In this document: one piece after another, positions 1 through 8,112 of the stretch
Layout of the letters: each line of letters opens with the position of its first letter
Numbering within the stretch: position 1 is the stretch's first letter
Made by a program: the position numbers and the translations under genes
Source: a virus
Lineage: Duplodnaviria > Heunggongvirae > Uroviricota > Caudoviricetes
Reading direction: 5' to 3' (one strand)
Virus record (IMG/VR): IMGVR_UViG_2563366903_000016
Length of the DNA: 8,112 bases
The notes under the pieces: model-generated
Databases searched by the model: none
Seen by the model: the letters and a program-made list of their open reading frames with translations, nothing else
Told to the model about the DNA's origin: nothing

Positions 1-165
1 GACGGTTTCTTCATCCAGTCTGGCATCAATGCGAATGTCCTCGTTGATGTAGCTCTGAATGGCCTGGCGTAATGCGGTTGGTTGTGCTCTGCCGAACGTT
101 TCAGGATCGATAACCGGTAGCGGTGCGTTCCATGGGTACGCCAGCTGTGCATTGCGGTCACTCAT
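1..165 (-). CDS. hypothetical protein, partial (C-terminus lies beyond the left window edge)
   Basis: ATG at 165-163 (minus) overlaps the TGA stop of the upstream gene (ATGA, 162-165). Frame stays open to position 1, 55 codons in window: MSDRNAQLAYPWNAPLPVIDPETFGRAQPTALRQAIQSYINEDIRIDARLDEETV. Absent from the ORF track, presumably because under 60 aa in-window. No family recognised. Confidence 0.45.
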   Translation of the reverse strand, partial: MSDRNAQLAYPWNAPLPVIDPETFGRAQPTALRQAIQSYINEDIRIDARLDEETV

Positions 166-578
166 GCGTCGTACTCCCCGGCAGTTGCCACCTGAAACGC
201 CGCGCGGTACAGCACGAGAAGGCGCTGGTATTCGCCGATAAAACCTTCTGCGGTGTATATACCTTTCACGGCCACGCTGTGGGTTGTCATTTCCAGAACC
301 AGCGCCATCTCTGATGACGACCAGCTGATGGCGGTACTGTCGGTGCCGTTGATGTGAAATAAACCCAGTCCATCACCATCACCTTTCACGTCCACGCGGT
401 AACGACCGTCCACGGTGAAGGAGAAATCCCCGTATGTGGTGACGCTGCGGGCAGCCTGTTTACAGGCGCGGCGGTAATAGTCGTGCCAGTTGTTCAGGCG
501 GGAAGCCAGCAGGGGATCCACCGCCCACATCCAGTTAAAGAAGTCCTGAATATCTGAAAGTCCCTTAACGCTCTTCAT
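162..578 (-). CDS. hypothetical protein (138 aa)
   Basis: ORF-track ORF with ATG at 578-576 and GGAGG 5 nt upstream (581-590 on + reads gaacctccgg). Stop overlaps the next start (ATGA). Protein-like composition; no family recognised. Confidence 0.6.
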   Translation of the reverse strand: MKSVKGLSDIQDFFNWMWAVDPLLASRLNNWHDYYRRACKQAARSVTTYGDFSFTVDGRYRVDVKGDGDGLGLFHINGTDSTAISWSSSEMALVLEMTTHSVAVKGIYTAEGFIGEYQRLLVLYRAAFQVATAGEYDA

Positions 579-646
579 GAGAACCTCCGGTAACAGATGT
601 GCGGAAGCCTCCCGCGTGCAGGTGTGGGATAGCTTCCGGATGTGGT

Positions 647-868
647 TTATCGGTGCTGGTTGATGAGGCTTTGCAGTTCTGCCAGGTCTTCGGCCAGATA
701 GCTGAAGACTGCCGCGTAATACCCGGCAGCGATACCGTCGTTAAGTCGGTGTAATACGTTTGACTGCATGATAAAGGCGACAGATGCAGCCCGATGGAGT
801 CTGCGGTTGATTTCGCTGCGGATGTGAAGACGCTCAGCGCGGGCGCGCTGTTGCTTGCGGTTTGCCAT
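647..868 (-). CDS. hypothetical small basic protein (73 aa), possibly nucleic-acid binding
   Basis: ATG at 868 preceded by GAAGAGG about 7 nt upstream. Arg/Lys-rich N-terminus (MANRKQQRARAERLHIRSEINRRLHR) then a hydrophobic/acidic helix-like C-terminus. Function is inferred from composition only. Confidence 0.5.
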   Translation of the reverse strand: MANRKQQRARAERLHIRSEINRRLHRAASVAFIMQSNVLHRLNDGIAAGYYAAVFSYLAEDLAELQSLINQHR

Positions 869-957
869 GGTGTGGCCTCTTCGTTTGTGAATTTTGAAAA
901 CTCACCAACCAGAGGTGGAAAACTCAGGGTGGCGAGACGTACAGGGTTTCCACAACC

Positions 958-993
958 GGCAAACGAAGAAACCGGCCCGACCGAAGTCGGCCC
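958..993 (-). terminator. candidate rho-independent terminator (minus strand)
   Basis: GC-rich stem 974-981 / 986-993 (8 bp, one mismatch) with a 4-nt loop that reads UUCG on the minus-strand RNA, followed on that strand by a U-rich stretch GGUUUCUUCGUUUG (958-973). Confidence 0.3.
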
Positions 994-1047
994 TGTACGC
1001 CCCGCCATAATTCTGACGCGAAAAAGACGTGGCGATACAGTACGCAC

Positions 1048-1089
1048 AAAAAAACCGCTGGCGCGGCTGTGCGCTTCGTTTGTCAGCGG
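1048..1089 (-). terminator. rho-independent terminator (minus strand)
   Basis: Inverted repeat CCGCTG (1055-1060) / CAGCGG (1084-1089) with extra internal GCGC pairing, followed immediately on the minus strand by seven U (A7 on + at 1048-1054). Confidence 0.45.
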
Positions 1090-1165
1090 GGTGGAAATCC
1101 CGGCACCCGTTTTATGAGGTGCAGCGGAAATGTAACCCGACACGACGAGCGCTGGCAAGCGGTTT

Positions 1166-1193
1166 TTGTGTTGCGTGCTGAAGTATGTATAAT
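1166..1193 (+). promoter_or_regulatory. candidate sigma70 promoter for the plus-strand gene 1255-1722
   Basis: Perfect -10 TATAAT at 1188-1193. Best -35 candidate is TTGTGT at 1166-1171 (16-bp spacer). A 7-bp stem-loop (1196-1202 / 1212-1218) sits at the predicted 5' end of the transcript, and GGAGG at 1244-1248 lies 6 nt before the ATG. Confidence 0.4.
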
Positions 1194-1254
1194 CGCGGCG
1201 CAAAAATGGAATGCGCCGAGGGATAGCGGCGTTTATTAACAATGGAGGTTGTTT

Positions 1255-1722
1255 ATGCCTGTTGCTATGGAGCAAGCAGACAAGAAGATTTTTTTTCATC
1301 TGTGGTACAGCTATTGGCTGGAAGAGATGGTTTTCATACTCAGCAATAAAGCCGCTGCCATGTTGCGCGCCGGGGCGCTGATTGCTGCGGTATTGTCCTT
1401 TCTTCTGGTTGGTTTTCCCGTCCTGATGAGCCTTTGGGGGCTGGCGTTTTTTGTTTTTTCCTGGTTTTGCAGCAAGTGTGAATTCGTCGCCGAACTGGCG
1501 TGCTGGCAGAAACAGAGCTACCTTCGTCTGATTACGCAAAGGGATTTCATGAGCACTGAACGCCTGATTGAGCGCATTCTGTATCTGGAAGAAACGAACA
1601 GCGCATCCATGAAGGCGTTTGTCAGGCCCGCAAAAAACAAAGCGAGCGCATCTGTTGGTCTGTCTGCCAGCGAGCATTTGCGTTACTCCGAAAGGTTAAT
1701 CTGCTGGTTGTGCGGCGTCTGA
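1255..1722 (+). CDS. hypothetical membrane protein (155 aa), plus-strand accessory gene
   Basis: ATG at 1255 with GGAGG 6 nt upstream (track start 1249 is an in-frame TTG). Enterobacterial-looking codon usage (CTG, GCG, GAA, CGC rich). Long hydrophobic segment GALIAAVLSFLLVGFPVLMSLWGLAFFVFSWF suggests 1-2 transmembrane helices, then an ~80-aa soluble C-terminal region. Own promoter; 3' end overlaps the convergent gene 1683-2045 by 40 bp. The minus-strand 370-aa ORF over this region looks compositionally non-protein-like. Confidence 0.55.
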   Translation: MPVAMEQADKKIFFHLWYSYWLEEMVFILSNKAAAMLRAGALIAAVLSFLLVGFPVLMSLWGLAFFVFSWFCSKCEFVAELACWQKQSYLRLITQRDFMSTERLIERILYLEETNSASMKAFVRPAKNKASASVGLSASEHLRYSERLICWLCGV

Positions 1723-2045
1723 TCGACTCCCGGCTGCGTGATGCTTTTACCGTCTTCCCTGACAGGCGGTAATGACACGTCTATGTTCAGCTTGAGTGCC
1801 ATTGCGTACTCCGCCCGCGCGCCAGCTGAATCCTCCCAGCCTTCCAGCAAGTAAATGACATCGGCACACATGAGCATCGGAATACAAATGCTCATGTACT
1901 GCTGCTGGCTTAATCCTTCCGGCAACGTGGCAGGGTTCAGCACAACGTGCCCGTCTGCCGCGAGCCTCATCGCCTCTATGAAAAACGCCGTTCTGTTGTG
2001 ATCTTTGTATCCGGTCATTGGACCGGCGATATAAATCACTGCCAT
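1683..2045 (-). CDS. DUF4406 / nucleoside 2-deoxyribosyltransferase-like protein (120 aa)
   Basis: N-terminal VIYIAGPMTG motif, followed by NPA and GWEDSAGARAEYAMA segments typical of the small NDT-like Rossmann-fold family (from memory of the family pattern). GGGAGG RBS 5 nt upstream of ATG 2045. Last gene of the minus-strand operon. Confidence 0.6.
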   Translation of the reverse strand: MAVIYIAGPMTGYKDHNRTAFFIEAMRLAADGHVVLNPATLPEGLSQQQYMSICIPMLMCADVIYLLEGWEDSAGARAEYAMALKLNIDVSLPPVREDGKSITQPGVDQTPHNQQINLSE

Positions 2046-2254
2046 GCTTTACCTCCCGTATTGCGTGTTGCTGTCAGCACGCGTACTTCTTCCATGTTCG
2101 TGGCGCAGAAGTGCGAACCGTTGATAAGGCGGATGTGATGCATCTCAGAATTGCGTGAGTCCTGGCGTGTCATGCCCTGGTCAATCAGGCTTTCGTCTAC
2201 CTCGTACTGACGGCCGTTGGCTGTGAATCTGATAACGGTTGATTCCTGGATCAT
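2036..2254 (-). CDS. hypothetical protein (72 aa)
   Basis: ATG at 2254 overlapping the upstream stop (ATGA, 2251-2254), with AGGAG about 7 nt upstream. No family recognised. Confidence 0.5.
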   Translation of the reverse strand: MIQESTVIRFTANGRQYEVDESLIDQGMTRQDSRNSEMHHIRLINGSHFCATNMEEVRVLTATRNTGGKAWQ

Positions 2255-2487
2255 TGCTGACTCCTTTGCCCGGCAGATTTCTCGTTGAGCTGCTTTTTAA
2301 GGGTGGCGATTTCACTTTCCTGATCCTGAATTACCTGAATTGCTTCCATGGTGATCCTCAGTGAGATTGCTGAAGTGATAACGAGCTCTGGTCTTCCAGC
2401 AGCAGCGATAACTTTTGCTGCTTCCTCATGTGCACGGGCGATGAGACGCAATTCCCGCAAAAGCTCTTTGTTGTTTTCGCTATTCAT
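2251..2487 (-). CDS. hypothetical protein (78 aa), helical/coiled-coil-like
   Basis: ATG at 2487 with GGAG upstream; charged, heptad-like sequence (ELLRELRLIARAHEEAAKV ... EIATLKKQLNEK). No family recognised. Confidence 0.5.
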   Translation of the reverse strand: MNSENNKELLRELRLIARAHEEAAKVIAAAGRPELVITSAISLRITMEAIQVIQDQESEIATLKKQLNEKSAGQRSQQ

Positions 2488-2521
2488 TTCCTGACTCCGG
2501 TGTTACTGATTTACTGGTTGT

Positions 2522-3502
2522 TTACGTACTGGCGGTGATTAACATCGCGCTGTAAGTTGCATCTTCCGTTACAGGTCCGCAGTCCGGGCAGTAGCCACCG
2601 CCATGGCGACCGCAGGCGTCGCACTGTCTCAGGGTGGCGATAACCTCCGGTGCTGATTCCCGGGTTCTTGCGCCAACGCTTCGTGGTGCCAGGATGGTGT
2701 TCATCCGGTAACCCTGATAAATGCGTCTGGTTTCCGGTGTGTCGGAATTGGAGATGGTGATGCTGGTCATGCCGCCCGTTTCCTGTGAAAGGCGGTCAAG
2801 CGCTGCCCTCAGACGAACGTGCTCGTCTTCATCGAATGGTTTTCCGTAGGCGGTAAAATTGTCCCGGCCACTGAATTGCAGGTAAGGGGGATCGCAGTAC
2901 ACGCAAAGCGTGTTGCCCATGCCGAACAGGTGACTGGCAGAGTTCAGCGTATCCTTAAAATCTGCGTGGATAAGCAGCGTTCGGGTGCTGTTTGCCTTGT
3001 CTGCAAATGCGCGGATTTCACGCTCAGGGAAGTAGGGCTTGCGGTAGCAGCCGAAAGGCACGTTAAAATCGCCTTTTCCGTTCACGCGGAACAAACTGTT
3101 AAAGCTGTGTCGGTTCAGGTACAAAAACATGGCGGCCAGTCGCAGTTCACGGCGGTCGCTTATTCCCGTTCTGCTGTTCAGGAAGGCATGATTCTCTGCG
3201 TTAAAGGTTTCGCGAATGATGAGATAGTCACCCCTGTTGTTGTGGTTCAGGAACAGGGTTTTCGCCTCGTCGATCAGGCTGTCGGTGTTGTCCCTGGCTT
3301 GCCGGTAGAAATTAATCAGCGCACCATTGGAATCACCCAGGATGTAACGCTTGTAACTGGTGTTCATGAATACCGATGCGCCGCCCACGAACGGCTCAAC
3401 CAGACAGTCGGCTTCTGGCAGGTGCGCCTTCAGTGTGTTCATGATGCGGCTTTTTCCGCCCACCCATTTCAGTGGCGTACCGGATAACAGTTCTTTGCTC
3501 AT
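2522..3502 (-). CDS. dam: DNA adenine (N6) methyltransferase, Dam family, with C-terminal Cys4 zinc-ribbon-like extension
   Basis: Dam-family signature blocks: LKWVGGKS, LVEPFVGGASVF (SAM-binding FxGxG), FLYLNR, FNVPFGCYRKPYFPE, catalytic VYCDPPY, NFTAY. Extra C-terminal tail carries CDACGRHGGGYCPDCG (CxxC-x8-CxxC). AAAGAGG RBS 7 nt upstream of ATG 3502; start overlaps the stop of the upstream ORF (ATGA). Confidence 0.9.
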   Translation of the reverse strand: MSKELLSGTPLKWVGGKSRIMNTLKAHLPEADCLVEPFVGGASVFMNTSYKRYILGDSNGALINFYRQARDNTDSLIDEAKTLFLNHNNRGDYLIIRETFNAENHAFLNSRTGISDRRELRLAAMFLYLNRHSFNSLFRVNGKGDFNVPFGCYRKPYFPEREIRAFADKANSTRTLLIHADFKDTLNSASHLFGMGNTLCVYCDPPYLQFSGRDNFTAYGKPFDEDEHVRLRAALDRLSQETGGMTSITISNSDTPETRRIYQGYRMNTILAPRSVGARTRESAPEVIATLRQCDACGRHGGGYCPDCGPVTEDATYSAMLITAST

Positions 3503-3726
3503 AACGCGGCCTCTTTGTTATAGTTTTCGTGCGTTAATAAATCCCATGACGCCCCGTTGTTTTTGCTCAGCAATCGCCAGCGAAAACCGATTCTTATTAC
3601 CAGGTAGTCGTGGGGTTTTATGCGTGAAAAATTCCGCACGCCGTCGCGGAATAAACGCAGCGATGCGCGGGCTTTTCTTTCCACGTTCAGGGGGGGGCAG
3701 CAACACACATTCAGGATGGCGACCAT
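3499..3726 (-). CDS. hypothetical small protein (75 aa) containing a C8/G8 homopolymer, translationally coupled to dam
   Basis: ATG at 3726 with strong GAGGTGA RBS 6 nt upstream, 9 nt after the exonuclease stop. Stop TGA overlaps the dam ATG (3499-3502). Codons 10-13 read through the homopolymer (TGC CCC CCC CTG). A second long open frame (3518-3706) also crosses the tract. Confidence 0.5.
   Translation of the reverse strand: MVAILNVCCCPPLNVERKARASLRLFRDGVRNFSRIKPHDYLVIRIGFRWRLLSKNNGASWDLLTHENYNKEAAL
3690..3697. repeat. G8/C8 homopolymeric tract (candidate slipped-strand site)
   Basis: Eight consecutive G on the plus strand (3690-3697), inside the 5' part of CDS 3499-3726. Confidence 0.9.
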
Positions 3727-3735
3727 GGCTTCACC

Positions 3736-4317
3736 TCATATGTTCAGGAATGGTGTTGTGAAGCGCTGCCAGATTTCTGACACGACCTTTGCCTGGTAAA
3801 TGGCGTCGCCCAGCGCGGTGTGAGCAATGGCCTCTTTTCCTGATCTGCCTGGCATTTTCCATCCAGTTGATTCAGCCATGGCGATAAGCGGGCGCATACA
3901 GCGCTCGTTCCAGTAGCACCAGGGGATGCTTTTTTCTCCGGCTGTGCGTGTTATGGCGGATTTCAGGATCGGGAAATCGAAGGATGCGCCCTTACACCAT
4001 ATGGTCAGTGAATTGCCCGTGCTTTCGTCATGCATATTGCGTGAAATGAACGCCAGAAATTCGGTTACTGCCGCAAGCTCTGTTCCCTCTGCGTTGCGCA
4101 GGCAGGATCTGGCCTCCACGGATTGTCCGGCCCACCATACGGCGGTTGCTGCATTGACGGTTCCACCGTTGCGTTCTGAATCCACCGGGTCGATGAGTTT
4201 CTCAAACTGTTTGCCCAGCTTTCCGGTGAACGGGTCGAAAAACACCGCGCCAATCGCGAATATGACTGCGTCCGGTCCGGTACCCAATGTTTCGGTGTCG
4301 ATCATGAGATGGTTCAC
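3736..4317 (-). CDS. DEDDh-family 3'-5' exonuclease (DnaQ-like fold)
   Basis: Exo I motif MIDTETLG (D-x-E), Exo II ASFDFPIL, Exo III HTALGDAIYQ (H-x4-D). Likely start is GTG at 4317 (AAGGAG 8 nt upstream; GTGA overlap with the upstream stop at 4314-4316); the alternative is ATG at 4305. Track start 4326 is a GTG directly abutting the SD and is unlikely. Confidence 0.8.
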   Translation of the reverse strand: MNHLMIDTETLGTGPDAVIFAIGAVFFDPFTGKLGKQFEKLIDPVDSERNGGTVNAATAVWWAGQSVEARSCLRNAEGTELAAVTEFLAFISRNMHDESTGNSLTIWCKGASFDFPILKSAITRTAGEKSIPWCYWNERCMRPLIAMAESTGWKMPGRSGKEAIAHTALGDAIYQAKVVSEIWQRFTTPFLNI

Positions 4318-4547
4318 TGTGTGCACTCCTTCTGTTCGGCGTTGTTCGTGAGCGTTGCAATCAGTCGTTCAATGGATGAGCAGGTTTCCTCCGGGGAGGT
4401 GTGCTTCTCTCTCGCTGTGTCAACCAGGTCACGCAGCAATTCGCAGATATGCGCACGCTCGGCTTTTCTTGCGGCCATGCTGATATGTGCATGATGGTTA
4501 GCTGGTCTGGCGGCTATTTCTCTGCCGGGTGATTCGGCTGTTCTCAT
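4314..4547 (-). CDS. hypothetical protein (77 aa)
   Basis: ATG at 4547 with AGGAG 7 nt upstream (track start 4571 is an in-frame TTG). Stop overlaps the exonuclease GTG start. No family recognised. Confidence 0.5.
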   Translation of the reverse strand: MRTAESPGREIAARPANHHAHISMAARKAERAHICELLRDLVDTAREKHTSPEETCSSIERLIATLTNNAEQKECTQ

Positions 4548-4647
4548 TTGTTGACTCCTGAAAAAAGACAAAGGGACCCCGAAGGCATGAATGCCTTAAT
4601 TAATTGCTCGTGTGTTTTCTGGTGTTATTCCGCGCCTGCTTTCGGCT

Positions 4648-4749
4648 TCAGATTATCCCCAGATTCTTCAGTGCTAACCAGATAAGCGCACTCACCTGAA
4701 ATATCACCCATGCAGTAGCGATGGTGAGTATTACTTTTACATTCTTCAT
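4648..4749 (-). CDS. candidate small hydrophobic peptide (33 aa)
   Basis: Untracked ORF ATG 4749 to TGA 4648: MKNVKVILTIATAWVIFQVSALIWLALKNLGII. Begins 12 nt after the stop of the upstream peptide gene; no clear SD, so it would rely on reinitiation. Confidence 0.2.
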   Translation of the reverse strand: MKNVKVILTIATAWVIFQVSALIWLALKNLGII

Positions 4750-4761
4750 AAAGTTTTCGCT

Positions 4762-4887
4762 TTATTTACGGCGTTTGTCGCCAGTAAAAAATAATTCGAT
4801 ATCCTTCAGTGCGTGGATAATTCGCATAATGCCGATTGCCATAAGTACGGAGATAATCAGAATTACCCATGAAAGAAATATGCTCAT
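4762..4887 (-). CDS. candidate small membrane peptide (41 aa)
   Basis: Untracked ORF (under 60 aa): MSIFLSWVILIISVLMAIGIMRIIHALKDIELFFTGDKRRK, one predicted TM helix and a basic C-terminus. ATG 4887 overlaps the TGA of the upstream gene (ATGA); AGGAG 8 nt upstream. Confidence 0.4.
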   Translation of the reverse strand: MSIFLSWVILIISVLMAIGIMRIIHALKDIELFFTGDKRRK

Positions 4888-5126
4888 GCGGCCACTCCTG
4901 TGAAGTAAGGCTCGACAATTTCACCTTCAAACAGTTCTGTCATAATCGACTTTAATTCTTCCAGTGCTTCACGGTCATCGCTGCCCAGCGCGCAGTTGTA
5001 TAGCCCCATAATTGCGCCGCGCAGTGAGTTACGAAGGCTTTCATCCTTAGTTACGCCCCGGTTTGCAAGTTCGAAGTGGTAACGCTGCAACGCGTTATTA
5101 ATAAGTATTTTGTAGGCTTCGATCAT
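4884..5126 (-). CDS. hypothetical protein (80 aa)
   Basis: ATG at 5126 with AAGGA 6 nt upstream; protein-like acidic composition. No family recognised. Confidence 0.55.
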   Translation of the reverse strand: MIEAYKILINNALQRYHFELANRGVTKDESLRNSLRGAIMGLYNCALGSDDREALEELKSIMTELFEGEIVEPYFTGVAA

Positions 5127-5144
5127 GGCTGAATCCTTTATTTA

Positions 5145-5480
5145 TCAGTGCTTGCTTCCCGGATATTGAAAACGCAGGCCGTTGATTAATCTGTCTGCCG
5201 TTCTTAAGGCTTCAAAAAATGTGAAATCCTGTCCGAAGTAATCATCCCCGCGAGTCAGGGTGAAATTAAATCTGCCAGTAACAGGGCTGCGAAAACTTTT
5301 GTGAATAACGATGCCAGTGTCGCCAATCGTCCAGGTGTGCTTGCCGGTTTGTTTTATCGGATGGCCGTCTGGTGTTGCGTGGATTTCAGTGGTTACGGTC
5401 GCACTATTTTTACGGAAGTGCTGGCGTGCAACGTGGCGTTCGGTGTTGTTATTGATGCGTGCATTTCGTTGTTGCTTCAT
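5145..5480 (-). CDS. hypothetical protein (111 aa)
   Basis: ATG at 5480, moderate SD (GAGTGAAGA); basic N-terminus then a predicted beta-rich region. No family recognised. Confidence 0.55.
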   Translation of the reverse strand: MKQQRNARINNNTERHVARQHFRKNSATVTTEIHATPDGHPIKQTGKHTWTIGDTGIVIHKSFRSPVTGRFNFTLTRGDDYFGQDFTFFEALRTADRLINGLRFQYPGSKH

Positions 5481-5505
5481 TCTTCACTCGGTCCTTATGC
5501 GATGA

Positions 5506-5700
5506 TTACAGTGATTCGTCTCTTGTCAGCCTAAAAATCACTTCAGCCATGACTTCGCTAATTACATCGATCCCCTGATCGGTAAGGGCTTCTTTCCAGG
5601 CCTTGCTTGCACGTGTTGGATCCATCCTGCCTGATTGCTGTTGTATGATGATGAAGCGTAAATCGCTGTATAAGTCTTTTGTTTGAGTGGAGTCAGTCAT
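5506..5700 (-). CDS. hypothetical small protein (64 aa; possibly shorter, from internal ATG at 5625)
   Basis: ATG at 5700 with weak AAGG SD. Its start codon overlaps the start codon of the plus-strand gene on the opposite strand (CATG at 5698-5701). The internal ATG at 5625 has an AGGCAGG SD-like sequence. Confidence 0.4.
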   Translation of the reverse strand: MTDSTQTKDLYSDLRFIIIQQQSGRMDPTRASKAWKEALTDQGIDVISEVMAEVIFRLTRDESL

Positions 5701-6136
5701 GTCAATACCTTCAAATCTTGATGTTTTTAATGAAACAGTTGGTAAAACTTTTGCGTTTCTTTATGAAACTTTTCCCCGCAAAGTAACTATTGATATTTGT
5801 GCCTTAACCGGTGTTTCAGAGCTGACTTTTGAAGAAGACCGATCCTCCAGGAGGCAACTAGTTGAAGCTCTTGAGCTTCGCCGTGACTCCATCGCATGGC
5901 TTGTTGATGCTGGTTATGTATCCGCTAAATCTTCTCCTCCGCATTACTTTTCTGATGCGGTTCTCACGGCCAAAGGTCTTGAATTACTTAAGCTTGATCC
6001 AGAGTCACTTAAACAATCATTTGGCGACAAGCTTGTTGATGCAGCCAAGAGTGGCTCAATGGACGCGATAAAAAGCACCGCATCATCCGCTCTTACTACT
6101 GGGTTATCCTTTGCTTTCAAAAGTCTTCTTGGTTGA
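5699..6136 (+). CDS. hypothetical protein (145 aa) on the opposite strand in AT-rich DNA, candidate moron/accessory gene
   Basis: ATG at 5699 with GGAG 6 nt upstream (track start 5687 is an in-frame GTG). Coding region is visibly AT-richer than its flanks (by eye, not computed). Antisense to the early operon and convergent with cox. Candidate -10 TATAAG at 5669-5674; hairpin at 6179-6204 downstream. No family recognised. Confidence 0.55.
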   Translation: MSIPSNLDVFNETVGKTFAFLYETFPRKVTIDICALTGVSELTFEEDRSSRRQLVEALELRRDSIAWLVDAGYVSAKSSPPHYFSDAVLTAKGLELLKLDPESLKQSFGDKLVDAAKSGSMDAIKSTASSALTTGLSFAFKSLLG

Positions 6137-6178
6137 TTGTTGCGCCCCCGCATAACACCAACGATTAGATTATTTACG

Positions 6179-6204
6179 GCGAAATCTCCTGTTGTGGATT
6201 TCGC
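6179..6204. terminator. stem-loop between convergent genes (candidate terminator for the plus-strand gene)
   Basis: Perfect 8-bp inverted repeat GCGAAATC (6179-6186) / GATTTCGC (6197-6204) with a 10-nt loop. On the plus strand it is followed by a T-rich stretch (TGTGTGTTTGATATT, then T6 at 6227-6232); on the minus strand the following sequence is not U-rich. Confidence 0.3.
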
Positions 6205-6217
6205 TGTGTGTTTGATA

Positions 6218-6643
6218 TTAAGCTGCTTTTTTACTGATACGTTTATTCCGTGAACCAGCTGCTGGCTTAAATAAAAAAAGTCGGTTTTCCCATTCGTGCC
6301 ATTCTTGCGGTGCGTTTTCAGTGAGTCGATCGCAGGCTTCATCCCATGCTTTCCGGTTGATGTAAAGTTCGGCGTTTCCGCCAGGCTTGAGAGGGTCCGC
6401 CATGTACACAGCGGGTAATTTCCCTGCTTTTGCCATGCTCACGATGGCGTCAACGGTCTTGCCGATATACATCGCAAACCCTTCTTTTGACAGGAGATGA
6501 GAAGGGTTTTGTGAAAGCCTGATTTCTTGGCGTTCAGGGGCTTTGCGCCCGGTCTTTTGGTGTGCGGTTTCTGGCGCATCTGTCAACTGATCGCACTGTG
6601 TTTCGGCAGGCGATTCAGGCGCGTTTTGAGTGACTTCTTGCAT
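6218..6643 (-). CDS. cox: Cox-like excisionase/transcriptional regulator with an N-terminal acidic extension
   Basis: C-terminal ~85 aa (EGFAMYIGKTVDAIVSMAKAGKLPAVYMADP ... AELYINRKAWDE) match my recollection of P2 Cox (EFAKLIGKSTGAVRRMIDKGKLPVIDMTDP ... AGEYWVYLPAWN). ATG at 6643 has GGAGGA 5 nt upstream; an internal ATG at 6472 also has an SD (GAAGGG) but would remove conserved residues. Divergent from the repressor gene. Confidence 0.65.
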   Translation of the reverse strand: MQEVTQNAPESPAETQCDQLTDAPETAHQKTGRKAPERQEIRLSQNPSHLLSKEGFAMYIGKTVDAIVSMAKAGKLPAVYMADPLKPGGNAELYINRKAWDEACDRLTENAPQEWHEWENRLFLFKPAAGSRNKRISKKAA

Positions 6644-6750
6644 CTGGTATCCTCCGTTATTGGTGCTATTTCTATTTAGCACCAGTTAGAGCCGCCTAGA
6701 TTGTCTCTAGGTGTGTTTGTTGATGTATAAACTAAGAGAGTTAACTTACT
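6644..6750. promoter_or_regulatory. divergent cox/C promoter-operator (switch) region
   Basis: 107-bp intergenic region between divergent cox and C. Contains palindrome TGGTGCTA-n8-TAGCACCA (6661-6684) and palindrome CTAGA-n5-TCTAG (6696-6710). Candidate -10 TATAAA (6726-6731) for the repressor transcript. Exact promoters were not resolved. Confidence 0.5.
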
Positions 6751-7050
6751 ATGTCAACTAACGTAGGTGAAAAAATTAGAATCATGCGTAAGTCTGAAAT
6801 GCTTACACAAGAAAAAATGGCTGAAATTACAGGGCTCACGGTAGCGGCCCTGCGTCAATATGAACAGGGGAGAAATGAGCCAAATCTTGAATCCACAAAA
6901 AAGCTGCTCAAGTCTCCCGTCTTCCGTAAATACCGTGACTGGTTTTTGTTCGATGAGGTCGAACCAAAGGCCGGGCAGGTGGTACCGGCTCTCGCACACA
7001 TTGGGCGAAGCGAATCGGAATCACCCCACTCCGGCAAGAAGACTGGTTAA
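6751..7050 (+). CDS. C: P2 C-type immunity repressor (99 aa)
   Basis: Length and sequence match my recollection of P2 C: EKIRIMRKSE, ITGLTVAALRQYEQGR (HTH region), and C-terminal PALAHIGRSESESPHSGKKTG against P2 PALAHFGQNETTSPHSGQKTG. Sits immediately upstream of int on the same strand, as in P2. Confidence 0.85.
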   Translation: MSTNVGEKIRIMRKSEMLTQEKMAEITGLTVAALRQYEQGRNEPNLESTKKLLKSPVFRKYRDWFLFDEVEPKAGQVVPALAHIGRSESESPHSGKKTG

Positions 7051-7116
7051 CGGTCCATCTGGCCTTTATTTCTCAAAATTGTGATCAAGATGATGTTTTC
7101 ATTGGGGGGCTTCCTT

Positions 7117-8112
7117 ATGTCGATTAAGAAGCTCGCTGATGGCAAATACTGTGTGGACGTGCGGCCTGCTGGATCTGAAGGAAGAAGATTTCGGCGGCGA
7201 TTTCCTACCCGTGGTGAAGCGGCGATGTATGAACGCCATGTTCTGACGCATTATCACGATAAGGACTGGGTCGAAAAACCTATTGAACGTAAAGCGTTAA
7301 GCGATCTTCTGGAACTGTGGTGGGTGTACCACGGTAAGAATCATCGTTATGGCGCGATGAATCGGGTCAGAATTGAAGCGGTTCTTCGTGATATGCAAGA
7401 GCTTGGTATTAACAGAAGTGACCACTTAACCCGAAAAAATATTATCAGATATCGCCTTGAATTAATGAATCGCGGAATTAAGCAGTCAACGGTAAATCGT
7501 TATTGTGCAATGATGAGCGGTTTCTTTGAAAAGCTGATTGATGTTGAAGAGTTTGTGGGTGATAACCCGTTTCACGAGATACGCAAGCTAACAATTAATC
7601 AGCCGGAAATGGCTTATCTTGCACATGATGATATTCCCAGGCTAACCGCACTTTTATCTGGCGATAATCTTAAGGCTGTATTGTTAAGCCTGGCTACAGG
7701 CGGGCGCTGGAGTGAAGTTGCCAATATTAAAGGTGAACACATAATTGGTGGGAAGGTTATTTTTATGGAGACAAAGAATGGATCGCGGCGGGTTATTCCT
7801 ATAGCTAAAGATCTTGAATCTCTGATTAAAGTCAAAGCGACGGGAAGATTAATGAACCCCAGTTATGCGATAGTCAGAAGTGCAATAAGGACTGTGCGGC
7901 CTGATTTACCAGTCGGTCAGTCTGTGCATGTTTTACGGCACACATTCGCAACTCATTTCATGATTAATGGAGGGAACATTATTACCCTTCAGCGTATTTT
8001 AGGGCACAGCACAATTCAGCAAACAATGACCTATGCGCACTTTGCGCCTGATTATCTCCAGGACGCGGTAAGGTTCAATCCGGTTGCGGAGTTGTCCAGA
8101 TTTTGCCCATAA
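7117..8112 (+). CDS. int: tyrosine site-specific integrase (P2 Int-like)
   Basis: N-terminus MSIKKLADGKYCVDVRP resembles the P2 Int N-terminus. C-terminal catalytic region has HVLRHTFATHF (His and Arg box) and the tyrosine in TMTYAHF. ATG 7117 chosen over the track GTG 7081 by homology. Complete ORF; TAA stop at 8110-8112 is the last codon of the window. Confidence 0.9.
   Translation: MSIKKLADGKYCVDVRPAGSEGRRFRRRFPTRGEAAMYERHVLTHYHDKDWVEKPIERKALSDLLELWWVYHGKNHRYGAMNRVRIEAVLRDMQELGINRSDHLTRKNIIRYRLELMNRGIKQSTVNRYCAMMSGFFEKLIDVEEFVGDNPFHEIRKLTINQPEMAYLAHDDIPRLTALLSGDNLKAVLLSLATGGRWSEVANIKGEHIIGGKVIFMETKNGSRRVIPIAKDLESLIKVKATGRLMNPSYAIVRSAIRTVRPDLPVGQSVHVLRHTFATHFMINGGNIITLQRILGHSTIQQTMTYAHFAPDYLQDAVRFNPVAELSRFCP

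What the first reader, a model, noticed from the sequence alone, without database searches (positions are those of the whole stretch)
1..868. Left-hand three-gene block of unknown function with its own regulation
Genes 647-868 (basic 73 aa), 162-578 (138 aa) and the truncated gene at 1-165 lie beyond the terminators and match nothing I recognise. The last two are translationally coupled (ATGA). The basic small protein followed by a larger partner could be a regulator-effector pair or the start of the replication module; the sequence alone cannot decide.
Basis: inference. Interest (0 to 1): 0.4.

Follow-up and report, generated by a model that had tools for sequence, protein, structure and literature searches.

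The report
RNA-controlled antirepressor and replication operon
The "unknown three-gene block" is the start of the replication operon of a P2-like (P88-type) E. coli prophage: a P4 epsilon-like antirepressor, a P2 Orf83-like protein and the gpA nickase, preceded by the IsrK/C4 antisense-RNA immunity switch already known from P4, P1 and Gifsy-1. It is an ordinary member of a known kind.

Summary
The three minus-strand ORFs and the ATGA overlap are real, but they are not unknowns. The gene cut at base 1 is the N-terminus of an 837-aa P2 gpA-type replication endonuclease. The 138-aa gene is a divergent, N-terminally extended relative of DUF5405 (P2 Orf83, the ORF that overlaps P2 gene A). The basic 73-aa gene is a homologue of the P4 epsilon antirepressor.

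The "terminators" upstream are two Rfam RNA genes on the same strand: isrK (1048-1122) and C4 antisense RNA (925-1012). A promoter with conserved hexamers lies at 1129-1158.

Two exposed boxes of C4 are complementary to two sites. One lies inside isrK; the other covers the Shine-Dalgarno sequence of the 73-aa gene. Across 68 distinct related leaders these pairings hold in 97-99% of cells, and 12 of 16-17 pairs show compensatory changes. There are 7 a' and 17 b' types, in 30 combinations.

The layout matches P4 (seqA, CI RNA, seqC, epsilon ... replication gene) and resembles P1 c4-icd-ant. The most likely mechanism is that C4 RNA blocks translation of the antirepressor, and by polarity of Orf83-like and gpA. 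When it escapes, the antirepressor inactivates the phage's P2-type C repressor.

Verdict: new member of a known kind, modest interest.

The parts
1129..1158 (-). Sigma-70-like promoter TTGCCA-18 nt-TACATT, ending 7 nt before the 5' end of the isrK match. It is the likely own promoter of the module, positionally analogous to P4 PLE and Gifsy-1 PisrK.
   Evidence: Promoter scan. In 76 related leaders both hexamers are 99-100% conserved, while about ten spacer positions match the window in only 13-25% of leaders. No transcript mapping has been done.
1048..1122 (-). isrK / P4 seqA-like leader RNA. It holds box a1 (1091-1097, UUUCCAC, in a hairpin loop) and box b1 (1074-1082, CAAACGAAG, in a single-stranded linker). 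It ends in an intrinsic terminator: stem 1053-1068 plus a U7 tract.
   Evidence: Rfam RF01394 at 64.1 bits (gathering score 50), model 1-77. Terminator scan. Complementarity to C4. Covariation with C4: 99.3% of cells paired, 12 of 16 pairs compensatory.
925..1012 (-). C4 / P4 CI-type antisense RNA. Box b' (nt 44-53, window 960-969) lies in the loop of hairpin 2. Box a' (nt 60-66, window 947-953) lies in the single-stranded junction.
   Evidence: Rfam RF01695 at 82.1 bits (gathering score 45), model 1-87. The minimum-free-energy fold reproduces the family structure with both boxes unpaired.
915..921 (-). Target box a2 (UUUCCAC) in the 5' UTR of the 73-aa gene, complementary to C4 a'.
   Evidence: Exact 7-nt complementarity. 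99.6% of cells paired and 5 of 7 pairs compensatory across 68 leaders.
876..887 (-). Target box b2 (CAAACGAAGA, 878-887; extendable by two G-U pairs to 876). It overlaps the Shine-Dalgarno AAGAGG, 8 nt before the ATG at 868.
   Evidence: Exact 10-nt complementarity to C4 nt 44-53. 95.7% of cells paired and 7 of 10 pairs compensatory.
647..868 (-). P4 epsilon (E)-like antirepressor gene, 73 aa, pI 10.8.
   Evidence: Pfam PF25738 E=2e-6, 27.9 bits against a cut-off of 27. BLASTP to P4 epsilon: 34% over 50 aa, E=1e-8, shared FSYL.ED motif. 63% identical to P88 gp14 'derepression protein'. PHROG 3688 E=1e-31.
162..578 (-). Orf83/DUF5405-like gene, 138 aa, function unknown. It has its own GGAGG ribosome-binding site, and its stop overlaps the gpA start (ATGA).
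   Evidence: PHROG 3237 E=7e-52. The family is narrow: 22 hits among 1.84 billion representatives. Family members reach PF17399 (P0040 29 bits, P0041 21.6, cut-off 21.6). hhalign to P2 Orf83: probability 57%, E=1e-4. Best BFVD fold hit is a DUF5405 protein. The window protein itself has no Pfam hit.
1..165 (-). First 55 codons of an 837-aa gpA-type replication endonuclease (rolling-circle nickase); the rest lies left of the window.
   Evidence: In the 99.2%-identical locus L001 the gene runs 6652-9165. PHROG 91 'nicking at origin of replication' E=2.8e-234. 32% identical to P2 A, E=1e-79, although the first ~100 aa are not in the aligned part.
6751..7050 (+). P2-type C immunity repressor, the inferred target of the 73-aa antirepressor. 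It lies outside the finding and is listed because the proposed mechanism needs it.
   Evidence: 45% identical to P2 C over all 99 aa, E=1e-37. P4 E binds P2 C (PMC2995052). The link to the 73-aa protein is an inference; the only support is a partial Mantel r=0.28.

Best explanation
The block is the antirepressor-plus-replication operon of a P88-type (Xuanwuvirus, P2-like) prophage. It is guarded by a P4/P1-type antisense-RNA immunity switch.

Proposed sequence of events:
1. A constitutive promoter (1129-1158) starts a leader whose first 75 nt form the IsrK/seqA-like RNA. Many transcripts stop at its intrinsic terminator.
2. Read-through transcripts contain the C4/CI-like RNA (925-1012), which is cut out and accumulates.
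3. The two exposed boxes of C4 pair with a2 and b2 in the 5' UTR of the same operon. This covers the Shine-Dalgarno sequence of the epsilon-like gene, so that gene is not translated.
4. By translational coupling and Rho polarity, the Orf83-like gene and the gpA nickase stay off as well. This gives a second layer of immunity besides the C repressor.
5. The identical box pair inside IsrK (a1/b1) competes for C4, so the ratio of target sites to C4 sets the switch.
6. When C4 is outnumbered, the epsilon-like protein is made and, like P4 E, sequesters the phage's P2-type C repressor. That opens the early promoter, and gpA nicks the origin to start replication.

Shown here: the identity of the two RNAs, the pairing and its covariation, the overlap of b2 with the ribosome-binding site, the homologies of the three proteins, the conserved gene order and the conserved promoter hexamers.

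Inferred: processing of C4, translational block and polarity, binding of the 73-aa protein to C, and the trigger for induction.
For: RNA identity and pairing:
- Rfam isrK and C4 lie on the gene strand immediately upstream, both well above their gathering scores.
- C4 nt 44-53 and 60-66 are exactly complementary to 878-887 plus 915-921, and to 1074-1082 plus 1091-1097. Both boxes are unpaired in the C4 fold.
- Covariation over 68 distinct leaders: 97.3% and 99.3% of cells paired, against ~70% in shuffles and 26-50% when slid. 12 of 17 and 12 of 16 pairs carry compensatory changes.
- There are 7 a' types and 17 b' types in 30 combinations. Cognate box duplexes average -19.3 kcal/mol, against -4.6 for non-cognate.
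- b2 overlaps the Shine-Dalgarno sequence.

Same anatomy elsewhere:
- P4 has the same layout: isrK and C4 hits upstream of epsilon, boxes at the same C4 positions, and b2 over the SD of the first ORF.

Proteins and context:
- Epsilon homology, gpA, Orf83/DUF5405 link, P2-type C repressor in cis.
- Conserved synteny and conserved promoter hexamers.

Literature:
- P4 CI RNA prevents expression of the replication genes by pairing with seqA and seqC, and IsrK is the seqA homologue (PMC4825925, PMC3632133).
- P4 E is an antirepressor that binds P2 C (PMC2995052).
- The P2-like prophage Sp13 of O157 Sakai carries an epsilon-like gene and, unlike P2, is mitomycin-inducible (PMC2669165).
- P88 itself was obtained by mitomycin induction (PMC5285337).

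Co-variation of epsilon with C:
- Epsilon divergence tracks C divergence after controlling for its neighbour gpA (partial Mantel r=0.28, p=0.0003). gpA does not track C once epsilon is controlled for (r=-0.01).
Against: - No transcript, processing or protein-binding data exist for this phage type.
- The Pfam hit of the 73-aa protein is only just above its cut-off (27.9 against 27).
- One epsilon cluster occurs with up to nine different C clusters at 85% identity. Any specificity for C is therefore loose, and Mantel tests are inflated by shared ancestry.
- No LexA box lies near the module, so the link to SOS or mitomycin induction is unexplained.
- In P4 the RNA is described as acting through transcription termination, not purely through translation.
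Confidence: 0.7

Rival explanations
1. The parts are the same, but C4 acts mainly as a transcription-termination factor, as described for P4. Pairing with a1/b1 and a2/b2 on the nascent transcript would cause premature termination before the epsilon-like gene, and the overlap of b2 with the ribosome-binding site would be secondary.
For: The P4 literature states that CI RNA leads to premature termination by pairing with seqA and seqC (PMC4825925 discussion). The upstream copy a1/b1 covaries as tightly as the downstream one although it has no ribosome-binding site to block. An intrinsic terminator sits right after b1.
Against: b2 covers the Shine-Dalgarno sequence in this phage and in P4, and anti-SD/SD complementarity is kept in all b types. 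No intrinsic terminator lies between C4 and the 73-aa gene or between the genes. The two mechanisms are not mutually exclusive, because untranslated mRNA invites Rho.
Confidence: 0.2
2. The 73-aa protein does not act on the phage's own C repressor. It would derepress other resident P2-like prophages, or have a role in replication alongside Orf83-like and gpA.
For: Epsilon clusters combine with many C clusters. The gene is always the first of the operon that ends in gpA. In P4 the homologue acts on a foreign repressor (PMC2995052).
Against: All associated repressors are of the P2 C family, to which P4 E binds. Epsilon-C co-variation exceeds that of the flanking genes. P2-like prophages carrying epsilon-like genes are inducible, whereas P2 is not (PMC2669165, PMC5285337).
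Confidence: 0.08
3. The block is a toxin-antitoxin or anti-phage defence pair: a small basic regulator plus a larger effector, as the first reader's 'regulator-effector' wording suggests.
For: The size pattern and tight spacing fit, and prophages often carry such cargo.
Against: No PADLOC match for any of the proteins. All three have homologues in core P2/P4 regulation and replication functions. The position and order are invariant across loci, not cargo-like.
Confidence: 0.02

Closest known systems
Satellite phage P4 immunity region and left operon (PLE, seqA, CI RNA, seqC, kil/eta, epsilon, orf151, cnr, alpha)
   Same: - isrK-like (seqA) and C4-like (CI) RNAs lie in the same order upstream of an epsilon homologue.
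- The interaction boxes sit at the same positions of the RNA, nt 44-52/53 and 60-66.
- The downstream b box covers the SD of the first ORF after the RNA.
- The operon ends in the element's replication initiator.
   Different: - The replication protein here is the gpA rolling-circle nickase, not the alpha primase-helicase.
- The epsilon-like gene sits directly under b2; there are no kil/eta genes.
- The middle gene is Orf83/DUF5405-like and unrelated to orf151.
- The polarity of the a box is inverted.
- The element is a complete P2-like phage with its own C repressor, not a satellite.
Phage P1/P7 immI operon (c4, icd, ant)
   Same: It belongs to the same Rfam C4 family. An antisense RNA is made from the operon it controls, with two short boxes complementary to sites upstream and downstream. 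The downstream site masks the ribosome-binding site of the first ORF, to which an antirepressor is coupled. Differences in box sequence give heteroimmunity. This comparison rests on my own knowledge of the P1 literature; PMC3632133 confirms only that P1/P7 use a structurally similar system.
   Different: The antirepressor (Ant) and its target (C1) are unrelated to epsilon and C. No replication gene is in the operon. P1 was not analysed here.
Gifsy-1 isrK-orf45(STnc1160)-anrP locus of Salmonella
   Same: The IsrK RNA has a leaky intrinsic terminator. A processed ~80-nt RNA lies downstream and shares complementarity with IsrK. An antirepressor gene is activated when IsrK is supplied in trans (PMC4825925).
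   Different: AnrP is unrelated to epsilon. The downstream RNA region is also read as a 45-codon ORF coupled to anrP. The host phage is lambdoid, and there are no replication genes downstream.
Phage P2 orf83-A
   Same: A DUF5405 protein gene overlaps the start of gene A, and the C repressor is of the same family.
   Different: P2 has no IsrK/C4 RNAs in its int-to-cos region and no epsilon gene. There, orf83-A simply continue the early operon, and P2 is not inducible (PMC2669165).
Phage P88 (Xuanwuvirus) and prophage Sp13 of E. coli O157 Sakai
   Same: P88 has the same isrK, C4, derepression-protein, small-ORF, gpA order. An epsilon-like gene in a P2-like prophage, and its possible role in mitomycin induction, was already noted for Sp13 (PMC2669165).
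   Different: The window's phage has a different allele of the middle gene (22% identity to P88 gp15) and different b-box specificity. Among the papers I could search, I found none that describes the RNA switch in these phages.

Membership tests
C4 antisense RNA (Rfam RF01695; P1 C4 / P4 CI) | Full-length match to the covariance model above the gathering score | tested here: met
   82.1 bits against 45, model 1-87 of 87, E=1.7e-15.
C4 antisense RNA (Rfam RF01695; P1 C4 / P4 CI) | Two exposed boxes complementary to target sites upstream and downstream on the same transcript, the downstream one at a ribosome-binding site | tested here: met
   Exact complementarity. Boxes lie in a loop and a junction. 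Covariation: 97-99% of cells paired, 12 compensatory pairs at each site. b2 overlaps AAGAGG.
C4 antisense RNA (Rfam RF01695; P1 C4 / P4 CI) | Excised from the leader transcript (RNase P and other nucleases) and represses the downstream genes | not testable with these tools
   Needs Northern blot, 5'/3' mapping and reporter fusions.
isrK / P4 seqA RNA (Rfam RF01394) | Match above the gathering score, ending in an intrinsic terminator, placed just upstream of C4 | tested here: met
   64.1 bits against 50. Stem plus U7 tract at 1046-1068, 99-100% conserved except one stem position. 35 nt upstream of C4.
P4 epsilon (E) antirepressor / Pfam PF25738 'Derepression' | Sequence membership | tested here: met
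   27.9 bits against a cut-off of 27, which is marginal. BLASTP to P4 epsilon E=1e-8. 22 columns are invariant in the three-way alignment.
P4 epsilon (E) antirepressor / Pfam PF25738 'Derepression' | Binds and inactivates a P2-type C repressor | not testable with these tools
   Only indirect evidence: a P2-type C repressor is present and the partial Mantel r is 0.28.
DUF5405 (PF17399; P2 Orf83) | Sequence membership of the 138-aa protein | tested here: inconclusive
   The window protein has no hit. Family relatives P0040 (29 bits) and P0041 (21.6) reach the 21.6 cut-off. hhalign probability is 57%. Foldseek probability is 0.99 but E=0.043.
DUF5405 (PF17399; P2 Orf83) | Position immediately upstream of, and overlapping, gene A | tested here: met
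   ATGA overlap here. In P2, orf83 overlaps A.
P2 gpA replication endonuclease | Homology of the full-length protein to P2 A | tested here: met
   L001 protein: 32% identity, E=1e-79. PHROG 91 E=2.8e-234. Only the first 55 codons are in the window, and that part lies in an N-terminal extension not aligned to P2 A.
Anti-phage defence or toxin-antitoxin system | Match to a known defence or TA protein model | tested here: not met
   No PADLOC hit for any of the proteins.

The most novel reading that the evidence does not exclude
The two-box RNA code may act between elements as well as within one phage. In P4-like satellites the a box has the opposite polarity. The satellite CI RNA carries UUUCCAC, which is the window's target box, and the satellite targets carry GUGGAAA, which is the window's C4 box. 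The helper-type C4 RNA and the satellite CI RNA could therefore pair with each other and titrate one another, coupling derepression of a P88-type prophage and a resident P4-like satellite at the RNA level. The 7 x 17 combinatorial box repertoire would then reflect an arms race over who can silence or awaken whom.
Probability: 0.1. Interest if true: 0.65.

Novelty: new member of a known kind. Interest (0 to 1): 0.3.

Why it matters
It removes an "unknown" from the scan. The block is the regulated entry into replication of a common E. coli prophage type; DNA matching the first 1300 bases occurs in 1228 of 5426 complete genomes.

It also offers a plausible reason why P88-type P2-like prophages are inducible while P2 is not: they carry an epsilon-type antirepressor under RNA control.

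The leader set is a clean natural covariation data set for a trans-acting RNA-RNA interaction, with 30 specificity combinations. It could be used to study heteroimmunity, or mined for orthogonal RNA repressor/target pairs.

None of this changes the known principle.

Tried and rejected
- **Homologues of the 138-aa protein.** tblastn against 50,697 phage records found nothing. The word-based protein search returned almost only E. coli proteins.
- **P4 orf151 as its counterpart.** No similarity by BLASTP or hhalign.
- **NCBIfam.** No family named any of the three proteins.
- **LexA box** (CTGT-N8-ACAG, up to 1 mismatch) near the module: none. The single window match at 1750 is what chance predicts.
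- **Defence or TA reading:** no PADLOC hits.
- **Species-representative genome scan** for epsilon relatives: only 4 loci.
- **A mistyped DNA pattern** cost one viral scan.
- **Co-occurrence of complementary a-box types** in genomes carrying both a P88-type prophage and a P4-like satellite. The capped locus lists appeared to share no genome identifiers by eye, so this was left untested.
- **Reading the primary P4 paper** (PMC176756) failed because it is not held.

Full report
**1. What the window is**

The ORF map and family scans show a P2-like prophage end.
- An integrase (7081-8112, +) and a C-type repressor (6751-7050, +) lie at the right end.
- A leftward early operon begins with cox (6218-6682, -). 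It runs through an exonuclease, a Dam methylase and a DUF4406 gene to 1683.

Megablast against complete E. coli genomes finds the first 1300 bases in 1228 of 5426 genomes. The best match is 99.2% identical, in strain DETEC-S792. There the prophage lies next to chpSB/ppa and continues leftward into P2-type packaging and capsid genes. The closest named phage is P88 (Xuanwuvirus, Peduoviridae).

**2. Checking the observation**

The three minus-strand reading frames are at the stated coordinates.
- The 73-aa product is basic (pI 10.8).
- The 138-aa gene has a GGAGG ribosome-binding site.
- Its stop overlaps the next start as ATGA.

RefSeq annotates all three genes in the near-identical prophage.

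**3. Identity of the three genes**

*Truncated gene.* It is the start of an 837-aa "replication endonuclease".
- The full protein matches PHROG 91 "nicking at origin of replication" at E=2.8e-234.
- It is 32% identical to P2 gpA (E=1e-79). Its first ~100 residues, which include everything in the window, are an extension that does not align to P2 A.

*73-aa protein.*
- It hits Pfam PF25738 "Derepression" just above threshold (27.9 against 27 bits).
- It aligns to the P4 epsilon antirepressor at 34% over 50 residues (E=1e-8), sharing a FSYL.ED motif.
- It is 63% identical to P88 gp14, annotated "derepression protein".

*138-aa protein.*
- It belongs to PHROG 3237, of unknown function.
- The family is very narrow: 22 hits among 1.84 billion cluster representatives.
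- It has no Pfam hit of its own. Family members reach DUF5405 (P0040 at 29 bits and P0041 at 21.6, cut-off 21.6).
- A profile comparison with P2 Orf83 gives probability 57%, E=1e-4, over the C-terminal 50 residues.
- The best viral fold match of a pLDDT-79 model is a DUF5405 protein.
- P2 Orf83 is the DUF5405 ORF that overlaps the start of P2 gene A, so position and distant similarity agree.

**4. What the "terminators" are**

Rfam places two RNA genes on the gene strand directly upstream:
- isrK at 1048-1122 (64.1 bits, gathering score 50);
- C4 antisense RNA at 925-1012 (82.1 bits, gathering score 45).

P88 and P4 give the same pair of hits upstream of their epsilon genes. [quoted passage not shown] P2 has neither.

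A sigma-70-like promoter (TTGCCA-18-TACATT, 1158-1129) ends 7 nt before the isrK 5' end. In 76 related leaders both hexamers are 99-100% conserved, while about ten spacer positions match the window in only 13-25% of leaders. isrK ends in a stem plus U7 terminator.

**5. The RNA-RNA interaction**

C4 nt 44-53 (UCUUCGUUUG) lie in the loop of hairpin 2. Nt 60-66 (GUGGAAA) lie in the single-stranded junction. Both are exactly complementary to two sites:
- CAAACGAAGA at 887-878 plus UUUCCAC at 921-915;
- CAAACGAAG at 1082-1074 plus UUUCCAC at 1097-1091, inside isrK.

The downstream b site overlaps the AAGAGG Shine-Dalgarno sequence, 8 nt before the ATG of the 73-aa gene.

I fetched 80 IMG/VR loci encoding relatives of the 73-aa protein. 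All carry the leader, and nearly all sequence variation in it is concentrated in these six boxes.

Results on 68 distinct leaders:

| Pairing | Cells paired | Shuffled | Slid | Compensatory pairs | Covariation score |
|---|---|---|---|---|---|
| C4 with downstream a2/b2 | 97.3% | ~70% | 39-50% | 12 of 17 | 0.643 vs 0.133 |
| C4 with upstream a1/b1 | 99.3% | ~70% | 26-50% | 12 of 16 | 0.684 vs 0.129 |

There are 7 a' types and 17 b' types in 30 combinations. Cognate boxes form 16.5 of 17 pairs on average, against 11.7 for non-cognate. The corresponding duplex energies are -19.3 and -4.6 kcal/mol. A few loci are mismatched recombinants (L037, L031, L012). The window itself is fully self-consistent.

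**6. Conserved organisation**

In every locus with enough downstream sequence the order is isrK, C4, epsilon-like, one of about three alleles of the Orf83-like gene, then gpA.

P4 has the same plan with its own replication gene. Its boxes sit at the same C4 positions, and its downstream b box covers the AGGAGG of the first ORF after CI.

**7. Mechanism**

From the P4, P1 and Gifsy-1 precedents, the most likely mechanism is as follows.
1. The leader promoter is constitutively active.
2. C4 is excised from read-through transcripts.
3. C4 pairs with a2/b2 and prevents translation of the antirepressor.
4. The Orf83-like gene and gpA are silenced by coupling and polarity.
5. The a1/b1 copy in the short IsrK RNA competes for C4. 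This matches the activating effect of IsrK in trans in Gifsy-1 (PMC4825925).
6. Once made, the epsilon-like protein would inactivate the phage's C repressor. That repressor is 45% identical to P2 C, the known target of P4 E (PMC2995052).

Three further observations fit this.
- P88 was isolated by mitomycin induction (PMC5285337).
- The P2-like prophage Sp13, which carries an epsilon-like gene, is inducible although P2 is not (PMC2669165).
- In a partial Mantel test, epsilon divergence tracks C divergence after controlling for gpA (r=0.28, p=0.0003), whereas gpA does not track C.

The last point is weak evidence. Epsilon clusters combine with many C clusters, and Mantel tests are inflated by relatedness.

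Two things are missing: a LexA box, and any experimental data on this phage type. Whether C4 acts mainly on translation or on termination cannot be decided from sequence.

**8. Comparison and novelty**

The RNAs are members of their Rfam families. The proteins are members, or distant relatives, of known P4/P2 families. An epsilon-like gene in a P2-like prophage was reported in 2009 (PMC2669165). Among the papers I could search, I found none that describes the IsrK/C4 switch in P88-type phages or its combinatorial box repertoire. I therefore file it as a new member of a known kind, with modest interest.

**9. Side observation**

In 80 P4-like satellite loci the same covarying box system is present, with 3 a' and 7 b' types. 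The a box has inverted polarity there:
- the satellite CI box UUUCCAC equals the window's target box;
- the satellite target GUGGAAA equals the window's C4 box.

Two of the three satellite a cores recur among the seven helper-type cores. My rough chance estimate for that is about 0.002, assuming uniform 4-mers. The two antisense RNAs could therefore pair with each other. Whether this reflects ancestry or cross-talk is untested.

Noticed in passing
L167-L246 (P4-like satellites) compared with window 947-953, 915-921 and 1091-1097: The a box has opposite polarity in satellites and in P88-type phages. The satellite CI RNA carries UUUCCAC or UUCUCAC (the helper's target sequences), and the satellite targets carry GUGGAAA or GUGAGAA (the helper's C4 box or a near match). 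The b boxes keep the same polarity in both and share no types.
   Followed up: partly
L037, L031 and L012 (leaders upstream of the epsilon-like gene): Rare leaders have mismatched boxes. L037 has the window's a1/b1 in isrK but another specificity in C4 and a2/b2. In L031 the b' box matches neither b1 nor b2. In L012 the a1 box differs from a2. They look like recombinants between immunity types and might be derepressed or defective.
   Followed up: no
window 929-1117 (+): RefSeq and GenBank annotate a 62-aa 'hypothetical protein' here (P88 gp13; called 'transcriptional regulator' in Xuanwuvirus P884B11). It lies exactly antisense across C4 and isrK. Given the RNA covariation, it is probably a spurious call.
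   Followed up: partly
window 1249-1722 (+): A 157-aa protein with hydrophobic, membrane-like segments (PHROG 6315, unknown function) is encoded convergently between the end of the early operon and the isrK promoter. P88 has a different, minus-strand 'lipoprotein' gene at this spot, so it looks like a variable cargo slot.
   Followed up: no
window 1214-1231 (-): A GC-rich hairpin followed by CAUUCCAUUUUUG lies just upstream of the isrK promoter. It could terminate transcripts coming from the early promoter and so insulate the module.
   Followed up: no
window 3499-3726 (-): The 75-aa ORF between the exonuclease and the Dam methylase is annotated 'ParE family toxin-like protein' in one RefSeq genome and 'hypothetical' in another. 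No partner antitoxin is evident.
   Followed up: no
L001 6652-9165 (gpA; window 1-165 is its start): This gpA has an N-terminal extension of about 100 residues that does not align with P2 A. Its function is unknown.
   Followed up: no
L087-L089 (MAG contigs labelled Clostridiales, Ferruginibacter and 'bacterium'): Short contigs in metagenome-assembled genomes of unrelated taxa encode 34%-identical epsilon relatives, at the same level as P4 epsilon. They may be mis-binned enterobacterial satellite DNA.
   Followed up: no
L091-L166 (long loci): C/int against the rest of the early region: C and integrase divergence are tightly correlated with each other (Mantel r=0.83) but almost uncorrelated with DUF4761 and gpA (r about 0.1). 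DUF4761 and gpA are in turn correlated with each other (r=0.84). The immunity/integration cassette is therefore exchanged as a unit, independently of the replication region.
   Followed up: partly

What the first reader, a model, noticed from the sequence alone, without database searches (positions are those of the whole stretch)
958..1089. Two stacked minus-strand terminators separate the early operon from the left gene block
Two GC-rich hairpins, each followed by a U-rich run on the minus strand (A7 at 1048-1054 on +, and a UUCG-loop hairpin at 974-993), lie downstream of the operon end and of the region antisense to the membrane gene. They would stop early read-through before genes 647-868 and 162-578, which implies the left block has its own promoter in 869-957 and is separately regulated.
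Basis: seen in the sequence. Interest (0 to 1): 0.35.

Follow-up and report, generated by a model that had tools for sequence, protein, structure and literature searches.

The report
Phage immunity RNAs, not stacked terminators
The two hairpins belong to two known small phage RNAs, IsrK and C4, which form the regulatory leader of an anti-repressor and replication operon in a P2-like E. coli prophage; only the first hairpin is a real terminator, so this is a known kind of RNA switch that genome annotation misses here.

Summary
Rfam finds two complete minus-strand sRNA genes above the curated thresholds. IsrK lies at 1122..1048 (64.1 bits) and C4 antisense RNA at 1012..925 (82.1 bits). Hairpin 1 with its U7 run is IsrK's own intrinsic terminator. 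The UUCG hairpin is the first inner hairpin of C4, and its "U-rich run" is the loop of C4's second hairpin. That loop (b') and a second unpaired stretch (a') are complementary to two pairs of sites. One pair lies in IsrK (a1, b1). The other lies just downstream (a2, b2), with b2 covering the Shine-Dalgarno sequence of ORF 868..647. In 29 distinct loci, with 13 a' and 19 b' variants, these sites change together with the C4 sequence. A conserved promoter (TTGCCA-18-TACATT, 1158..1129) lies 7 nt upstream of IsrK's first base; 869-957 holds no credible promoter. ORF 868..647 is a homologue of the P4 epsilon derepression protein. Next come ORF138 and the P2-type replication endonuclease gene. Phage P4, N15 and Gifsy-1 have the same IsrK-then-C4 order. 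This is a new, unannotated member of a known RNA immunity system. The left block is indeed separately regulated, but not in the way proposed.

The parts
1129..1158 (-). Promoter of the module (P-isrK): -35 TTGCCA at 1158..1153, 18-nt spacer, -10 TACATT at 1134..1129. The predicted start is at 1122, which is IsrK nucleotide 1.
   Evidence: (9 of 12 matches, the only decent minus-strand candidate nearby). The -35 is identical in 4 of 6 related modules and the -10 in 5 of 6, and homology begins just upstream of the -35. Its -35 context aligns with the P4 sequence upstream of P4's isrK.
1048..1122 (-). IsrK-family sRNA, equivalent to the seqA/a1b1-bearing leader. It has hairpin 1 (1122..1103), hairpin 2 with a1 in its loop, a linker holding b1, and a terminator.
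   Evidence: Rfam RF01394, 64.1 bits (gathering score 50), E = 2.7e-12, model positions 1-77 of 77. Compensatory changes in hairpin 1 and a conserved terminator in 16 homologues.
1091..1097 (-). Site a1 (UUUCCAC), in the loop of IsrK hairpin 2, complementary to a' of C4.
   Evidence: inverted repeat I4. It co-varies with a' in L027, L118 and N15. An a1 match of at least 7 nt is present in 100% of 29 loci, against 5% in cross-locus controls.
1074..1082 (-). Site b1 (CAAACGAAG), in the bulge of the 5' arm of the IsrK terminator hairpin, complementary to b' of C4.
   Evidence: inverted repeat I5; direct repeat D2 with b2. It co-varies with b' in P88 and L113.
1048..1089 (-).
   Evidence: The hairpin and T-run are conserved in all 16 IsrK homologues, including those of P4, N15 and the Gifsy-1 type.
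925..1012 (-). C4-family antisense RNA (the P4 CI / P1 c4 type). Closing stem 1007..991 / 946..930. Hairpin 2 at 976..955.
   Evidence: Rfam RF01695, 82.1 bits (gathering score 45), E = 1.7e-15, model positions 1-87 of 87. MFE -48.9 kcal/mol with that fold. 17 of 27 consensus pairs show compensatory changes in 28 sequences.
960..969 (-). b' recognition loop of C4 (UCUUCGUUUG).
   Evidence: It is complementary to b1 (9 nt) and b2 (10 nt, or 14 bp if two G-U pairs and two stem bases are counted, by reading the sequence).
947..953 (-). a' recognition segment of C4 (GUGGAAA), unpaired between hairpin 2 and the closing stem.
   Evidence: It is complementary to a1 and a2 (7 nt each).
915..921 (-). 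Site a2 (UUUCCAC), 4-10 nt downstream of the C4 3' end.
   Evidence: Its position is conserved (+8 to +15 in related loci) and its sequence co-varies with a'.
876..887 (-). Site b2 (CAAACGAAGA, 887..878), overlapping the Shine-Dalgarno sequence AAGAGG (881..876) of ORF73, whose ATG is at 868.
   Evidence: inverted repeat I1, direct repeat D2. C4 nt 39-70 against this leader gives -33.5 kcal/mol, versus -17.3 +/- 3.3 in 500 shuffles, none as good. It co-varies with b'.
647..868 (-). ORF73, a homologue of the P4 epsilon (helper derepression / anti-repressor) protein. It is the first gene controlled by the leader.
   Evidence: Pfam PF25738 Derepression, 27.9 bits (cut-off 27). BLASTP against P4 epsilon: 34% identity over 50 aa, E = 1e-8. 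P4 epsilon scores 170 bits on the same family. 60-73% identical proteins in P88-like phages are annotated 'derepression protein'.
162..578 (-). ORF138, a conserved phage protein of unknown function (PHROG 3237). Its stop codon overlaps the start of the P2-type replication endonuclease gene, which runs off the left end of the window.
   Evidence: (L001: CDS 6162..6578, followed by replication endonuclease 3652..6165).

Best explanation
Window 860-1160 (minus strand) is the RNA leader of a P4/P1-type anti-immunity module in a P2-like prophage.

A sigma-70 promoter (1158..1129) starts transcription at 1122. The first ~75 nt form IsrK, which carries two decoy sites (a1, b1) and ends in an intrinsic terminator.

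Transcripts that read through continue into C4 (1012..925). C4 is a tRNA-like three-helix RNA and is probably cut out of the precursor.

The two exposed segments of C4 (b' loop and a') pair with a2 and b2 on the same operon's mRNA. The b2 site covers the Shine-Dalgarno sequence of ORF73. C4 therefore blocks translation of the epsilon-like anti-repressor. By polarity it probably also blocks expression of ORF138 and the replication endonuclease.

C4 can pair equally well with a1 and b1 in IsrK. This gives two further effects, both inferred from relatives. First, C4 modulates termination at the IsrK terminator, which would autoregulate C4 as at P4 t1. Second, free IsrK titrates C4 and so switches the operon on, as in Gifsy-1.

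Shown here: the identity of both RNAs, their structure, the four complementary sites and their co-variation, the promoter position, and the downstream genes. Inferred: RNA processing, translational block, polarity, termination control and titration.
For: - Rfam hits for both RNAs are above the gathering score and cover the full model length.
- The C4 fold is supported by 17 of 27 covarying pairs.
- The IsrK hairpins and the terminator with its U-run are conserved in 16 homologues.
- Exact complementarity: b'-b2 10 nt, b'-b1 9 nt, a'-a2 7 nt, a'-a1 7 nt, in the correct antiparallel order. The repeat finder recovered these independently.
- Duplex energies are -33.5 and -34.6 kcal/mol. Shuffles gave -17.3 and -21.1 +/- 3.3, with 0 of 500 and 1 of 500 as good.
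- In 29 non-identical loci with 24 a'/b' combinations, each locus's own flanks hold complements of at least 7 nt at a1, b1, a2 and b2 in 100, 69, 93 and 83% of loci. Cross-locus controls give 5, 7, 1 and 6%. Positions are fixed.
- Three-way compensatory changes are visible in P88, L113, L027, L118 and N15.
- The promoter is conserved and homology begins at it.
- IsrK lies directly upstream of C4 in 19 of the 28 related loci with a C4 that were searched with Rfam, and also in P4 and Gifsy-1.
- Rfam itself holds RF03163, 'a1, b1 targets of C4 antisense RNA', which overlaps the isrK hits.
- ORF73 is an epsilon homologue.
- The order IsrK-C4-derepression-X-replication endonuclease recurs in P88 and in another prophage.
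- Experimental precedent in Gifsy-1 (PMC4825925): the isrK promoter drives the downstream anti-repressor gene by terminator read-through, and trans IsrK activates its translation.
Against: - There are no expression data for this prophage. RNA ends, processing, read-through frequency and the effect of C4 on ORF73 are all inferred.
- The ORF73 match to the Pfam family is only just above the cut-off (27.9 versus 27).
- ORF138 has no known function.
- The relative weight of translational block, termination control and IsrK titration cannot be decided from sequence.
- Here a convergent + strand gene (1255..1722) separates the module from the early operon, unlike in P88, so the contribution of early-promoter read-through is unknown.
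- The Gifsy-1 authors interpret the C4 region as a translated orf45. A coding role for that region is not excluded.
Confidence: 0.85

Rival explanations
1. Two independent stacked intrinsic terminators end the early operon and the antisense transcription of the membrane gene. The left genes are driven by their own promoter in 869-957.
For: Hairpin 1 with U7 is a good terminator. It would also stop any minus-strand transcript arriving from the early operon. In P88 and L126 the module lies co-directionally between the early genes and the replication gene. The simple scan also flags a hairpin-plus-T site at 984..972.
Against: The second hairpin is buried in the C4 fold, inside a 17-bp closing stem (-48.3 kcal/mol). 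Its U-run is interrupted and is the conserved recognition loop that co-varies with its targets. Region 869-957 holds no sigma-70-like site better than 7 of 12 and is filled by the C4 3' strand, a2, b2 and the SD. A conserved promoter lies upstream of IsrK instead. Terminator-like hits in the window are not enriched over shuffles.
Confidence: 0.07
2. The parts are the same, but the main action of C4 is on transcription and not on translation (the P4 t1/t4 and N15 model). On this view, pairing of C4 with a1/b1 and a2/b2 on the nascent RNA forces termination at the IsrK terminator and in the leader. RBS occlusion would be secondary.
For: The b1 site sits inside the 5' arm of the terminator hairpin. 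The module is homologous in layout to P4's leader, with isrK, c4-a1b1 and C4 hits in the same order. PMC4825925 summarises that P4 CI RNA causes premature termination by pairing with seqA and seqC. From my own knowledge, not checked here: Briani et al. 2000 reported CI- and seqA-dependent termination at t1, between PLE and cI.
Against: The b2 site overlaps the SD in this locus, and b2 ends in GGA or AGGA in most loci. That is the signature of the P1-type translational block. No hairpin-plus-U terminator follows a2/b2, and the leader fold is not better than shuffles (z = -1.36).
Confidence: 0.35
3. The hairpins are incidental features of a protein-coding region. The candidates are the RefSeq-annotated + strand ORF (929..1117) or a minus-strand 'Ash/orf45'-like ORF. 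On this view one of these is the functional product and the RNA matches are secondary.
For: PGAP annotates a hypothetical protein on 929..1117 (+). It also annotates an 'ash family protein' over the same region in a relative. Pfam PF10554 matches such translations in P4 and L126. The Gifsy-1 study detected a tagged orf45 product (PMC4825925).
Against: The window ORFs have no family match. Variation follows base-pairing rules and three-way complementarity, not codon structure. A 1-nt indel in L027 falls inside the + strand ORF. Both RNA models score far above threshold.
Confidence: 0.05

Closest known systems
Satellite phage P4 immunity region (PLE - seqA/t1 - CI RNA - seqC ... epsilon ... alpha)
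   Same: The same two Rfam families occur in the same order and on the same strand: isrK at 8692..8615 and C4 at 8507..8420, with a c4-a1b1 hit just under its gathering score (44.1 v 46.7 bits). The -35 context GCTTGCC aligns. The a1/b1 and a2/b2 sites sit in equivalent places, with b2 on an AGGAGG sequence (by reading). A homologous epsilon protein lies downstream, and a replication gene lies further downstream in the same operon.
   Different: The a'/b' specificity sequences differ, so no cross-immunity is expected. The element here is a full P2-like prophage with int, C, Cox, portal and terminase genes, not a satellite. The epsilon-like ORF directly follows C4, whereas P4 has about 245 nt between them. 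The replication gene is the P2 gpA-type endonuclease, not the alpha primase. ORF138 is unrelated to P4 orf151.
Phage P1/P7 immI operon (c4 antisense RNA - icd - ant)
   Same: The same RNA family (RF01695). The a1,b1 - c4(a',b') - a2,b2 layout is the same, with the target sites on the same transcript. PMC7313666 / bioRxiv 2020.03.17.996009 summarises Citron and Schuster 1990 in these terms. The b2 site lies over the RBS of the first small ORF, and an anti-repressor is the controlled function.
   Different: The controlled proteins are not Icd or Ant homologues. Pfam finds only the epsilon-type family for ORF73 and nothing for ORF138. Here the a1/b1 region is a discrete IsrK-type RNA with its own terminator.
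Salmonella Gifsy-1 isrK-orf45-anrP locus (Hershko-Shalev et al. 2016, PMC4825925)
   Same: IsrK is followed 25 nt later by a C4-family RNA and then by an anti-repressor gene, all on one strand. The isrK promoter drives the downstream genes by terminator read-through. IsrK is complementary to the downstream RNA (STnc1160), and IsrK supplied in trans activates translation.
   Different: Gifsy-1 is lambdoid. Its anti-repressor AnrP is a different protein, and its output is the Q antiterminator. The authors describe the C4 region as orf45, not as a C4 RNA. Here the output includes an epsilon-like protein and a replication gene.
Phage N15 anti-immunity locus (gene 32-30 region)
   Same: isrK at 2673..2598 and C4 at 2572..2485, upstream of small ORFs. 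The stem-loop annotated in N15 as a 'putative rho-independent terminator' (2597..2619) lies at the 3' end of the isrK hit, i.e. it is the IsrK terminator. The a and b sites co-vary. From my own knowledge, not checked here: Ravin et al. 1999 showed that a small processed RNA controls the N15 anti-repressor operon.
   Different: The downstream proteins differ, and N15 is a linear plasmid prophage.
Rfam RF03163 c4-a1b1 motif (Weinberg et al. 2010, PMC2864571)
   Same: It describes the a1 and b1 targets of C4 as a structured element upstream of C4. It overlaps the 5' half of the isrK hits in L022, L045, L055, P4 and Gifsy-1.
   Different: The window copy did not reach E <= 1 for this model and is captured by the isrK model instead.

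Membership tests
Rfam RF01394 isrK | Covariance-model score at or above the gathering threshold over the full model. | tested here: met
   64.1 bits against 50, positions 1-77 of 77, E = 2.7e-12.
Rfam RF01394 isrK | Two 5' hairpins, then a 3' hairpin followed by a U-run (Rho-independent terminator). | tested here: met
   alignment. MFE -24.7 kcal/mol. Terminator hairpin -13.8 kcal/mol plus U7. Conserved in 16 homologues, with compensatory changes in hairpin 1.
Rfam RF01394 isrK | Expressed as a discrete Hfq-binding sRNA of about 75 nt, with partial terminator read-through. | not testable with these tools
   Shown only for Gifsy-1 (PMC4825925).
Rfam RF01695 C4 antisense RNA | Covariance-model score at or above the gathering threshold over the full model. 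| tested here: met
   82.1 bits against 45, positions 1-87 of 87, E = 1.7e-15.
Rfam RF01695 C4 antisense RNA | A long closing stem that encloses a cUUCGg hairpin and a GCCGG/CCGGU hairpin. | tested here: met
   The MFE fold matches. 17 of 27 pairs have compensatory changes in 28 sequences.
Rfam RF01695 C4 antisense RNA | Two exposed segments (a', b') complementary to a2/b2 downstream and a1/b1 upstream on the same transcript, with b2 at an RBS. | tested here: met
   Co-variation across 29 loci.
Rfam RF01695 C4 antisense RNA | Excised from the operon transcript. RNase P cutting at the 5' end is from my own knowledge of Hartmann et al. 1995, not checked here. | not testable with these tools
   Only the sequence features are visible: an acceptor-like stem followed by GCCACCC.
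P4-type immunity / derepression cassette | Promoter, then seqA-bearing leader with terminator, then CI RNA, then seqC, in that order. | tested here: met
   P4 itself gives isrK and C4 hits above their gathering scores, plus a c4-a1b1 hit just below its own (44.1 v 46.7 bits), in that order. The window is aligned to it.
P4-type immunity / derepression cassette | An epsilon (helper derepression) protein encoded downstream. | tested here: met
   PF25738, 27.9 bits (cut-off 27). BLASTP against P4 epsilon, E = 1e-8.
P4-type immunity / derepression cassette | Satellite gene set (sid, delta, psu, alpha primase). | tested here: not met
   The element is a P2-like prophage with Cox, C, integrase, gpA-type replication endonuclease, portal and terminase genes. 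It works like the P4 leader but is not a P4-like satellite.
P1 immI operon | icd and ant genes downstream of c4. | tested here: not met
   ORF73 matches only the epsilon-type family. ORF138 matches no Pfam or NCBIfam family.
   Hairpin at -13.8 kcal/mol with U7 directly adjacent. Conserved.
   The hairpin is nested in C4's closing stem. The run GGUUUCUUCGUUU is interrupted and forms the stem and loop of the next hairpin.

The most novel reading that the evidence does not exclude
A large group of P2-like prophages carries this module. A module at least 80% covered by window 860-1165 is present in 1144 of 5426 complete E. coli genomes, and the three contexts inspected are all P2-like. These phages would place an epsilon-type anti-repressor and their replication endonuclease gene under a P4-type IsrK/C4 RNA switch.

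That would mean the immunity and derepression cassette of satellite P4 shares ancestry with a cassette of helper-type phages. This runs against the published view that delta is the only P4-specific gene with clear P2-like homologues (PMC8628076).

It would also mean that the freely re-assorting a and b sites (13 x 19 variants seen) form a combinatorial RNA immunity code that decides which co-resident phages and satellites silence or derepress one another.
Probability: 0.45. Interest if true: 0.5.

Novelty: new member of a known kind. Interest (0 to 1): 0.3.

Why it matters
For this window, the result replaces a structural guess with a defined regulatory device. The leader decides whether the prophage's anti-repressor and replication genes are made, so it is central to the lysis-lysogeny switch and to superinfection immunity.

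More broadly, the module is common in E. coli, yet RefSeq annotates it as hypothetical or 'ash family' protein and not as RNA. Prophage regulation and P4-like satellite surveys that rely on those protein calls can therefore be misled.

The a/b co-variation data also give a ready-made table of specificities for predicting cross-immunity between phages and satellites.

Tried and rejected
- A LexA box (CTGT-N8-ACAG, up to 1 mismatch) near the module: only one match in the window, at 1750, which is no more than chance. There is no evidence of direct SOS control.
Rejected.
- A second terminator downstream of C4 in the leader 926..855: its fold is no better than shuffles (z = -1.36). Not supported.
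- ORF138 as a homologue of P4 orf151: no similarity. It also has no tblastn match in the phage collection and no Pfam or NCBIfam family. Function left open.
- tblastn of ORF73 found only P88-like phages, not P4. The relation to epsilon needed the profile and a pairwise comparison.
- The + strand ORF 929..1117 and the minus-strand ORFs over C4 as real genes: no family support.
- Of the 122 pattern matches in the loci held after the 18-nt viral-contig scan, most were chance hits in unrelated sequence. Only 29 distinct sequences folded as C4 and were used.
- I did not run the large protein-database searches or structure prediction. The question is about RNA elements and those searches would not change the verdict.
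Full report
OBSERVATION

On the minus strand, a hairpin CCGCUG...CAGCGG at 1089..1055 (dG -13.8 kcal/mol) is followed directly by U7 at 1054..1048. A hairpin GGGCCGAC-UUCG-GUCGGGCC at 993..974 (dG -12.2) is followed by GGUUUCUUCGUUU. Such patterns alone mean little here. The consensus scan found 16 terminator-like sites in the window against 10.7 +/- 3.4 in shuffles.

WHAT IT IS

A scan of the whole window against Rfam gave exactly two matches, both on the minus strand, both over the full model length and both above the curated thresholds.
- isrK (RF01394) at 1122..1048: 64.1 bits, gathering score 50, E = 2.7e-12.
- C4 antisense RNA (RF01695) at 1012..925: 82.1 bits, gathering score 45, E = 1.7e-15.

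The 'U-rich run' is the 5' strand and loop of C4's second hairpin. Both inner hairpins are enclosed by a 17-bp closing stem (1007..991 / 946..930). The whole fold is -48.3 to -48.9 kcal/mol, and the stem was found independently as inverted repeat I2.

In an alignment of 28 C4 sequences from diverse phages, 17 of 27 consensus pairs show compensatory changes. In 16 IsrK homologues, hairpin 1 covaries, and the terminator hairpin with its T-run is conserved in every sequence.

TARGET SITES

C4 exposes two segments: the loop b' (UCUUCGUUUG, 969..960) and a' (GUGGAAA, 953..947). Exact complements occur four times, in the correct antiparallel order.

| Site | Sequence | Coordinates | Location |
|---|---|---|---|
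| a1 | UUUCCAC | 1097..1091 | loop of IsrK hairpin 2 |
| b1 | CAAACGAAG | 1082..1074 | bulge of the 5' arm of the IsrK terminator |
| a2 | UUUCCAC | 921..915 | just after the C4 3' end |
| b2 | CAAACGAAGA | 887..878 | overlaps the Shine-Dalgarno AAGAGG (881..876) of ORF 868..647 |

The repeat finder recovered the same relations without prior knowledge (D2, I1, I4, I5). Predicted duplexes of C4 nt 39-70 are as follows.
- With the leader: -33.5 kcal/mol. Shuffles gave -17.3 +/- 3.3, and 0 of 500 were as good.
- With IsrK: -34.6 kcal/mol. Shuffles gave -21.1 +/- 3.3, and 1 of 500 was as good.

COMPARATIVE TEST

A scan of viral contigs with an 18-nt pattern from the C4 core returned 120 stretches. 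Together with other loci already held, 29 non-identical sequences fold as C4. They carry 13 different a' and 19 different b' sequences in 24 combinations.

Each locus's own flanks contain complements of at least 7 nt in most cases. When a'/b' are tested against the flanks of loci with different a'/b', matches are rare.

| Site | Own flanks | Cross-locus control |
|---|---|---|
| a1 | 100% | 5% |
| b1 | 69% | 7% |
| a2 | 93% | 1% |
| b2 | 83% | 6% |

Positions are fixed. The a1 site lies 14-17 nt upstream of b1 wherever b1 was clearly found. The a2 site lies at +8 to +15 and b2 at about +32 to +46 on the coordinate scale. Most b2 sites end in GGA or AGGA, which places them on a ribosome-binding site.

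An alignment of the window with P88, three metagenomic relatives and N15 shows three-way compensatory changes. The b1, b' and b2 sites change together in P88 and L113. The a1, a' and a2 sites change together in L027, L118 and N15.

PROMOTER

The only good minus-strand sigma-70 match nearby is TTGCCA-18-TACATT at 1158..1129. Its -10 ends 7 nt upstream of IsrK nucleotide 1 (1122).
- The -35 is identical in four of the six aligned modules and the -10 in five of six.
- Homology between modules begins just upstream of the -35.
- Its -35 context aligns with the P4 sequence upstream of P4's isrK.

That stretch is fully occupied by the C4 3' strand, a2, b2 and the SD.

GENES UNDER CONTROL AND CONTEXT

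The window is 99% identical to a prophage of E. coli DETEC-S792, integrated next to chpSB-ppa. The prophage has a tyrosine integrase, a C-type HTH repressor, Cox, a 3'-5' exonuclease, Dam and DUF4406 genes, and further left a replication endonuclease, portal and terminase. It is therefore a P2-like phage.

ORF 868..647 (73 aa) belongs to the Pfam 'Derepression' family: 27.9 bits, just above the cut-off of 27. P4 epsilon scores 170 bits on the same family. The two proteins align at 34% identity over 50 residues (E = 1e-8). P4 epsilon inactivates the helper phage repressor (PMC8628076).

ORF 578..162 is a conserved phage protein of unknown function. Its stop codon overlaps the start of the gpA-type replication endonuclease.

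The order IsrK-C4-derepression-X-replication endonuclease is the same in phage P88 and in another E. coli prophage. In both of these the module lies co-directionally inside the early operon. In this window a convergent + strand gene (1255..1722) intervenes.

RELATION TO KNOWN SYSTEMS

- P4 gives isrK (8692..8615), c4-a1b1 (just under its gathering score) and C4 (8507..8420) hits in its immunity leader, upstream of epsilon and alpha.
- N15 has isrK then C4. Its annotated 'putative rho-independent terminator' lies at the 3' end of the isrK hit, i.e. it is the IsrK terminator.
- In Gifsy-1, the system in which IsrK was studied, the order is antQ, isrK (34316..34240), C4 (34214..34131), anrP, isrJ. 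The 'orf45/STnc1160' region of that paper therefore coincides with a C4-family RNA.
- That paper (PMC4825925) shows four things. The isrK promoter drives the downstream anti-repressor gene through terminator read-through. The long RNA is translationally silent. IsrK supplied in trans activates it. IsrK is complementary to STnc1160. The authors themselves compare IsrK with P4 seqA.
- Rfam holds a family for 'a1, b1 targets of C4' (RF03163; listed in PMC2864571), and it overlaps the isrK hits.
- IsrK lies directly upstream of C4 in 19 of the 28 related loci with a C4 that were searched with Rfam. The tandem pair has also been noted in APSE phages and Xylella.

MECHANISM

Shown here: the RNAs, their folds, the four sites, the co-variation, the promoter position and the gene order.

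Inferred from P1, P4, N15 and Gifsy-1:
- Transcripts from 1122 mostly stop at 1048 and yield IsrK.
- Read-through yields C4, probably by processing. RNase P cleavage is from my own knowledge of P1 c4 and was not checked here.
- C4 pairs with a2 and b2 and occludes the SD of the epsilon-like gene. Downstream genes, including gpA, would be silenced by polarity. The translational-repression and Rho model for P1 is from my own knowledge.
- Pairing with a1 and b1 would let C4 set termination at the IsrK terminator, which is autoregulation as at P4 t1. This is also from my own knowledge of Briani et al. 2000.
- Pairing with a1 and b1 would also let free IsrK titrate C4 and turn the operon on (the Gifsy-1 result).

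I cannot rank these last two effects from sequence.

The hairpins are real. Hairpin 1 is a terminator, and the left block is separately regulated. However, hairpin 2 is not a terminator, the two hairpins are parts of two sRNA genes that form the left block's own leader, and the promoter lies upstream of IsrK and not in 869-957.

NOVELTY

Both RNA families, their pairing logic and their role upstream of anti-repressor genes are known. This copy is a new and unannotated member. RefSeq shows only a + strand hypothetical CDS over it.

The modestly new aspect is the context. A P4-type leader and an epsilon homologue sit in front of the replication gene of P2-like prophages, and a module of this type is present in 1144 of 5426 complete E. 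coli genomes.

Noticed in passing
window 929-1117 (+): RefSeq/PGAP annotates a 62-aa 'hypothetical protein' CDS here (WP_024192890.1 in the 99%-identical genome), antisense to both IsrK and C4, and annotates no ncRNA. It has no Pfam or NCBIfam match, and a related module has a 1-nt indel inside it. It is likely a spurious call.
   Followed up: partly
L126 3566-3820 (-); L125 (P4) 8330-8521 (-): PGAP's 'ash family protein' pseudogene in a related prophage lies exactly over IsrK-C4. Pfam PF10554 (Phage_ASH) matches P4's old 'cI protein' ORF over the stretch that contains the CI/C4 RNA. A survey of P4-like satellites used PF10554 as its 'epsilon' marker (PMC8628076), whereas the real epsilon protein matches PF25738. 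The Ash protein family may largely be a translation of conserved RNA genes.
   Followed up: partly
L127 (Gifsy-1) 34131-34316 (-): In the experimental IsrK model, a C4-family RNA (69 bits) lies 25 nt downstream of isrK. This is where the 2016 paper places orf45/STnc1160, and that paper does not describe the region as C4.
   Followed up: partly
L060 3165-3716 (+); L105 266-463 (-) and 8633-8720 (-): Some viral contigs carry two copies. L060 has two complete isrK-C4 modules in tandem, with different a'/b' sequences. L105 has two C4 genes about 8 kb apart, of which only one has an isrK hit upstream.
   Followed up: no
loci L045, L051, L066, L022, L082 and others: The a' and b' recognition sequences assort independently. 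Some loci share a' but differ in b', and others the reverse. Their a1/b1 and a2/b2 sites follow. This suggests a modular, recombining specificity code.
   Followed up: partly
window 1046-1062 and 1155-1171: A 17-nt inverted repeat (88% complementary). The A-tract plus CCGC just upstream of the -35 of the IsrK promoter mirrors the 3' arm and T-tract of the IsrK terminator. It could be an UP-element-like A-tract, or a small + strand terminator-like hairpin (CGCTGGCAAGCG followed by T5). The sequence is conserved in P88, L027 and L118.
   Followed up: no
window 1166-1722 (+): A + strand gene (1255..1722, 155 aa, hydrophobic, PHROG 6315, unknown function) lies convergent to the early operon and overlaps the 3' end of the DUF4406 gene by 40 nt. 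By eye, a TTGTGT-16-TATAAT promoter (1166-1193) sits back-to-back with the IsrK promoter. P88 and L126 have no + strand gene at this position, so it looks like an inserted moron.
   Followed up: no
window 860-1165; E. coli genomes: Matches covering at least 80% of this 306-bp module occur in 1144 of 5426 complete E. coli genomes, mostly at 80-90% identity, with up to 4 copies per genome. Co-resident copies could cross-regulate if their a/b types coincide.
   Followed up: no
window 6751-7050 (+) and PMC5285337: P88, which carries the same module, was recovered after mitomycin C treatment of its lysogen. No LexA box was found in this window, so how DNA damage would reach the IsrK/C4 switch, if it does, is open.
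   Followed up: partly

What the first reader, a model, noticed from the sequence alone, without database searches (positions are those of the whole stretch)
1166..1722. Promoter-driven membrane-protein gene convergent with the early operon
The plus-strand ORF 1255-1722 has a perfect TATAAT -10, a 5' stem-loop, a GGAGG SD and host-like codon usage. It encodes a protein with a long hydrophobic segment and a soluble C-terminal domain. It runs convergent to the last early gene and overlaps it by 40 bp, so early read-through is antisense to it until the terminator at 1048-1089. This looks like a lysogen-expressed accessory gene that lytic transcription silences; small prophage membrane proteins in this arrangement are often exclusion or abortive-infection factors. 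I could not assign a family.
Basis: partly seen in the sequence, partly recalled or inferred. Interest (0 to 1): 0.7.

Follow-up and report, generated by a model that had tools for sequence, protein, structure and literature searches.

The report
Prophage accessory gene for membrane-hairpin protein
The flagged ORF is a real, conserved gene for a small inner-membrane hairpin protein of unknown function, carried with its own promoter on the "lysogenic" strand of a P2-like E. coli prophage. It is a plausible but untested candidate for a phage-exclusion or abortive-infection factor.

Summary
The window is the immunity/early arm of a P88-like (P2 family) E. coli prophage. ORF 1255-1722(+) is a genuine gene. 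dN/dS is 0.13-0.23 in its frame and above 1 in the long antisense ORF. It matches phrog_6315 (E 6e-28) and has 23-39%-identical homologues only in Enterobacterales prophages. TATAAT (1188-1193), GGAGG (1244-1248) and the 40-bp overlap with the DUF4406 gene are all present.

The protein is a two-TM helical hairpin with both ends in the cytoplasm (AlphaFold pLDDT 83). It resembles SLATT effector domains below threshold (family consensus vs SLATT_4, E 7e-6, 26 bits, cutoff 55).

In every context examined (P2-, 186-, Mu- and lambda-like) the gene lies opposite the lytic operon. Sibling prophages with 92-100%-identical flanks carry a 38%-identical allele in the same slot, with the -10 at the same position.

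DUF4406 is not the last early gene. The "terminator" belongs to an isrK sRNA gene with its own promoter, followed by a C4 antisense RNA, a derepression protein and replication gene A.

The anti-phage role is inference only. This is an uncharacterised member of a familiar kind, of moderate interest.

The parts
1166..1193 (+). Putative sigma-70 promoter of the cassette: -35-like TTGTGT (1166-1171), 16-nt spacer, -10 TATAAT (1188-1193)
   Evidence: The -35 half lies in DNA shared with all relatives. The -10 lies in allele-specific DNA but sits at the same position (TAGAAT) in the 38%-identical allele class. The strict consensus scan did not call it.
1197..1231 (+). 5' UTR with two mutually exclusive short hairpins (GGCGCA/TGCGCC at 1197-1217; CGCCG/CGGCG at 1214-1231)
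   Evidence: Sequence inspection, the terminator-like call for 1231-1214 on the minus strand, and a fold z-score of -0.47, which is not distinctive.
1244..1248 (+). Shine-Dalgarno GGAGG, 6 nt upstream of the ATG at 1255
   Evidence: The TTG at 1249 listed by the ORF finder abuts the SD, so ATG 1255 is the start, as in RefSeq.
1255..1722 (+). CDS for a 155-aa two-TM hairpin inner-membrane protein (phrog_6315 family; distant SLATT-like)
   Evidence: phrog_6315 E 5.6e-28. dN/dS 0.13-0.23. Homologues. AlphaFold pLDDT 83, with helices 2-51 and 54-94 plus three short helices. SLATT_4/SLATT_1 sub-threshold hits.
1185..1790 (.). Allelic replacement cassette: the segment that differs (57% nt identity) from sibling prophages, whose flanks are 92-100% identical
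   Evidence: The left boundary at 1184/1185 falls between the -35 and the -10. The right boundary at about 1790 falls inside the 3' tail of the DUF4406 gene.
1683..2045 (-). DUF4406 (nucleoside 2-deoxyribosyltransferase-like) early gene, convergent with the CDS; its 3' end overlaps it by 40 bp
   Evidence: PF14359 E 1.5e-33 and phrog_355. The association with the two-TM gene is not conserved.
1129..1158 (-). Promoter of isrK, back-to-back with the cassette promoter (TTGCCA, then TACATT/TTACAT)
   Evidence: The -10 ends 7 nt before the Rfam-defined 5' end of isrK at 1122.
   Evidence: Rfam RF01394, 64.1 bits (gathering score 50), E 2.7e-12. Terminator hairpin at 1068-1053 plus a U-run.
925..1012 (-). 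C4-type antisense RNA (P1 immI-like)
   Evidence: Rfam RF01695, 82.1 bits (gathering score 45), E 1.7e-15. Its loop is complementary to the RBS region of the next gene.
647..868 (-). 73-aa derepression (P4 epsilon-like) protein gene downstream of C4
   Evidence: PF25738, 27.9 bits (cutoff 27), E 2e-6. phrog_3688 E 1e-31.

Best explanation
The finding is a self-contained accessory cassette (a 'moron') in a P88-like, P2-family prophage.

1. A sigma-70 promoter (TTGTGT-16-TATAAT) sits back-to-back with the isrK promoter. It drives a 155-aa protein on the same strand as the C repressor and integrase, so the gene can be expressed while the lytic operon is repressed.
2. The protein inserts into the inner membrane as a two-TM helical hairpin. 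Its N- and C-terminal helices are cytoplasmic and form a conserved juxtamembrane/cytoplasmic domain.
3. It is probably a very distant, stand-alone relative of SLATT two-TM effectors.
4. My best guess at function is protection of the lysogen against other phages. On a cue from the infecting phage it would perturb the membrane (abortive infection) or block an entry step (exclusion).
5. When its own prophage goes lytic, transcription from Pe runs antisense through the whole gene and should reduce its expression by convergent transcription.

Shown: coding, conservation, fold class, orientation, cassette boundaries and allelic replacement.
Inferred: promoter activity, expression in lysogens, antisense silencing, SLATT homology and the anti-phage role.
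For: Coding:
- dN/dS is 0.13-0.23 in the + frame among 8 close alleles, and 0.06-0.12 among Fels-2-type alleles.
- phrog_6315 matches at E 5.6e-28.
- Intact homologues at 23-39% identity share motifs (F-x-L-W-Y-S-Y-W-L-E; A-E-x-A-x-x-Q-A-x-R-Y; L-E-E-x-D-S; N-P-A-x-N).

Membrane hairpin:
- Hydrophobic stretch at aa 33-72 with a G-F-P turn, flanked by K/R on both sides.
- AlphaFold pLDDT 83, pTM 0.73.

SLATT lead:
- 9 of 25 members hit NCBIfam SLATT_4 (best E 2e-4) and 4 hit SLATT_1.
- The matches are co-linear (aa 26-103 to profile positions 27-112 of 154).
- The family consensus improves to E 7e-6 for SLATT_4 and 0.006 for SLATT_1, the top two hits.
- Six of the top 33 Foldseek hits in BFVD are SLATT-annotated, all weak.

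Moron behaviour:
- Absent from P88 itself.
- Found in only about 12 + 25 of 5426 complete E. coli genomes.
- Opposite to the lytic genes in P88-like, Firavirus, 186/Fels-2-like, Pectobacterium P2-like (there upstream of C-int), Mu-like and lambdoid phages.
- The -10 is conserved in position between diverged alleles. Distant members have a conserved TGGTAnnnT extended -10 pattern.

Conflict-like evolution:
- A 38%-identical allele sits in the same slot between 92-100%-identical flanks.
- One strain carries two heteroimmune sibling prophages with different alleles.
Against: - No expression or phenotype data exist; a literature search found nothing on the Fels-2 homologue.
- There is no hit to any PADLOC defence model at a meaningful E-value.
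- SLATT scores are far below curated cutoffs (20-26 bits vs 55). Pfam SLATT models give at most E 0.11.
- A comparably 'significant' hit to the TM region of AdrA (E 1e-4) shows that TM composition alone can produce such E-values.
- Unlike known SLATT systems, no nucleotide-generating, RT or other sensor partner is adjacent.
- The -35 is poor and no + strand terminator is evident.
- Structure searches of PDB give only generic helical hairpins.
Confidence: 0.5

Rival explanations
1. The membrane protein serves the prophage or host physiology rather than inter-phage conflict. Examples would be modulating a host membrane protein or protease, stress tolerance or envelope properties of the lysogen, or tuning the phage's own induction or lysis.
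For: There is no match to known defence families. The gene sits beside the regulatory isrK/C4/derepression module and shares a back-to-back promoter region with it. It is a single gene without a sensor partner.
Against: - Extreme allelic divergence between near-identical flanks, and mobility between unrelated phage types, are more typical of conflict genes than of housekeeping phage functions.
- The gene is dispensable for the phage type, since it is absent in P88.
- Its orientation opposite the lytic genes argues against a role in lysis.
Confidence: 0.2
2. It is the toxin of an addiction or toxin-antitoxin-like module. It would be a membrane-damaging protein held in check by the upstream micro-peptide seen in distant relatives or, in this solo E. 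coli allele, by antisense RNA from the convergent early operon.
For: - Distant members are always preceded by a conserved 26-58-aa ORF whose stop lies 3-9 nt before the two-TM gene start, which suggests translational coupling.
- The two-TM hairpin resembles pore-forming effectors.
- The full-length antisense arrangement is present here.
Against: - The window allele and the second E. coli allele class lack the micro-ORF yet are under purifying selection.
- In a lysogen Pe is repressed, so antisense RNA would be lowest exactly when the supposed toxin is made.
- The protein is much larger than type I toxins.
Confidence: 0.15
3. The protein is incidental. What matters would be the + strand transcript, acting as a convergent or antisense brake on leaky early-operon transcription towards isrK/C4/gpA.
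For: There is no obvious + strand terminator, so the transcript would run antisense into DUF4406 and beyond. The gene is full-length antisense to any Pe read-through.
Against: Strong purifying selection acts specifically on the + reading frame. Protein motifs are conserved at 23-39% identity across genera and across quite different genomic contexts, including one where nothing is convergent.
Confidence: 0.04
4. The real gene is on the minus strand: the 370-aa ORF 565-1677 here, STM2733.1 in Fels-2, or gp08 in Yersinia phage vB_YenM_42.18.
For: A long open minus-strand frame exists. Two public phage records annotate minus-strand ORFs over the homologous region.
Against: - The 370-aa ORF runs through two Rfam-confirmed RNA genes and the derepression gene.
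- Its frame has dN/dS 1.3-2.7.
- The STM2733.1 frame has dN/dS 1.4-2.75 and 4 stops in a relative.
Confidence: 0.01

Closest known systems
SLATT domain proteins (SMODS- and SLOG-associating 2TM effectors; NCBIfam NF033632 SLATT_4, NF033634 SLATT_1) of CBASS, RADAR, DRT3/DRT10 and AbiA-type systems
   Same: - About 150-aa size.
- A two-TM hairpin at the tip of two long helices, with cytoplasmic helical extensions.
- SLATT_4 and SLATT_1 are the best and second-best NCBIfam matches of the family consensus, and the matches are co-linear.
- Carriage on prophages and satellites (PMC9122126; bioRxiv 10.64898/2026.04.29.721553).
   Different: - Scores are far below the curated cutoffs.
- There is no associated cyclase, SLOG, reverse transcriptase or other partner; the gene is solo here, or paired only with a micro-peptide in relatives.
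- It has its own promoter and is embedded antisense in a lytic operon.
SieB of P22/lambda with the sas antisense RNA (my own knowledge; also mentioned in PMC7067206)
   Same: It is a small prophage-expressed inner-membrane protein located inside an early region. Its expression would be linked to antisense transcription. The proposed role is exclusion or abortive infection.
   Different: There is no sequence relationship beyond a chance-level Pfam SieB hit of the family consensus (E 0.034). No internal Esc-type start and no dedicated antisense promoter was found.
P2 lysogenic-conversion genes (old, tin, fun/Z) and the P2/P4 defence hotspots of Rousset et al. 2022 (PMC9122126)
   Same: It is a variable accessory locus of P2-like prophages with high turnover between conserved anchor genes. 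The expected role is in inter-phage competition.
   Different: The position differs: between the DUF4406 early gene and the isrK/C4 module, not next to cos. The slot holds diverged alleles of one family rather than unrelated systems. There is no experimental validation.
phrog_6315 (PHROGs v4, unknown function)
   Same: Full-length match: aa 9-154 to profile positions 4-148 of 152, E 5.6e-28.
   Different: The family has no annotated function, so membership adds no mechanism.

Membership tests
phrog_6315 (unknown function) | Full-length match to the family profile | tested here: met
   E 5.6e-28, 98.7 bits, aa 9-154 vs profile positions 4-148 of 152.
SLATT domain (SLATT_4 / SLATT_1) | Score above the curated family threshold (NCBIfam 55 / 41 bits; Pfam gathering score) | tested here: not met
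   Window protein: no hit. Best members: 20 bits, E 4e-4. Family consensus: 25.9 bits, E 7e-6 for SLATT_4, and 14.5-16.6 bits for SLATT_1. Pfam SLATT_4: E 0.11 in 1 of 11 members.
SLATT domain (SLATT_4 / SLATT_1) | Core of two transmembrane helices forming a hairpin, flanked by helical extensions | tested here: met
   Hydropathy: aa 33-72 with a G-F-P turn. AlphaFold helices 2-51 and 54-94 plus three C-terminal helices, pLDDT 83.
SLATT domain (SLATT_4 / SLATT_1) | Genomic association with a nucleotide-generating or sensor partner (SMODS, SLOG, RT, RADAR, CBASS genes) | tested here: not met
   Neighbours are ordinary phage early or regulatory genes in six different contexts. The adjacent DUF4406 gene is not conserved as a neighbour.
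SLATT domain (SLATT_4 / SLATT_1) | Membrane permeabilisation or cell killing on activation | not testable with these tools
   Needs expression, membrane-potential and viability assays.
Prophage moron (Hendrix-type accessory cassette) | Present in some and absent in closely related phages, inserted between conserved genes | tested here: met
   Absent from P88. Cassette limits are 1185 to about 1790 between conserved flanks. Found in 12 + 25 of 5426 E. coli genomes.
Prophage moron (Hendrix-type accessory cassette) | Own promoter | tested here: inconclusive
   TATAAT sits 61 nt upstream of the ATG, and the -10 position is conserved in the diverged allele. The -35 is only 3/6 and the scan did not call the site. 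No transcript data.
Prophage moron (Hendrix-type accessory cassette) | Own terminator | tested here: not met
   No convincing + strand intrinsic terminator downstream of 1722. The gene ends inside the convergent DUF4406 gene.
Prophage moron (Hendrix-type accessory cassette) | Expressed from the repressed prophage | not testable with these tools
   Orientation with C/int and against the lytic genes in all contexts is consistent, but no RNA data were available.
SieB superinfection exclusion protein (PF14163) | Match to the family profile | tested here: not met
   Only the family consensus gives E 0.034, 14 bits (cutoff 26), over the TM region. The window protein gives nothing.
Known anti-phage defence proteins (PADLOC-DB v2) | Match to any defence-system model | tested here: not met
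   No hit for the window protein. Across 25 members only single hits at E 0.02-0.06, two of them to CBASS '2TM effector' models.
Holin | Small TM protein encoded in a lysis cassette next to an endolysin and transcribed late | tested here: not met
   The gene lies in the early/immunity arm, opposite to the lytic transcription, with no lysis genes nearby.

The most novel reading that the evidence does not exclude
The family is a previously unrecognised anti-phage system. It would be a stand-alone, very divergent SLATT-type pore effector. In most relatives it forms a translationally coupled pair with a conserved 26-58-aa proline-rich/acidic micro-peptide that could act as sensor, adaptor or antidote. 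It travels as a promoter-bearing cassette between P2-, 186-, Mu- and lambda-like prophages. It is always planted antisense inside a lytic operon, so the carrier phage switches it off by convergent transcription when it is itself induced. Hypervariable alleles in one slot would set its specificity.
Probability: 0.25. Interest if true: 0.65.

Novelty: new member of a known kind. Interest (0 to 1): 0.45.

Why it matters
Prophage accessory genes expressed during lysogeny are a main source of new phage-defence and lysogenic-conversion functions. This family has no Pfam model. It is mis-annotated on the wrong strand in reference phages such as Fels-2. Yet it is under strong purifying selection, moves between unrelated temperate phages, and shows allele replacement between near-identical prophages.

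If it proves to be a solo SLATT-like effector, it would show how such pore-formers can work without a dedicated enzymatic sensor. It would also give a compact example of a defence gene that its own phage silences by antisense transcription. If it has no anti-phage role, it is simply one more uncharacterised prophage membrane protein.

Tried and rejected
- Minus-strand coding was rejected. This covers the 370-aa ORF 565-1677, Fels-2 STM2733.1 and Yersinia gp08. Evidence: dN/dS above 1, stop codons in relatives, and overlap with Rfam RNAs.
- The 5' stem-loop as a special regulatory structure was rejected. The fold is no better than shuffles.
- Codon usage as evidence of host adaptation is not discriminating. 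It matches the neighbouring genes.
- A functional link to the adjacent DUF4406 (nucleoside deoxyribosyltransferase-like) gene, by analogy to 'SLOG-associated' effectors, was rejected. The neighbour differs in O103:H2 (MarR), Fels-2 (Fil), Pectobacterium (Cox/C) and Mu-like loci.
- Pfam, PADLOC and PDB sequence searches gave nothing significant.
- Foldseek against BFVD gave only weak hits. The AFDB libraries were unavailable.
- I considered whether the conserved hairpin upstream of distant members is an isrK-like RNA. Rfam gave no match.
- The micro-peptide matched no PHROG family.
- A genome-contig scan with the alignment failed because no segment was conserved enough.
- Literature searches found nothing for the Fels-2 homologue (STM2734). 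The original SLATT paper was not held in the library.

Full report
**Context.** The window is the left (immunity/early) arm of a P2-family prophage of the P88 type (Xuanwuvirus-like).
- It matches two complete E. coli chromosomes end to end at 98-99% identity, and matches phage P88 in patches.
- In strain DETEC-S792 it sits next to chpSB/ppa.
- The + strand carries the C-type repressor (6751-7050) and the integrase (to 8112).
- The minus strand carries Cox (6218-6643) and an early operon: DUF4761, DUF4754, a 3'-5' exonuclease, a Dam methylase, two small ORFs, and a DUF4406 gene at 1683-2045.

**Observation.**
- The best -35 is weak (TTGTGT, 16-nt spacer), so the strict consensus scan did not report the site.
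- A single TATAAT is not unusual in 8 kb.
- The 5' UTR contains two alternative short hairpins but folds no better than shuffled sequence (z = -0.47).
- Composition (GC 50%, GC3 0.61, 3.8% rare codons) matches the neighbouring phage genes, so 'host-like codon usage' carries no information.

**Corrections to the described context.** DUF4406 is not the last early gene, and the 'terminator at 1048-1089' is not a free-standing operon terminator.
- On the minus strand, Rfam finds an isrK-type sRNA (1122-1048, 64 bits) and a C4-type antisense RNA (1012-925, 82 bits), both well above gathering scores.
- isrK has its own promoter (TTGCCA...TACATT, 1158-1129), positioned to start at 1122.
- Downstream follow a 73-aa P4-epsilon-like 'derepression' protein (868-647, PF25738), a 138-aa ORF (phrog_3237), and then replication endonuclease gpA, whose 5' end reaches into the window's first ~165 bases (window coordinates converted from L001).
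- So the target gene sits in the middle of the leftward transcription path. Its promoter is back-to-back with the isrK promoter, with about 8 bp between the two -35 elements.

**Is it a gene?** Yes.
- It matches phrog_6315 over its full length (E 5.6e-28).
- An exhaustive search of 1.8 billion representative proteins found only 11 clusters. Profile searches found 36 clusters, all Enterobacterales 'hypothetical proteins' with no Pfam domain.
- The hosts are Escherichia, Salmonella, Yersinia, Pectobacterium, Brenneria, Hafnia, Sodalis, Kosakonia, Cedecea, Enterobacter and Edwardsiella.
- Alignments show conserved motifs at 23-39% identity.
- Among eight close alleles, Nei-Gojobori dN/dS is 0.13-0.23 in the + frame and 1.3-2.7 in the frame of the 370-aa minus ORF.
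- In the Fels-2 allele group the + frame gives 0.06-0.12. The frame of the annotated minus-strand ORF STM2733.1 gives 1.4-2.75 and carries four stops in one relative.
- The + ORF is intact in all loci retrieved.

**The protein.**
- Hydropathy shows one 35-40-residue hydrophobic stretch (aa 33-72) broken by G-F-P, with K/R on both flanks.
- AlphaFold with a 25-sequence alignment gives a confident model (pLDDT 83, pTM 0.73). Two long helices (2-51, 54-94) form a hairpin whose tip is the hydrophobic part, followed by three short helices.
- The reading is a two-TM hairpin with N-in/C-in topology and a conserved cytoplasmic domain. Invariant residues are E23, A82, Q85, Y89, L92 and A126.

**The SLATT lead.**
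- 9 of 25 members hit NCBIfam SLATT_4 (best E 2e-4) and 4 hit SLATT_1.
- The matches are co-linear (aa 26-103 to profile positions 27-112 of 154).
- The family HMM consensus improves to E 7e-6 for SLATT_4, with SLATT_1 also listed; in the majority-consensus run these are the only two hits.
- Six of the top 33 weak Foldseek hits in BFVD are SLATT-annotated giant-virus proteins.
- Against this, all scores are far below the curated cutoffs. A similar E-value to the TM domain of AdrA shows that composition can mimic such hits.
- I rate true SLATT homology at roughly 55-60%.
- SLATT proteins are predicted pore-forming effectors of CBASS, RADAR and DRT systems (bioRxiv 10.1101/2021.12.02.470933; 10.64898/2026.04.29.721553). 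No SMODS, SLOG, RT, CBASS or RADAR partner gene is adjacent in the six contexts examined.

**Comparative anatomy.**
- The cassette is bounded at 1184/1185, between the -35 and the -10. On the other side it ends at about 1790, inside the non-domain tail of DUF4406.
- Relatives share 92% identity to the left and 94-100% to the right, but only 57% nt (38% aa) identity inside.
- The sibling prophages therefore do not lack the gene. They carry a strongly diverged allele of the same family, with TAGAAT exactly where this window has TATAAT.
- P88 itself has unrelated minus-strand genes in the slot.
- Allele class 1 occurs in about 12, and class 2 in 25, of 5426 complete E. coli genomes.
- DETEC-S792 has two sibling prophages. 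They share many identical early proteins but differ in C, Cox-position gene, integrase and two-TM allele.
- More distant members lie:
  - between fil and DUF5347 in 186/Fels-2-like prophages of Salmonella;
  - between cox and C, co-oriented with C-int, in Pectobacterium;
  - between the large terminase and small genes in a Mu-like prophage;
  - inside the early operon of a Yersinia Firavirus;
  - inside the leftward early operon of a lambdoid Providencia phage.
- In every case the gene runs against the surrounding lytic genes. This is the strongest indirect evidence for expression from the repressed prophage.

**Mechanism (inference).**
- The cassette promoter would fire in the lysogen.
- The hairpin protein would sit in the inner membrane.
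- On induction, Pe transcription would cross the entire gene in antisense and lower its expression. The closest analogy is P22 sieB with its sas RNA.
- Hypervariable alleles in one slot, horizontal mobility between phage types and the SLATT-like architecture point to inter-phage conflict (abortive infection or exclusion). None of this has been tested.
- Rivals are a lysogen-physiology or self-regulation role, a toxin-antitoxin-like module, and an RNA-only role. The last is made unlikely by the codon-level selection.

**Verdict.** The 'lysogen-expressed accessory membrane protein' reading is well supported comparatively. The anti-phage function is plausible but unproven. This is an uncharacterised member of a familiar kind of prophage gene and a reasonable candidate for experimental screening. 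Interest is moderate.

Noticed in passing
window 647-1158, minus strand: A P1 immI-like regulatory module sits inside a P2-like prophage. It consists of its own promoter, an isrK sRNA, a C4 antisense RNA, and then a P4-epsilon-like derepression protein. The mRNA just 5' of that gene's ATG (AAACGAAGAGGCCACACC-AUG) is complementary to the C4 loop sequences UUUCUUCGUUU and UUGUGG. C4 would therefore mask the RBS, as it does at icd in P1. Replication gene A lies downstream of this module, so its expression may depend on read-through of the isrK terminator.
   Followed up: partly
L006 5891-5971, L009 5881-5994, L003 4867-4986, L049 3342-3458 and IMG/VR loci L027-L046 (upstream of the family gene): Distant family members are preceded by a conserved micro-ORF of 26-58 aa that is unannotated in all but one record. 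Its motif is D-x-F-H-x-L-H-K-P-A-P followed by an acidic tail. Its stop codon lies 3-9 nt before the two-TM gene start, and it matches no PHROG. The window allele and the second E. coli allele class lack it.
   Followed up: partly
L006 ~5825-5870, L009 ~5800-5845, L011 ~5855-5895, and others: A conserved hairpin, GCCGGG-N(8-13)-CCCGGC, is followed by TGGTAnnnT (an extended -10 pattern) upstream of the micro-ORF. It occurs in cassettes carried by 186-like, P2-like and Mu-like prophages. It matches no Rfam family. It could be the cassette promoter plus an operator, or a recombination boundary.
   Followed up: partly
L048 (Fels-2 NC_010463) 3414-3818 minus; L003 (Yersinia phage vB_YenM_42.18) 4803-5468 minus: The reference annotations STM2733.1 and gp08 are probably called on the wrong strand. 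The + strand family gene shows dN/dS 0.06-0.12, while the STM2733.1 frame shows 1.4-2.75 and has stops in a relative.
   Followed up: yes
window 5687-6136 (+): A second gene is oriented against the early operon, between the 64-aa ORF and Cox. It encodes 149 aa, matches phrog_2266 and has no Pfam or PADLOC hit. Its composition is clearly atypical (GC 43%, GC3 0.31). It is absent from the sibling prophage in the same strain, so it is likely another moron.
   Followed up: partly
L001 and L050 (E. coli DETEC-S792, 4.05 Mb and 5.35 Mb): One strain carries two P88-like prophages. They share identical exonuclease and several identical small early proteins. They differ in repressor, Cox-position gene, integrase and the allele of the two-TM gene (38% identity).
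   Followed up: partly
window 565-1677 (-): A 370-aa open frame runs antisense through the target gene, isrK, C4 and the derepression gene. It is a non-coding artefact (dN/dS above 1).
   Followed up: yes

What the first reader, a model, noticed from the sequence alone, without database searches (positions are those of the whole stretch)
1683..4317. Exonuclease, methyltransferase and NDT-like genes share one operon
A DEDDh 3'-5' exonuclease, a Dam-family methyltransferase and a DUF4406/nucleoside 2-deoxyribosyltransferase-like protein are co-transcribed and linked by overlapping stop/start codons. Together they could form a DNA-modification or nucleotide-processing module, for example for anti-restriction or replication fidelity. 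This is a functional guess from gene content; the genes may also act independently.
Basis: inference. Interest (0 to 1): 0.5.

Follow-up and report, generated by a model that had tools for sequence, protein, structure and literature searches.

The report
Separable accessory genes in P2-like prophage
An exonuclease, a Dam methylase and a small NDT-like gene lie in the early operon of a P2-like E. coli prophage, but related phages carry them in every partial combination, so they are separable cassettes and not one fixed three-enzyme module.

Summary
All three genes are real, intact and co-oriented on the minus strand: exonuclease 4317-3736, Dam 3502-2522, DUF4406 2045-1683. They are not joined directly to each other. 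Three small ORFs lie between them, and the whole string is the cargo part of the cox-to-A early operon of a P88-like P2-family prophage.

Relatives carry every partial combination: none (P88), Exo only, Exo-Dam, Dam-DUF4406, or all three.

Two pairwise links survive.
- orf77-Exo-(ParE-like)-Dam is kept together in P2-like prophages down to 43-50% Exo identity. The Dam copies next to Exo carry a zinc-ribbon tail that is fused upstream of the same exonuclease domain in one lambdoid protein examined here.
- DUF4406 has an NDT/DNPH1-like fold with the nucleophile Glu conserved. It sits next to DNA methyltransferases of five families about five times more often than neighbouring genes do.

The exonuclease matches the cloning primers of EcD, a published E. 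coli DexA homologue that digests 5hmC T4 DNA. That paper does not mention a prophage context.

Verdict: mostly ordinary mosaic phage cargo, with two modest new leads.

The parts
4314..4547 (-). orf77, a small ORF of unknown function that always precedes the exonuclease in P2-like prophages
   Evidence: ATG at 4547; its stop overlaps the Exo GTG start (GTGA). Matches phrog_22206. A homologue lies directly upstream of Exo in almost all P2-like Exo loci.
3736..4317 (-). DexA/EcD-type DEDDh 3'-5' exonuclease, 193 aa from GTG 4317 or 189 aa from ATG 4305
   Evidence: PF16473 E 8e-51. Nearest solved structure is 8kel, 'Exodeoxyribonuclease', 227 aa, E 1e-22. DEDDh residues are invariant in the close clade. 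The published EcD cloning primers match 4305-4289 (16 of 17) and 3736-3754 (with one extra A in the primer).
3499..3726 (-). ParE-like toxin-domain ORF, 75 aa, with no visible antitoxin partner
   Evidence: PF24732 E 2e-17; phrog_1525. ATGA overlap with the Dam start. Present in only some Exo-Dam loci and placed after Dam in L140.
2522..3502 (-). Orphan Dam-family N6-adenine DNA methyltransferase, probably GATC-specific, with a C-terminal CxxC...CxxC tail (residues about 294-309)
   Evidence: PF02086 E 5e-51. E. coli Dam 2g1p E 4e-51, with DPPY and the aligned K, N, L, R and P recognition residues conserved. Best PADLOC match is an orphan MTase. No restriction gene is annotated in the prophage. 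The tail is 49% identical to a motif in a lambdoid exonuclease fusion protein.
2251..2487 (-). orf78, a small ORF of unknown function
   Evidence: phrog_23826 E 7e-52; Shine-Dalgarno sequence and ATG. Absent in L087/L166 and L095.
2036..2254 (-). orf72, a small ORF of unknown function
   Evidence: phrog_3459 E 1e-34. ATGA overlap with orf78 and a 10-nt overlap with DUF4406.
1683..2045 (-). DUF4406 protein: a minimal NDT/DNPH1-like predicted N-glycosidase (core about 92 aa plus a disordered tail)
   Evidence: PF14359 E 1.5e-33. AF2 pLDDT 81. Foldseek top hits are 2a0k NDT, DNPH1 and MilB, TM about 0.6. hhalign to DNPH1 aligns E79 with the nucleophile E104, S73 with S98 and Y5 with Y24. E, S and G are invariant in 34 distant members.

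Best explanation
The interval is the variable cargo section of the early (cox to replication gene A) operon of a P88-like, P2-family prophage of E. coli. It is assembled from separable cassettes centred on an orphan, probably GATC-specific, Dam methylase.

Cassettes:
1. orf77, an EcD/DexA-type 3'-5' exonuclease, an optional ParE-like ORF, and a Dam with a zinc-ribbon tail. This block is inherited together in P2-like prophages of Enterobacterales.
2. Two small unknown ORFs (orf78, orf72).
3. DUF4406, a minimal NDT/DNPH1-like enzyme. It moves among thousands of phages and tends to sit beside DNA methyltransferases of any class.

Shown here: gene identities, intact catalytic motifs, gene order and junctions, the mosaic distribution in relatives, and the two pairwise associations.

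Inferred:
- The string is transcribed from the early promoter on induction or infection, with translational coupling at the overlaps.
- Dam fully methylates replicating phage DNA.
- By homology with EcD, the exonuclease attacks modified (5hmC-type) foreign DNA rather than ordinary DNA.
- DUF4406 cleaves the glycosidic bond of a nucleotide by-product of DNA methylation or degradation. Candidates are a methylated or hydroxymethylated dNMP, as for DNPH1 and MilB, or S-adenosylhomocysteine.

The three proteins share a theme, the handling of modified DNA and nucleotides. They do not form an obligate pathway.
For: Context:
- The window is 99% identical to an E. coli prophage with P2-type structural genes, int, C, cox and replication endonuclease A.
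- The nearest named phage is P88, which has different cargo in the same slot.
- GC content shifts from 0.43-0.47 (4500-8000) to 0.50-0.56 (1-4500).

Separability:
- Klebsiella and other P2-like prophages carry orf77-Exo-Dam without DUF4406.
- L168, L180 and L186 carry Dam-DUF4406 with overlapping codons and no Exo.
- JNEC-KY174 has Exo-Dam only, and TUM9803 has Exo only.
- Only 31 of 5426 complete E. coli genomes carry the segment.

Exo-Dam link:
- Dam is adjacent in 5 of 15 Exo clusters, all in the clade nearest the window.
- The Dam tail is 49% identical to a motif that lies 65 residues upstream of a 39%-identical Exo domain in one 813-aa lambdoid protein. It also hits the exonuclease VIII profile NF007259 and phrog_20376.
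- The tail is present in 12 of 16 Exo-adjacent Dam clusters and 0 of 5 other Dam clusters.

DUF4406-MTase link:
- DUF4406 is next to an MTase in 13 of 63 dereplicated clusters, against 4.9% of neighbouring genes (odds ratio 5, p 4.5e-5). A within-window permutation expects 4.5 and observes 13.
- Five MTase families are involved. Examples are N15 gp57-gp58 and Aeromonas phage 4_D05 gp08-gp07.

Exo identity: EcD primer matches and the published EcD activity.

DUF4406 chemistry: fold and a conserved nucleophile Glu.
Against: - There are no expression data. P2-type early operons are repressed in lysogens (established knowledge). The native role of an EcD-type 'defence' nuclease placed here is therefore unclear.
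- No DUF4406 member has a tested activity. Only three papers mention the family, and none is functional.
- About 80% of DUF4406 genes are not next to a methyltransferase. In this window DUF4406 is separated from Dam by two ORFs.
- Both statistical associations weaken under the strictest dereplication. DUF4406-MTase is 3 of 15 against 6.5%, p 0.09, at 60% clustering. The zinc tail is 3 of 5 against 0 of 4, p 0.17, at 70% clustering.
- The Exo-Dam adjacency is confined to one clade and could be simple vertical inheritance.
- The gene calls used for the statistics are crude six-frame ORFs.
Confidence: 0.6

Rival explanations
1. One reading: the exonuclease, Dam and DUF4406 are one obligate three-enzyme module that makes or processes a modified base or nucleotide for anti-restriction. 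None of them works properly without the others.
For: - All three lie on one strand in a tightly packed string.
- The trio recurs elsewhere in another order and, in Aeromonas, with a non-homologous methyltransferase: Aeromonas L046 DUF4406-Exo-MTase, L036/L053, Vibrio L080 and viral contig L134.
- Structural homologues of DUF4406 act on modified nucleotides.
Against: - Every partial combination exists in close and distant relatives.
- Only 5 of 63 DUF4406 clusters have Exo within the window examined.
- Only 2 of 15 Exo clusters have DUF4406.
- A natural Dam-DUF4406 deletion hybrid exists (P0064 and L093).
- There is no base-modifying enzyme beyond an ordinary Dam.
Confidence: 0.08
2. The genes are functionally unrelated. 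They sit together only because this slot of the P2-type early operon tolerates insertions, and early-expressed DNA-metabolism genes of temperate phages accumulate in the same few kilobases.
For: - The cargo is mosaic and P88 has unrelated genes in the slot.
- Small ORFs come and go between close relatives.
- Most DUF4406 genes lie in nin-like regions of lambdoid prophages, beside replication, NinB, NinG, RusA and lysis genes.
- The associations lose significance at the strictest dereplication.
Against: - DUF4406 is next to a methyltransferase about five times more often than other genes of the same windows, and with five different MTase families.
- The same zinc-ribbon motif is attached either to Dam or, in cis, upstream of the Exo domain.
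Confidence: 0.25
3. The block is a prophage-borne defence island expressed in the lysogen. In this reading the EcD-type exonuclease destroys modified DNA of superinfecting T-even phages, and Dam acts as the self-marking partner, like a restriction-modification pair.
For: - Plasmid-borne EcD protects E. coli from T4 and digests 5hmC DNA but not unmodified DNA.
- The window gene matches the EcD primers.
- P2-like prophages are known carriers of defence genes such as old, tin and fun (own knowledge).
Against: - The genes lie inside the early operon, downstream of cox. That operon is repressed in P2-type lysogens (established knowledge).
- No promoter-like site was found upstream of orf77/Exo.
- The host already has Dam, and EcD is reported to spare unmodified DNA, so a protective methylase is not required.
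- PADLOC gives only a weak generic DEDDh hit.
Confidence: 0.07

Closest known systems
EcD / 'HREX' exonuclease of E. coli and T4 DexA (Kang et al., Nucleic Acids Res 2025, PMC12153337)
   Same: - Same DEDDh family (PF16473). The nearest solved structure is 8kel, a 227-aa 'Exodeoxyribonuclease', E 1e-22; I take it to be T4 DexA from its name and length (own knowledge).
- The EcD forward primer matches codon 5 onward (16 of 17 in the window, exact in the 99%-identical prophage). The reverse primer matches the 3' end apart from one extra A.
- Ala at EcD position 78 corresponds to A82 here. The Trp equivalent to DexA W152 is conserved as W136.
   Different: - The paper treats EcD as a bacterial defence gene and never mentions a prophage. 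Here the gene sits in the repressible early operon of a P2-like prophage, next to Dam.
- The acidic residue equivalent to DexA D169 aligns with G152 (E149 is nearby), so the 5hmC specificity of this copy is not established.
E. coli Dam and phage orphan Dam methylases (for example P1 and T4 Dam)
   Same: D12-class fold. E 4e-51 to E. coli Dam structures, with the DPPY motif and the aligned DNA-recognition residues conserved. There is no cognate nuclease.
   Different: It carries a roughly 35-residue C-terminal CxxC...CxxC tail that is absent from E. coli Dam. The tail is shared with a lambdoid 'exodeoxyribonuclease VIII'-like protein.
Nucleoside 2-deoxyribosyltransferase / DNPH1 (Rcl) / MilB-BcmB N-glycosidase superfamily
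   Same: Rossmann-like fold, TM about 0.6. The N-terminal Tyr with Gly-rich loop, the Ser-x-Gly motif and the nucleophile Glu align with DNPH1 Y24, S98, G100 and E104.
   Different: - The core is only about 92 residues, with four strands. It lacks the C-terminal elements that complete the active site in NDTs.
- No equivalent of the general-acid Asp was identified.
- It does not match PF05014. It belongs to a separate family (PF14359) of more than 10,000 50%-identity clusters with no characterised member.
Accessory (cargo) region of the early operon of P2-like phages, for example phage P88 (Xuanwuvirus)
   Same: Same backbone order: int, C, cox, DUF4761, DUF4754, small membrane ORF, cargo, derepression protein, orf138-like gene, replication endonuclease A.
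   Different: P88 carries a winged-helix protein, an Ead/Ea22-like protein, a membrane protein and a lipoprotein in place of Exo, Dam and DUF4406.
Phage N15 gene 57 - gene 58 pair
   Same: A DUF4406 gene (55% identical) whose end overlaps the start of a DNA methyltransferase gene.
   Different: The partner is a C5-cytosine methyltransferase downstream, in a linear plasmid-prophage. There is no exonuclease.

Membership tests
DEDDh 3'-5' exonucleases, DexA/EcD (PF16473) branch | The five catalytic residues D, E, D, D and H in Exo motifs I-III | tested here: met
   D7, E9, D114, H166 and D171 are present and invariant in the close clade. PF16473 E 8e-51, covering the full length of the profile.
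EcD / HREX (5hmC-directed exonuclease) | Loss of the tetramer-forming Asp (DexA D90; Ala78 in EcD) | tested here: met
   Counting from Met5, the start used in the EcD construct, position 78 is Ala (A82 of the 193-aa ORF). The profile alignment places DexA D90 at L81/A82.
EcD / HREX (5hmC-directed exonuclease) | Trp and acidic residue proposed to read 5hmC (DexA W152 and D169) | tested here: inconclusive
   W136 aligns with W152. D169 aligns with G152, with E149 three residues away in a loop that aligns poorly.
EcD / HREX (5hmC-directed exonuclease) | Selective digestion of 5hmC DNA and protection against T4 | not testable with these tools
   Requires enzyme assays and plating. Only primer-level identity to the tested gene was shown.
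Dam (D12-class, GATC) N6-adenine methyltransferases | SAM-binding FxGxG-type motif, catalytic DPPY, and the EcoDam DNA-recognition residues | tested here: met
   EPFVGGASVF and DPPY are present. The aligned K (LKW), N, L and R (FNSLFRVN) and P (NVPFG) are conserved against 2g1p. TIGR00571 scores 221 bits against a cut-off of 115. The assignment of residue roles comes from own knowledge of the EcoDam structure.
Dam (D12-class, GATC) N6-adenine methyltransferases | Actual GATC methylation | not testable with these tools
   Needs methylome sequencing or DpnI/MboI digestion.
Type II restriction-modification system | A cognate restriction endonuclease gene next to the methylase | tested here: not met
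   No restriction gene is annotated in the prophage. The best PADLOC model is an orphan MTase.
Nucleoside 2-deoxyribosyltransferase / DNPH1 superfamily | NDT-type Rossmann-like fold | tested here: met
   The top 29 Foldseek PDB hits (and nearly all of the top 50) are NDT, DNPH1, MilB and related N-glycosidases, probability 1.0, TM about 0.6.
Nucleoside 2-deoxyribosyltransferase / DNPH1 superfamily | Catalytic nucleophile Glu in the D/S-x-G-x-x-x-E motif | tested here: met
   E79 aligns with DNPH1 E104. The Glu is invariant in 34 distant family members and nearly invariant in A1. The hhalign score itself is weak (E 0.034).
Nucleoside 2-deoxyribosyltransferase / DNPH1 superfamily | General-acid Asp and C-terminal or neighbouring-subunit elements that complete the active site | tested here: inconclusive
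   No aligned Asp was found. The folded core ends at about residue 92 and residues 99-120 are predicted disordered. Invariant N37, Y50 and M51 may substitute.
Nucleoside 2-deoxyribosyltransferase family proper (PF05014) | Match to the PF05014 profile | tested here: not met
   Only PF14359 and a sub-threshold PF09152 hit were found. The sequence-level match to 2a0k has E 0.18.
ParE/RelE toxin-antitoxin pair | An adjacent antitoxin gene | tested here: not met
   The neighbours are Exo and Dam, and no antitoxin-like ORF is present.
   All partial combinations occur. The trio appears in about 4 of 63 DUF4406 clusters and 2 of 15 Exo clusters.

The most novel reading that the evidence does not exclude
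The three genes cooperate in a 'degrade and sanitise' response to hypermodified foreign DNA.
- The EcD-type exonuclease, docked to Dam through the zinc-ribbon tail, digests 5hmC-type DNA of competing T-even phages.
- DUF4406 acts like DNPH1 on hmdUMP or MilB on hmCMP. It splits the released modified (or methylated) dNMPs so that they cannot be re-incorporated into phage or host DNA, where they would attract modification-dependent restriction.
- More broadly, DUF4406 would be a previously unrecognised phage nucleotide-pool sanitiser that accompanies DNA methyltransferases.
Probability: 0.1. Interest if true: 0.7.

Novelty: new member of a known kind. Interest (0 to 1): 0.38.

Why it matters
The operon as described is ordinary phage mosaicism, but three points are useful.

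1. The recently published 'bacterial' anti-T4 exonuclease EcD appears to be an early-operon gene of P2-like prophages and is nearly always paired with a Dam methylase. This changes how its natural expression and role should be studied.
2. DUF4406 is a family of more than 10,000 sequence clusters with no known function. It keeps the catalytic Glu of DNPH1-type N-glycosidases and shows a measurable tendency to sit beside DNA methyltransferases of any chemistry. This suggests specific substrates to test: methylated or hydroxymethylated dNMPs and SAH.
3. A small zinc-ribbon motif shared between the Dam tail and an exonuclease fusion protein hints at a physical Dam-exonuclease link.

Tried and rejected
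- A sequence search of the PDB with the DUF4406 profile gave no significant hit. The best were chance matches to glucokinase regulatory protein, and NDT 2a0k scored only E 0.18. The fold search was needed instead.
- The literature has three papers that mention DUF4406, none functional, and none for PF14359. Searches for NDT with anti-defence or methyltransferase neighbourhoods found nothing on this family.
- I looked for informative domain fusions of DUF4406 in 34 long family members and found none.
- PADLOC gave no defence-system match for DUF4406, ParE-like, orf78 or orf72. Similarity to retron NDT effectors is therefore not supported at sequence level.
- The diverse Exo alignment A2 was too variable for a locus scan, so I replaced it with A3.
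- My first zinc-motif regular expression missed the motif because the alignment already covered the tail. I redid the count. Other 712-848-aa Exo fusion proteins lack the motif.
- A protein search with the Dam tail alone returned only two fragments.
- No flanking direct or inverted repeats suggest a mobile cassette. No tRNA was found. No RNA family lies inside the interval.
- I rejected the 'proofreading plus Dam-directed repair' idea because the exonuclease is DexA-type. Its only polymerase-exonuclease hit is marginal (2p1j, E 0.002).
- I rejected an R-M reading because no restriction gene is present.

Full report
**What is there**

The window is 99% identical to a chromosomal segment of E. 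coli DETEC-S792. That segment is the left end of a prophage with P2-type capsid, tail, terminase and portal genes, a replication endonuclease (gene A), cox, a C-type repressor and an integrase. It is inserted next to chpSB and ppa. The nearest named phage is P88 (Xuanwuvirus, Peduoviridae).

The minus strand of the window carries the early operon, in this order:
- cox (6643-6218)
- orf64 (a plus-strand ORF, 5687-6136, lies between cox and orf64)
- DUF4761
- DUF4754
- a 41-aa hydrophobic ORF
- orf77 (4547-4314)
- exonuclease (4317-3736)
- ParE-like ORF (3726-3499)
- Dam (3502-2522)
- orf78 (2487-2251)
- orf72 (2254-2036)
- DUF4406 (2045-1683)
- a roughly 1.1-kb stretch holding isrK and C4 antisense RNA genes and a derepression-protein gene
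- orf138
- the start of gene A

**Checking the observation**

The three named genes are real.
- The exonuclease matches PF16473 end to end (E 8e-51) and keeps all five DEDDh residues.
- The methylase matches PF02086 and TIGR00571. It aligns with E. coli Dam structures at E 4e-51 and keeps DPPY and the aligned DNA-contact residues.
- DUF4406 matches PF14359 (E 1.5e-33). Its AlphaFold model (pLDDT 81) finds nucleoside 2-deoxyribosyltransferases, DNPH1 and MilB/BcmB as best structural matches.

All six genes from Exo to DUF4406 have Shine-Dalgarno sequences. The consensus scan shows no promoter-like site and only one weak terminator-like site on that strand inside the interval.

The claim that the three are linked to each other by overlapping codons is wrong in detail. 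Three small ORFs intervene. The overlaps are orf77/Exo, ParE-like/Dam, orf78/orf72 and orf72/DUF4406, with gaps of 9 and 34 nt after Exo and after Dam. Co-transcription is plausible from P2 biology but was not tested.

**Is it a module?**

P88 has unrelated cargo in the same slot. Only 31 of 5426 complete E. coli genomes carry the segment. Among these, two have Exo-Dam without DUF4406 and two have Exo alone.

In 80 IMG/VR loci found with the exonuclease, the order orf77-Exo-(ParE-like)-Dam is kept in P2-like prophages down to 43-50% Exo identity. DUF4406 appears only in the closest E. coli set and in one degraded locus. A Klebsiella genome shows the same arrangement. After dereplication, 5 of 15 Exo clusters have an adjacent Dam, all in the clade nearest the window. 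More distant Exo genes stand alone or form the C-terminal domain of 712-848-aa proteins.

Conversely, other P2-like prophages (L168, L180, L186) carry Dam-DUF4406 with overlapping codons and no exonuclease.

DUF4406 itself occurs in 541 phage records, including N15, phiKO2, PY54, D6 and many Vibrio, Aeromonas and actinobacteriophages. The family has 20,922 50%-identity clusters. Most copies lie in nin-like regions of lambdoid prophages.

**What survives: DUF4406 and methyltransferases**

I analysed 159 DUF4406 loci (80 species genomes and 79 viral contigs), dereplicated to 63 clusters. A DNA methyltransferase is the immediate neighbour in 13 clusters (21%). The same is true for 32 of 652 (4.9%) of the other genes within 4 kb (odds ratio 5, p 4.5e-5). 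A within-window permutation expects 4.5 and observes 13.

The partners belong to five families: D12 Dam, a 'YANPPY' adenine type, an MT-A70-like type, an N6_N4 type and C5. The hosts are Enterobacterales, Aeromonas, Vibrio, Clostridia, Actinomycetota and Betaproteobacteria. Annotated examples are N15 gene 57-gene 58 and Aeromonas phage 4_D05 gp08-gp07.

The effect size holds at 60% clustering, but the numbers become too small (3 of 15 against 6.5%, p 0.09). Four further phages inspected by hand show no adjacency. This is a tendency, not a rule.

**What survives: Exo and Dam**

Exo and Dam are adjacent across one clade. In addition, the Dam copies next to Exo carry a C-terminal CxxC...CxxC tail. 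That tail is 49% identical (pairwise E 2e-9) to a motif lying 65 residues upstream of a 39%-identical exonuclease domain in an 813-aa lambdoid 'exodeoxyribonuclease VIII'. It also hits NF007259 and phrog_20376.

The tail is present in 12 of 16 Exo-adjacent Dam clusters and 0 of 5 others (p 0.006). This drops to 3 of 5 against 0 of 4 at 70% clustering. The link is suggestive only.

**Identity of the exonuclease**

Its nearest solved structure is 8kel, a 227-aa 'Exodeoxyribonuclease' (E 1e-22); I take it to be T4 DexA from its name and length (own knowledge).

A 2025 paper (PMC12153337) reports that an E. coli DexA homologue, EcD, digests 5hmC-containing T4 DNA but not unmodified DNA. Expressed from a plasmid, it protects cells against T4.

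The paper's cloning primers identify the gene:
- The gene-specific part of EcD_F matches the window at 4305-4289 in 16 of 17 bases. It matches exactly in the 99%-identical prophage and in eight other loci, seven of them P2-like loci carrying this gene and one a duplicate stretch of L087's contig.
- The gene-specific part of EcD_R equals the last 19 bases of the gene, including the stop codon, apart from one extra A.

Counted from Met5, the Ala that replaces DexA Asp90 in EcD (A78) is A82 here. The Trp proposed to read 5hmC is conserved. The acidic partner is not clearly aligned.

The paper does not contain the word 'prophage'. The genomic context found here, an early-operon gene of a P2-like prophage paired with Dam, appears not to have been described in the searchable literature.

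**Likely workings**

On induction or infection the string is probably transcribed from the early promoter. This is an inference from P2 biology.
- Dam, an orphan enzyme with no nuclease partner, would complete GATC methylation of replicating phage DNA. GATC is about half as frequent in the prophage as in the host flank.
- The exonuclease probably acts on modified foreign DNA, as EcD does.
- DUF4406 keeps the Tyr, the Ser-x-Gly motif and the nucleophile Glu of DNPH1, but it is a truncated four-strand version without an identified general acid. The most economical guess is an N-glycosidase acting on a nucleotide tied to DNA methylation or degradation. Candidates are methylated or hydroxymethylated dNMPs, by analogy with DNPH1 and MilB, or SAH, the common product of all methyltransferase classes. 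None of this is shown.

**Verdict**

The finding is largely ordinary: mosaic accessory genes in a known kind of phage operon, annotated as such in RefSeq. The three-gene module is not supported. Two pairwise associations and the EcD context are modest new leads worth an experiment.

Noticed in passing
window 925-1122 (minus strand) and 647-868 (minus strand): A C4 antisense RNA (82 bits) and an isrK sRNA (64 bits) lie side by side between DUF4406 and a derepression-protein gene (PF25738). This looks like a P1/P7-type antisense-controlled anti-repressor unit inside a P2-like early region. The mechanical 370-aa ORF at 565-1677 overlaps these RNA genes and is probably spurious. The same pseudo-ORF sequence recurs in L168 and L180 because the RNA region is conserved.
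   Followed up: partly
window 5687-6136 (plus strand): A 149-aa ORF is encoded antisense to the early operon, between cox and orf64. It has no Pfam, PADLOC or NCBIfam match. It is annotated as hypothetical in RefSeq and absent from P88, so it may be a moron with its own promoter.
   Followed up: partly
window 2525-2650 (minus strand; Dam residues about 285-326): The Dam C-terminal motif CDACGRHGGGYCPDCGPVTEDATY is shared with an 813-aa lambdoid 'exodeoxyribonuclease VIII' (ON470583 3921-6362). In that protein it precedes a DEDDh domain 39% identical to the window exonuclease. This may be a docking motif linking Dam and Exo.
   Followed up: partly
window 3499-3726 (minus strand): A solitary ParE-like toxin-domain ORF with no antitoxin neighbour is translationally coupled to Dam. 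In relatives it is sometimes absent, and in L140 it lies after Dam.
   Followed up: partly
P0064 and locus L093 5060-5413: A 117-aa hybrid protein joins the N-terminus of Dam to the C-terminal part of DUF4406 (Pfam PF02086 plus PF14359). It is apparently a deletion between the two genes in some E. coli prophages, which shows that an intact Dam is dispensable there.
   Followed up: no
window 4649-4750 and 4762-4887 (minus strand): Two very small hydrophobic ORFs (33 and 41 aa) lie upstream of orf77. They are followed at 4605-4565 by a short hairpin and a T-run, which might attenuate read-through into the Exo-Dam block.
   Followed up: no
window about 4500: Base composition changes from GC 0.43-0.47 on the int/cox side to 0.50-0.56 on the Exo-Dam-DUF4406-A side, consistent with a mosaic origin. 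The Exo gene of the otherwise 99%-identical prophage L001 is only 96.4% identical, a local mosaic patch.
   Followed up: no
locus L046 7971-10961 (Aeromonas rivipollensis); loci L004 and L005 (Edwardsiella anguillarum): DUF4406 is directly followed, with overlapping codons, by a homologous DEDDh exonuclease. In Aeromonas this is followed by a non-homologous adenine methyltransferase. The trio or the pair has therefore been assembled independently in other gene orders.
   Followed up: partly
loci L168 2279-2809 and L180 2497-3030: In P2-like prophages that have Dam-DUF4406 but no exonuclease, the slot upstream of Dam holds a roughly 176-aa ORF. Its N-terminus looks ASCH-like by eye; this was not tested against Pfam.
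   Followed up: no
whole window and locus L001: GATC occurs at 3.1 per kb in the prophage and 6.3 per kb in the flanking host DNA. The count is 88 observed against about 126 expected from a Markov model, a mild avoidance of the presumed Dam target.
   Followed up: no

Follow-up and report, generated by a model that had tools for sequence, protein, structure and literature searches.

A run of eight cytosines near the 5' end of a small ParE-like gene varies in length among related prophages of Escherichia coli. We read this C8 run as a slipped-strand hotspot that produces recurrent ON and OFF alleles of the ParE-like gene and is probably not an evolved regulator, a reading to which we assign a probability of roughly 0.6. 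The gene belongs to an early lytic operon, running from cox to A, in a P2-like prophage of E. coli. The window analysed is an 8,112-nt stretch of viral DNA (Caudoviricetes; IMG/VR record IMGVR_UViG_2563366903_000016), and the coordinates of its relevant features are given in Table 1.

A first-pass annotation of the window described a 75-aa ORF directly upstream of dam, with a strong ribosome-binding site, and placed a homopolymer tract at its codons 10-13. Both descriptions agree with a direct reading of the minus strand, where the ORF is preceded by the Shine-Dalgarno (SD) sequence GAGGTGA and the tract codons read TGC CCC CCC CTG. The tract sits 27 nt into the gene, and 188 nt separate it from the start codon of dam. 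It is the single G8/C8 run observed in the window, against 0.08 expected. At least one such run appears in 15 of 200 dinucleotide shuffles of the window, so its presence is only mildly unusual by composition.

Family searches match the 75-aa ORF to Pfam PF24732 (ParE_like) and to phrog_1525, and its protein is predicted to adopt a RelE/ParE fold. An NCBIfam search returned no model matching the small ORF, and its RefSeq name evidently rests on the Pfam-level family. Homologues of 75 aa exist in other genera, residues R51, H66 and Y69 are conserved, and purifying selection within the gene region is confined to the ParE frame. Judged by its sequence, the ORF is a genuine gene encoding a conserved phage protein, not a leader peptide. 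The protein also occurs in lytic phages that have no methylase neighbour. Compared with type II toxins of the RelE/ParE superfamily, it is shorter and has a single N-terminal helix, and its toxicity is only putative. No cognate antitoxin gene is recognisable beside it, the adjacent genes encoding an exonuclease and Dam; the small ORFs that follow it in Klebsiella, Pantoea and K. spallanzanii were considered as antitoxins and have no family match. PF24732/phrog_1525 represents an uncharacterised family of solitary RelE/ParE-fold phage proteins, often found beside DNA methyltransferases in Peduoviridae. Literature searches returned no description of PF24732 function.

The synteny between the exonuclease and ParE-like genes is kept in E. 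coli, Klebsiella, Citrobacter and Pantoea prophages, and gene overlaps of the ATGA type are the norm along the operon. Klebsiella and Pantoea have an additional small ORF between the ParE-like gene and dam, and in Salmonella phage SW3 the gene order is Dam, ParE_like, Dcm. No promoter-like site was found on the minus strand between 2400 and 4700, and a promoter and terminator scan of this strand shows nothing above expectation. By analogy with Pe/C control in P2, the early operon is presumably silent or repressed in the lysogen. Deposited phage genomes include none with the tract-bearing E. coli lineage; the best DNA matches extend over dam alone, and protein identity reaches 63% at most.

Table 1. 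Features of the tract-bearing locus (positions in the 8,112-nt window; aa, amino acids)
Feature	Position	Strand	Basis and remarks
Dam-family N6-adenine DNA methyltransferase gene (dam), 326 aa	2522..3502	minus	TIGR00571, E = 2e-65; PF02086, E = 4.8e-51
ParE-like gene, 75 aa	3499..3726	minus	PF24732 ParE_like / phrog_1525; RelE/ParE-superfamily fold predicted; switched by the tract
SD of dam, AAGAGG	3510..3515	minus	Direct reading; 7 nt ahead of the dam ATG; not base-paired in the MFE fold
Alternative (-1) frame of C6/C9/C12 alleles	3518..3706	minus	Non-conserved product of 68-70 aa; ends in TAA, 16 nt short of the dam ATG
GTG codon 15 in the ParE frame	3682..3684	minus	2 nt past TGA 3687..3689; possible re-initiation in C7/C10 alleles, 61-aa product
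TGA directly 3' of the tract	3687..3689	minus	In-silico tract variants; in-frame stop of C7/C10 alleles
C8 homopolymer (G8 on plus), hypermutable tract	3690..3697	minus	Read directly; codons 10-13 of the ParE-like ORF; single G8 in the window
SD-less starts, ATG 3710-3708 and GTG 3706-3704	3704..3710	minus	In the ParE-domain frame in C9/C6 and C7/C10 alleles, respectively
SD of the ParE-like gene, GAGGTGA	3731..3737	minus	Direct reading; 4 nt before ATG 3726; overlaps the TGA stop of the exonuclease gene
Rv2179c-like 3'-5' exonuclease gene	3736..4326	minus	PF16473, E = 8e-51; conserved upstream neighbour of the ParE-like gene

Variants of the tract made in silico define three outcomes. With C8, C5 or C11 the full-length ParE-like protein is encoded in frame from the strong-SD ATG. 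With C6, C9 or C12, ribosomes from ATG 3726 enter the alternative frame, which, as the first-pass annotation stated, is long, open and ends shortly before dam. With C7 or C10 the sequence reads MVAILNVCCCPP and then an immediate TGA, giving a peptide of 12-13 aa. The earlier proposal that any one-base change leads into the second frame therefore holds for the +1 change (C9, and likewise C6 and C12) and fails for the -1 change (C7, and likewise C10). Re-initiation at the GTG just past this TGA is possible in C7/C10 alleles, and a few genomes carry a 61-aa form of the protein in their annotation. All three frames have a start codon no more than 20 nt upstream of the tract. PGAP, the NCBI annotation pipeline, starts a 70-aa form at the upstream ATG and a 68-aa form at the GTG of the SD-less pair. 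Neither has an SD within 20 nt upstream, and ribosomes translate across both; for these reasons we rejected them as rescue starts, take them as an annotation convenience and do not count them as evidence.

Tract length is polymorphic among relatives. The first-pass annotation had called for a search for length heterogeneity across related prophages and allowed that the tract might be a fixed sequence. Such heterogeneity is found, with C6 to C10 seen in DNA and two longer forms, C11 and C12, in database proteins, and this refutes strict invariance. C8 prevails at ~76% of loci, and out-of-frame lengths occur in ~20% of the 46 loci surveyed. The complete E. coli genomes gave 27 full matches, with C7 in MSB1_4I and KY203, C9 in NCTC9112 and LZSFT34, and also a tract interrupted in frame, CCCCACCC, which characterises one E. 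coli sublineage. IMG/VR contigs carry C8 in four cases and C7 in two, and Illumina metagenome contigs assembled with SPAdes carry C8 in 11, C7 in one and C10 in one. C6 and a further C9 are confirmed at the DNA level; C11 and C12 are deduced from the database proteins. A pattern scan of genome contigs also matched a Chthoniobacter MAG, which is a chance match only.

Exact-sequence look-ups, counted in contigs, return the C8 product in at least 1000 contigs, the C9 trans-frame product in 201 (with a further 39, 31 and 12 on other backbones), the 70-aa form of C9 in 31, the 68-aa form of C7 in 100, C11 in nine, C12 in four and C6 in a few; the C8 count is a lower bound, the population frequencies of tract lengths are rough, and some of the large counts may reflect the clonal spread of one allele that had become fixed. 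Once the tract is normalised, 11 sequence backbones can be distinguished. At least six of them have off-lengths, and C7, C8 and C9 all occur on the main backbone. The 228-nt ParE-like gene has no indels among relatives besides those in the tract, and control homopolymers in the same loci show no length variation (A7 at 1048-1054 in 13 loci, T6 at 3930-3935 in 21 loci and T8 at 1289-1296 in three loci). The behaviour of the tract across relatives is beyond chance.

Homologues in Klebsiella, Citrobacter and Pantoea read TGC AGC GCA CCG CTG or similar at this position, without a run, and no homologue from outside the E. coli lineage has the tract. By this comparison, the tract is a derived and lineage-specific feature. 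As in a contingency locus, a simple repeat within an ORF is length-polymorphic among related strains, and in silico its length changes would switch expression of the ParE-like gene by frameshift.

The sequences show how the tract is built, that its length varies naturally and recurrently, what each length does to the reading frame, and to which family and predicted fold the gene belongs. The most economical view is of a lineage-specific mutational hotspot at the four tract codons. Slipped-strand mispairing during replication would add or remove cytosines at the C8 run, and the resulting frameshift alleles would be heritable, recurrent and in principle reversible. Because at off-lengths the ParE domain could be started only at SD-less codons, with a predicted N-terminal β-strand lost or replaced, off-length alleles are probably null or strongly hypomorphic. 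The target of switching would be the ParE-like gene itself. Expression of dam would be at most mildly affected, since dam has its own SD and ribosomes in the +1 state would come to within 16 nt of it; the C7 stop, ~185 nt upstream of dam, could cause polarity. The presumed silence of the operon in the lysogen would explain why off-alleles are tolerated. If the tract is a hotspot only, the finding is an ordinary one, useful as a marker for unstable homopolymers and for prophage genes under relaxed selection. Natural loss-of-function alleles of the PF24732/phrog_1525 family would, to judge from these sequences, already be available for comparison.

Only in the tract-bearing lineage does the alternative frame stay open, over 56 codons (p = 0.006-0.012 with synonymous resampling, p = 0.10 with a codon-order shuffle), which hints at selection on the off-state and is not predicted by a pure by-product model. 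An evolved contingency switch would keep a hypermutable 5' tract so that some prophages or virions lack a potentially toxic protein, and the open alternative frame and start-rich upstream stretch would keep ribosomes flowing to dam and gene A when the ParE-like gene is off. The position of the tract so early in the gene is the classic ON/OFF arrangement (Lin & Kussell, PMC3315296), the length changes recur in both directions from C6 to C12, start codons in all three frames crowd the stretch before the tract, and the proline codon used in the tract, CCC, is a rare one in E. coli. Repeat-mediated switching of an E. coli prophage gene also has a precedent in neuO of CUS-3 (PMC3046976, PMC13001214). 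We nevertheless think such a switch unlikely. The tract is missing from every homologue outside the E. coli lineage and interrupted in one sublineage within it, C8 is dominant, the open frame has p = 0.10 under the codon-order shuffle, and retention of the tract over ~7% divergence is within neutral expectation. Selection on the tract would be limited because the operon is presumably repressed in lysogens. E. coli has active mismatch repair. It also generally avoids simple repeats (PMC3315296). In a more elaborate version, which we consider quite unlikely, the tract, the immediate TGA, the 56-codon frame and the start-rich stretch would together form an evolved three-state switch of a temperate phage, in a species thought to lack mononucleotide contingency loci. 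C8 would then yield a host-targeting RelE/ParE-fold protein, C9 would silence this protein and still escort ribosomes to dam, and C7 would silence it and also uncouple or attenuate the downstream early genes. The phage population would, if this is true, spread its risk over different infection programmes in E. coli. A natural C6-C12 poly-C tract toggling a conserved phage gene would be a rare and easily testable example in the textbook species for avoidance of simple-repeat contingency loci, set in a phage early operon and not in a surface-antigen gene.

The remaining alternatives place the effect of the tract elsewhere or deny that it is biological. The first-pass annotation proposed that translation of dam relies on the small ORF, so that tract length could set methylase output stochastically, like a phase-variable switch; the locus would then resemble a phasevarion. 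The ATGA overlap that it described is present (the TGA of the ParE-like gene overlaps the dam ATG at 3502-3499 on the minus strand), the tract polymorphism is real, and the C7/C10 stops would remove coupling and might permit Rho-dependent polarity. Against this model, dam has its own SD at optimal spacing; SD occlusion was considered and dropped, the region folding no better than shuffles (z = -0.49), and the stop/start overlap is combined with an SD on the downstream gene that is predicted to be accessible. Termination in C9/C6 alleles is near enough to dam for coupling to persist, overlaps of this type are generic to the operon, and relatives insert another ORF between the two genes or reverse their order. 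The repeat lies in a separate ParE-like ORF, outside the methyltransferase or specificity gene and its promoter, and that ORF encodes a conserved, independent protein. Modulation of dam by tract length is thus not supported, and we regard it as distinctly improbable. Recoding, which the annotation had also raised as a programmed frameshift site, would yield 75-aa and 69-aa trans-frame products from one allele, by -1 frameshifting on C CCC CCC or by RNA polymerase slippage. Read in frame 0, TG[C CCC CCC] is formally a slippery heptamer (X XXY YYZ), 56 codons are open in the -1 frame, and Pro-Pro codons are known pause sites. We judge recoding very improbable, however: the closest predicted hairpin lies ~19 nt 3' of the tract, where a stimulator would be expected at 5-9 nt, and a downstream stimulator was dropped because the region folds no more stably than shuffles (z = -0.67). 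In addition, the trans-frame product is not conserved and has no family match, the alternative frame is unconstrained (six synonymous to 27 non-synonymous substitutions) and has 3-4 stops that close it in the homologues from Klebsiella, Citrobacter and Pantoea, and transcriptional slippage in E. coli is documented chiefly at long A/T runs. Homopolymer miscalls in sequencing or assembly could also mimic length variants; G/C homopolymers are error-prone, and some variant genomes, such as NCTC9112, come from long-read projects. We find this explanation extremely improbable, given that variants are present in the SPAdes Illumina contigs and in hundreds of draft-assembly proteins (NCBI, ENA, Logan), that lengths range over C6-C12 and the same lengths recur across different backbones, and that the A7, T8 and T6 runs at the same loci are invariant.

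The hotspot reading can be set beside several known systems. Its best analogue is the G5 hotspot of mucA in Pseudomonas aeruginosa, a short G run in a coding region that gives recurrent -1 frameshift alleles in natural populations (PMC2781719). Loss of mucA is positively selected in cystic fibrosis lungs and essentially irreversible, whereas the ParE-like tract varies in both directions. The phase-variable polysialate O-acetyltransferase gene neuO of prophage CUS-3 in E. coli K1 likewise has a simple repeat in the 5' coding region of a prophage gene, whose copy number sets the frame, and protein is made only at in-frame copy numbers (PMC3046976, PMC13001214). That repeat is a heptanucleotide in a gene expressed in the lysogen (lysogenic conversion), with a demonstrated phenotype and demonstrated switching, whereas here a mononucleotide run lies in an early lytic-operon gene and the known variation is between isolates. 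Poly-G/C contingency loci of Campylobacter, Neisseria, Haemophilus and Bordetella, whose isolates differ in tract length (PMC1891110, PMC5084427), share the G/C homopolymer of ~8 nt near the 5' end of an ORF and the toggling of frame by ±1 slippage. These species have many such loci, mostly in surface or restriction-modification genes, and in several of them mismatch repair is incomplete and switching occurs at 1e-5 to 1e-2; the ParE-like tract stands alone, confined to one lineage and located in a phage gene. Phasevarions, with phase-variable Mod/Type I/III methyltransferases (PMC5909438), resemble the locus in having a repeat near a DNA adenine methyltransferase gene, a proximity that had suggested stochastic methylation. 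In phasevarions, however, the methyltransferase or specificity gene itself contains the repeat, and growing cells express the enzyme; at the ParE-like locus the repeat is in a separate upstream gene of a phage early operon.

Literature searches returned no description of the poly-C tract, nor of a phase-variable gene in P2-like coliphages. The tract also affects annotation, causing pipelines to call versions of the ParE-like gene of 46 to 76 aa, or a spurious 'hypothetical protein' of 62-69 aa.

Direct reading of the minus strand bears out the architecture described in the first-pass annotation, in which a 75-aa ORF with an upstream GAGGTGA carries a C8 tract and ends in an ATGA overlap with dam, the gene for a Dam-family N6-adenine methyltransferase. 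Positions are collected in the table. A G8 run occurs once in the window versus 0.08 expected, and since at least one is present in 15 of 200 shuffles, its occurrence by itself is only mildly unusual.

Positions of the C tract, the ORFs around it and other features of the early operon
Feature	Position	Strand	Remarks
75-aa ORF (ParE-like)	ATG 3726 to TGA 3499	minus	direct reading
GAGGTGA before 75-aa ORF	3737-3731	minus	overlaps stop of upstream gene
C8 tract (G8 on plus)	3697-3690	minus	codons 10-13 = TGC CCC CCC CTG
Second open frame	GTG 3706 to TAA 3520-3518	minus	ends 16 nt ahead of dam ATG
Alternative (-1) frame 3' of tract	3518-3688	minus	
AATGTGTGTTG	3700-3711	minus	just 5' of tract
ATGA overlap, 75-aa ORF stop/dam start	dam ATG at 3502	minus	
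Dam C-terminal extension	2522-2640	minus	residues ~292-318
DUF4406 gene	1683-2045	minus	phrog_355, E = 3.8e-38
C4 antisense RNA	925-1012	minus	Rfam, 82 bits
isrK	1048-1122	minus	Rfam, 64 bits
Derepression protein ORF	647-868	minus	73 aa, PF25738
370-aa ORF	565-1677	minus	rejected as spurious; covers the C4/isrK/derepression module

Sequence comparison shows the small ORF to be a real gene rather than a leader. Its family matches are Pfam PF24732 ParE_like (E = 2e-17, residues 14-71) and phrog_1525, where the match (E = 1.5e-26) covers residues 4-73 of a profile with 75 positions; the 62-aa alternative frame has no match in the family searches. Among E. coli-lineage haplotypes the ratio of synonymous to non-synonymous differences is 16:19 in the 75-aa frame versus 6:27 in the other. 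The homologues from Klebsiella, Citrobacter, Pantoea and K. spallanzanii share the length of exactly 75 aa and have a similar N-terminus (MHPRLSVICSAPL...). A library-wide profile search of 55-95 aa proteins gave only 73 representative clusters, in which the Pro at the tract position, A19, R51, L52, W61 and Y69 are conserved. The AlphaFold2 model is confident (pLDDT 88) and comprises beta1 (residues 4-7), a helix (13-27), four further strands and a C-terminal helix. No antitoxin-like gene was found among the neighbours of the gene. The family is also present in lytic phages (Sortsne, fHe-Yen8-01), not near any methylase, and in Peduoviridae its neighbours are Dam and/or Dcm genes, whose order varies. 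The family is a solitary phage protein of predicted RelE/ParE fold without a recognisable antitoxin. Two proteins from other genera, P0014 (Raoultella, 118 aa) and P0011 (122 aa), show frame disruption or fusion of an unrelated kind, namely a C-terminal frameshift into the following DNA and a fusion to the upstream exonuclease ORF; the gene therefore suffers indels elsewhere too.

In silico, translation from the strong-SD ATG produces the full-length protein at C8, C5 and C11 and ends after 12-13 codons at C7 and C10, while C6, C9 and C12 yield an unconstrained 68-70 aa product ending 16 nt ahead of dam. The proposal that a one-base change opens the long alternative frame is thus correct for C9 (+1) and wrong for C7 (-1), which reads MVAILNVCCCPP and then TGA at once. 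The C7/C10 stop is followed after 2 nt by a GTG of the ParE frame, at which we infer that re-initiation is possible. At the off-lengths, which put the 75-aa frame out of register, only ATG 3710 or GTG 3706 is in register with the ParE domain; both lack an upstream SD, and the predicted beta1 strand is missing or replaced in their products. PGAP still annotates 68-, 70-, 61- or 46-aa 'ParE family toxin-like' proteins at these lengths. AATGTGTGTTG holds a start codon in all three frames (ATG, GTG, GTG/TTG), none with an SD, so that pipelines always call a 'ParE-like' ORF at any tract length.

The tract-length heterogeneity that the first-pass annotation proposed to look for in related prophages is present, spanning C6-C10 in DNA and C11 and C12 as products. 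The full region is carried by 27 of 5426 complete E. coli genomes. Direct reading of 11 found C7 (MSB1_4I, JNEC-KY203), C9 (NCTC9112, LZSFT34), an interrupted CCCCACCC (2013C-3033, JNEC-KY176) and C8; the other 16, assigned by match length only, fit C8 (15) or C7 (JNEC-KY208). IMG/VR contigs added four C8 and two C7 loci, and metagenome contigs, mostly SPAdes-named Illumina assemblies, 11 C8, one C7 and one C10. The 46 loci comprise 35 C8, 6 C7, 2 C9, 1 C10 and 2 interrupted tracts, with the frame lost in ~20%. On other backbones, C6 and another C9 were verified at the DNA level. Exact-sequence look-ups in a 15-billion-protein collection, counted as contigs, returned at least 1000 for the C8 product, 201 for the C9 trans-frame product (plus 39, 31 and 12 on other backbones), 31 for the C9 70-aa form, 100 for the C7 68-aa form, 9 for C11, 4 for C12 and a few for C6. 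After tract normalisation the gene sequences fall into 11 backbones, at least six of which carry off-lengths; the commonest has C7, C8 and C9. The compared haplotypes show no indel elsewhere in the gene, and control homopolymers at the same loci, A7 (13 loci), T6 (21) and T8 (3), show no length change. These invariant controls and the recurrence across backbones rule out a general sequencing artefact; the length changes are recurrent and occur in both directions. The only match of a contig pattern scan, L031 (Chthoniobacter MAG JAXDQV010000215.1), was rejected as a homologue, being a chance match of two anchors around an unrelated spacer.

Homologues in other genera encode C-S-A-P-L (TGC AGC GCA CCG CTG or similar), with no run of five or more at the tract position, and one E. 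coli sublineage reads CCC CAC CC (P to T) with the frame kept. The tract is derived and not a family feature. We estimate that retention of C8 over ~7% nucleotide divergence would lie within what four synonymous sites allow.

A prophage of E. coli JNEC-KY204 matches the window at 99.9% identity, and the 75-aa protein has an exact match in E. coli KTE186. Annotation, in the + direction of the window, runs from replication endonuclease (gpA), derepression protein, DUF4406 and two small ORFs through DNA adenine methylase, 'ParE family toxin-like protein', 3'-5' exonuclease and several small ORFs to Cox, HTH repressor and integrase. This gene set identifies the early (cox-to-A) operon of a prophage that is P2-like (Peduoviridae); transcription is on the minus strand and proceeds in the cox-to-gpA direction. 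A minus-strand scan of 2400-4700 found no promoter-like site. In P2 the C repressor shuts off the early promoter Pe, and by analogy no expression of the operon genes is expected in the lysogen. The DUF4406 / nucleoside 2-deoxyribosyltransferase-like gene, downstream of dam, has a possible nucleotide-modification or salvage function. C4 and isrK lie in sense direction just 5' of the derepression protein ORF, and together these form a P1 c4/ant-like or Gifsy-1 IsrK-like antirepressor control module within the P2-like prophage.

The best explanation, to which we give a probability of about 0.6, is a slipped-strand hotspot at which ON/OFF alleles of a phage gene with RelE/ParE fold would arise recurrently. 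As a candidate phase-variable locus it works like mononucleotide contingency loci and resembles neuO of E. coli prophage CUS-3 (PMC3046976, PMC13001214). E. coli avoids simple repeats, and N-terminal repeats favour ON/OFF switching (Lin and Kussell, PMC3315296); the tract locus is therefore atypical for the species. By analogy with the G5 hotspot of mucA (PMC2781719), it would also fit a hotspot that is tolerated in a gene acquired horizontally and silent in the lysogen. Our literature search found no prior description of the tract. An evolved switch acting on the ParE-like gene seems unlikely, and is kept alive by the alternative frame, which no stop interrupts over 56 codons in any E. coli-lineage haplotype, against 3-4 stops in homologues from Klebsiella, Citrobacter, Pantoea and K. 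spallanzanii. Synonymous-codon resampling of the same protein leaves this frame open in 1.2% (local codon usage) or 0.6% (uniform usage) of cases and codon-order shuffling in 10%, which is suggestive and not significant. If true, ribosome traffic to dam in the +1 state would be maintained by selection. Recoding would instead give a second product from one allele; C CCC CCC has the formal pattern of a -1 slippery heptamer, but the nearest hairpin starts ~19 nt downstream of the tract, folding is not significant, and the trans-frame product shows neither constraint nor conservation.

While the sequence observation (apart from the -1 frame) and the length heterogeneity stand, tract-length control of dam by translational coupling is not supported, and we regard it as improbable. 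dam has its own SD (AAGAGG, 7 nt 5' of the ATG), unpaired in the MFE structure, and the surrounding 161 nt fold no better than shuffles (z = -0.49). Stop/start overlaps are the rule throughout the operon. Gene order varies in relatives: a 56-86 aa ORF separates the ParE-like gene from dam in Klebsiella, Pantoea and K. spallanzanii, and Salmonella phage SW3 has the order Dam, ParE_like, Dcm. In the C7 and C9 genomes dam is annotated intact. The tract acts directly on the ParE-like gene, and dam shows no demonstrable dependence on that gene. The locus also differs from a phasevarion, which is defined by a repeat inside the methyltransferase gene. The C-terminal extension of Dam contains a CxxC-x8-CxxC motif (CDACGRHGGGYCPDC), and this stretch alone matches RecE/exonuclease profiles (NF007259, E = 5.5e-4; phrog_20376, E = 1.4e-7). 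A zinc-ribbon module common to phage DNA enzymes is one possible reading of the extension.

Follow-up and report, generated by a model that had tools for sequence, protein, structure and literature searches.

The window analysed here is a stretch of 8,112 nucleotides from IMG/VR virus record IMGVR_UViG_2563366903_000016, and the gene under study is a complete open reading frame (ORF) on its minus strand (Table 1). An earlier note on this DNA, made from the sequence without database searches, had placed the ORF at exactly the same coordinates without giving a strand. Reading of the sequence puts an AAGAGG Shine-Dalgarno element 7 nt upstream of the ATG (3502-3500), and the stop codon of the upstream ParE-like ORF (TGA, 3499-3501) overlaps this start codon as ATGA, according to the sequence and the ORF list. 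In NZ_CP116067 the ORF is labelled 'DNA adenine methylase' (WP_016232593.1). It is flanked by ORFs for the ParE-like protein, two small PHROG families of unknown function, a 3'-5' exonuclease and a DUF4406 protein, and no restriction endonuclease gene adjoining dam was found among these flanking ORFs. The best PADLOC model is that of an orphan methyltransferase (oMTase), which covers residues 9-292, and the enzyme is a methyltransferase of the orphan Dam type. The surroundings are P2-like, with an integrase, a C-like repressor and Cox, and with replication endonuclease A downstream; dam belongs to the early operon of an E. coli prophage of the P2-like kind. Unlike many P2-like phages with a Dam, this locus has no gene for a Dcm-type methyltransferase.

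Table 1. Positions in the window of the dam gene and of the features of its product
Feature	Position	Strand	Basis
Prophage Dam-family N6-adenine DNA methyltransferase, complete ORF	2522..3502	minus	326 aa + stop; ORF list
Translation start region	3499..3516	minus	Shine-Dalgarno AAGAGG 3510-3515, ATG 3500-3502
Catalytic Dam core, residues 11-290 (E. coli Dam 8-267)	2633..3472	minus	phmmer against PDB Dam chains
Target-recognition beta-hairpin region, residues 130-153	3044..3115	minus	Alignment to E. coli Dam and contacts from PMC4417163
Catalytic motif IV DPPY, residues 204-207	2882..2893	minus	Sequence; invariant in alignment A2
Cys4 mini-module, residues 292-320, RQCDACGRHGGGYCPDCGPVTEDATYSAM	2543..2629	minus	Invariant residues in alignment A3, profile matches
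Variable C-terminal end LITAST, residues 321-326	2525..2542	minus	Low column identity

The Dam-like core with its DPPY motif, recognized in the earlier note, was borne out by the family searches. The protein matches PF02086 (MethyltransfD12, Pfam) over residues 13-266 with an E-value of 4.8e-51, scoring 174.4 bits where the cutoff is 22, and TIGR00571 'dam' (NCBIfam) with 221.1 bits against a cutoff of 114.85. Among PDB sequences searched with phmmer, that of the E. coli Dam (EcoDam) crystal structure 2g1p aligns with the core at E 3.9e-51, followed by DpnM (E 1e-33) and T4 Dam (E 3e-11). The catalytic fold is like that of these three enzymes by sequence (D12-class alpha-type, GATC group), with DPPY and FxGxG in common. 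The AdoMet motif I (FxGxG) reads EPFVGGASVF at residues 36-45 and aligns with EPFVGAGSVF of EcoDam. Its residues F38 and G40 are invariant in alignment A2, which comprises 41 Dam homologues that are overall only about 50% identical. The score against the housekeeping-Dam equivalog NF008152 (NCBIfam) is 214.1 bits, below the cutoff of 441, and the phage enzyme is therefore not an orthologue of the host Dam.

Target specificity, which the earlier note had considered unreadable from the sequence, can be read in part from the residues with which EcoDam contacts the bases and phosphates of GATC. These are K9, Y119, N120, L122, R124, P134 and Y138 (PMC4417163), and their equivalents in the alignment to 2g1p are K12, F134, N135, L137, R139, P149 and Y153. 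Six of the seven are identical and the seventh, Y119, is conservatively changed to F; the intercalating Tyr of EcoDam is a Phe in the phage enzyme. N135 and R139 of the recognition hairpin are invariant in alignment A2. Given the six identities and the conservative replacement, the phage Dam is predicted to methylate, most likely, the adenine in GATC. The window contains 26 GATC sites where 31-39 are expected; avoidance is not marked, and the count is uninformative.

The two enzymes also differ at the C-terminal end: EcoDam finishes in an 11-aa basic end and the phage Dam in a 36-aa Cys4 tail. Query residue 290 aligns with residue 267 of the 278 in EcoDam, so that the net extension is only 25 aa and not the 50-60 residues of the earlier note; the rest of the 48-aa length excess consists of insertions within the core, for example one of 13 aa at residues 108-120. 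The tail carries the motif CDACGRHGGGYCPDCG at residues 294-309, with cysteines at 294, 297, 305 and 308. The four cysteines had thus been seen correctly, but the spacing between the pairs is seven residues (GRHGGGY) rather than the eight first reported. As the earlier note had proposed, the cysteines form an appendage, which the alignment showed to be lacking from E. coli Dam, T4 Dam and DpnM. The last 36 residues would lie outside the methyltransferase fold. The module itself would form two rubredoxin-like knuckles (CxxCG and CPDCG) with a glycine loop between them; VMGDATY and a short helix would come next.

The four cysteines are predicted ligands in two knuckles of the CxxCG and CPxCG form, invariant in alignment A2 and in alignment A3 (Dam, RecE and small-protein copies). 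The earlier description of the tail as a typical zinc ribbon survives as a weak likeness, but the TFIIB-type and rubredoxin-type matches all fall below threshold. With 26 module sequences as query, no Pfam zinc-ribbon family was reached at gathering score, the best being PF08271 at 7.6e-4. The two CxxC knuckles resemble those of PF08271 (TFIIB Zn ribbon), Zn_ribbon_3 and DZR, whereas classical three-stranded zinc ribbons have a far longer loop than the glycine loop of 7 residues seen here, and the conserved VMGDATY extension is particular to the module when set against generic zinc ribbons and rubredoxin-type knuckles. Among PDB sequences, chain 9qtr_i matches the module best (E 4.7e-4); this short and marginal match to the knuckle pattern was rejected as a homologue. 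AlphaFold2 models reached a mean pLDDT of 53 for the full protein (41-sequence alignment) and a pLDDT of 61 for the tail alone (26 sequences), values too low for a structural claim, and a Foldseek search of the tail model (pLDDT 61) against the PDB gave no match with an E-value below 2.

Among the P2-like (Peduoviridae) prophage Dams of Enterobacterales there is one clade in which such a tail is the norm. The earlier note regarded a tail common in ordinary phage Dams as telling against its reading, and the distribution in this clade bears that out in part; the tail is still missing from most of the 1042 phage records with a Dam homologue. Within the clade, Dams such as those of Salmonella phages SW3 and SI7, Enterobacter phage phiT5282H and Klebsiella prophage CP052639 are only about 47-51% identical to the present Dam overall, lie in the same early-operon position between cox and replication gene A, and end in the same tail (VCxxCGRxGGGxCPDCGPVMGxxTY). 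These relatives often encode a Dcm-type methyltransferase as well. All four cysteines are kept in about 116 of the 118 tail-bearing closest matches (Enterobacterales P2-like prophages). Given such retention, and the invariance in alignment A2 at an overall identity of only ∼50%, the motif is not a product of chance. When the E. coli clade is compared with the Klebsiella-type clade, the module is 69% identical and the core 49%, and this, together with the invariant cysteines, argues that the tail is under selection. Mean column identity is 0.82 in the module against 0.43 in the C-terminal end. Other genera have longer, acidic ends (e.g. ...GAFDGAEGF and ...ETQEPF), and the E. coli version differs from other P2-like phage Dams in having no such acidic ...EGF/...EPF end. 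Natural exceptions exist: in the Dam of Klebsiella phage 3LV2017 the module is replaced right after ...EVIGVLR, in Kp4845-1 and cluster P0032 the fourth Cys is changed to Tyr, and the SEN5 Dam has a different tail that is richer in cysteines. Such variants imply that phages are viable without an intact module, the effect of which may be small.

As judged by sequence comparison, the tail is a conserved portable module of ∼28 aa with the consensus CxxCGxxGGGxCPDCGxVMGDATY. Rac RecE (exonuclease VIII) of E. coli K-12 carries it at residues 517-540, within its N-terminal region, with spacing identical to that of the Dam copy CDACGRHGGGYCPDCGPVTEDATY and the invariant residues in common. RecE and Dam are unrelated outside the module. 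The RecE copy lies inside the protein, surrounded by acidic low-complexity linkers, and the nuclease domain begins about 25-60 aa downstream of it, whereas the Dam copy is a tail. The relationship was recovered in several searches: the Dam tail matches positions 526-552 of the RecE profile NF007259 (E 2.5e-5) and PHROG 20376 'exonuclease' (E 9.5e-9), a Dam-tail profile finds the RecE-like proteins P0145 (E 2.7e-9) and P0146 (E 2.8e-9) among 1.84 billion proteins, and tblastn with the tail matched RecE genes of lambdoid phages. A word-index homologue search with a 42-aa tail query returned one fragment only, the index being ill-suited to a short query. In an exhaustive HMMER scan, the carriers were Dam, PD-(D/E)XK RecE, fusions of the RecE N-terminal part to a DEDDh exonuclease, and proteins of 65-190 aa. 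In alignment A3, C, C, CPDCG and Y are invariant. IMG/VR contains at least 485 module loci, and the best 80 of these comprise 27 Dam, 51 RecE-like and 2 small proteins. All carriers are confined to Enterobacterales genomes.

The window encodes a DEDDh exonuclease of its own (3736-4326), which shares 39% identity with the exonuclease domain fused behind the module in P0146. The DNA of the Dam tail is 58% identical to recE, and 37.5% identical at third codon positions. These values rule out a recent exchange between recE and dam, and on this nucleotide divergence we judge that the sharing of the module is ancient. Many large repeat proteins (e.g. P0122-P0126; ...VTGDATYTAxF, no cysteines) matched the second half of the profile only and were set aside as false positives, probably cell-surface repeat proteins, and an Acidobacteriota locus was rejected in the same way. 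YdaE, the Rac 'zinc-binding protein' encoded next to recE, does not have the module.

Taken together, we hold with moderate confidence that the gene encodes an orphan GATC Dam of a P2-like prophage that bears a portable, zinc-stabilized docking peg; the data show family membership, conservation of the motif, sharing of the module and its acidic character, while GATC specificity, zinc binding, the docking function and its partner are what we infer. The Dam would be expressed from the early (Pe/cox-side) operon and would methylate GATC adenines in the DNA of both phage and host while the prophage is induced and replicates by rolling circle. The same module would have been attached independently to further early proteins of temperate Enterobacterales phages: to RecE just upstream of the nuclease domain, to RecE-like proteins with a DEDDh 3'-5' exonuclease, and to several small proteins. 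We propose that it serves as a zinc-stabilized peg for protein-protein contact, by which the DNA-processing enzymes would be held to one shared partner, most probably from the host, and that it leaves the methylated sequence unchanged. The module carries a net charge of -1.4 on average and the 25 aa after it one of -4.3, and in RecE the module is devoid of basic residues (Lys, Arg). Given this net acidity, and the acidic sequence that usually comes next, a docking peg is favoured over a DNA-targeting element. The earlier note had offered both: the charge speaks against a tail that alters DNA targeting and in favour of one that mediates interaction with another factor.

For the partner we looked to the phage genomes. 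Clustering of the ORFs within ±4 kb of the best 80 of at least 485 IMG/VR loci revealed no phage-encoded partner family common to Dam-type and RecE-type loci; apart from the exonuclease, nothing but generic repressors, generic integrases and antisense artefacts emerged. This outcome, and the restriction of the module to Enterobacterales genomes, make it more probable that the partner comes from the host than from the phage. A tentative and more specific proposal is that the module is a hitherto unrecognized, autonomous docking knuckle. It would bring otherwise unrelated DNA enzymes (the Dam methylase, the RecE 5'-3' exonuclease and the DEDDh 3'-5' exonuclease), together with small accessory proteins, to a single host hub, for example a component of the replisome, of DNA ends or of repair.

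An alternative that we regard as unlikely is that the tail is purely structural, a zinc-stabilized cap or an element for oligomerization or stability that has no specific partner and spreads as a small self-folding unit. The lack of a co-occurring phage partner gene around those 80 best loci would fit, as would the apparently viable phages in which the tail is lost, replaced or point-mutated. Against this, the GGG loop and VMGDATY are not ligands and are nevertheless conserved across unrelated carrier proteins, and conservation of the module exceeds that of the Dam core, which is more than a generic zinc staple needs. The isolation of the RecE module within acidic low-complexity linkers also fits recognition better than a domain cap.

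Many zinc ribbons, TFIIB-type among them, contact nucleic acids. The tail could accordingly be read as a nucleic-acid-binding ribbon with non-specific affinity for DNA or ssDNA, which would add to the processivity of Dam or steer it to forks or ends, and act likewise in RecE and the exonucleases. All carriers to which a function can be assigned are enzymes that act on DNA, and the sub-threshold likeness to TFIIB-type and other zinc ribbons points the same way. We nonetheless think this quite improbable given the acidic module, the RecE copy devoid of Lys and Arg, and the strongly acidic linkers that follow. Moreover, the EcoDam-like recognition hairpin is intact, so that an extra reader for GATC is not needed.

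Cys4 zinc sites can serve as redox switches, and a redox- or zinc-sensing role, by which oxidative stress at prophage induction would act on the activity or stability of the enzyme, is conceivable on that general ground. The PDB match noted above might seem to add to this: papers citing 9QTR deal with MtrI, a small Methanosarcina protein that responds to oxygen stress, and chain 9qtr_i is apparently MtrI, which we assume here. That match probably reflects the knuckle pattern only and the locus shows no sign of redox control, which makes such a switch very improbable. A chance pattern or decaying remnant without function, for which the few lineages that have lost one cysteine or the whole module might be cited, is effectively refuted by conservation: the near-universal retention of the cysteines in tail-bearing homologues, a module conserved above the catalytic core, amino acids kept in relation to recE despite saturated third codon positions, and E-values down to 1e-9 against 1.84 billion proteins.

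Phage orphan Dams are well-known anti-restriction and replication-support enzymes. The methyltransferase described here is itself ordinary, and what is new is the tail module common to Dam and RecE. It was not found as a listed family in Pfam-A, NCBIfam, PHROGs or PADLOC, and the papers searched yielded nothing relevant on a zinc element of RecE or of phage Dams, although 'receptor' matches to 'RecE' swamped several of these searches. The module connects the Dams of P2-like phages with RecE, a workhorse of recombineering. The N-terminal region of RecE has been described as of unknown function; its 560 residues, although unassigned in function, improve linear-linear recombination, while RecE fragments devoid of the module still recombine (reviewed in PMC11611040). 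If the module is only a structural staple, the result is a minor improvement in annotation. Its partner, once known, could explain the gain that the RecE N-terminal region brings to linear-linear recombination, and could also show how phages position their DNA enzymes, with the module as a small portable targeting tag. Docking to a host hub, if true, would offer a first clue to what the N-terminal region of RecE, long without an explanation, does, and would mean that the phage Dam is spatially targeted and not freely diffusing.

The window Dam is an ordinary phage Dam bearing an undescribed, promiscuous mini-domain. The earlier note's recognition of a Dam-family protein with a DPPY motif and a Cys4 string held. 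The protein matches Pfam PF02086 (D12-class N6-adenine methyltransferase; E 4.8e-51, residues 13-266), scores 221 bits with NCBIfam TIGR00571 'dam' (cutoff 114.85), and aligns over residues 11-290 with residues 8-267 of 278 in 2g1p, the crystal-structure sequence of E. coli Dam (EcoDam; E 3.9e-51); DpnM (1e-33) and T4 Dam (3e-11) are weaker matches. It has every catalytic motif, together with recognition residues like those of EcoDam, and membership of the Dam/D12 family is near-certain. With the housekeeping-Dam equivalog it scores 214 bits (cutoff 441), so the protein is not the host dam gene. The interval proposed in the earlier note coincides exactly with the ORF; the strand, which the note did not give, is minus. 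The cysteines are spaced CxxC-x7-CxxC rather than CxxC-x8-CxxC, and the supposed extension of 50-60 aa shrinks to a net 25 aa (36 aa beyond the Dam core versus 11 in EcoDam), internal insertions in the alignment accounting for the rest of the length difference.

GATC recognition by EcoDam involves K9, Y119 (intercalation), N120, L122, R124, P134 and Y138, of which R124 is the key guanine contact (PMC4417163). In the EcoDam alignment these correspond to K12, F134, N135, L137, R139, P149 and Y153 of the window Dam. Since six are identical and one is conservatively changed, we infer on good grounds that the enzyme belongs to the GATC group. N135 and R139 are invariant within its clade.

The window, which comes from the early part of a P2-like prophage, is 99% identical to a stretch of the E. 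coli DETEC-S792 chromosome adjoining chpSB and ppa. Minus-strand genes run in the order Cox, DUF4761 and DUF4754, exonuclease, ParE-like ORF, Dam, two small ORFs, DUF4406 and endonuclease A. The start codon of Dam overlaps the TGA stop of the ParE-like ORF (ATGA), which suggests translational coupling of the two. In related prophages the latter has the RefSeq name 'ParE family toxin-like protein'; no obvious antitoxin gene for it is present. Among the neighbouring ORFs in the window no endonuclease gene flanks Dam, whose top PADLOC model is 'orphan methyltransferase'; within the P2-like early operon it stands as a solitary gene. Of 5426 complete E. coli genomes, 29 have this variant, and it is chromosomal every time.

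Features of the window and of the Dam protein
Feature	Position	Strand	Remarks
Tyrosine integrase	7081-8112	+	
C-like HTH repressor	6751-7050	+	
Cox	6218-6682	-	
149-aa ORF	5687-6136	+	opposite early operon; RefSeq hypothetical
DUF4761 and DUF4754 proteins		-	between Cox and 3'-5' exonuclease
Standalone DEDDh/Rv2179c-like 3'-5' exonuclease	3736-4326	-	PF16473, E 8e-51
ParE-like toxin-domain ORF, 75 aa	3499-3726	-	PF24732, E 2e-17; PHROG 1525; directly upstream of Dam
Dam ORF	2522-3502	-	long ORF, 326 aa
Dam start codon ATG	3502-3500	-	AAGAGG Shine-Dalgarno 7 nt upstream
DPPY motif	Dam residues 204-207		
Cys4 string CDACGRHGGGYCPDCG	Dam residues 294-309		protein end at 326
Two small ORFs, then DUF4406 protein		-	downstream of Dam
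157-aa hydrophobic ORF	1249-1722	+	opposite early operon; RefSeq hypothetical
isrK Hfq-binding sRNA	1048-1122	-	Rfam RF01394
C4 antisense RNA	925-1012	-	Rfam RF01695
Replication endonuclease A		-	start runs past left edge of window

The C4 (82 bits, E 1.7e-15) and isrK (64 bits) RNAs lie side by side in early-operon orientation, in the interval from the DUF4406 gene to replication gene A, with small ORFs at 647-868 and 162-578 downstream. The pair resembles a regulatory cassette, P1/P7-type c4/ant-like or Gifsy IsrK-like, that is here carried by a P2-like prophage. Neither of the two plus-strand hypothetical ORFs has a PADLOC match, nor the 149-aa ORF a Pfam match; both are candidate moron or superinfection-exclusion genes.

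The tail was surveyed in the 120 best database matches to the window Dam, most of which share just 48-53% identity with it. Every full-length protein has the tail, and all four cysteines are kept in 116 of 118 tail-bearing matches, which come from E. coli, Klebsiella, Enterobacter, Citrobacter, Salmonella and Raoultella. Isolated or catalogued Peduoviridae (Salmonella SW3, SW5 and SI7, Enterobacter phiT5282H and Klebsiella CP052639) also have it, with dam at the same operon position as in the window. Comparing the E. coli and Klebsiella-type clades, identity is 69% over the module (residues 292-320) and 49% over the catalytic core, so the tail is more strongly constrained than the enzyme. Most of the 1042 phage records with a Dam homologue align only to about residue 291. 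In Klebsiella phage 3LV2017 (L006:2345-3484) the module is swapped out exactly past the last core strand (...EVIGVLR); Salmonella SEN4 and SEN5 retain the first knuckle, followed by a different, cysteine-richer sequence (an extra cysteine cluster, CAQCCPGIAACEEGWSFDCCGNCDIC, in SEN5, L005:2486-3469); and the fourth cysteine is tyrosine in Klebsiella phage Kp4845-1 (L103) and in one database cluster (P0032). Given these natural variants, the module is a clade feature, not universal in Dams, and is dispensable for phage viability.

Past the module, non-E. coli Dam tails (P0023-P0120) have short acidic ends (...AEGF, ...QEPF or ...GEPF), and some RecE-like proteins (P0149 and P0150) finish ...DDEHMPDF. 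Such ends are similar to that of bacterial SSB, whose acidic tip reads ...DDDIPF. The tail of the E. coli protein ends ...LITAST and has no such acidic finish.

Searches with the 42-aa Dam tail alone led outside the family. It matched the NCBIfam exodeoxyribonuclease VIII (RecE) model at positions 526-552 of 877 (E 2.5e-5), PHROG 20376 'exonuclease' (E 9.5e-9), PHROG 2082 and, by tblastn, exoVIII/recE genes of many lambdoid phages. The K-12 Rac RecE copy (residues 515-547) has the same spacing as its Dam counterpart, RQCDACGRHGGGYCPDCGPVTEDATYSAML, and common residues include CG, GG, CPDCG, V and DATY. A HMMER profile built from Dam tails only (A1) gave 109 matches among 1.84 billion representative proteins. 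Large repeat proteins of up to 3368 aa (P0122-P0126 and others), with as many as 18 matching stretches and a recurring ...GWTPE..VTGDATYTAxF, match only the ...VTGDATYTA.F half of the profile; they have no cysteines and were dropped as a chance partial likeness to a cell-surface repeat. The genuine single-copy matches are Dams, RecE proteins with a PD-(D/E)XK nuclease (P0151, P0168, P0187), fusions of RecE-N (PF06630), module and DEDDh 3'-5' exonuclease (P0145, P0146, P0158), RecE-N and module with other C-termini (P0149, P0152, P0165), and small proteins, 65-190 aa long, that end in the module or carry it close to the C-terminus (P0127-P0129, P0132, P0154, P0159). In an alignment of Dam, RecE and small-protein copies (A3), C, C, C-P-D-C-G and Y are invariant in every context, and G8, the GGG loop, V, G and T nearly so. 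That Dam and RecE-type proteins share the module is near-certain.

At the DNA level Dam and recE modules are 58% identical, falling to 37.5% at third codon positions, so the sharing is old and is preserved in the protein sequence. At least 485 module loci are present in IMG/VR, the best 80 comprising 27 Dams, 51 RecE-like and 2 small proteins. A species-representative genome scan returned 16 loci, all but two in Enterobacterales. One exception was a false positive; the other, an 812-aa E. coli-type RecE-like protein in a MAG labelled Veillonella parvula (JAGZPX010000007.1), most likely lies on an enterobacterial prophage contig that was misbinned or is a contaminant. In lambdoid RecE-like fusions such as P0146 the module lies ∼60 aa upstream of an exonuclease domain, and with that domain the window exonuclease shares 39% identity (E 3e-38), a hint that module and DEDDh exonuclease family travel together as one polypeptide or as operon neighbours; SW3 and SEN5, with a module-bearing Dam and no exonuclease, are counterexamples.

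The knuckles CxxCG and CPxCG are of rubredoxin/zinc-ribbon type, and from this pattern and its invariance it is reasonable to infer zinc binding. Comparison with the zinc-ribbon families of Pfam, and with the solved structures of TFIIB, rubredoxin and chain 9qtr_i (apparently MtrI, a small protein), gave weak, below-threshold matches. AlphaFold modelled the tail alone at low confidence (pLDDT 61), placing beta-bridges in the knuckles and a helix at residues 25-35, and Foldseek found no significant match to this model. Mean net charge is -1.4 for the core module and -4.3 for the following 25 residues, and the RecE copy has no basic residues and sits in Q/E/P-rich linkers. These features argue against DNA binding and fit a small folded recognition element shown on a flexible tether.

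From established knowledge of phage Dams, the enzyme would methylate GATC on fast-replicating phage DNA, and also on host DNA, early after induction. The tail would take no part in setting specificity and might act as a portable zinc knuckle, a docking peg. We lean slightly towards the overall description of a Dam with a portable docking module; the docking role by itself is more tentative. The module is confined to Enterobacterales phages, unrelated phage enzymes carry it, and we found no phage-encoded gene family common to Dam-type and RecE-type neighbourhoods; for these reasons a host protein is the more likely partner.

RecE residues 1-563 have no assigned function according to a review, which also reports that full-length RecE is better than the nuclease domain alone in linear-linear recombination (PMC11611040). 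In the literature searched, no paper describes a zinc element for either RecE or phage Dam, and Pfam, NCBIfam, PHROG and PADLOC have no entry dedicated to the module. The methylase is routine and its tail non-essential, but the module is real, strongly conserved and directly testable, and it ties together two well-studied protein families.

Follow-up and report, generated by a model that had tools for sequence, protein, structure and literature searches.

Two tandem small open reading frames (ORFs), each encoding a hydrophobic peptide, were analyzed in the early region of an Escherichia coli prophage. In the joint explanation that accounts best for the data, and that we regard as probable, the first ORF (herein referred to as ORF1) is a genuine gene coupled to a DUF4754 gene, the second (herein referred to as ORF2) is a probable second small gene carried by an insertion cassette, and both products would most likely act as modulators of a membrane-associated protein of the host or phage. 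The analyzed window is a stretch of 8,112 nucleotides from the IMG/VR record IMGVR_UViG_2563366903_000016, and all the coordinates given below refer to this stretch. The two ORFs are as follows:

4762..4887, minus strand: ORF1, gene for a small membrane protein (P88 gp07 family), 41 aa, MSIFLSWVILIISVLMAIGIMRIIHALKDIELFFTGDKRRK
4648..4749, minus strand: ORF2, hydrophobic peptide, 33 aa (31-34 aa in relatives), MKNVKVILTIATAWVIFQVSALIWLALKNLGII

The original prediction had described two tandem ORFs of 41 and 33 codons, each with one hydrophobic stretch, and both ORFs were confirmed in this form. The best 19-residue Kyte-Doolittle means are 2.75 for ORF1 and 2.05 for ORF2. Both ORFs stand above chance because of the comparative evidence presented below; for ORF2, this evidence is moderate and makes a new small gene plausible.

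Prophage identity and gene layout

Judging from its matches, the window represents the left arm of an E. coli prophage that is P88-like (genus Xuanwuvirus, family Peduoviridae, P2 family). It matches E. coli chromosomal prophages adjoining dmsA, and phage P88 is a more distant match. The genes and sites that define the surroundings of ORF1 and ORF2 are the following:

7081-8112, plus strand: integrase gene
6751-7050, plus strand: C-type HTH repressor gene
6218-6682, minus strand: Cox-like gene, divergent from the repressor and integrase genes
5687-6136, plus strand (opposite to the early genes): 149-aa gene (phrog_2266), located between cox and the 64-aa gene, with a 13-bp hairpin after the gene
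4884..5126, minus strand: DUF4754 gene, 80 aa (Pfam PF15946, E 1e-15; phrog_2549), whose stop overlaps the ORF1 start (ATGA)
4895..4899, minus strand: Shine-Dalgarno sequence AGGAG of ORF1, 7 nt before the ATG and within the 3' end of the DUF4754 gene
4314..4547, minus strand: 77-aa gene (phrog_22206), the next gene downstream, with the Shine-Dalgarno sequence CAGGAG at 4556-4561; it ends the spacer after ORF2

The leftward string of genes begins at the Cox-like gene and continues with a 64-aa gene, the DUF4761 and DUF4754 genes, ORF1, ORF2, the 77-aa gene, and genes for a 3'-5' exonuclease, a ParE-like protein, a Dam methylase, and a DUF4406 protein. By gene order, such a string, starting at a Cox-like gene and facing the repressor and integrase genes, is the early-operon arrangement of P2 and 186. 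The two ORFs had been placed inside an early operon, and this layout bears the placement out. A single unbroken early transcript is only an assumption, because the opposite-strand 149-aa gene separates cox from the downstream genes. This gene, which is missing in the close relative L001, may be an interruption of early transcription.

ORF1 and its coupling to the DUF4754 gene

On comparative grounds, ORF1 is a real, widely conserved, and already annotated gene for a 41-residue protein that is predicted to cross the inner membrane once. The ATG of ORF1 (4885-4887) shares the tetranucleotide ATGA (4884-4887) with the TGA of the upstream DUF4754 gene. At the place where AGGAG stands in the window, relatives of ORF1 have purine runs of the GGAG, GGGG, or GGGA type. 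Of the 134 related loci, 133 have, upstream of ORF1, an ORF of 79 or 80 codons that terminates in the ATGA overlap. The DUF4754-ORF1 two-gene unit is retained in relatives that are only ~50% identical; the most divergent of these (P0030 and P0031) keep the order of DUF4761, 80-aa, and 41-aa genes as well as the 4-nt overlap. Translation of ORF1 would proceed by coupling to the DUF4754 gene, with the ATGA overlap and AGGAG as its signals.

The substitution pattern agrees with a coding function. Among 53 nucleotide haplotypes, pN/pS for ORF1 is 0.28 in frame versus 1.08 and 2.2 off frame, and the variable sites are enriched at third positions (p = 0.0098). The original prediction had rated the 41-aa ORF as well supported by the ATGA coupling and AGGAG; this rating stands, with the pN/pS value and the 133 loci now added to these signals. 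A comparison of synonymous and nonsynonymous changes in related prophages had also been suggested there as a check. Its outcome was positive for both ORFs, with frame-specific values of 0.28 for ORF1 and 0.29 for ORF2, and the frame of ORF2 was found to be conserved as well.

Homologues of ORF1 were found in large numbers. Thirteen full-length clusters with 78-98% identity, all from E. coli, were found by a protein search, and over 110 IMG/VR loci encoding 37- or 41-aa homologues were recovered with a 17-nt ORF1 pattern. When 1.84 billion representative proteins were searched with a profile, only the family of ORF1 itself was returned (profile matches with E from 3e-24 to 1e-10). The tblastn matches among all phage records were limited to Xuanwuvirus-like phages, including Citrobacter phage phiSM, and no match was found in 186 or P2. 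DNA homologous to ORF1 is present in 1048 of the 5426 complete E. coli genomes (~19%), including those of O157:H7 and ETEC H10407. The family is thus carried by prophages of about one in five complete E. coli genomes, where its members adjoin DUF4754 and are annotated as hypothetical proteins.

ORF1 is neither novel nor unannotated. The exact sequence is present in GenBank as a hypothetical protein in ~50 contigs, its RefSeq homologue WP_033804633.1 (98% identical) is also named "hypothetical protein", and the 37-aa homologue in phage P88, gp07 (YP_009113050.1), is annotated as a 'membrane protein'. Both ORFs had been taken to be unannotated; this holds for ORF2, since all 21 complete E. coli genomes with this ORF lack a PGAP feature at its position, but not for ORF1. 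Annotation of the 41-aa ORF1 and omission of the 33-aa ORF2 fit the limit of 40 aa for ab initio calls in RefSeq (PMC11188072). The annotated 37-aa homologues of ORF1 were presumably called on homology.

Among the annotated homologues, gp07 of P88 shows 68% identity to ORF1 by tblastn and 73% in the alignment. Like ORF1, it is located directly after DUF4754 with an ATGA overlap, and the two proteins share the motif SW...AxG-[IV]M[RK]II..[ILV]K.IE..F. A further RefSeq homologue from E. coli in this family is WP_000021655.1. In contrast to ORF1, members of the P88 type are 37 aa long and have no C-terminal KRRK; the gene is followed by another spacer hairpin and not by ORF2.

The AlphaFold2 model of ORF1 is a single helix of residues 2-39 (mean pLDDT 84.6). 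The prediction places a transmembrane (TM) helix at approximately residues 3-21, with a charged amphipathic tail behind it that ends in KRRK. The N-terminus is uncharged, whereas the C-terminal tail carries a net positive charge; under the positive-inside rule, the protein would be oriented N-out, C-in, with the 2-residue N-terminus outside and the basic amphipathic tail in the cytoplasm. The residues S6, W7, G19, R22, K28, E31, and F34 are invariant or nearly invariant in the family. ORF1 has both traits that characterize this family, the hydrophobic N-terminal helix and the conserved charged tail (R22, K28, E31, F34).

The DUF4754 protein was modeled by AlphaFold2 as a three-helix bundle. 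Comparison of this model with the PDB gave nothing below E 0.7 and no informative match, and a DUF4754 query against one-genome-per-species contigs gave 0 confirmed loci. In the proposed mechanism, ORF1 would partner this soluble three-helix protein, or anchor it at the membrane, soon after induction or infection. The most likely role of ORF1 is thus predicted to be that of an inner-membrane partner or anchor of DUF4754 that acts early on a membrane-associated target, because the coupling with DUF4754 is invariable, the TM helix is strongly conserved and has small-residue positions, and the gene is promoter-proximal in the early region. The fixed coupling of ORF1 and DUF4754 defines a two-gene unit that is open to direct study.

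The insertion cassette and coding potential of ORF2

ORF2 is located in an insertion between ORF1 and a conserved spacer, and the spacer contains a conserved hairpin:

4629..4761, minus strand: 133-nt insertion cassette, composed of a 12-nt leader, ORF2, and a 19-nt trailer, between the ORF1 stop and the conserved ATAACACCAG spacer
4560..4597, minus strand: conserved hairpin AAGGCA-TTCA-TGCCTT (4582-4597) and T-run (4560-4573), just upstream of the 77-aa gene and flanking both ORFs

Two classes of loci were found among the contigs retrieved via ORF1 variants. The distance between ORF1 and the 77-aa gene is either 213 nt, as in the window, or 81-82 nt. In the short class, ATAACACCAG directly follows the TAA of ORF1; the long class has an insertion of 132-136 nt at this point. 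A flank-anchored set of haplotypes, collected independently of ORF2, includes 12 cassette haplotypes, among them the divergent haplotype of L151. In this comparison the cassette is all-or-none: the insert measures 0 (7 loci), 132, 133, or 136 nt, with no intermediate lengths. The conserved-spacer pattern retrieved no IMG/VR contigs beyond those already found via ORF1 variants. In the complete E. coli genomes, the cassette was found in 21 of 5426, and it follows ORF1 in all the loci inspected. ORF2 would have entered one sublineage as a cassette of 132-136 nt directly after the ORF1 stop. ORF1 and ORF2 share a reading frame, and TAA plus four codons lie between them in every haplotype; an in-frame spacing of this kind has a 1-in-3 chance of being a coincidence. 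For phenotype comparison, the cassette provides natural pairs of otherwise syntenic prophages with and without it.

The ATG of ORF2 is located 12 nt past the TAA of ORF1, after the A-rich leader AGCGAAAACTTT. No Shine-Dalgarno sequence precedes ORF2; across the haplotypes, the 12-nt leader is AGCGAAAAC(T/C/G)TT. Translation of ORF2 would be carried out by ribosomes that terminate 12 nt upstream or, alternatively, by leader-independent initiation on the A-rich spacer. The hydropathy of ORF2 ranks fourth among the 33 ATG-ORFs of 30-60 aa in the window, and two evidently spurious ORFs rank higher. The composition of ORF2 alone proves nothing, because chance ORFs of the window reach similar hydropathy.

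The frame of ORF2 is open in 12 of 12 cassette haplotypes. One haplotype has a 3-nt insertion, which is in frame. The sole frameshifting indel, of 1 nt, is located five codons from the end, with changes confined to the last 3-5 codons. The commonest form of ORF2, a peptide of 31 aa that ends in KIWE or KIWG instead of KNLGII, results from this indel. The pN/pS of ORF2 is 0.29 in frame versus 1.97 and 1.18 off frame, as calculated from a small sample (first 28 codons, 10 haplotypes, 27 variable sites). For a permutation analysis, the same substitution patterns were moved to random positions with the same reference base in 5000 trials. A pN/pS equal to or lower than that observed was obtained in 0.5% of the trials (p = 0.005), and in 0.2% if a stop-free frame was also required. 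Replacements in ORF2 are mostly conservative (V/A/T/I, V/L, I/V, S/C), and between the same haplotypes the trailer past the ORF2 stop diverges far more than ORF2. Enrichment of third positions in ORF2 alone has p = 0.08. One common haplotype carries Q18M and A21D, the latter type of change introducing a charge within the helix.

The distribution of ORF2 is narrow. The 31-aa form is present once in nr (DAU42316.1, from a metagenome-assembled phage). No match was found by tblastn in 50,697 phage records, and a degenerate ORF2 pattern gave 0 matches in the one-genome-per-species contigs. In metagenomes, this pattern gave 13 matches, all of them known haplotypes in the same context.

Taken together, these data suggest that ORF2 is quite probably coding and represents a lineage-specific accessory small-protein gene. 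The original prediction had called this ORF weak. Its translation signals are indeed weak, but the coding support, which comes from the substitutions, the frame retention, and the cassette polymorphism, is stronger than had been claimed.

The alternative that ORF2 is not a gene, i.e., that the 133-nt segment is a noncoding spacer insertion with a frame open by chance and only ORF1 is translated, appears unlikely. It would agree with the missing Shine-Dalgarno sequence, with the consistent omission of ORF2 by PGAP, with a hydrophobicity typical of chance ORFs in the window, and with the presence of both the C-terminal frameshift polymorphism and the A21D variant. The narrow distribution also speaks for it, as syntenic relatives have no ORF2 and no relatives were found in other contexts among phage records, species contigs, or metagenomes. 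Moreover, ~31-36% of the random relocations of substitutions also leave the frame free of stops. A chance frame, however, is poorly compatible with a pN/pS that is low only in the frame of the ORF and is so rarely reached by permutation, or with indels of which the 3-nt one is in frame and the only 1-nt one lies at the extreme 3' end. In addition, ORF2 fills 102 of the 133 inserted bases of the window and begins 12 nt past a translated stop codon, and the noncoding trailer is far more divergent than the ORF.

It is highly improbable that an RNA element, for instance an attenuator or sRNA, is what has been conserved in the region 4548-4761, with the ORF2 frame being incidental to it. This possibility is raised by the hairpin and T-run just downstream, which are nearly invariant in the alignments, occupy the position of tR1 in phage 186, and have a counterpart at the same place in P88-type relatives, where the hairpin shows compensatory changes. 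The hairpin and T-run may be a tR1-like attenuator or terminator; by a terminator scan the hairpin is weak and not a canonical terminator, and its predicted fold energy is unremarkable (z = 0.15). Both elements, however, lie outside the cassette and are kept irrespective of ORF2. Folding of the ORF2 segment itself does not exceed that of shuffled sequences (z = -0.9 and +0.45 for the two strands), and the segment has no Rfam match; in the whole window, only C4 and isrK were found by Rfam at E up to 1, far from both ORFs. No convincing promoter was found at the ORF2 segment on either strand. The substitutions in ORF2, being codon-periodic and frame-specific, also argue against an RNA element and for a coding ORF2.

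Predicted functions and comparison with known systems

Neither peptide matches a family of known function in Pfam, PHROGs, NCBIfam, or PADLOC. The family scans gave only weak matches at noise level: DUF6007 (E 0.096), TatA (E 0.093), and phrog_5011 (E 0.048). No relevant publications on DUF4754, Xuanwuvirus, the peptide sequence, or the protein accessions were found in the literature. These searches gave no direct indication of the host-takeover, exclusion, or toxin-like roles that the original prediction had suggested. The likeliest function, as suggested by architecture and context, would be that of early-expressed inner-membrane peptides that modulate a membrane-associated protein of the host or phage. 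The predicted topology of ORF2 is opposite to that of ORF1, with its basic N-terminus inside. ORF2 would be an optional accessory peptide to the DUF4754-ORF1 unit.

In size class and single-pass architecture, ORF1 and ORF2 resemble the small bacterial membrane regulators AcrZ, MgrB, SgrT, Blr, and SidA, but no sequence relationship exists between them. Such single-pass regulators generally bind a larger membrane protein via their TM helix. By this analogy, binding of a larger membrane protein through the TM helix is the most likely mode of action for the ORF1 and ORF2 peptides.

An improbable alternative is that one or both peptides are membrane-damaging toxins, similar to type I toxins or holins, that would depolarize the inner membrane and thereby arrest the host or abort superinfection. 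In both cases, the peptide is short and hydrophobic, with a single helix and charged ends, and such a composition is common to toxins of the Hok, Ldr, TisB, and Fst types and to small holins. Likewise, type I toxins (Hok, Ldr, TisB, IbsC, ShoB, Fst) have fewer than 60 residues, one hydrophobic helix, and charged ends. In contrast to these toxins, ORF1 and ORF2 match no family and are associated with neither an antisense RNA nor a separate promoter or leader. No antisense or toxin-antitoxin RNA was found by Rfam in the region 4300-5200 (E up to 1), the only promoter-like site on the plus strand (4836-4863) is a 9-of-12 match expected at chance frequency, and the antisense strand of the ORF2 region has no excess of structure. 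Both ORFs lack a promoter of their own and a long structured 5' UTR and are embedded in the operon, with a 4-nt overlap and a 12-nt spacing, respectively. No toxin matches were found in PADLOC, Pfam, or NCBIfam. A holin is further opposed by the gene context, which contains no lysis cassette but Cox-like, DUF4761, DUF4754, exonuclease, ParE-like, and Dam genes.

The presence of ORF1 in ~19% of complete E. coli genomes concerns prophages, in which the early operon is expected to be repressed, and is neutral with respect to toxicity.

A positional parallel was found in phage 186, where the order of genes is apl, cII, fil, dhr, the terminator tR1, non-essential genes including an exonuclease subunit gene, and then A. 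Like fil and dhr, which are small, non-essential, and promoter-proximal genes of a P2-family early operon, ORF1 and ORF2 follow a Cox/Apl-type gene and precede a terminator-like hairpin and an accessory block with an exonuclease gene. Additionally, the spacers in both phages contain stop-rich sequence of the TTAATTAA type, a hairpin, a T-run, and CAGGAG before the next ATG. Unlike the ORF1 and ORF2 peptides, neither Fil (75 aa) nor Dhr (66 aa) is a hydrophobic peptide with a single helix. No BLASTP alignment was obtained between Fil and DUF4754 or ORF1 at E up to 100, or between the product of the 77-aa gene and that of the phage 186 gene after tR1. The resemblance to fil and dhr, as analyzed here, is positional only, with Fil compared by sequence and Dhr by position. 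Functionally, the ORF1/ORF2 pair may be an analogue of these small host-directed early genes.

ORF2 also shares its profile with the Entero67K microproteins of Enterobacteriaceae, which are short, hydrophobic, unannotated, lineage-restricted, located in AT-rich spacers, and under purifying selection (PMC11188072). ORF2 differs from this set by its location inside a prophage operon and on a discrete insertion. The ORF1 and ORF2 strings were not found in the searched supplementary files of that study. ORF2 could be a newly acquired or newly born microprotein that provides a second TM helix and pairs with ORF1 as a split two-helix hairpin. This reading is based on the opposite predicted topologies, the predicted cytoplasmic location of both basic segments, and the same-frame spacing in every haplotype, and we consider it speculative and rather improbable. 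If it were true, the split hairpin could change the action of the DUF4754-ORF1 unit, e.g., the range of targets that this unit has in host takeover or exclusion.

ORF2 illustrates how a phage operon may gain, by way of a minimal cassette, a peptide gene shorter than the annotation limit of 40 codons. In other respects the two ORFs are ordinary, since small hydrophobic ORFs are common in the early regions of phages.

Shared frame, variation and occurrence of ORF1 and ORF2
ORF1, which encodes the 41-aa membrane protein of the P88 gp07 family, and ORF2, which encodes the 33-aa hydrophobic peptide, have a common reading frame (4648-4887, - strand), with only a TAA and four sense codons between them. 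Read-through from ORF1 into ORF2 would yield a 79-residue protein with two helices; the frame match may be coincidental (chance 1 in 3). The ORF2 leader is 12 nt long in all haplotypes.

Among loci with variant ORF2 copies (L151, L158, L134 and others), some haplotypes have non-conservative changes: Q18M and A21D, both found in two loci with the ORF2 cassette (L151 and L158), and L8H, carried by a common haplotype. Additionally, the 31-aa and 33-aa forms of ORF2 are separated by a single A (run GAAGAATC vs. GAAGATC). Some ORF2 copies may be decaying.

The ORF1 family was found in 1048 of the 5426 complete Escherichia coli genomes, and the ORF2 cassette in only 21. In some genomes the ORF1 family is represented two or three times, so that a single genome must be assumed to carry several P88-like prophages.

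Hairpins and an opposite-strand gene in the early region
Three features were found here:
4560-4597 (-), hairpin AAGGCA-TTCA-TGCCTT with a T-run, nearly invariant, preceding the 77-aa gene
5687-6136 (+), 149-aa gene (phrog_2266), between the Cox-like gene and the remaining leftward early genes
6175-6208, 13-bp hairpin after the 149-aa gene

The position of the first hairpin and its T-run corresponds to that of the terminator tR1 in the early operon of phage 186. In L002 and other P88-type loci, a different hairpin is found there, about 45-60 nt past the ORF1 stop codon. Variants of this P88-type hairpin are compensatory (CCGC/GCGG, CCGT/ACGG, and CTGC/GCAG), which suggests a structure conserved at the RNA or DNA level.

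Since the 149-aa gene is absent from the close relative L001, it looks like a moron-type insertion. This gene could interrupt or modulate early transcription toward ORF1 and ORF2.

Genes and RNAs downstream of the exonuclease gene
The exonuclease gene is followed by the ParE-like gene, and four features were distinguished:
3499-3726 (-), gene with a ParE-like toxin domain (PF24732, E 2e-17), overlapping the methylase start by 4 nt
2522-3502 (-), gene for a Dam-type adenine methylase
1048-1122 (-), Hfq-binding RNA isrK (strong Rfam match, 64 bits)
925-1012 (-), C4 antisense RNA (strong Rfam match, 82 bits, E 2e-15)

No obvious candidate for an antitoxin gene adjoins the ParE-like gene, which was overlooked by gene callers in several relatives. 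The C4 and isrK matches are antirepressor-control RNAs of the P1/P7 type within a P2-like prophage, and they are located upstream of the region annotated in relatives as 'derepression protein.' Both are overlapped by a 370-aa ORF (565-1677, - strand), which is probably spurious.

What the first reader, a model, noticed from the sequence alone, without database searches (positions are those of the whole stretch)
5640..6217. AT-rich opposite-strand gene set between cox and the early operon
In P2/186-type phages the early promoter transcribes cox and the downstream early genes as one leftward unit. Here a 145-aa ORF on the opposite strand (5699-6136) sits between cox and the first early gene, with its own SD, a candidate promoter and a downstream stem-loop. 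Its DNA is visibly AT-richer than both flanks, which suggests separate acquisition. Its position means it would be expressed in the lysogen and run over antisense by early transcription after induction. That is the regulatory logic of lysogenic-conversion genes such as superinfection exclusion or anti-phage defence. The protein matched nothing I know.
Basis: partly seen in the sequence, partly recalled or inferred. Interest (0 to 1): 0.75.

Follow-up and report, generated by a model that had tools for sequence, protein, structure and literature searches.

The report
Head-to-head two-gene prophage accessory cassette
The opposite-strand gene is real, but it is one half of a widespread, uncharacterised two-gene phage cassette whose start codons overlap head-to-head, an arrangement that probably lets the prophage make one protein while dormant and its partner only when the phage grows.

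Summary
The 145-aa ORF (5699-6136, +) exists as described. It has an SD (GGAG 5689-5692), a downstream hairpin (6175-6208) and low GC (0.425; GC3 0.295). It lies antisense in the early operon of a P2-like E. coli prophage and is present or absent among close relatives. No convincing promoter was found.

The two start codons share one CATG. In 119 homologous loci, the opposite-strand frame at that offset stays open for a median of 70 codons, against 5 and 9 in the control frames. About half of 67 lineages carry a homologous small partner. Each gene's SD lies inside the other's first codons, and both evolve under purifying selection (dN/dS about 0.1).

The large protein is an acidic winged-helix domain with a hypervariable surface and a Gly-rich tail (phrog_2266; 1,483 clusters; no Pfam, NCBIfam or PADLOC hit). 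The small one is a three-helix bundle.

The cassette moves between phage hotspots, with the large gene antisense to the host operon and the small gene co-oriented with it. The best reading is a lysogen-expressed accessory or defence protein plus a lytic-phase antagonist. This resembles Tab/anti-Tab of phage JBD26 in logic, but the proteins are not homologous. Function is untested.

The parts
5699..6136 (+). Large cassette gene, 145 aa (WP_016237679.1): acidic winged-helix domain (residues 1-100) plus a Gly/Ala/Ser-rich C-terminal tail (101-145)
5506..5700 (-). Small partner gene, 64 aa (WP_016237836.1): three-helix bundle, co-oriented with the early operon
   Evidence: frame-specific open reading frame in 75/119 loci against 5-6/119 in control frames; dN/dS 0.077; hhalign 97.8% to Pseudomonas-type partners, which fall in phrog_25421; AF2 pLDDT 89
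5698..5701 (.). Shared CATG: ATG of the large gene (5699-5701) and ATG of the small gene (complement of 5698-5700) overlap by 2 nt
   Evidence: sequence; CATG context in 73/119 loci; 49 distinct paired CATG loci
5689..5692 (+). SD of the large gene (GGAG, 6-nt spacer), located inside codons 3-4 of the small gene
   Evidence: (SD core upstream of the large ATG in 36/49 loci, peak at -13)
5708..5712 (-). SD of the small gene (GAAGG on the - strand, 7-nt spacer), encoded by the Pro4-Ser5 codons of the large gene
   Evidence: (SD core upstream of the small ATG in 47/49 loci, peak at -10; it coincides with the conserved Ser-Asn codons)
6175..6208 (+). Terminator-like hairpin after the large gene, strand-biased towards +, on the cassette side of the recombination boundary
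   Evidence: (I3); homology with cassette-free relatives starts at 6215; L004 also has a + strand hairpin after its copy
5483..5512 (+). Weak candidate promoter for the large gene (TTCACT-18-TACAGT, 8/12 matches), just beyond the small gene's stop codon. Unverified
   Evidence: similar position in L004 and L006; one search found nothing at stricter criteria
6218..6643 (-). Context: Cox-family gene, the upstream gene of the early operon, convergent with the large gene
5145..5480 (-). Context: DUF4761 early gene, the next operon gene after the small partner

Best explanation
Window 5506-6215 is a mobile two-gene phage accessory cassette (a 'moron') inserted antisense into the early operon of a P2-like prophage. 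It has three parts: (i) a large gene on the strand opposite to the host operon; (ii) a small gene co-oriented with the operon; (iii) a terminator-like hairpin after the large gene. The two genes are head-to-head, with start codons sharing one CATG and each SD lying inside the other's first codons. Their mRNAs are therefore necessarily complementary across both ribosome-binding sites.

Proposed mechanism:
1. In the lysogen the early promoter is shut by C, and the large gene is transcribed from its own, still unidentified, promoter. Its product is an acidic winged-helix protein with a hypervariable surface and a Gly-rich tail, and it acts as an accessory or exclusion factor.
2. On induction, early-operon transcription runs through the large gene in antisense. 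This should silence it by transcriptional interference and RNA pairing over its RBS.
3. The same transcript carries the small gene, whose three-helix product antagonises the large protein that is already present, so the phage does not harm itself.

Shown: the cassette, its conserved geometry, coding status, mobility, foreign composition and orientation rule. Inferred: the timing of expression, antagonism between the two proteins, and a defence or exclusion function.

Rough confidence by layer: real two-gene cassette 0.9; lysogeny/lytic alternation 0.6; defence plus counter-defence function 0.35.
For: - Pairing and geometry. A divergent ORF whose ATG lies at offset +1 from the large gene's ATG was first seen in 16/33 loci, from E. 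coli phages to Pseudomonas and Bilophila. In 119 loci the opposite-strand frame at that offset is open for a median of 70 codons and reaches at least 55 codons in 75/119, against 6/119 and 5/119 for the other two frames. After dereplication, about 34 of 67 lineages are paired.
- Homology of partners. Enteric and Pseudomonas-type small proteins align with hhalign probability 97.8%, E = 1.3e-12. The Pseudomonas-type partners fall in phrog_25421.
- Both genes are translated. An SD core precedes the small gene in 47/49 loci and the large gene in 36/49. Median dN/dS is 0.077 and 0.112.
- Both genes are foreign. GC is 8.0 and 6.1 points below the flanks in 43/45 loci each, p = 1e-12 and 3e-10.
- Mobility. 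The cassette occurs between cox and the early genes (window, Serratia L040), next to C/int (Yersinia L037; L121), near the gpA/portal end (Midge L005, ST147-VIM1phi7.1 L006), and between tail tube and chaperone genes (Pseudomonas L036, L123). These correspond to reported P2 hotspots.
- Orientation rule. The gene after the large gene's stop codon converges on it in 52/55 paired loci, often with 0-3 nt between stop codons. The gene beyond the small partner is co-oriented with it in 43/56. Operon transcription must therefore cross the large gene to reach the small gene and the essential genes downstream.
- In the window, no - strand terminator-like site lies between cox and DUF4761, and the hairpin is biased towards the + strand.
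- Asymmetric decay. 16 complete E. coli genomes keep the small gene plus a 13-codon stub of the large gene, and 3 keep the intact pair.
- Precedent. In Tab/anti-Tab of JBD26, an opposite-strand, constitutively expressed defence gene sits inside the late operon, the counter-defence gene is co-transcribed with the operon, and the two proteins bind each other (PMC10884400).
- One solo homolog sits directly after an OLD-TOPRIM ATPase and a UvrD helicase, a Gabija-like pair.
- 6 of 8 randomly chosen unknown-function loci from P4 hotspots gave phage protection.
Against: - No promoter for the large gene could be identified, in the window or as a positionally conserved element. Expression in the lysogen is assumed, not shown.
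- There is no homology to any known defence protein (PADLOC), to Tab or anti-Tab, or to any Pfam or NCBIfam family.
- About half of the lineages carry the large gene without the partner. These include antisense-embedded copies next to gpW-like genes and copies co-oriented inside tail operons. The small protein is therefore not generally required, and the large protein is not always expressed only in lysogeny.
- L116 and L112 have 97%-identical small proteins but only 65%-identical large proteins. This argues against tight pairwise specificity, or it reflects recombination at the junction.
- The Midge-type partner is not detectably homologous to the others.
- Physical interaction between the two proteins could not be modelled with the tools available.
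Confidence: 0.5

Rival explanations
1. A portable regulatory switch: the large protein is a winged-helix repressor and the small protein its Cox/Apl-like or antirepressor-like antagonist. The two are transcribed from face-to-face promoters, as in the P2 Pe/Pc and 186 pR/pL switches. In this window it would be a second or relict immunity-type module, giving heteroimmunity or regulating some target.
Against: The winged-helix domain is acidic across the family (pI 4.3-5.9), and no basic residue is conserved in the HTH or recognition region. The only conserved basic residues are K92, K98, K117 and K125. There is no Pfam HTH, MarR or Cox hit. The window already has a complete C/Cox switch next door. 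Many copies sit in tail or head operons, far from any immunity region. No repeated operator-like sequences were found in the cassette beyond chance-level short repeats.
Confidence: 0.2
2. One reading: a single-gene lysogenic-conversion moron. The 145-aa protein acts alone, and the 64-aa gene is simply an early phage gene that happens to abut it.
For: About half of the family's lineages have the large gene without the small partner. The 64-aa gene persists alone in 16 E. coli genomes within the early operon.
Against: The exact 2-nt start-codon overlap and a homologous partner recur across Enterobacterales and Pseudomonas in unrelated phage positions. The small gene shares the cassette's foreign GC. 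The 'orphan' copies retain a 13-codon stub of the large gene, which shows deletion from an ancestral pair.
Confidence: 0.1
3. An addiction or toxin-antitoxin-like module: the large protein is a toxin that acts through its Gly-zipper-like tail on the membrane, and the small protein is its antidote. Mutual antisense takes the place of operon coupling.
For: The two genes are tightly linked and cannot easily be separated. Orphan small genes (orphan 'antitoxins') are more common than intact pairs in E. coli. The C-terminal tail is rich in Gly/Ala/Ser with small-xxx-small spacing. Mutual 5' antisense recalls type I TA pairs with divergent overlapping transcripts (established knowledge of systems such as shoB-ohsC and zor-orz).
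Against: Solo large genes are common and stable. Tail hydrophobicity is below the transmembrane range (maximum Kyte-Doolittle 19-residue window 0.85-1.4), and AF2 confidence for the tail is low. There is no similarity to known TA families. In the proposed expression pattern, the antidote would be absent during lysogeny, exactly when the 'toxin' is made.
Confidence: 0.1
4. A lytic-cycle accessory protein, for example a virion-assembly or tail-related factor, rather than a lysogeny-expressed gene. Its antisense placement in this window would be incidental.
For: Some solo homologs are co-oriented and translationally coupled inside tail operons, between gpU and tail-X (L011, L058, L063). Others lie beside terminase or lysis genes. 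The paired Pseudomonas copies sit between the tail tube and chaperone genes.
Against: In paired loci the large gene is almost always antisense to the structural or early operon (52/55). It therefore cannot be expressed from that operon. Presence/absence polymorphism among near-identical phages shows it is dispensable.
Confidence: 0.08

Closest known systems
Tab / anti-Tab of Pseudomonas phage JBD26 (Patel et al. 2024, PMC10884400)
   Same: An accessory two-gene unit embedded in a phage operon. One gene lies on the opposite strand and, in JBD26, is shown to have its own promoter and to be constitutive in the lysogen. The other gene is co-oriented and co-transcribed with the operon, and is made only in the lytic cycle to neutralise the first. 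Both proteins are small and unannotated. The Pseudomonas members of the present family likewise sit inside the morphogenesis operon.
   Different: There is no sequence relationship (hhalign probabilities 0.1-1.4%). Tab and anti-Tab are both about 83 aa, and their genes are convergent with a 47-nt 3' overlap between terS and terL. Here the proteins are 145 and 64 aa and the genes are divergent with a 2-nt 5' overlap. Tab homologs are restricted to JBD26 relatives, whereas this family has 1,483 clusters across Proteobacteria. No phenotype, target or interaction is known here.
P2 Pe/Pc (C-Cox) and 186 pR/pL (CI-Apl) developmental switches
   Same: Divergent genes whose transcripts overlap at their 5' ends, so that transcription in one direction interferes with the other. 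One direction serves lysogeny and the other lytic growth. One family member occupies the cox | C -> int position.
   Different: The proteins are unrelated to HTH_3-type C or to Phage_Cox. The overlap here is at the start codons themselves. The cassette is an accessory element that moves between hotspots, and in this window it sits beside a complete C/Cox switch.
Classical P2 morons and exclusion genes (old, tin, fun/Z) and defence cargo of P2 hotspots
   Same: AT-rich, variably present genes at hotspots of P2-like phages. The slot lies in the integrase-to-primase interval reported to hold 8% of P2 defence systems, and other family members sit in the gpA-portal hotspot and within the late genes.
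   Different: There is no homology to any PADLOC model. It is a two-gene unit with an overlapping head-to-head architecture, which is not described for old, tin or fun.
MarR/PadR/TubR-type winged-helix proteins
   Different: No sequence-family match. The surface is acidic. The canonical recognition region is hypervariable and lacks conserved basic residues. There is an extra Gly-rich C-terminal tail.

Membership tests
phrog_2266 (phage protein family, unknown function) | Full-length match to the family HMM | tested here: met
   E = 1.4e-31, residues 5-140 against profile positions 3-143 of 144
Small-partner family (phrog_25421-type) | Sequence homology of the window's 64-aa protein to partners found next to other family members | tested here: met
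   A direct hmmscan of the window protein against PHROGs gave no hit. Profile-profile comparison of enteric against Pseudomonas-type partners gives probability 97.8%, E = 1.3e-12 over 46 columns, and the latter hit phrog_25421. The Midge-type partner (phrog_2454) is not detectably related.
Moron (Hendrix-type independent accessory unit in a phage operon) | Present or absent between otherwise collinear relatives | tested here: met
   L002 lacks it while its C/cox region is 98.8% identical, and the boundary is at 6215
Moron (Hendrix-type independent accessory unit in a phage operon) | Composition distinct from the flanking phage genes | tested here: met
   GC3 0.295 against 0.42-0.50. Across the family, 8 points below the flanks in 43/45 loci.
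Moron (Hendrix-type independent accessory unit in a phage operon) | Own promoter and own terminator | tested here: inconclusive
   A terminator-like hairpin is present. No convincing promoter was found.
Tab / anti-Tab defence and counter-defence system | Sequence homology to Tab (gp31) or anti-Tab (gp30) | tested here: not met
   hhalign probabilities 0.14%, 1.4%, 0.10% and 0.14%
Tab / anti-Tab defence and counter-defence system | Defence gene antisense within a phage operon, counter-defence gene co-oriented with the operon | tested here: met
   Window layout. 52/55 paired loci are convergent with the upstream operon gene.
Tab / anti-Tab defence and counter-defence system | [quoted passage not shown] | tested here: not met
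   Here the genes are divergent and lie between cox and the early genes. JBD26 layout.
Tab / anti-Tab defence and counter-defence system | Blocks tail assembly via the tape-measure protein; the counter-defence protein binds the defence protein | not testable with these tools
   Needs phage assays and interaction assays
MarR-type or other HTH transcription regulators | Winged-helix fold | tested here: met
MarR-type or other HTH transcription regulators | Sequence-family match and a conserved basic recognition helix or wing | tested here: not met
   No Pfam or NCBIfam hit. Domain pI 4.3-5.9. Residues 31-60 are hypervariable, with no conserved K/R.
Known anti-phage defence systems (PADLOC-DB v2) | Match to any defence-protein model | tested here: not met
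   0 families at E <= 1 for both proteins
Type II toxin-antitoxin modules | Co-directional bicistronic operon, and a toxin not maintained without its antitoxin | tested here: not met
   The genes are divergent. About 32 of 67 lineages carry the large gene alone.
T7 gp5.5/5.7-like (annotation in the phage Midge record) | Detectable sequence or structural similarity | tested here: not met
   No such hit in the PDB profile or sequence searches or in the fold searches. The Midge note reports only 91% HHpred probability.

The most novel reading that the evidence does not exclude
The cassette is a previously unrecognised, widely distributed class of prophage defence with built-in counter-defence. 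Its head-to-head CATG overlap works as a hard-wired two-state toggle: defence protein during lysogeny, antagonist during the phage's own lytic cycle, enforced by transcriptional interference and by mutual antisense masking of both ribosome-binding sites. The hypervariable winged-helix surface would be the recognition module under arms-race selection. The 'orphan' small genes kept by other P2-like phages would be anti-defence genes that let those phages infect lysogens carrying the large gene.
Probability: 0.2. Interest if true: 0.8.

Novelty: new variant of a known kind. Interest (0 to 1): 0.6.

Why it matters
If the inferred logic holds, there are three consequences.

1. It would extend the recently discovered 'defence plus self-immunity' principle from one narrow Pseudomonas phage group (Tab/anti-Tab) to a family with about 1,500 sequence clusters across Proteobacteria, including common E. 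coli, Salmonella, Klebsiella and Yersinia prophages.

2. It would provide a compact natural example of two protein-coding genes whose expression is made mutually exclusive by sharing a start-codon tetranucleotide and by embedding each RBS in the other's coding sequence. That is of interest for gene-regulation theory and synthetic biology.

3. It would give a simple genomic signature for finding more such pairs among unannotated phage ORFs: an antisense-embedded gene with a head-to-head partner that is co-oriented with the host operon.

Even if the defence reading fails, the finding corrects the annotation of two 'hypothetical proteins' into one conserved functional unit.

Tried and rejected
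- **Family searches.** Pfam, NCBIfam and PADLOC gave nothing for either protein.
- **T7 gp5.5-like idea** (from the Midge record). No support in PDB sequence, profile or fold searches.
- **Tab or anti-Tab homology.** Rejected by hhalign.
- **Promoters.** The consensus scan found no + strand site in 5300-6900. The two - strand sites (6198-6169 and 5529-5502) are within chance expectation. A positional scan over 46 loci found no conserved sigma-70 element, only a weak recurring candidate beyond the small gene's stop codon in enteric loci.
- **Intramolecular SD sequestration.** The GGAG...CATG...CTCC palindrome offers only about 4 bp across a loop of about 19 nt, judged by inspecting the sequences. 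I considered this negligible and did not pursue it.
- **Operators.** Only short repeats were found, explicable by repeated peptide motifs or by chance.
- **Domain fusions of the small partner.** All 85 relatives are standalone proteins of 46-88 aa. The partial match to the C-terminus of 242-aa phrog_3787 could not be followed further.
- **Fold of the small partner.** No significant neighbour, all E > 2.
- **AlphaFold DB Foldseek library.** Unavailable.
- **First dN/dS script.** Timed out. It was redone on equal-length pairs only, so n is small.
- **Rfam.** No RNA family in the cassette.
- **Literature.** Searches by accession number or PHROG id found nothing. A search for 'overlapping start codons' found nothing.
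- **Multimer modelling** of the pair was not possible with the tools.
Full report
**1. What the window is**

The 8.1-kb window is identical, where tested, to the chromosome of E. coli DETEC-S792 (NZ_CP116067.1). It covers the left arm of a P2-like prophage integrated beside chpSB/ppa. From right to left it contains:
- an integrase (+);
- a 99-aa HTH_3 C-type repressor (6751-7050, +);
- a Cox-family gene (6218-6643, -; Pfam Phage_Cox, E = 1.3e-27);
- the finding;
- leftward early genes: DUF4761, DUF4754, a 3'-5' exonuclease, a Dam methylase and others.

**2. Checking the observation**

The ORF exists. RefSeq annotates 5699-6136 (+) as WP_016237679.1, and the family alignment has an invariant Met at that ATG.
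- SD: GGAG lies at 5689-5692, 6 nt upstream of the ATG.
- Hairpin: a 13-bp hairpin at 6175-6208 folds better than shuffles on the + strand (-28.1 kcal/mol, z = -3.4) and is followed by a partly U-rich tract. On the - strand it is weaker and has no U-run.
- Composition: GC is 0.425, against 0.500 for cox and 0.479 for DUF4761. The contrast is modest at whole-gene level because the whole right half of the window is AT-rich (11.7th percentile there). It is clear at third codon positions: 0.295 against 0.42-0.50.
No + strand promoter-like site passes the scan in 5300-6900.

**3. Presence or absence**

Prophages whose C/cox region is 98.8% identical (for example L002) lack the segment. Homology breaks at window 6215, 3 nt before the cox stop codon and just beyond the hairpin. 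This supports separate acquisition. The slot lies in the integrase-to-primase interval, which a 2026 preprint reports to hold 8% of P2 defence systems. The main hotspot is gpA-portal, and others lie within the late genes.

**4. The unit has two genes**

The adjacent 64-aa leftward ORF (5506-5700) starts with the complement of CAT at 5698-5700. Its ATG and the ATG of the 145-aa gene therefore share one CATG.

The same arrangement appeared in:
- a 70-78%-identical E. coli prophage (L004);
- phage Midge and Klebsiella phage ST147-VIM1phi7.1, where the large protein is only 26-28% identical;
- prophages of Pectobacterium, Providencia, Pseudomonas and a Bilophila MAG.

Over 119 homologous genes from genome, viral and metagenome contigs:
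- The opposite-strand frame anchored at offset +1 is open for a median of 70 codons, and for at least 55 codons in 75 loci.
- The two control frames have medians of 5 and 9 codons and reach 55 codons in only 6 and 5 loci.
- A few loci use a nearby offset instead.
- After dereplication at 80% identity, about 34 of 67 lineages are paired and about 32 are solo.

The small proteins are homologous between Enterobacterales and Pseudomonas (hhalign 97.8%, E = 1.3e-12). The Pseudomonas-type partners belong to phrog_25421. The Midge-type partner (phrog_2454) is not detectably related.

**5. Both genes are real and belong together**

- Median dN/dS is 0.077 for the small gene (n = 11 pairs) and 0.112 for the large gene (n = 19).
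- In 49 distinct CATG loci, an SD core precedes the small gene in 47 (peak at -10) and the large gene in 36 (peak at -13).
- The small gene's SD is encoded by the conserved Ser-Asn codons of the large protein. The large gene's SD lies in codons 3-5 of the small one. The consensus is GGAG-N9-CATG-N6-CTCC. In the window this is GGAG 5689-5692 and GAAGG on the - strand at 5712-5708.
- Any two transcripts that translate these genes must therefore be complementary across both ribosome-binding sites.
- Both genes are AT-richer than their flanks across the family: 8.0 and 6.1 GC points lower, each in 43/45 loci, p = 1e-12 and 3e-10. The small gene therefore travels with the cassette and is not a core early gene.

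**6. Mobility and the orientation rule**

The cassette occupies different sites in different phages:

| Site | Loci |
|---|---|
| Downstream of cox | window; Serratia L040 |
| Beside C/int | Yersinia L037; L121, where the order is small \| large -> int |
| gpA/portal end | Midge L005; ST147-VIM1phi7.1 L006 |
| Between tail tube and tail chaperone genes | Pseudomonas prophages L036, L123 |

In paired loci, the gene after the large gene's stop codon converges on it in 52/55 cases, often with 0-3 nt between the two stop codons. The gene beyond the small partner is co-oriented with the partner in 43/56 cases. Host-operon transcription must therefore pass antisense through the large gene to reach the small gene and the essential genes downstream. 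In the window, no - strand terminator-like site intervenes.

**7. Decay is asymmetric**

Of 5,426 complete E. coli genomes, 3 carry an intact pair. Another 16 carry the small gene plus the first 13 codons of the large gene, with a breakpoint at window 5733-5736. This shows loss of the large gene from an ancestral pair.

**8. The proteins**

*The large protein.*
- It is a full-length member of phrog_2266 (E = 1.4e-31).
- An exhaustive profile search finds 1,483 clusters at 50% identity, almost all standalone proteins of 135-155 aa. All are named 'hypothetical', and the exact window protein occurs on 473 contigs.
- AlphaFold predicts a confident winged-helix domain (residues 1-100, pLDDT about 90) and a low-confidence helical tail.
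- The domain is acidic throughout the family (pI 4.3-5.9).
- The canonical recognition region (residues 31-60) is the most variable part, at about 3 bits, and has no conserved basic residue. Residues 1-30 and 91-100 are the most conserved.
- The tail is rich in Gly/Ala/Ser and is below transmembrane hydrophobicity.

This profile fits a protein-recognition module with a diversifying surface better than a conserved DNA-binding repressor, although DNA binding is not excluded.

*The small protein.*
- It is a confidently predicted three-helix bundle (pLDDT 89) with no significant structural neighbour.
- It has no Pfam match and no informative fusions.

**9. Mechanistic reading**

The geometry implies two mutually exclusive expression states.
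- With the host operon silent (lysogeny), the large gene can be expressed from its own promoter.
- With the operon active (lytic growth), antisense transcription and RNA pairing over its RBS should silence the large gene, while the small gene is delivered on the operon transcript.

The closest experimentally characterised system with this logic is Tab/anti-Tab of Pseudomonas phage JBD26. There, tab is on the opposite strand inside the late operon, has its own promoter and is constitutive in the lysogen. It blocks tail assembly of invading phages. atab is co-transcribed with the late operon, binds Tab and is indispensable when tab is present (PMC10884400).

That system is analogous, not homologous. 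hhalign probabilities are at most 1.4%. Its genes are convergent, with a 47-nt 3' overlap between terS and terL.

I therefore propose, as inference, a lysogen-expressed accessory or defence protein with a lytic-phase antagonist.

Supporting hints:
- The cassette lives in hotspots.
- One solo homolog directly follows a Gabija-like OLD-TOPRIM/UvrD pair.
- Unknown genes in P4 hotspots have a high reported hit rate in phage-protection tests.

Counter-evidence:
- No promoter was identified.
- About half of the lineages are solo, including antisense copies beside gpW-like genes and co-oriented copies inside tail operons.
- L116 and L112 combine nearly identical small proteins with 65%-identical large proteins.

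**10. Rivals**

- A portable repressor/antagonist switch is the strongest alternative. It is supported by the fold, the overlapping-transcript layout that recalls 186 pR/pL, and the L121 and L037 positions. The acidic, non-conserved HTH surface and the many copies in structural operons argue against it.
- A toxin-antitoxin reading conflicts with the abundance of solo large genes and with the predicted timing.
- The single-gene reading conflicts with the conserved pairing.
- A purely lytic or structural role conflicts with the antisense orientation.

**11. Verdict**

I found no description of it in the literature searched.

It is best classed as a new variant of a known kind, namely a prophage moron with defence and self-immunity logic. 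It is moderately to highly interesting because the architecture is unusual, widespread and directly testable.

Noticed in passing
window 925-1012 (-) and 1048-1122 (-): Rfam gathering-level hits to C4 antisense RNA (RF01695, 82 bits) and isrK (RF01394, 64 bits). They lie where ORF listing shows a spurious 370-aa ORF (565-1677) and RefSeq annotates only small hypothetical genes. This is a P1/P7-type antisense immunity RNA inside a P2-like prophage early region.
   Followed up: no
window 1249-1722 (+): A second opposite-strand ORF (157 aa, hydrophobic central segment) is embedded in the leftward early region. It is 29% identical (E = 1e-17) to the + strand 155-aa gene that sits between cox and the cassette in Yersinia prophage L037 (5781-6248). 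It may be another recurring antisense-embedded moron. The RefSeq CDS coordinates transferred from L001 did not fit the window's reading frame, so the window may differ from that record by an indel here.
   Followed up: partly
L003 3302-3340 (E. coli EC2) and 15 other complete E. coli genomes: Orphan small-partner genes retain the first 13 codons of the large gene (MSTPSNLDVFNET) before a recombination breakpoint into a different immunity region. Orphans outnumber intact pairs 16 to 3.
   Followed up: yes
L121 46-1779 and L122: In an uncultured P2-like element the pair sits as small(-) | large(+) -> integrase(+), with a 4-nt overlap between the large gene and int. This is the position of cox | C -> int in P2.
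   Followed up: partly
L124 2058-6456: A solo family member directly follows an OLD-like TOPRIM ATPase (652 aa) and a UvrD helicase (626 aa), a Gabija-like pair. An unannotated 1,100-aa protein follows, and all are on one strand.
   Followed up: no
L116 vs L112 (Pseudomonas viral contigs): The small partners are 97% identical, but the large proteins are only 65% identical, with differences spread over residues 30-60 and the tail. This suggests recombination at the CATG junction or rapid diversification of the large gene.
   Followed up: partly
window 6218-6682 (-): The Cox-family protein is unusually long: 141 aa as annotated, 154 aa from the upstream GTG. The Phage_Cox domain covers only residues 53-133 of the 154-aa ORF. 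It matches phrog_1831 'transcriptional regulator' (E = 2.8e-50) better than the Cox excisionase PHROG.
   Followed up: no
Pseudomonas-type small partners (e.g. L019, L035, L068, L054): Many small partners end in a Cys-rich motif (e.g. PRCRCCRSC, QCNCCR) that is absent from the enteric versions. It could be a metal-binding or lipidation-type tail.
   Followed up: no
window 3499-3726 (-): A 75-aa early gene identical to WP_000225756.1 is annotated 'ParE family toxin-like protein' in another genome, but 'hypothetical' in this one.
   Followed up: no

What the first reader, a model, noticed from the sequence alone, without database searches (positions are those of the whole stretch)
5698..5701. 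Divergent genes share a palindromic CATG start
The plus-strand gene starts at ATG 5699-5701 and the first minus-strand early gene starts at ATG 5700-5698, so the two start codons overlap inside CATG and each gene's ribosome-binding and promoter region lies in the other's coding sequence. Either one call is wrong (the minus gene may start at 5625), or the two are mutually exclusive in expression, which would form a compact switch.
Basis: seen in the sequence. Interest (0 to 1): 0.4.

Follow-up and report, generated by a model that had tools for sequence, protein, structure and literature searches.

The report
Conserved back-to-back prophage gene pair
Two real, oppositely oriented prophage genes start inside the same four bases (CATG), and this exact arrangement is kept in 20 of 21 phage lineages carrying such a pair across many bacterial genera, so it is a conserved two-gene cassette of unknown function rather than an annotation error.

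Summary
CATG lies at 5698-5701. A 145-aa gene starts at ATG 5699 (+) and a 64-aa gene starts at ATG 5700 (-). NCBI's PGAP annotation of a 99.7%-identical E. coli P2-like prophage makes the same two calls.

Both starts are supported by comparison with relatives.
- The N-terminus of the 145-aa protein is the most conserved part of a family with over 470 members.
- Conservation of the 64-aa protein extends upstream of the alternative ATG at 5625. That Met is Leu, Ile, Phe, Cys or Val in relatives, so the 5625 start is rejected.

The same 2-nt overlap occurs in 20 of 21 lineages that carry a divergent pair: Escherichia, Yersinia, Serratia, Pectobacterium, Providencia, ten Pseudomonas loci and two sequenced phages. 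Each gene's Shine-Dalgarno motif lies in codons 2-6 of the other.

The cassette sits at five or more kinds of site in phage operons. In every case the small gene is co-oriented with the operon and the large gene is antisense.

I infer that the large gene (a winged-helix protein) is an independently transcribed accessory gene, and that the small gene is read from the lytic operon, here Pe through cox. Expression would then be reciprocal. Promoters, reciprocity and function are untested. No known family or defence system matches.

The parts
5698..5701 (.). CATG shared by the two start codons (2-nt overlap, A5699 and T5700)
   Evidence: Read directly. The same 2-nt overlap is annotated in RefSeq. 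CATG is present in all 20 overlapping pair loci checked.
5699..6136 (+). Large gene (145 aa): an N-terminal winged-helix-like domain followed by two C-terminal helices. It is antisense to the early operon.
5506..5700 (-). Small gene (64 aa, predicted three-helix protein), co-oriented with cox upstream and the DUF4761 gene downstream
   Evidence: 45% identical to the Yersinia 70-aa partner. A family HMM finds the partner in 19 lineages; alignment. AF2 predicts three helices, pLDDT 73. The identical protein is annotated in relatives that lack the large gene.
5689..5692 (+). Shine-Dalgarno GGAG of the large gene, 6 nt before ATG 5699, inside codons 3-4 of the small gene
   Evidence: An SD core at 4-11 nt spacing is present in 18 of 20 pair loci.
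5708..5712 (-). Shine-Dalgarno GAAGG of the small gene (CCTTC on the + strand), 7 nt before ATG 5700, inside codons 4-5 of the large gene
   Evidence: An SD core is present in 19 of 20 pair loci but in only 2 of 13 solo large-gene loci (Fisher p = 4e-6).
5701..5756 (.). First ~19 codons of the large gene, which double as the leader of the small gene. This stretch stays attached to the small gene in relatives that have lost the rest of the large gene.
   Evidence: Alignment; 16 E. coli genomes match only up to window ~5733-5736. Synonymous-codon identity is 0.6-0.8 in codons 1-25 of the large gene against a 0.3-0.45 baseline.
6175..6208 (+). Hairpin after the large gene's stop codon: a possible one-way terminator for the plus transcript. 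The U tract is weak, and there is no U tract on the minus strand.
   Evidence: 13-bp stem. (dG -24.5 kcal/mol, z -3.1 on the + strand).
5481..6217 (.). Approximate extent of the variable cassette (small gene, large gene, hairpin) between the DUF4761 gene and the cox stop codon
   Evidence: E. coli L004 has identical cox, C and int proteins but lacks both genes. Homology resumes at the cox stop.
6218..6643 (-). cox, the first gene of the early operon. It is the likely source of read-through transcription that crosses the large gene antisense and reaches the small gene.
   Evidence: Pfam Phage_Cox E 1.3e-27; phrog_1831; PGAP coordinates.
5145..5480 (-). DUF4761 gene, 25 nt downstream of the small gene on the same strand (continuation of the operon)
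   Evidence: Pfam DUF4761 E 3e-29; PGAP annotation.

Best explanation
The CATG is the junction of a conserved, mobile two-gene cassette carried by temperate phages.

Shown:
- Both genes are real and both start in the CATG.
- Each Shine-Dalgarno motif lies in codons 2-6 of the other gene.
- The exact 2-nt overlap is kept in nearly all lineages.
- The cassette is always inserted so that the small gene runs with the surrounding phage operon and the large gene runs against it.

Inferred:
- The small gene has no promoter of its own. It is transcribed by read-through from the phage lytic promoter, here Pe through cox, and this transcript is antisense to the whole large gene.
- The large gene is an independently transcribed accessory ('moron') gene. 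Its promoter must lie inside minus-strand coding sequence (the small gene or the DUF4761 gene), and it is active while the lytic operon is repressed.
- Any transcript carrying one ribosome-binding site is complementary to the other, so convergent transcription and RNA pairing should make expression reciprocal: large gene on in the lysogen, small gene on after induction.

More speculative: the winged-helix protein is a prophage-expressed nucleic-acid-binding effector or regulator (exclusion or defence type), and the small helical protein relieves it during the phage's own lytic growth.

The overlap itself is probably held in place because any insertion or deletion there damages two N-termini and two ribosome-binding sites at once.
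For: - Real genes and true starts.
- The annotation agrees.
- CATG in 20 of 21 pair lineages.
- SD of the small gene present in 19 of 20 pair loci against 2 of 13 solo loci, p = 4e-6. The two exceptions, L016 and L035, still have a CATG followed by a minus ORF of only 8 or 2 codons, which may be decayed pairs.
- Constant polarity at five or more kinds of site:
  - P2/186-like early operons.
  - Between C and the early genes in Yersinia.
  - Distal to gene A in phage Midge and in Klebsiella phage ST147-VIM1phi7.1.
  - Between tail tube and tail assembly chaperone in Pseudomonas.
  - Between terminase and portal in Pseudomonas.
- The small gene persists and is annotated with only a 51-nt spacer after a cox-like gene where the large gene is deleted. 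This fits read-through expression.
- The large gene is the only plus-strand gene for more than 3.5 kb upstream.
- The cassette varies among otherwise near-identical prophages.
- Genes antisense to lytic genes with their own promoter are a recognised signature of prophage accessory loci (PMC7067206).
- Overlapping divergent transcription giving mutually exclusive expression is established as the excludon (PMC7154746, PMC12288877).
Against: - No sigma-70-like promoter scores above shuffled sequence upstream of either start, in the window or in 17 other loci.
- No expression data of any kind were available.
- The large protein gives only a generic winged-helix match. Neither protein hits Pfam, PADLOC or any solved structure, so the effector/antidote idea rests on context alone.
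- Solo large-gene homologs exist without the small partner, and the small gene exists without the large one. The two are therefore not strictly interdependent.
- The raised synonymous conservation at the 5' end of the large gene could reflect general 5' codon bias or recombination history rather than an overlapping signal.
- The hairpin after the large gene is not a canonical terminator and has no counterpart in Pseudomonas, where only 0-1 nt separates the large gene's stop from the end of the tube gene.
Confidence: 0.6

Rival explanations
1. Annotation artefact. Only one of the two ORFs is a gene, or the minus gene really starts at the internal ATG 5625, so there is no true overlap of starts.
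For: The small ORF has only 64 codons and no Pfam or PHROG hit. phmmer against 1.8 billion representative proteins found only 3 hits. An in-frame ATG exists at 5625.
Against: - The small protein is conserved in 19 lineages, with hmmsearch E values from 1e-10 to 1e-33.
- Its conservation runs upstream of Met26, and Met26 is itself not conserved.
- An SD is maintained before ATG 5700 only where the partner exists.
- The large protein's N-terminus is invariant around the ATG.
Confidence: 0.03
2. Autonomous two-promoter toggle or addiction-type module. Both genes have their own face-to-face promoters inside each other's coding sequence. The winged-helix protein binds DNA at the junction and controls the pair, like a miniature P2 C/Cox or 186 CI/Apl switch, independently of the host operon.
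For: - The large protein has a winged-helix fold typical of DNA-binding regulators.
- About 60-75 nt upstream of the small gene's start shows raised synonymous conservation, which could hide a promoter or operator.
- P2-like phages are known (from my own knowledge of the P2 and 186 literature) to use face-to-face promoters at C/cox and CI/apl.
- The small gene outliving the large gene resembles an orphan antitoxin.
Against: - No promoter-like motifs above background on either side.
- No extended palindrome around CATG (read). A GGCAAAATTTTTGCC repeat is confined to four closely related Pseudomonas loci.
- The strict insertion polarity relative to host operons is not expected for a self-contained module.
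- The small protein is not an HTH protein.
Confidence: 0.2
3. Frozen accident without regulatory meaning. The overlap is kept only because both N-termini and both ribosome-binding sites constrain the junction. The two genes are expressed independently and have unrelated functions.
For: - The Kushneria locus L026 has the same two genes with a 17-nt spacer holding both SDs, so the overlap is not obligatory.
- Each gene occurs without the other.
- No conserved RNA or promoter element was identified.
Against: - Twenty of 21 lineages keep the exact overlap down to 26% identity.
- Insertion polarity is constant (calls listed above).
- Linkage of the two families across Enterobacterales and Pseudomonas argues for a functional pair.
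- Complementarity of the two translation-initiation regions follows physically from the geometry whenever both strands are transcribed.
Confidence: 0.17

Closest known systems
Excludon (divergent genes with overlapping 5' transcripts; Listeria and other bacteria; PMC7154746, PMC12288877)
   Same: Divergent neighbouring genes whose transcripts must overlap at their 5' ends. The expected result is transcriptional interference and RNA duplex formation, giving mutually exclusive expression.
   Different: Excludons are defined from mapped transcripts, usually a long 5' UTR covering a neighbour whose coding sequences are well separated. Here the coding sequences themselves overlap at the start codons, the arrangement is a mobile phage cassette, and no transcript data exist.
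P22/lambda sieB-esc-sas superinfection-exclusion locus (reviewed in PMC12197685; orientation details are from my own knowledge)
   Same: A prophage-expressed accessory gene sits inside an early lytic operon and is opposed by antisense transcription from the lytic direction, with a phage-encoded relief function for self-protection.
   Different: There is no sequence or Pfam similarity. In sieB the antidote (Esc) is an in-frame internal product of the same gene and the antisense partner is a non-coding RNA. Here the candidate antidote is a separate, divergent protein gene sharing the start site.
Prophage accessory ('moron') loci encoded antisense to lytic genes (for example STMMW_20121 of ST64B; PMC7067206)
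   Same: A single gene antisense to lytic operons, variable among related prophages, and expected to have its own promoter and to be expressed in lysogens.
   Different: Typical morons are stand-alone units with their own intergenic promoter and terminator. This one is welded to a sense-oriented partner at the start codon and keeps that partner across genera.
Face-to-face promoter switches of P2 (Pe/Pc, C-Cox) and 186 (pR/pL, CI-Apl) (from my own knowledge of the literature)
   Same: Divergent genes in a P2-like phage whose transcripts overlap at their 5' ends, with control by transcriptional interference. The window holds such a C/cox pair 0.5 kb away (6218-7050).
   Different: Those switches have an intergenic region of about 100 bp with operators, and both products are DNA-binding regulators of the lysis-lysogeny decision. 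Here the intergenic distance is -2 nt, no operator was found, and the cassette also occurs in tail and head operons, so it is not the immunity switch.
Overlapping exclusion genes of Pseudomonas phage Fc02 (olg1/olg2 and gene 10; PMC9936078)
   Same: A lysogeny-expressed forward-strand gene is overlapped by a reverse-strand gene of the lytic operon in a temperate phage, and both are linked to superinfection exclusion.
   Different: That overlap is extensive (gene on gene) and lies next to the repressor gene. Homology to the present proteins was not tested.

Membership tests
PHROG phrog_2266 (phage protein family, unknown function) | Significant full-length match to the family profile | tested here: met
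   E 1.4e-31, residues 5-140 aligned to profile positions 3-143 of 144.
Pfam DUF2513 (a label that some UniRef entries give to family members) | Match to the Pfam model at or near the gathering score | tested here: not met
   no DUF2513 hit for the window protein or for any of the 47 family members, even at E <= 0.1.
Excludon | Divergently oriented neighbouring genes | tested here: met
Excludon | Mapped transcripts that overlap the neighbour's 5' region | not testable with these tools
   No transcript data. The geometry guarantees overlap of both ribosome-binding sites if both strands are transcribed, but no promoters were found.
Excludon | Reciprocal (mutually exclusive) expression of the two genes | not testable with these tools
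   Requires strand-specific RNA-seq or reporter fusions.
Prophage accessory (moron) locus | Located in a prophage and present or absent among otherwise closely related prophages | tested here: met
   L004 has identical Cox, C and Int proteins but lacks the cassette. The intact pair is in 3 of 5426 complete E. coli genomes.
Prophage accessory (moron) locus | Transcribed independently (own promoter and terminator), often antisense to lytic genes | tested here: inconclusive
   The antisense orientation is met in every context. A hairpin follows the stop codon. No promoter consensus was found.
Type II toxin-antitoxin system | Co-directional two-gene operon | tested here: not met
   The genes are divergent.
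Type II toxin-antitoxin system | Similarity to known toxin or antitoxin families | tested here: not met
   No Pfam or PADLOC hit for either protein. Fold searches gave only a generic winged helix or nothing.
Known anti-phage defence systems (PADLOC-DB 2.0) | Match of either protein to a defence-system model | tested here: not met
   no hits for the large or the small protein. Only a neighbouring SIR2 gene at solo loci L032/L033 hits.
Winged-helix DNA-binding regulators (MarR, GntR, Rrf2-like) | Winged-helix fold | tested here: met
Winged-helix DNA-binding regulators (MarR, GntR, Rrf2-like) | Sequence membership in a specific regulator family, or demonstrated DNA binding | tested here: not met
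   No Pfam family. Foldseek E >= 0.09. A PDB profile search found only weak or irrelevant hits. DNA binding cannot be tested here.
SieB/Esc superinfection exclusion | Homology to SieB | tested here: not met
   No Pfam hit of any kind for the large protein.

The most novel reading that the evidence does not exclude
The pair is a previously undescribed, self-contained prophage module. A winged-helix effector made in the lysogen (exclusion or abortive-infection type) and its small protein antidote are wired through a shared CATG. Lytic-operon read-through then does two things at once: it silences the effector mRNA by antisense pairing and it produces the antidote. This would be a protein-coding, start-codon-coupled version of an excludon that different temperate phages have captured into early, head and tail operons.
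Probability: 0.25. Interest if true: 0.75.

Novelty: new variant of a known kind. Interest (0 to 1): 0.55.

Why it matters
Divergent genes whose start codons overlap are usually treated as annotation errors. Here the overlap is real and is kept in 20 of 21 lineages carrying such a pair, from E. coli to Pseudomonas. It comes with a fixed insertion polarity in phage operons.

That makes it a clean, compact natural test case for how convergent transcription and complementary translation-initiation regions couple two genes. It also flags an unannotated pair of protein families, found in phage variable regions next to retron and SIR2 genes, as candidates for a prophage exclusion or defence function with built-in self-relief.

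The two start codons can be knocked out independently. C5698 belongs only to the minus ATG and G5701 only to the plus ATG. The model is therefore directly testable.

Tried and rejected
- **Alternative start at 5625:** rejected. Met26 is not conserved, and conservation extends upstream of it.
- **GTG 5687 as the start of the plus gene:** not favoured. It has no SD, whereas GGAG sits 6 nt before ATG 5699, and family N-termini align on the ATG.
- **Sigma-70 promoter search:** the tool scan and my own position-weight-matrix scan of 200 nt on each side in 18 loci gave nothing above shuffled background (mean best score 6.9).
- **Extended palindrome or operator centred on CATG:** none found. A GGCAAAATTTTTGCC repeat is limited to four closely related Pseudomonas loci.
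- **Phage collection by DNA:** no match. By protein: only 26-29% relatives.
- **Structure prediction with the diverse small-protein alignment:** The low-diversity alignment gave a moderate three-helix model. A complex prediction for the two proteins was not possible under the tool's input rule.
- **Literature:** searches for DUF2513 and for overlapping divergent start codons in prophages found nothing on this pair.
- **Rfam:** no known RNA family at the junction.

Full report
**1. What is in the window**

The window is the immunity and early region of a P2-like prophage of E. coli. It is 99.7% identical to NZ_CP116067.1 (strain DETEC-S792), where the prophage sits next to chpSB and ppa. Combining PGAP coordinates with Pfam and PHROG hits gives this layout:

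| Gene | Coordinates | Strand |
|---|---|---|
| integrase | 7117-8112 | + |
| C-type HTH repressor | 6751-7050 | + |
| cox | 6218-6643 | - |
| 145-aa gene | 5699-6136 | + |
| 64-aa gene | 5506-5700 | - |
| DUF4761 gene | 5145-5480 | - |
| DUF4754 gene | 4884-5126 | - |
| 3'-5' exonuclease | 3736-4326 | - |
| ParE-like gene | 3499-3726 | - |
| Dam methylase | 2522-3502 | - |

The minus strand is therefore the early (Pe) operon. The 145-aa gene is a lone plus-strand gene embedded in it, just after cox.

**2. The observation**

CATG is at 5698-5701. The plus ATG is 5699-5701 and the minus ATG is the complement of 5700-5698. Both ORFs are open from these codons, and PGAP independently calls both with the same 2-nt overlap.

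GGAG (5689-5692) lies 6 nt before the plus ATG. GAAGG (complement of 5708-5712) lies 7 nt before the minus ATG. A CATG followed by an open minus frame of at least 64 codons would occur by chance at roughly 1.2% of starts, so the single case needs comparative support.

**3. Both genes and both starts are real**

The 145-aa protein has full-length homologs at 30-56% identity in Yersinia, Serratia, Pseudomonas, Aeromonas and others. A profile search finds 478 proteins. The protein matches phrog_2266 at E 1.4e-31. Its N-terminus (MxTPSNIxxFNETVGK) is the best-conserved segment: Asn6 and Phe10 are invariant in the 18-sequence alignment, and in the 47-sequence alignment Phe10 stays invariant and Asn6 is in at least 90% of members. 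No other start codon exists in the frame for over 100 codons. ATG 5699 is therefore the start.

The 64-aa protein is 45% identical to a 70-aa Yersinia protein, and the aligned block begins at residue 10. An HMM built from partner ORFs finds it in 19 lineages, with E values from 1e-10 to 1e-33.

The proposed alternative start, Met26 at 5625, is CTG (Leu) in E. coli L003 and Ile, Phe, Cys or Val elsewhere. ATG 5700 is the only start codon upstream of the conserved block. The 5625 hypothesis is rejected.

**4. The overlap is conserved**

I located the large gene's start in 34 loci fetched from genomes and phages and then examined the minus strand. Twenty-one distinct lineages carry a divergent pair:
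- E. coli (two types, the second 74% identical in DNA)
- Yersinia enterocolitica
- Serratia
- Pectobacterium
- two Providencia
- a Phycisphaerae MAG
- ten Pseudomonas loci
- Kushneria
- Escherichia phage Midge
- Klebsiella phage ST147-VIM1phi7.1

Twenty of these have the exact CATG arrangement. Kushneria has the two starts 17 nt apart, with both SDs forming GGAGTCCTCC in the spacer.

In the two sequenced phages the large protein is only 26-28% identical to the window's. The 63-64-aa partner is too diverged for my HMM to detect, so its homology is not established. The 2-nt overlap is nevertheless annotated in both records, and the Midge record also marks ribosome-binding sites for both genes.

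An SD core 4-11 nt before the small gene's ATG, which falls inside codons 2-6 of the large gene, is present in 19 of 20 pair loci but in only 2 of 13 loci where the large gene occurs alone (Fisher p = 4e-6). The two exceptions, L016 and L035, still have a CATG followed by a minus ORF of only 8 or 2 codons, which may mark decayed pairs. In Pseudomonas pair loci the Ser codon before the invariant Asn is always TCC (giving GGAG on the other strand). In the solo loci the corresponding codon is usually AGC, AGT, TCT or ACA, or is absent.

**5. Anatomy and evolution of the cassette**

E. coli L004 has identical Cox, C and Int proteins but lacks both genes. Homology to the window resumes exactly at the cox stop codon. 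The cassette is therefore about 5481-6217.

In 16 of 5426 complete E. coli genomes the small gene is kept together with only the first 33-55 nt of the large gene. That remnant reads on as a 16-codon stub. The intact pair is in three genomes.

The large gene's first ~19 codons thus travel with the small gene as its leader. In L002 they form the entire 51-nt spacer after a cox-like gene, which leaves little room for a separate promoter.

Synonymous-codon identity is raised in codons 1-25 of the large gene (0.55-0.79 against 0.3-0.45 elsewhere), in both the Enterobacterales set and one Pseudomonas set. It is also raised in codons 1-10 of the small gene in Pseudomonas (0.80-0.83). This fits overlapping non-coding constraints. 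It could also reflect 5' codon bias or recombination history.

**6. Constant polarity**

The cassette occurs at several unrelated kinds of site:
- after cox or elsewhere in P2/186-like early operons
- between the C repressor and the early genes in Yersinia
- in the variable region distal to gene A in phage Midge, and next to a retron reverse transcriptase in the Klebsiella phage
- between tail tube and tail assembly chaperone in Pseudomonas myovirus-type prophages
- between lambda-type large terminase and portal in other Pseudomonas prophages

In every case the small gene runs with the flanking operon and the large gene runs against it. For five site types the chance of one polarity throughout is about 0.03, and less if lineages are counted separately.

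**7. The proteins**

The small protein is predicted as three helices (pLDDT 73) with no structural match.

Large-gene homologs without the small partner occur in other arrangements: upstream of a SIR2 gene (PADLOC E 1e-51), inside a lambdoid early region, and at the tube-chaperone site behind a different small plus-strand gene.

**8. How it most likely works**

Shown: two real genes, their start codons, their ribosome-binding sites inside each other, conservation of the overlap, and a fixed polarity.

Inferred:
- The small gene is expressed by read-through of the lytic operon, here from Pe through cox. That transcript is antisense to the entire large gene.
- The large gene has no co-oriented neighbour for more than 3.5 kb, so it must be transcribed from a promoter inside minus-strand coding sequence. 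It probably ends at the hairpin 6175-6208 (dG -24.5 kcal/mol, z -3.1).
- This is the usual picture of a prophage accessory gene antisense to lytic genes (PMC7067206).
- Because the two translation-initiation regions are complementary, convergent transcription and RNA pairing should make expression reciprocal, as in excludons (PMC7154746, PMC12288877). The P22 sieB/sas system is a similar case (PMC12197685).

By context only, I propose that the large protein is a lysogen-expressed nucleic-acid-binding effector or regulator, and that the small protein relieves it during the phage's own lytic growth.

Weak points: no promoter consensus was found on either side, no expression data exist, and each gene can occur without the other.

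**9. Comparison and novelty**

The logic resembles excludons, sieB-esc-sas, antisense morons, and the face-to-face promoters of the P2 and 186 switches. It is not a member of any of these by the tests available; see the membership table. What appears new is a protein-protein gene pair joined at the start codons, conserved across genera, and always captured in one polarity. I found no description of it in the literature.

I rate it a new variant of a known kind, of moderate interest. The structural finding is solid. The mechanism and the function remain to be tested.

Noticed in passing
window 925-1012 (-) and 1048-1122 (-): Rfam finds a C4 antisense RNA (RF01695, 82 bits, E 2e-15) and an isrK RNA (RF01394, 64 bits, E 3e-12) just upstream of the 73-aa minus-strand ORF at 647-868. 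PGAP's plus-strand 'hypothetical protein' at window 930-1118 overlaps these RNAs and is probably spurious.
   Followed up: partly
window 1249-1722 (+): A second plus-strand ORF (157 aa, with hydrophobic segments) lies antisense within the early operon. PGAP annotates it, and related prophages carry a different plus-strand gene at the same place. It is possibly another accessory-gene slot.
   Followed up: no
L005 5104-5109 (E. coli STEC17-183 prophage): At the same post-cox position this prophage carries an unrelated divergent pair whose candidate start codons abut as CATATG. PGAP calls the plus gene 45 nt further in. The position after cox therefore looks like a hotspot for reverse-oriented cargo.
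   Followed up: partly
window 3499-3726 (-): A 75-aa gene between the Dam methylase and the exonuclease is annotated in relatives as a ParE family toxin-like protein. No partner antitoxin was looked for.
   Followed up: no
L032 and L033, 4508-5647 / 4539-5678 (+): Solo homologs of the 145-aa protein are followed on the same strand by a SIR2-family gene (PADLOC SIR2 E 1e-51). This hints that the winged-helix family can accompany defence-type effectors.
   Followed up: partly
L044 3071-4307 (Klebsiella phage ST147-VIM1phi7.1): The cassette lies directly beside a retron-type reverse transcriptase and an XRE regulator in the phage's variable region.
   Followed up: no
L026 3981-4003 (Kushneria phyllosphaerae): This is the only non-overlapping variant of the pair. 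The starts are 17 nt apart and the two Shine-Dalgarno motifs form an inverted repeat, GGAGTCCTCC. The small protein here is longer (125 aa).
   Followed up: partly
L034 ~3815-4243 (Providencia stuartii NCTC11800): The large gene appears frameshifted (tblastn matches only from residue 64), while the small gene and the CATG are intact. This is either a pseudogene or a sequencing error.
   Followed up: no

What the first reader, a model, noticed from the sequence alone, without database searches (positions are those of the whole stretch)
6218..6643. Cox-like protein with a ~40-aa acidic, low-complexity N-terminal extension
The Cox-homologous part occupies only the C-terminal ~100 residues. The ORF with the strongest RBS starts about 40 residues further upstream, adding a Pro/Glu/Thr/Gln-rich, probably disordered segment (QNAPESPAETQCDQLTDAPETAHQ) that I do not recall P2 Cox having. 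An extension on an excisionase/repressor-type protein could change oligomerisation or add a partner-binding function.
Basis: partly seen in the sequence, partly recalled or inferred. Interest (0 to 1): 0.35.

Follow-up and report, generated by a model that had tools for sequence, protein, structure and literature searches.

The report
Long-form phage Cox with disordered tails
The gene is the ordinary Cox excision and lysis-switch regulator of a P2-family prophage in E. coli; its roughly 39-residue disordered N-terminal extension is real and almost certainly translated, but it is shared by a whole, already annotated subfamily of "long" Cox proteins and its function has not been tested.

Summary
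**Observation: confirmed.**
- Window 6218..6643 (-) encodes a 141-aa protein. Pfam Phage_Cox covers residues 40-120.
- P2 Cox (PDB 4LHF) residues 14-79 align to residues 53-117, so there are about 39 extra N-terminal residues.
- The ATG at 6643 follows GGAGGA plus a 6-nt spacer. This SD-ATG block is conserved from E. coli to Salmonella. No other usable start codon is conserved.
- The extension has three parts: a conserved tip MQE-x-T-Q-N, a variable acidic stretch (net charge -6, dN/dS about 0.4, AlphaFold pLDDT below 50), and a conserved basic arm (dN/dS about 0).

**The extension is not unusual.**
- RefSeq already annotates this exact CDS as WP_001561239.1. Phage P88 gp03 is 141 aa and 84% identical.
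- 118 complete homologues from several enterobacterial genera have N-terminal segments with a median of 39 aa (maximum 80).
- PHROGs has a separate family for the long form (phrog_1831). Nilsson et al. 2011 noted a larger "group 2" Cox.

**Function: inferred only.**
- The likely role is a basic DNA-contact arm plus an acidic disordered tail that tunes DNA binding or filament formation.

**Also noticed.**
- 93 of 118 homologues end in Ala-Ala, which suggests a ClpXP degron.
- C4 and isrK RNAs lie elsewhere in the window.

**Verdict:** low interest, already known.

The parts
6218..6643 (-). cox gene, long form (141 aa plus stop). [quoted passage not shown]
   Evidence: ORF list. Pfam Phage_Cox E 1.1e-27. 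phrog_1831 E 2.8e-50. RefSeq CDS WP_001561239.1 has identical coordinates. 84% identical to phage P88 gp03.
6650..6655 (-). Shine-Dalgarno sequence GGAGGA, 6 nt upstream of the ATG.
   Evidence: Sequence read. The block GGAGGATA(T/C)CAG-ATG is conserved in 9 of 9 loci from E. coli and Salmonella.
6620..6643 (-). Codons 1-8: conserved N-terminal tip MQEVTQNA (family motif M-Q-E-x-[T/A]-Q-N).
   Evidence: Counts of the first 7 residues across 118 homologues. Synonymous differences (CAA/CAG, GAA/GAG, ACT/ACA) show conservation at the amino-acid level.
6557..6619 (-). Codons 9-29: variable acidic, low-complexity segment, predicted disordered.
   Evidence: Residues 1-29 carry a net charge of -6. 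pLDDT is below 50. dN/dS is 0.40 against P88. In homologues the N-terminal segment varies in frame from 24 to 80 aa and is rich in E, A, T and V.
6506..6556 (-). Codons 30-46: conserved basic arm KTGRKAPERQEIRLSQN, immediately before strand beta1.
   Evidence: Net charge +3. 9 synonymous against 3 non-synonymous changes versus P88, so dN/dS is about 0. The same pattern K-x-x-R-K-x-P-E-R-E-E-I-R-L appears in Salmonella homologues.
6269..6505 (-). Codons 47-125: winged helix-turn-helix core plus the C-terminal helices that mediate oligomerisation in P2 Cox.
   Evidence: AF2 elements E50-52, H53-60, H64-72, E78-81, E92-96, H97-110, H113-121 with pLDDT 74-93 for the blocks covering residues 51-120. 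Foldseek top hit is 4LHF, E 1.1e-4, TM-score on target 0.73. dN/dS is 0.01.
6221..6268 (-). Codons 126-141: basic, disordered C-terminal tail ending in Ala-Ala.
   Evidence: Residues 128-141 carry a net charge of +5. pLDDT is low. 93 of 118 homologues end in AA although the tail before it is variable.
6729..6757 (-). Probable early promoter Pe: TTGACA (6757-6752), 17 nt, TAGTTT (6734-6729). The -35 overlaps the start codon of the C repressor gene.
   Evidence: This is the same geometry as the annotated P2 Pe (TTGACA-17-TAGTAT, with the -35 over the C start codon and the cox ATG 121 nt from the -35; here the distance is 114 nt). The generic promoter scan did not report it, so this is an inference from homology.
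6661..6684 (-). 8-bp inverted repeat or hairpin (UGGUGCUA...UAGCACCA) just upstream of the SD.
   Evidence: The 5' UTR folds with a z-score of -3.8. The stem is kept in 9 loci, with two pairs showing changes on both sides. It lies where the P2 Pc promoter sits, 18-43 nt upstream of the cox ATG.
6751..7050 (+). P2 C-type immunity repressor gene (99 aa, HTH), divergent from cox.
   Evidence: Pfam HTH_3. phrog_147 E 1.2e-32. The position matches that of P2 C.
7117..8112 (+). Tyrosine integrase gene downstream of C.
   Evidence: Pfam Int_N plus Phage_integrase. RefSeq CDS WP_001561241.1.

Best explanation
**Shown**
- This is the genuine Cox protein of a P88-like (Xuanwuvirus, Peduoviridae) prophage of E. 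coli. By homology with P2 Cox it would act as excision directionality factor and repressor of the lysogenic promoter.
- It belongs to a widespread "long Cox" subfamily. In this subfamily the P2-type winged-helix core is flanked by an N-terminal extension and a basic C-terminal tail.

**Strongly inferred**
- Translation starts at the ATG at 6643, so the extension is part of the protein.
- The extension has three parts:
  - a conserved tip, M-Q-E-x-T-Q-N;
  - an acidic, disordered spacer of variable length and sequence;
  - a conserved basic arm, K-x-x-R-K-x-P-E-R-x-E-I-R-L, leading directly into strand beta1.

**Inferred mechanism, not tested**
- The basic arm lies next to the DNA-facing sheet and wing, and gives extra DNA contacts.
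- The acidic tail acts as an electrostatic brake. It would compete with non-specific DNA and limit or solubilise the Cox filament, so that DNA binding and oligomerisation are tuned rather than changed in kind.

The confidence figure refers to the identity, the start site and the commonness of the extension. My confidence in the electrostatic mechanism itself is only about 0.3.
For: **Identity**
- Pfam Phage_Cox at 96 bits.
- 4LHF is the only PDB sequence hit and the top fold hit.
- The gene order cox / C / int and the promoter geometry are as in P2.

**Start site**
- The SD-ATG block is conserved in 9 of 9 loci.
- The upstream GTG at 6682 is not conserved. In 4 of the 8 homologue loci an in-frame stop lies within 12 codons upstream of the ATG, and 5 of the 8 have no in-frame start codon upstream at all.
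- The only downstream candidates are a TTG at codon 20 with no SD and an ATG at codon 58. Codon 58 lies inside helix alpha1 and is Leu in most homologues.

**Coding constraint**
- dN/dS against P88 is about 0 for the basic arm, 0.40 for the acidic part and 0.01 for the core, with dS about 0.8 throughout.
- All length variation is in frame.

**Commonness**
- 137 homologues, nearly all 117-178 aa.
- The median N-terminal segment is 39 aa. The acidic part has a median charge of -5 and the arm +3.
- Relatives at 34-36% identity (P0133, P0135) repeat the acidic-then-basic layout.
- phrog_1831 is a separate long-form family with a 121-position profile.
- Nilsson 2011 (PMC3448106) reports that group 2 Cox proteins are larger.

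**Disorder**
- pLDDT is below 50 for residues 1-30.

**Mechanism precedent**
- Acidic disordered regions are known to autoinhibit or tune DNA-binding domains (PMC10250230).
- P2 Cox forms DNA-wrapping filaments with the helix and wing facing outward (PMC3936717).
Against: - There is no experimental evidence for the start codon or for any role of the extension.
- Net charge of the acidic part does not co-vary with the charge of the C-terminal tail (Spearman rho -0.01). I found no sign of charge compensation between the two tails.
- The conserved N-terminal tip is not explained by a purely electrostatic model. It points rather to a specific contact, or to constraints on translation initiation.
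- AlphaFold shows no docking of the tail onto the domain. That is uninformative for fuzzy interactions.
Confidence: 0.85

Rival explanations
1. The extension is a tethered short linear motif. The conserved tip (M-Q-E-x-T-Q-N) is held on a flexible acidic linker and binds a partner. Candidates are the integrase, the C repressor, a host factor or a protease adaptor. This would give long Cox a protein-protein function that P2 Cox lacks, which is.
For: - The tip is conserved at the amino-acid level across E. coli and Salmonella despite synonymous changes, while the linker between tip and domain varies so that the whole N-terminal segment ranges from 24 to 80 aa.
- Other genera have a related tip, M-x-[D/V]-E-A-K-T.
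- From general knowledge: the lambda Xis tail binds Int, which is a precedent for directionality-factor tails contacting recombinases.
Against: - No partner was identified and no known motif class matches.
- Codons 2-7 are A-rich and sit in the translation-initiation region, so part of the conservation may act at the RNA level. There are no synonymous changes in codons 1-8 between the window and P88.
- Peduovirus forms of 118-123 aa (D8, NC_070906) have quite different tips, MEDSKVT and MSIGSEM.
Confidence: 0.2
2. The acidic segment is tolerated, nearly neutral low-complexity sequence. It would be expanded and contracted by slippage or duplication and have no specific function. Only the basic arm and the core matter.
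For: - There is high sequence and length variability, and dN/dS of 0.4 is the most relaxed of the N-terminal parts.
- Salmonella variants look like internal expansions.
- More distant members with short N-termini exist: P0128 (112 aa) and P0129 (100 aa).
Against: - The negative charge is maintained in almost all of 107 distinct sequences (median -5, range -11 to +1) and increases with length (rho -0.73).
- The acidic-then-basic layout recurs at 34-36% identity.
- dN/dS is still below 1.
Confidence: 0.25
3. The extension is not translated. The real start lies downstream and gives a P2-sized protein of about 90-100 aa. Alternatively, the real start is the upstream GTG at 6682, giving 154 aa.
For: - P2 Cox is only 91 aa.
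- In this window the reading frame stays open up to the GTG at 6682.
Against: - There is no canonical start codon between codon 20 and codon 58. Codon 20 (TTG) has no SD. Codon 58 lies within the conserved helix and is Leu in most homologues.
- The upstream GTG lacks an SD, and in-frame stops lie just upstream of the ATG in several homologues.
- The basic arm is under strong purifying selection in this frame.
Confidence: 0.03

Closest known systems
Bacteriophage P2 Cox (91 aa; PDB 4LHF; Pfam PF10743, phrog_272)
   Same: - Same fold order, beta1-alpha1-turn-alpha2-beta2-loop-beta3-alpha3-alpha4.
- 35% identity over the core.
- Same position as first gene of the early operon, facing C and int, with the same Pe geometry.
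   Different: - P2 Cox has no N-terminal extension, while this protein has 39 extra residues.
- P2 Cox has no basic C-terminal tail and ends GEPR rather than KKAA.
- Net charge of the core region is about -1 here, against +3 for the whole of P2 Cox.
Escherichia phage P88 gp03 (YP_009113046.1, 141 aa; Xuanwuvirus) and RefSeq WP_001561239.1
   Same: - Same length and same architecture. P88 gp03 is 84% identical, and WP_001561239.1 is the identical protein.
- Same neighbouring genes: C, int and a DUF4761 gene.
   Different: - The acidic segment differs at 10 of 21 positions (residues 9-29).
- P88 lacks the convergent 145-aa ORF found here just downstream of cox.
- No functional study of P88 Cox exists. 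The P88 paper does not mention cox.
"Group 2" Cox proteins of Nilsson et al. 2011 (PMC3448106) / phrog_1831
   Same: - They are described as Cox-type winged-helix proteins that are larger than group 1 (P2-type).
- The Cox of the Pectobacterium atrosepticum SCRI1043 prophage, a genome used in that study, is among the homologues found here (P0106).
- phrog_1831 matches residues 25-133 with E 2.8e-50.
   Different: - Equating group 2 with this family is my inference, because the supplementary alignment was not read.
- The paper only notes the larger size. It does not dissect or explain the extension.
Lambda Xis and coliphage 186 Apl (winged-helix recombination directionality factors)
   Same: - They are small winged-helix proteins that form filaments or cooperative arrays on direct repeats.
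- Like Cox, 186 Apl has a dual role as excisionase and transcriptional regulator.
   Different: - There is no detectable sequence similarity here.
- Lambda Xis carries its disordered tail at the C-terminus, where it is reported to bind Int (my own knowledge). Neither protein has an acidic N-terminal extension.

Membership tests
Phage_Cox (Pfam PF10743; P2 Cox family) | Sequence match to the family model above the curated threshold | tested here: met
   96.1 bits against a cut-off of 27.5; residues 40-120 cover model positions 1-86 of 87.
Phage_Cox (Pfam PF10743; P2 Cox family) | Winged helix-turn-helix fold followed by two C-terminal helices | tested here: met
   The AF2 model has the same order of elements, with pLDDT 74-93 for the blocks covering residues 51-120. 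Foldseek's best PDB hit is 4LHF, E 1.1e-4, TM-score on target 0.73. This rests on a predicted, not a solved, structure.
Phage_Cox (Pfam PF10743; P2 Cox family) | First gene of the early operon, divergent from the C repressor and integrase genes, with face-to-face promoters | tested here: met
   cox (-) 6218-6643, C (+) 6751-7050, int (+) 7117-8112. TTGACA overlaps the C start codon as in the annotated P2 Pe.
Phage_Cox (Pfam PF10743; P2 Cox family) | Size of about 90 aa with no terminal extensions (P2, W-phi type) | tested here: not met
   141 aa, with 39 extra N-terminal and about 12 extra C-terminal residues. Size is typical of, but not defining for, the Pfam family.
Phage_Cox (Pfam PF10743; P2 Cox family) | Binds cox boxes, represses Pc and is required for excision | not testable with these tools
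   This needs EMSA or footprinting, reporter assays and excision assays.
Long-form Cox (phrog_1831; probably Nilsson group 2) | Match to the long-form profile, including part of the N-terminal segment | tested here: met
   phrog_1831 E 2.8e-50; residues 25-133 cover profile positions 11-119 of 121. phrog_272 (P2 type) gives only E 5.4e-9.
Long-form Cox (phrog_1831; probably Nilsson group 2) | Acidic N-terminal segment followed by a basic arm before L-L-S-K-E-G-F-A | tested here: met
   The alignments of 26 and 121 sequences show this layout throughout.
ClpXP substrates with an ssrA-like C-terminal degron (ending Ala-Ala-COOH) | Accessible, disordered C-terminus ending in Ala-Ala | tested here: met
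   The protein ends KKAA. 93 of 118 homologues end in AA despite variable tails. The tail has low pLDDT. The role of Ala-Ala is described in PMC7652416.
ClpXP substrates with an ssrA-like C-terminal degron (ending Ala-Ala-COOH) | ClpXP-dependent degradation that is abolished by changing AA to DD | not testable with these tools
   This needs half-life measurements in wild-type and clpX or clpP mutant cells.

The most novel reading that the evidence does not exclude
The two disordered tails of long-form Cox may form a regulatory module that P2 Cox lacks.
- The conserved C-terminal Ala-Ala would make Cox a ClpXP substrate, acting as a timer on the lytic and excision signal.
- The acidic N-terminal tail, with its conserved tip, would gate this or gate DNA and filament binding. 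For example, it could mask the basic arm or tail until Cox assembles on DNA, or it could recruit a partner such as the integrase.

That would be a new layer of post-translational control in the P2-type lysis-lysogeny switch.
Probability: 0.15. Interest if true: 0.45.

Novelty: already known. Interest (0 to 1): 0.15.

Why it matters
**Practical value.** The 141-aa gene model is right, so the extension should not be trimmed as a start-site error. P2 Cox (91 aa, the only member with a solved structure) is not representative of many Cox proteins in enterobacterial prophages.

**Biological value.** This is modest and only potential. No one appears to have tested what the acidic tail, the basic arm or the Ala-Ala end contribute to a protein that works by wrapping DNA around a filament. 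Truncation and stability experiments in P88 or a similar phage would be simple to do. They could show how disordered tails tune a recombination directionality factor.

Tried and rejected
- **Upstream GTG at 6682 as start (154 aa).** Rejected. It has no SD, and in 4 of the 8 homologue loci an in-frame stop lies within 12 codons upstream of the ATG.
- **Internal starts.** The TTG at codon 20 has no SD. The ATG at codon 58 lies inside the conserved helix and is Leu in most homologues.
- **A conserved antisense gene under the extension** (the + strand ORF 6527..6679). The open antisense frame is not the same from one homologue to the next.
- **The perfect 10-nt inverted repeat inside cox** (6476-6485 / 6500-6509) as an RNA or DNA element. 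It is not conserved in any homologue, so it is chance.
- **Charge compensation between the acidic N-tail and the basic C-tail.** No correlation, rho -0.01.
- **PADLOC and NCBIfam.** No hits for Cox or for the neighbouring 145-aa ORF.
- **Generic sigma-70 scan.** It did not report a promoter upstream of cox. I placed Pe by homology with the annotated P2 promoter instead.
- **Mandali 2010 paper on phage D145**, which might describe a long-form Cox experimentally. It is not held in the library.
- **Rfam.** No known RNA family lies in or next to the cox region.

Full report
**1. What is in the sequence**

The minus strand of the window carries an ORF from the ATG at 6643 to the stop at 6218-6220, encoding 141 aa. 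GGAGGA at 6655-6650 lies 6 nt before the ATG.

Pfam Phage_Cox (PF10743) matches residues 40-120 at 96.1 bits, against a cut-off of 27.5. The only PDB sequence hit is P2 Cox (4LHF), whose residues 14-79 align to residues 53-117. BLASTP against P2 Cox gives 35% identity with an offset of 39 residues. So the protein has about 39 N-terminal residues that P2 Cox lacks. It also has a C-terminal tail about 12 residues longer than P2 Cox.

An AlphaFold2 model built on a 26-sequence alignment gives the P2 Cox order of elements: E50-52, H53-60, H64-72, E78-81, E92-96, H97-110, H113-121. The 10-residue blocks covering residues 51-120 have mean pLDDT of 74-93. pLDDT is below 50 for residues 1-30 and 133-141. 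Foldseek's best PDB match is 4LHF, with E 1.1e-4 and a TM-score on the target of 0.73.

**2. Context**

The window is 100% identical to a prophage in the chromosome of E. coli DETEC-S792. The prophage's int end lies next to chpS/chpB and ppa. RefSeq annotates exactly this CDS as "Cox family DNA-binding protein", WP_001561239.1.

The gene order is cox (-), then a 99-aa P2 C-type HTH repressor (+, 6751-7050), then a tyrosine integrase (+, 7117-8112). This is the P2 switch in mirror image.

In the annotated P2 record, the Pe -35 (TTGACA) overlaps the C start codon. The -10 (TAGTAT) follows after 17 nt, and the cox ATG is 121 nt from the -35. The window has TTGACA at 6757-6752 overlapping the C ATG, then 17 nt, then TAGTTT at 6734-6729, and the cox ATG is 114 nt from the -35.

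The intergenic spacers are also alike, 107 nt here and 114 nt in P2. The extra residues therefore come from longer coding sequence, not from a start codon moved into the spacer. The predicted transcript includes the ATG at 6643. This placement of Pe is an inference from homology. The generic promoter scan did not flag it.

**3. Is the extension translated?**

All the computational evidence says yes.

- (a) The block GGAGGATA(T/C)CAG-ATG is conserved in nine loci from E. coli and Salmonella whose proteins are only about 60% identical.
- (b) The upstream GTG at 6682 is not conserved. In 4 of the 8 homologue loci an in-frame stop lies within 12 codons upstream of the ATG, and 5 of the 8 have no in-frame start upstream at all.
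- (c) Downstream there are only two candidates. One is a TTG at codon 20 with no SD. The other is an ATG at codon 58, which lies inside helix alpha1 and is Leu in most homologues.
- (d) Substitution patterns against P88, with dS about 0.8 throughout, are as follows:

| Segment | Residues | Result |
|---|---|---|
| Acidic part | 9-29 | dN/dS 0.40 |
| Basic arm | 30-46 | about 0 (9 synonymous, 3 non-synonymous changes) |
| Core | 47-125 | 0.01 |
| C-terminal tail | 126-141 | 0.53 |

- (e) Homologues differ by up to about 40 residues in this segment, and always in frame.

**4. Anatomy of the extension**

It has three parts.

- Residues 1-8 form a conserved tip. MQE[N/S/D/V][A/T]QN and its M[L/H/E]E variants account for about 75 of 118 complete homologues. 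The conservation holds at the amino-acid level, with synonymous differences present.
- Residues 9-29 are an acidic low-complexity spacer. Residues 1-29 carry a net charge of -6. Family-wide, the acidic part has a median charge of -5, is rich in E, A, T and V, and becomes more negative as it gets longer (rho -0.73).
- Residues 30-46 are a basic arm (KTGRKAPERQEIRLSQN, net +3) that runs straight into strand beta1.

The C-terminal tail (residues 126-141; 128-141 carry net +5) is also disordered. It ends in Ala-Ala.

**5. How common is it?**

Very common within this branch of the family.

- The word-indexed search found 137 homologues, nearly all 117-178 aa. They come from E. coli (141 aa), Salmonella (mostly 135 aa, up to 178), Yersinia, Erwinia, Rahnella, Pectobacterium, Serratia, Ewingella and Enterobacter. 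Scandinavium, Pseudescherichia and E. albertii loci were found in genomes.
- Isolated phages have it too: P88 gp03 (141 aa, 84% identical, annotated full length), D8, 11W and 12W (Cox of 123 aa in D8), a "Peduovirus P2" assembly NC_070906 (118 aa) and Yersinia phage vB_YpM_117 (118 aa).
- Among 118 complete-looking homologues, the segment before the conserved Pro47 has a median of 39 aa and reaches 80 aa. It is 24 aa or longer in all 107 distinct complete sequences.
- The exhaustive search of 50%-identity representatives found only 24 clusters. They range from short-N forms (P0128, 112 aa; P0129, 100 aa) to forms at 34-36% identity (P0133, 180 aa; P0135, 161 aa). The latter again show a long acidic stretch followed by a K/R cluster.
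- PHROGs keeps the long form as its own family. phrog_1831 has a 121-position profile and scores E 2.8e-50. The P2 type, phrog_272, scores E 5.4e-9.
- Nilsson et al. 2011 (PMC3448106) split Cox proteins into groups 1 and 2 and stated that group 2 proteins are larger, without explaining why. Their data set included the Pectobacterium SCRI1043 prophage, whose Cox is homologue P0106 here.

**6. How it most likely works**

Shown: identity, fold, gene context and coding constraint.

Inferred from P2 (PMC3936717): the core binds DNA as a helical filament with the recognition helix and wing facing outward. The C-terminal helices mediate oligomerisation.

Strand beta1 belongs to the sheet that carries the wing. 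A conserved basic arm immediately before beta1 should therefore lie near the wrapped DNA and add contacts. The acidic disordered tail would project from the filament.

Acidic disordered regions next to DNA-binding domains are known to autoinhibit or sharpen DNA binding electrostatically (PMC10250230). I therefore favour an electrostatic tuning or solubilising role, at about 0.3 confidence.

The conserved tip fits that model poorly. It keeps the tethered-motif (partner-binding) rival alive at about 0.2. A near-neutral spacer is a further rival at about 0.25. I found no charge co-variation between the two tails (rho -0.01).

**7. Comparison with known systems, and novelty**

It works like P2 Cox and meets every sequence, fold and context criterion I could test for the Phage_Cox family. 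The exception is the typical size of about 90 aa, which is not a defining feature. It is a member of the long-form subfamily.

The exact protein is already in RefSeq, and a near-identical one is in a published phage genome. The P88 paper does not discuss cox. I found no paper addressing the function of the extension.

Verdict: already known as a feature, functionally uncharacterised, low interest.

**8. Things noticed in passing**

- 93 of 118 homologues end in Ala-Ala even though the preceding tail is variable. Ala-Ala-COOH is the key determinant of ssrA-type ClpXP degrons (PMC7652416). P2 Cox ends GEPR.
- An 8-bp hairpin or inverted repeat at 6684-6661 sits just upstream of the SD. It is conserved, with a few compensatory changes, and lies where P2 has its Pc promoter.
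- Rfam finds C4 antisense RNA (925-1012, -) and isrK (1048-1122, -). They lie under a + strand "hypothetical protein" in RefSeq.
- A convergent 145-aa ORF (5699-6136, +; phrog_2266, unknown function) is inserted just downstream of cox. It is absent from P88 and from three other E. coli prophages.

Noticed in passing
window 6221-6226 (last two codons of cox); tail at 6221-6268: The long-form Cox proteins end in Ala-Ala in 93 of 118 homologues (101 of 118 end in Ala), although the 8-25-aa basic tail before it varies in length and sequence. P2 Cox ends GEPR. This looks like an ssrA-type ClpXP degron and suggests that Cox level is controlled by proteolysis.
   Followed up: partly
window 925-1012 (-) and 1048-1122 (-): Rfam gathering-score hits to C4 antisense RNA (RF01695, 82 bits) and isrK (RF01394, 64 bits). 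This is a P1-type c4 / isrK antirepressor-control module inside a P2-family prophage. RefSeq places a + strand "hypothetical protein" CDS (window 930-1118) directly over these RNAs, which is probably a mis-call.
   Followed up: no
window 6661-6684: An 8-bp inverted repeat or hairpin (TGGTGCTA N8 TAGCACCA) immediately upstream of the cox SD. The stem is kept in 9 E. coli and Salmonella loci, with some changes on both sides (GGTGCT/AGCACC against GGTTCC/GGAACC). It lies where P2 has its Pc promoter, so it could be an operator or promoter element, or a stem-loop in the 5' UTR.
   Followed up: partly
window 5699-6136 (+), with hairpin 6175-6208: A 145-aa ORF convergent with cox, inserted between cox and the downstream early genes and followed by a terminator-like hairpin. 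It matches only phrog_2266 (unknown function) and has no Pfam, NCBIfam or PADLOC hit. It is absent from P88 and from three other E. coli prophages with the same cox, so it behaves like a moron. Early transcripts from Pe must read through it in antisense.
   Followed up: partly
window 6695-6711: A second small hairpin (CCTAGA N5 TCTAGG) in the predicted cox 5' UTR / Pe-Pc overlap region. The whole 98-nt leader folds better than shuffled sequences (z-score -3.8).
   Followed up: no
L001 (phage P88) 5282-5500: P88, which is inducible by mitomycin C, encodes a "derepression protein" (gp14) downstream of the early genes. Together with the C4/isrK module in the window, this suggests that the phage group has an antirepressor route to induction that classical P2 lacks.
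   Followed up: no
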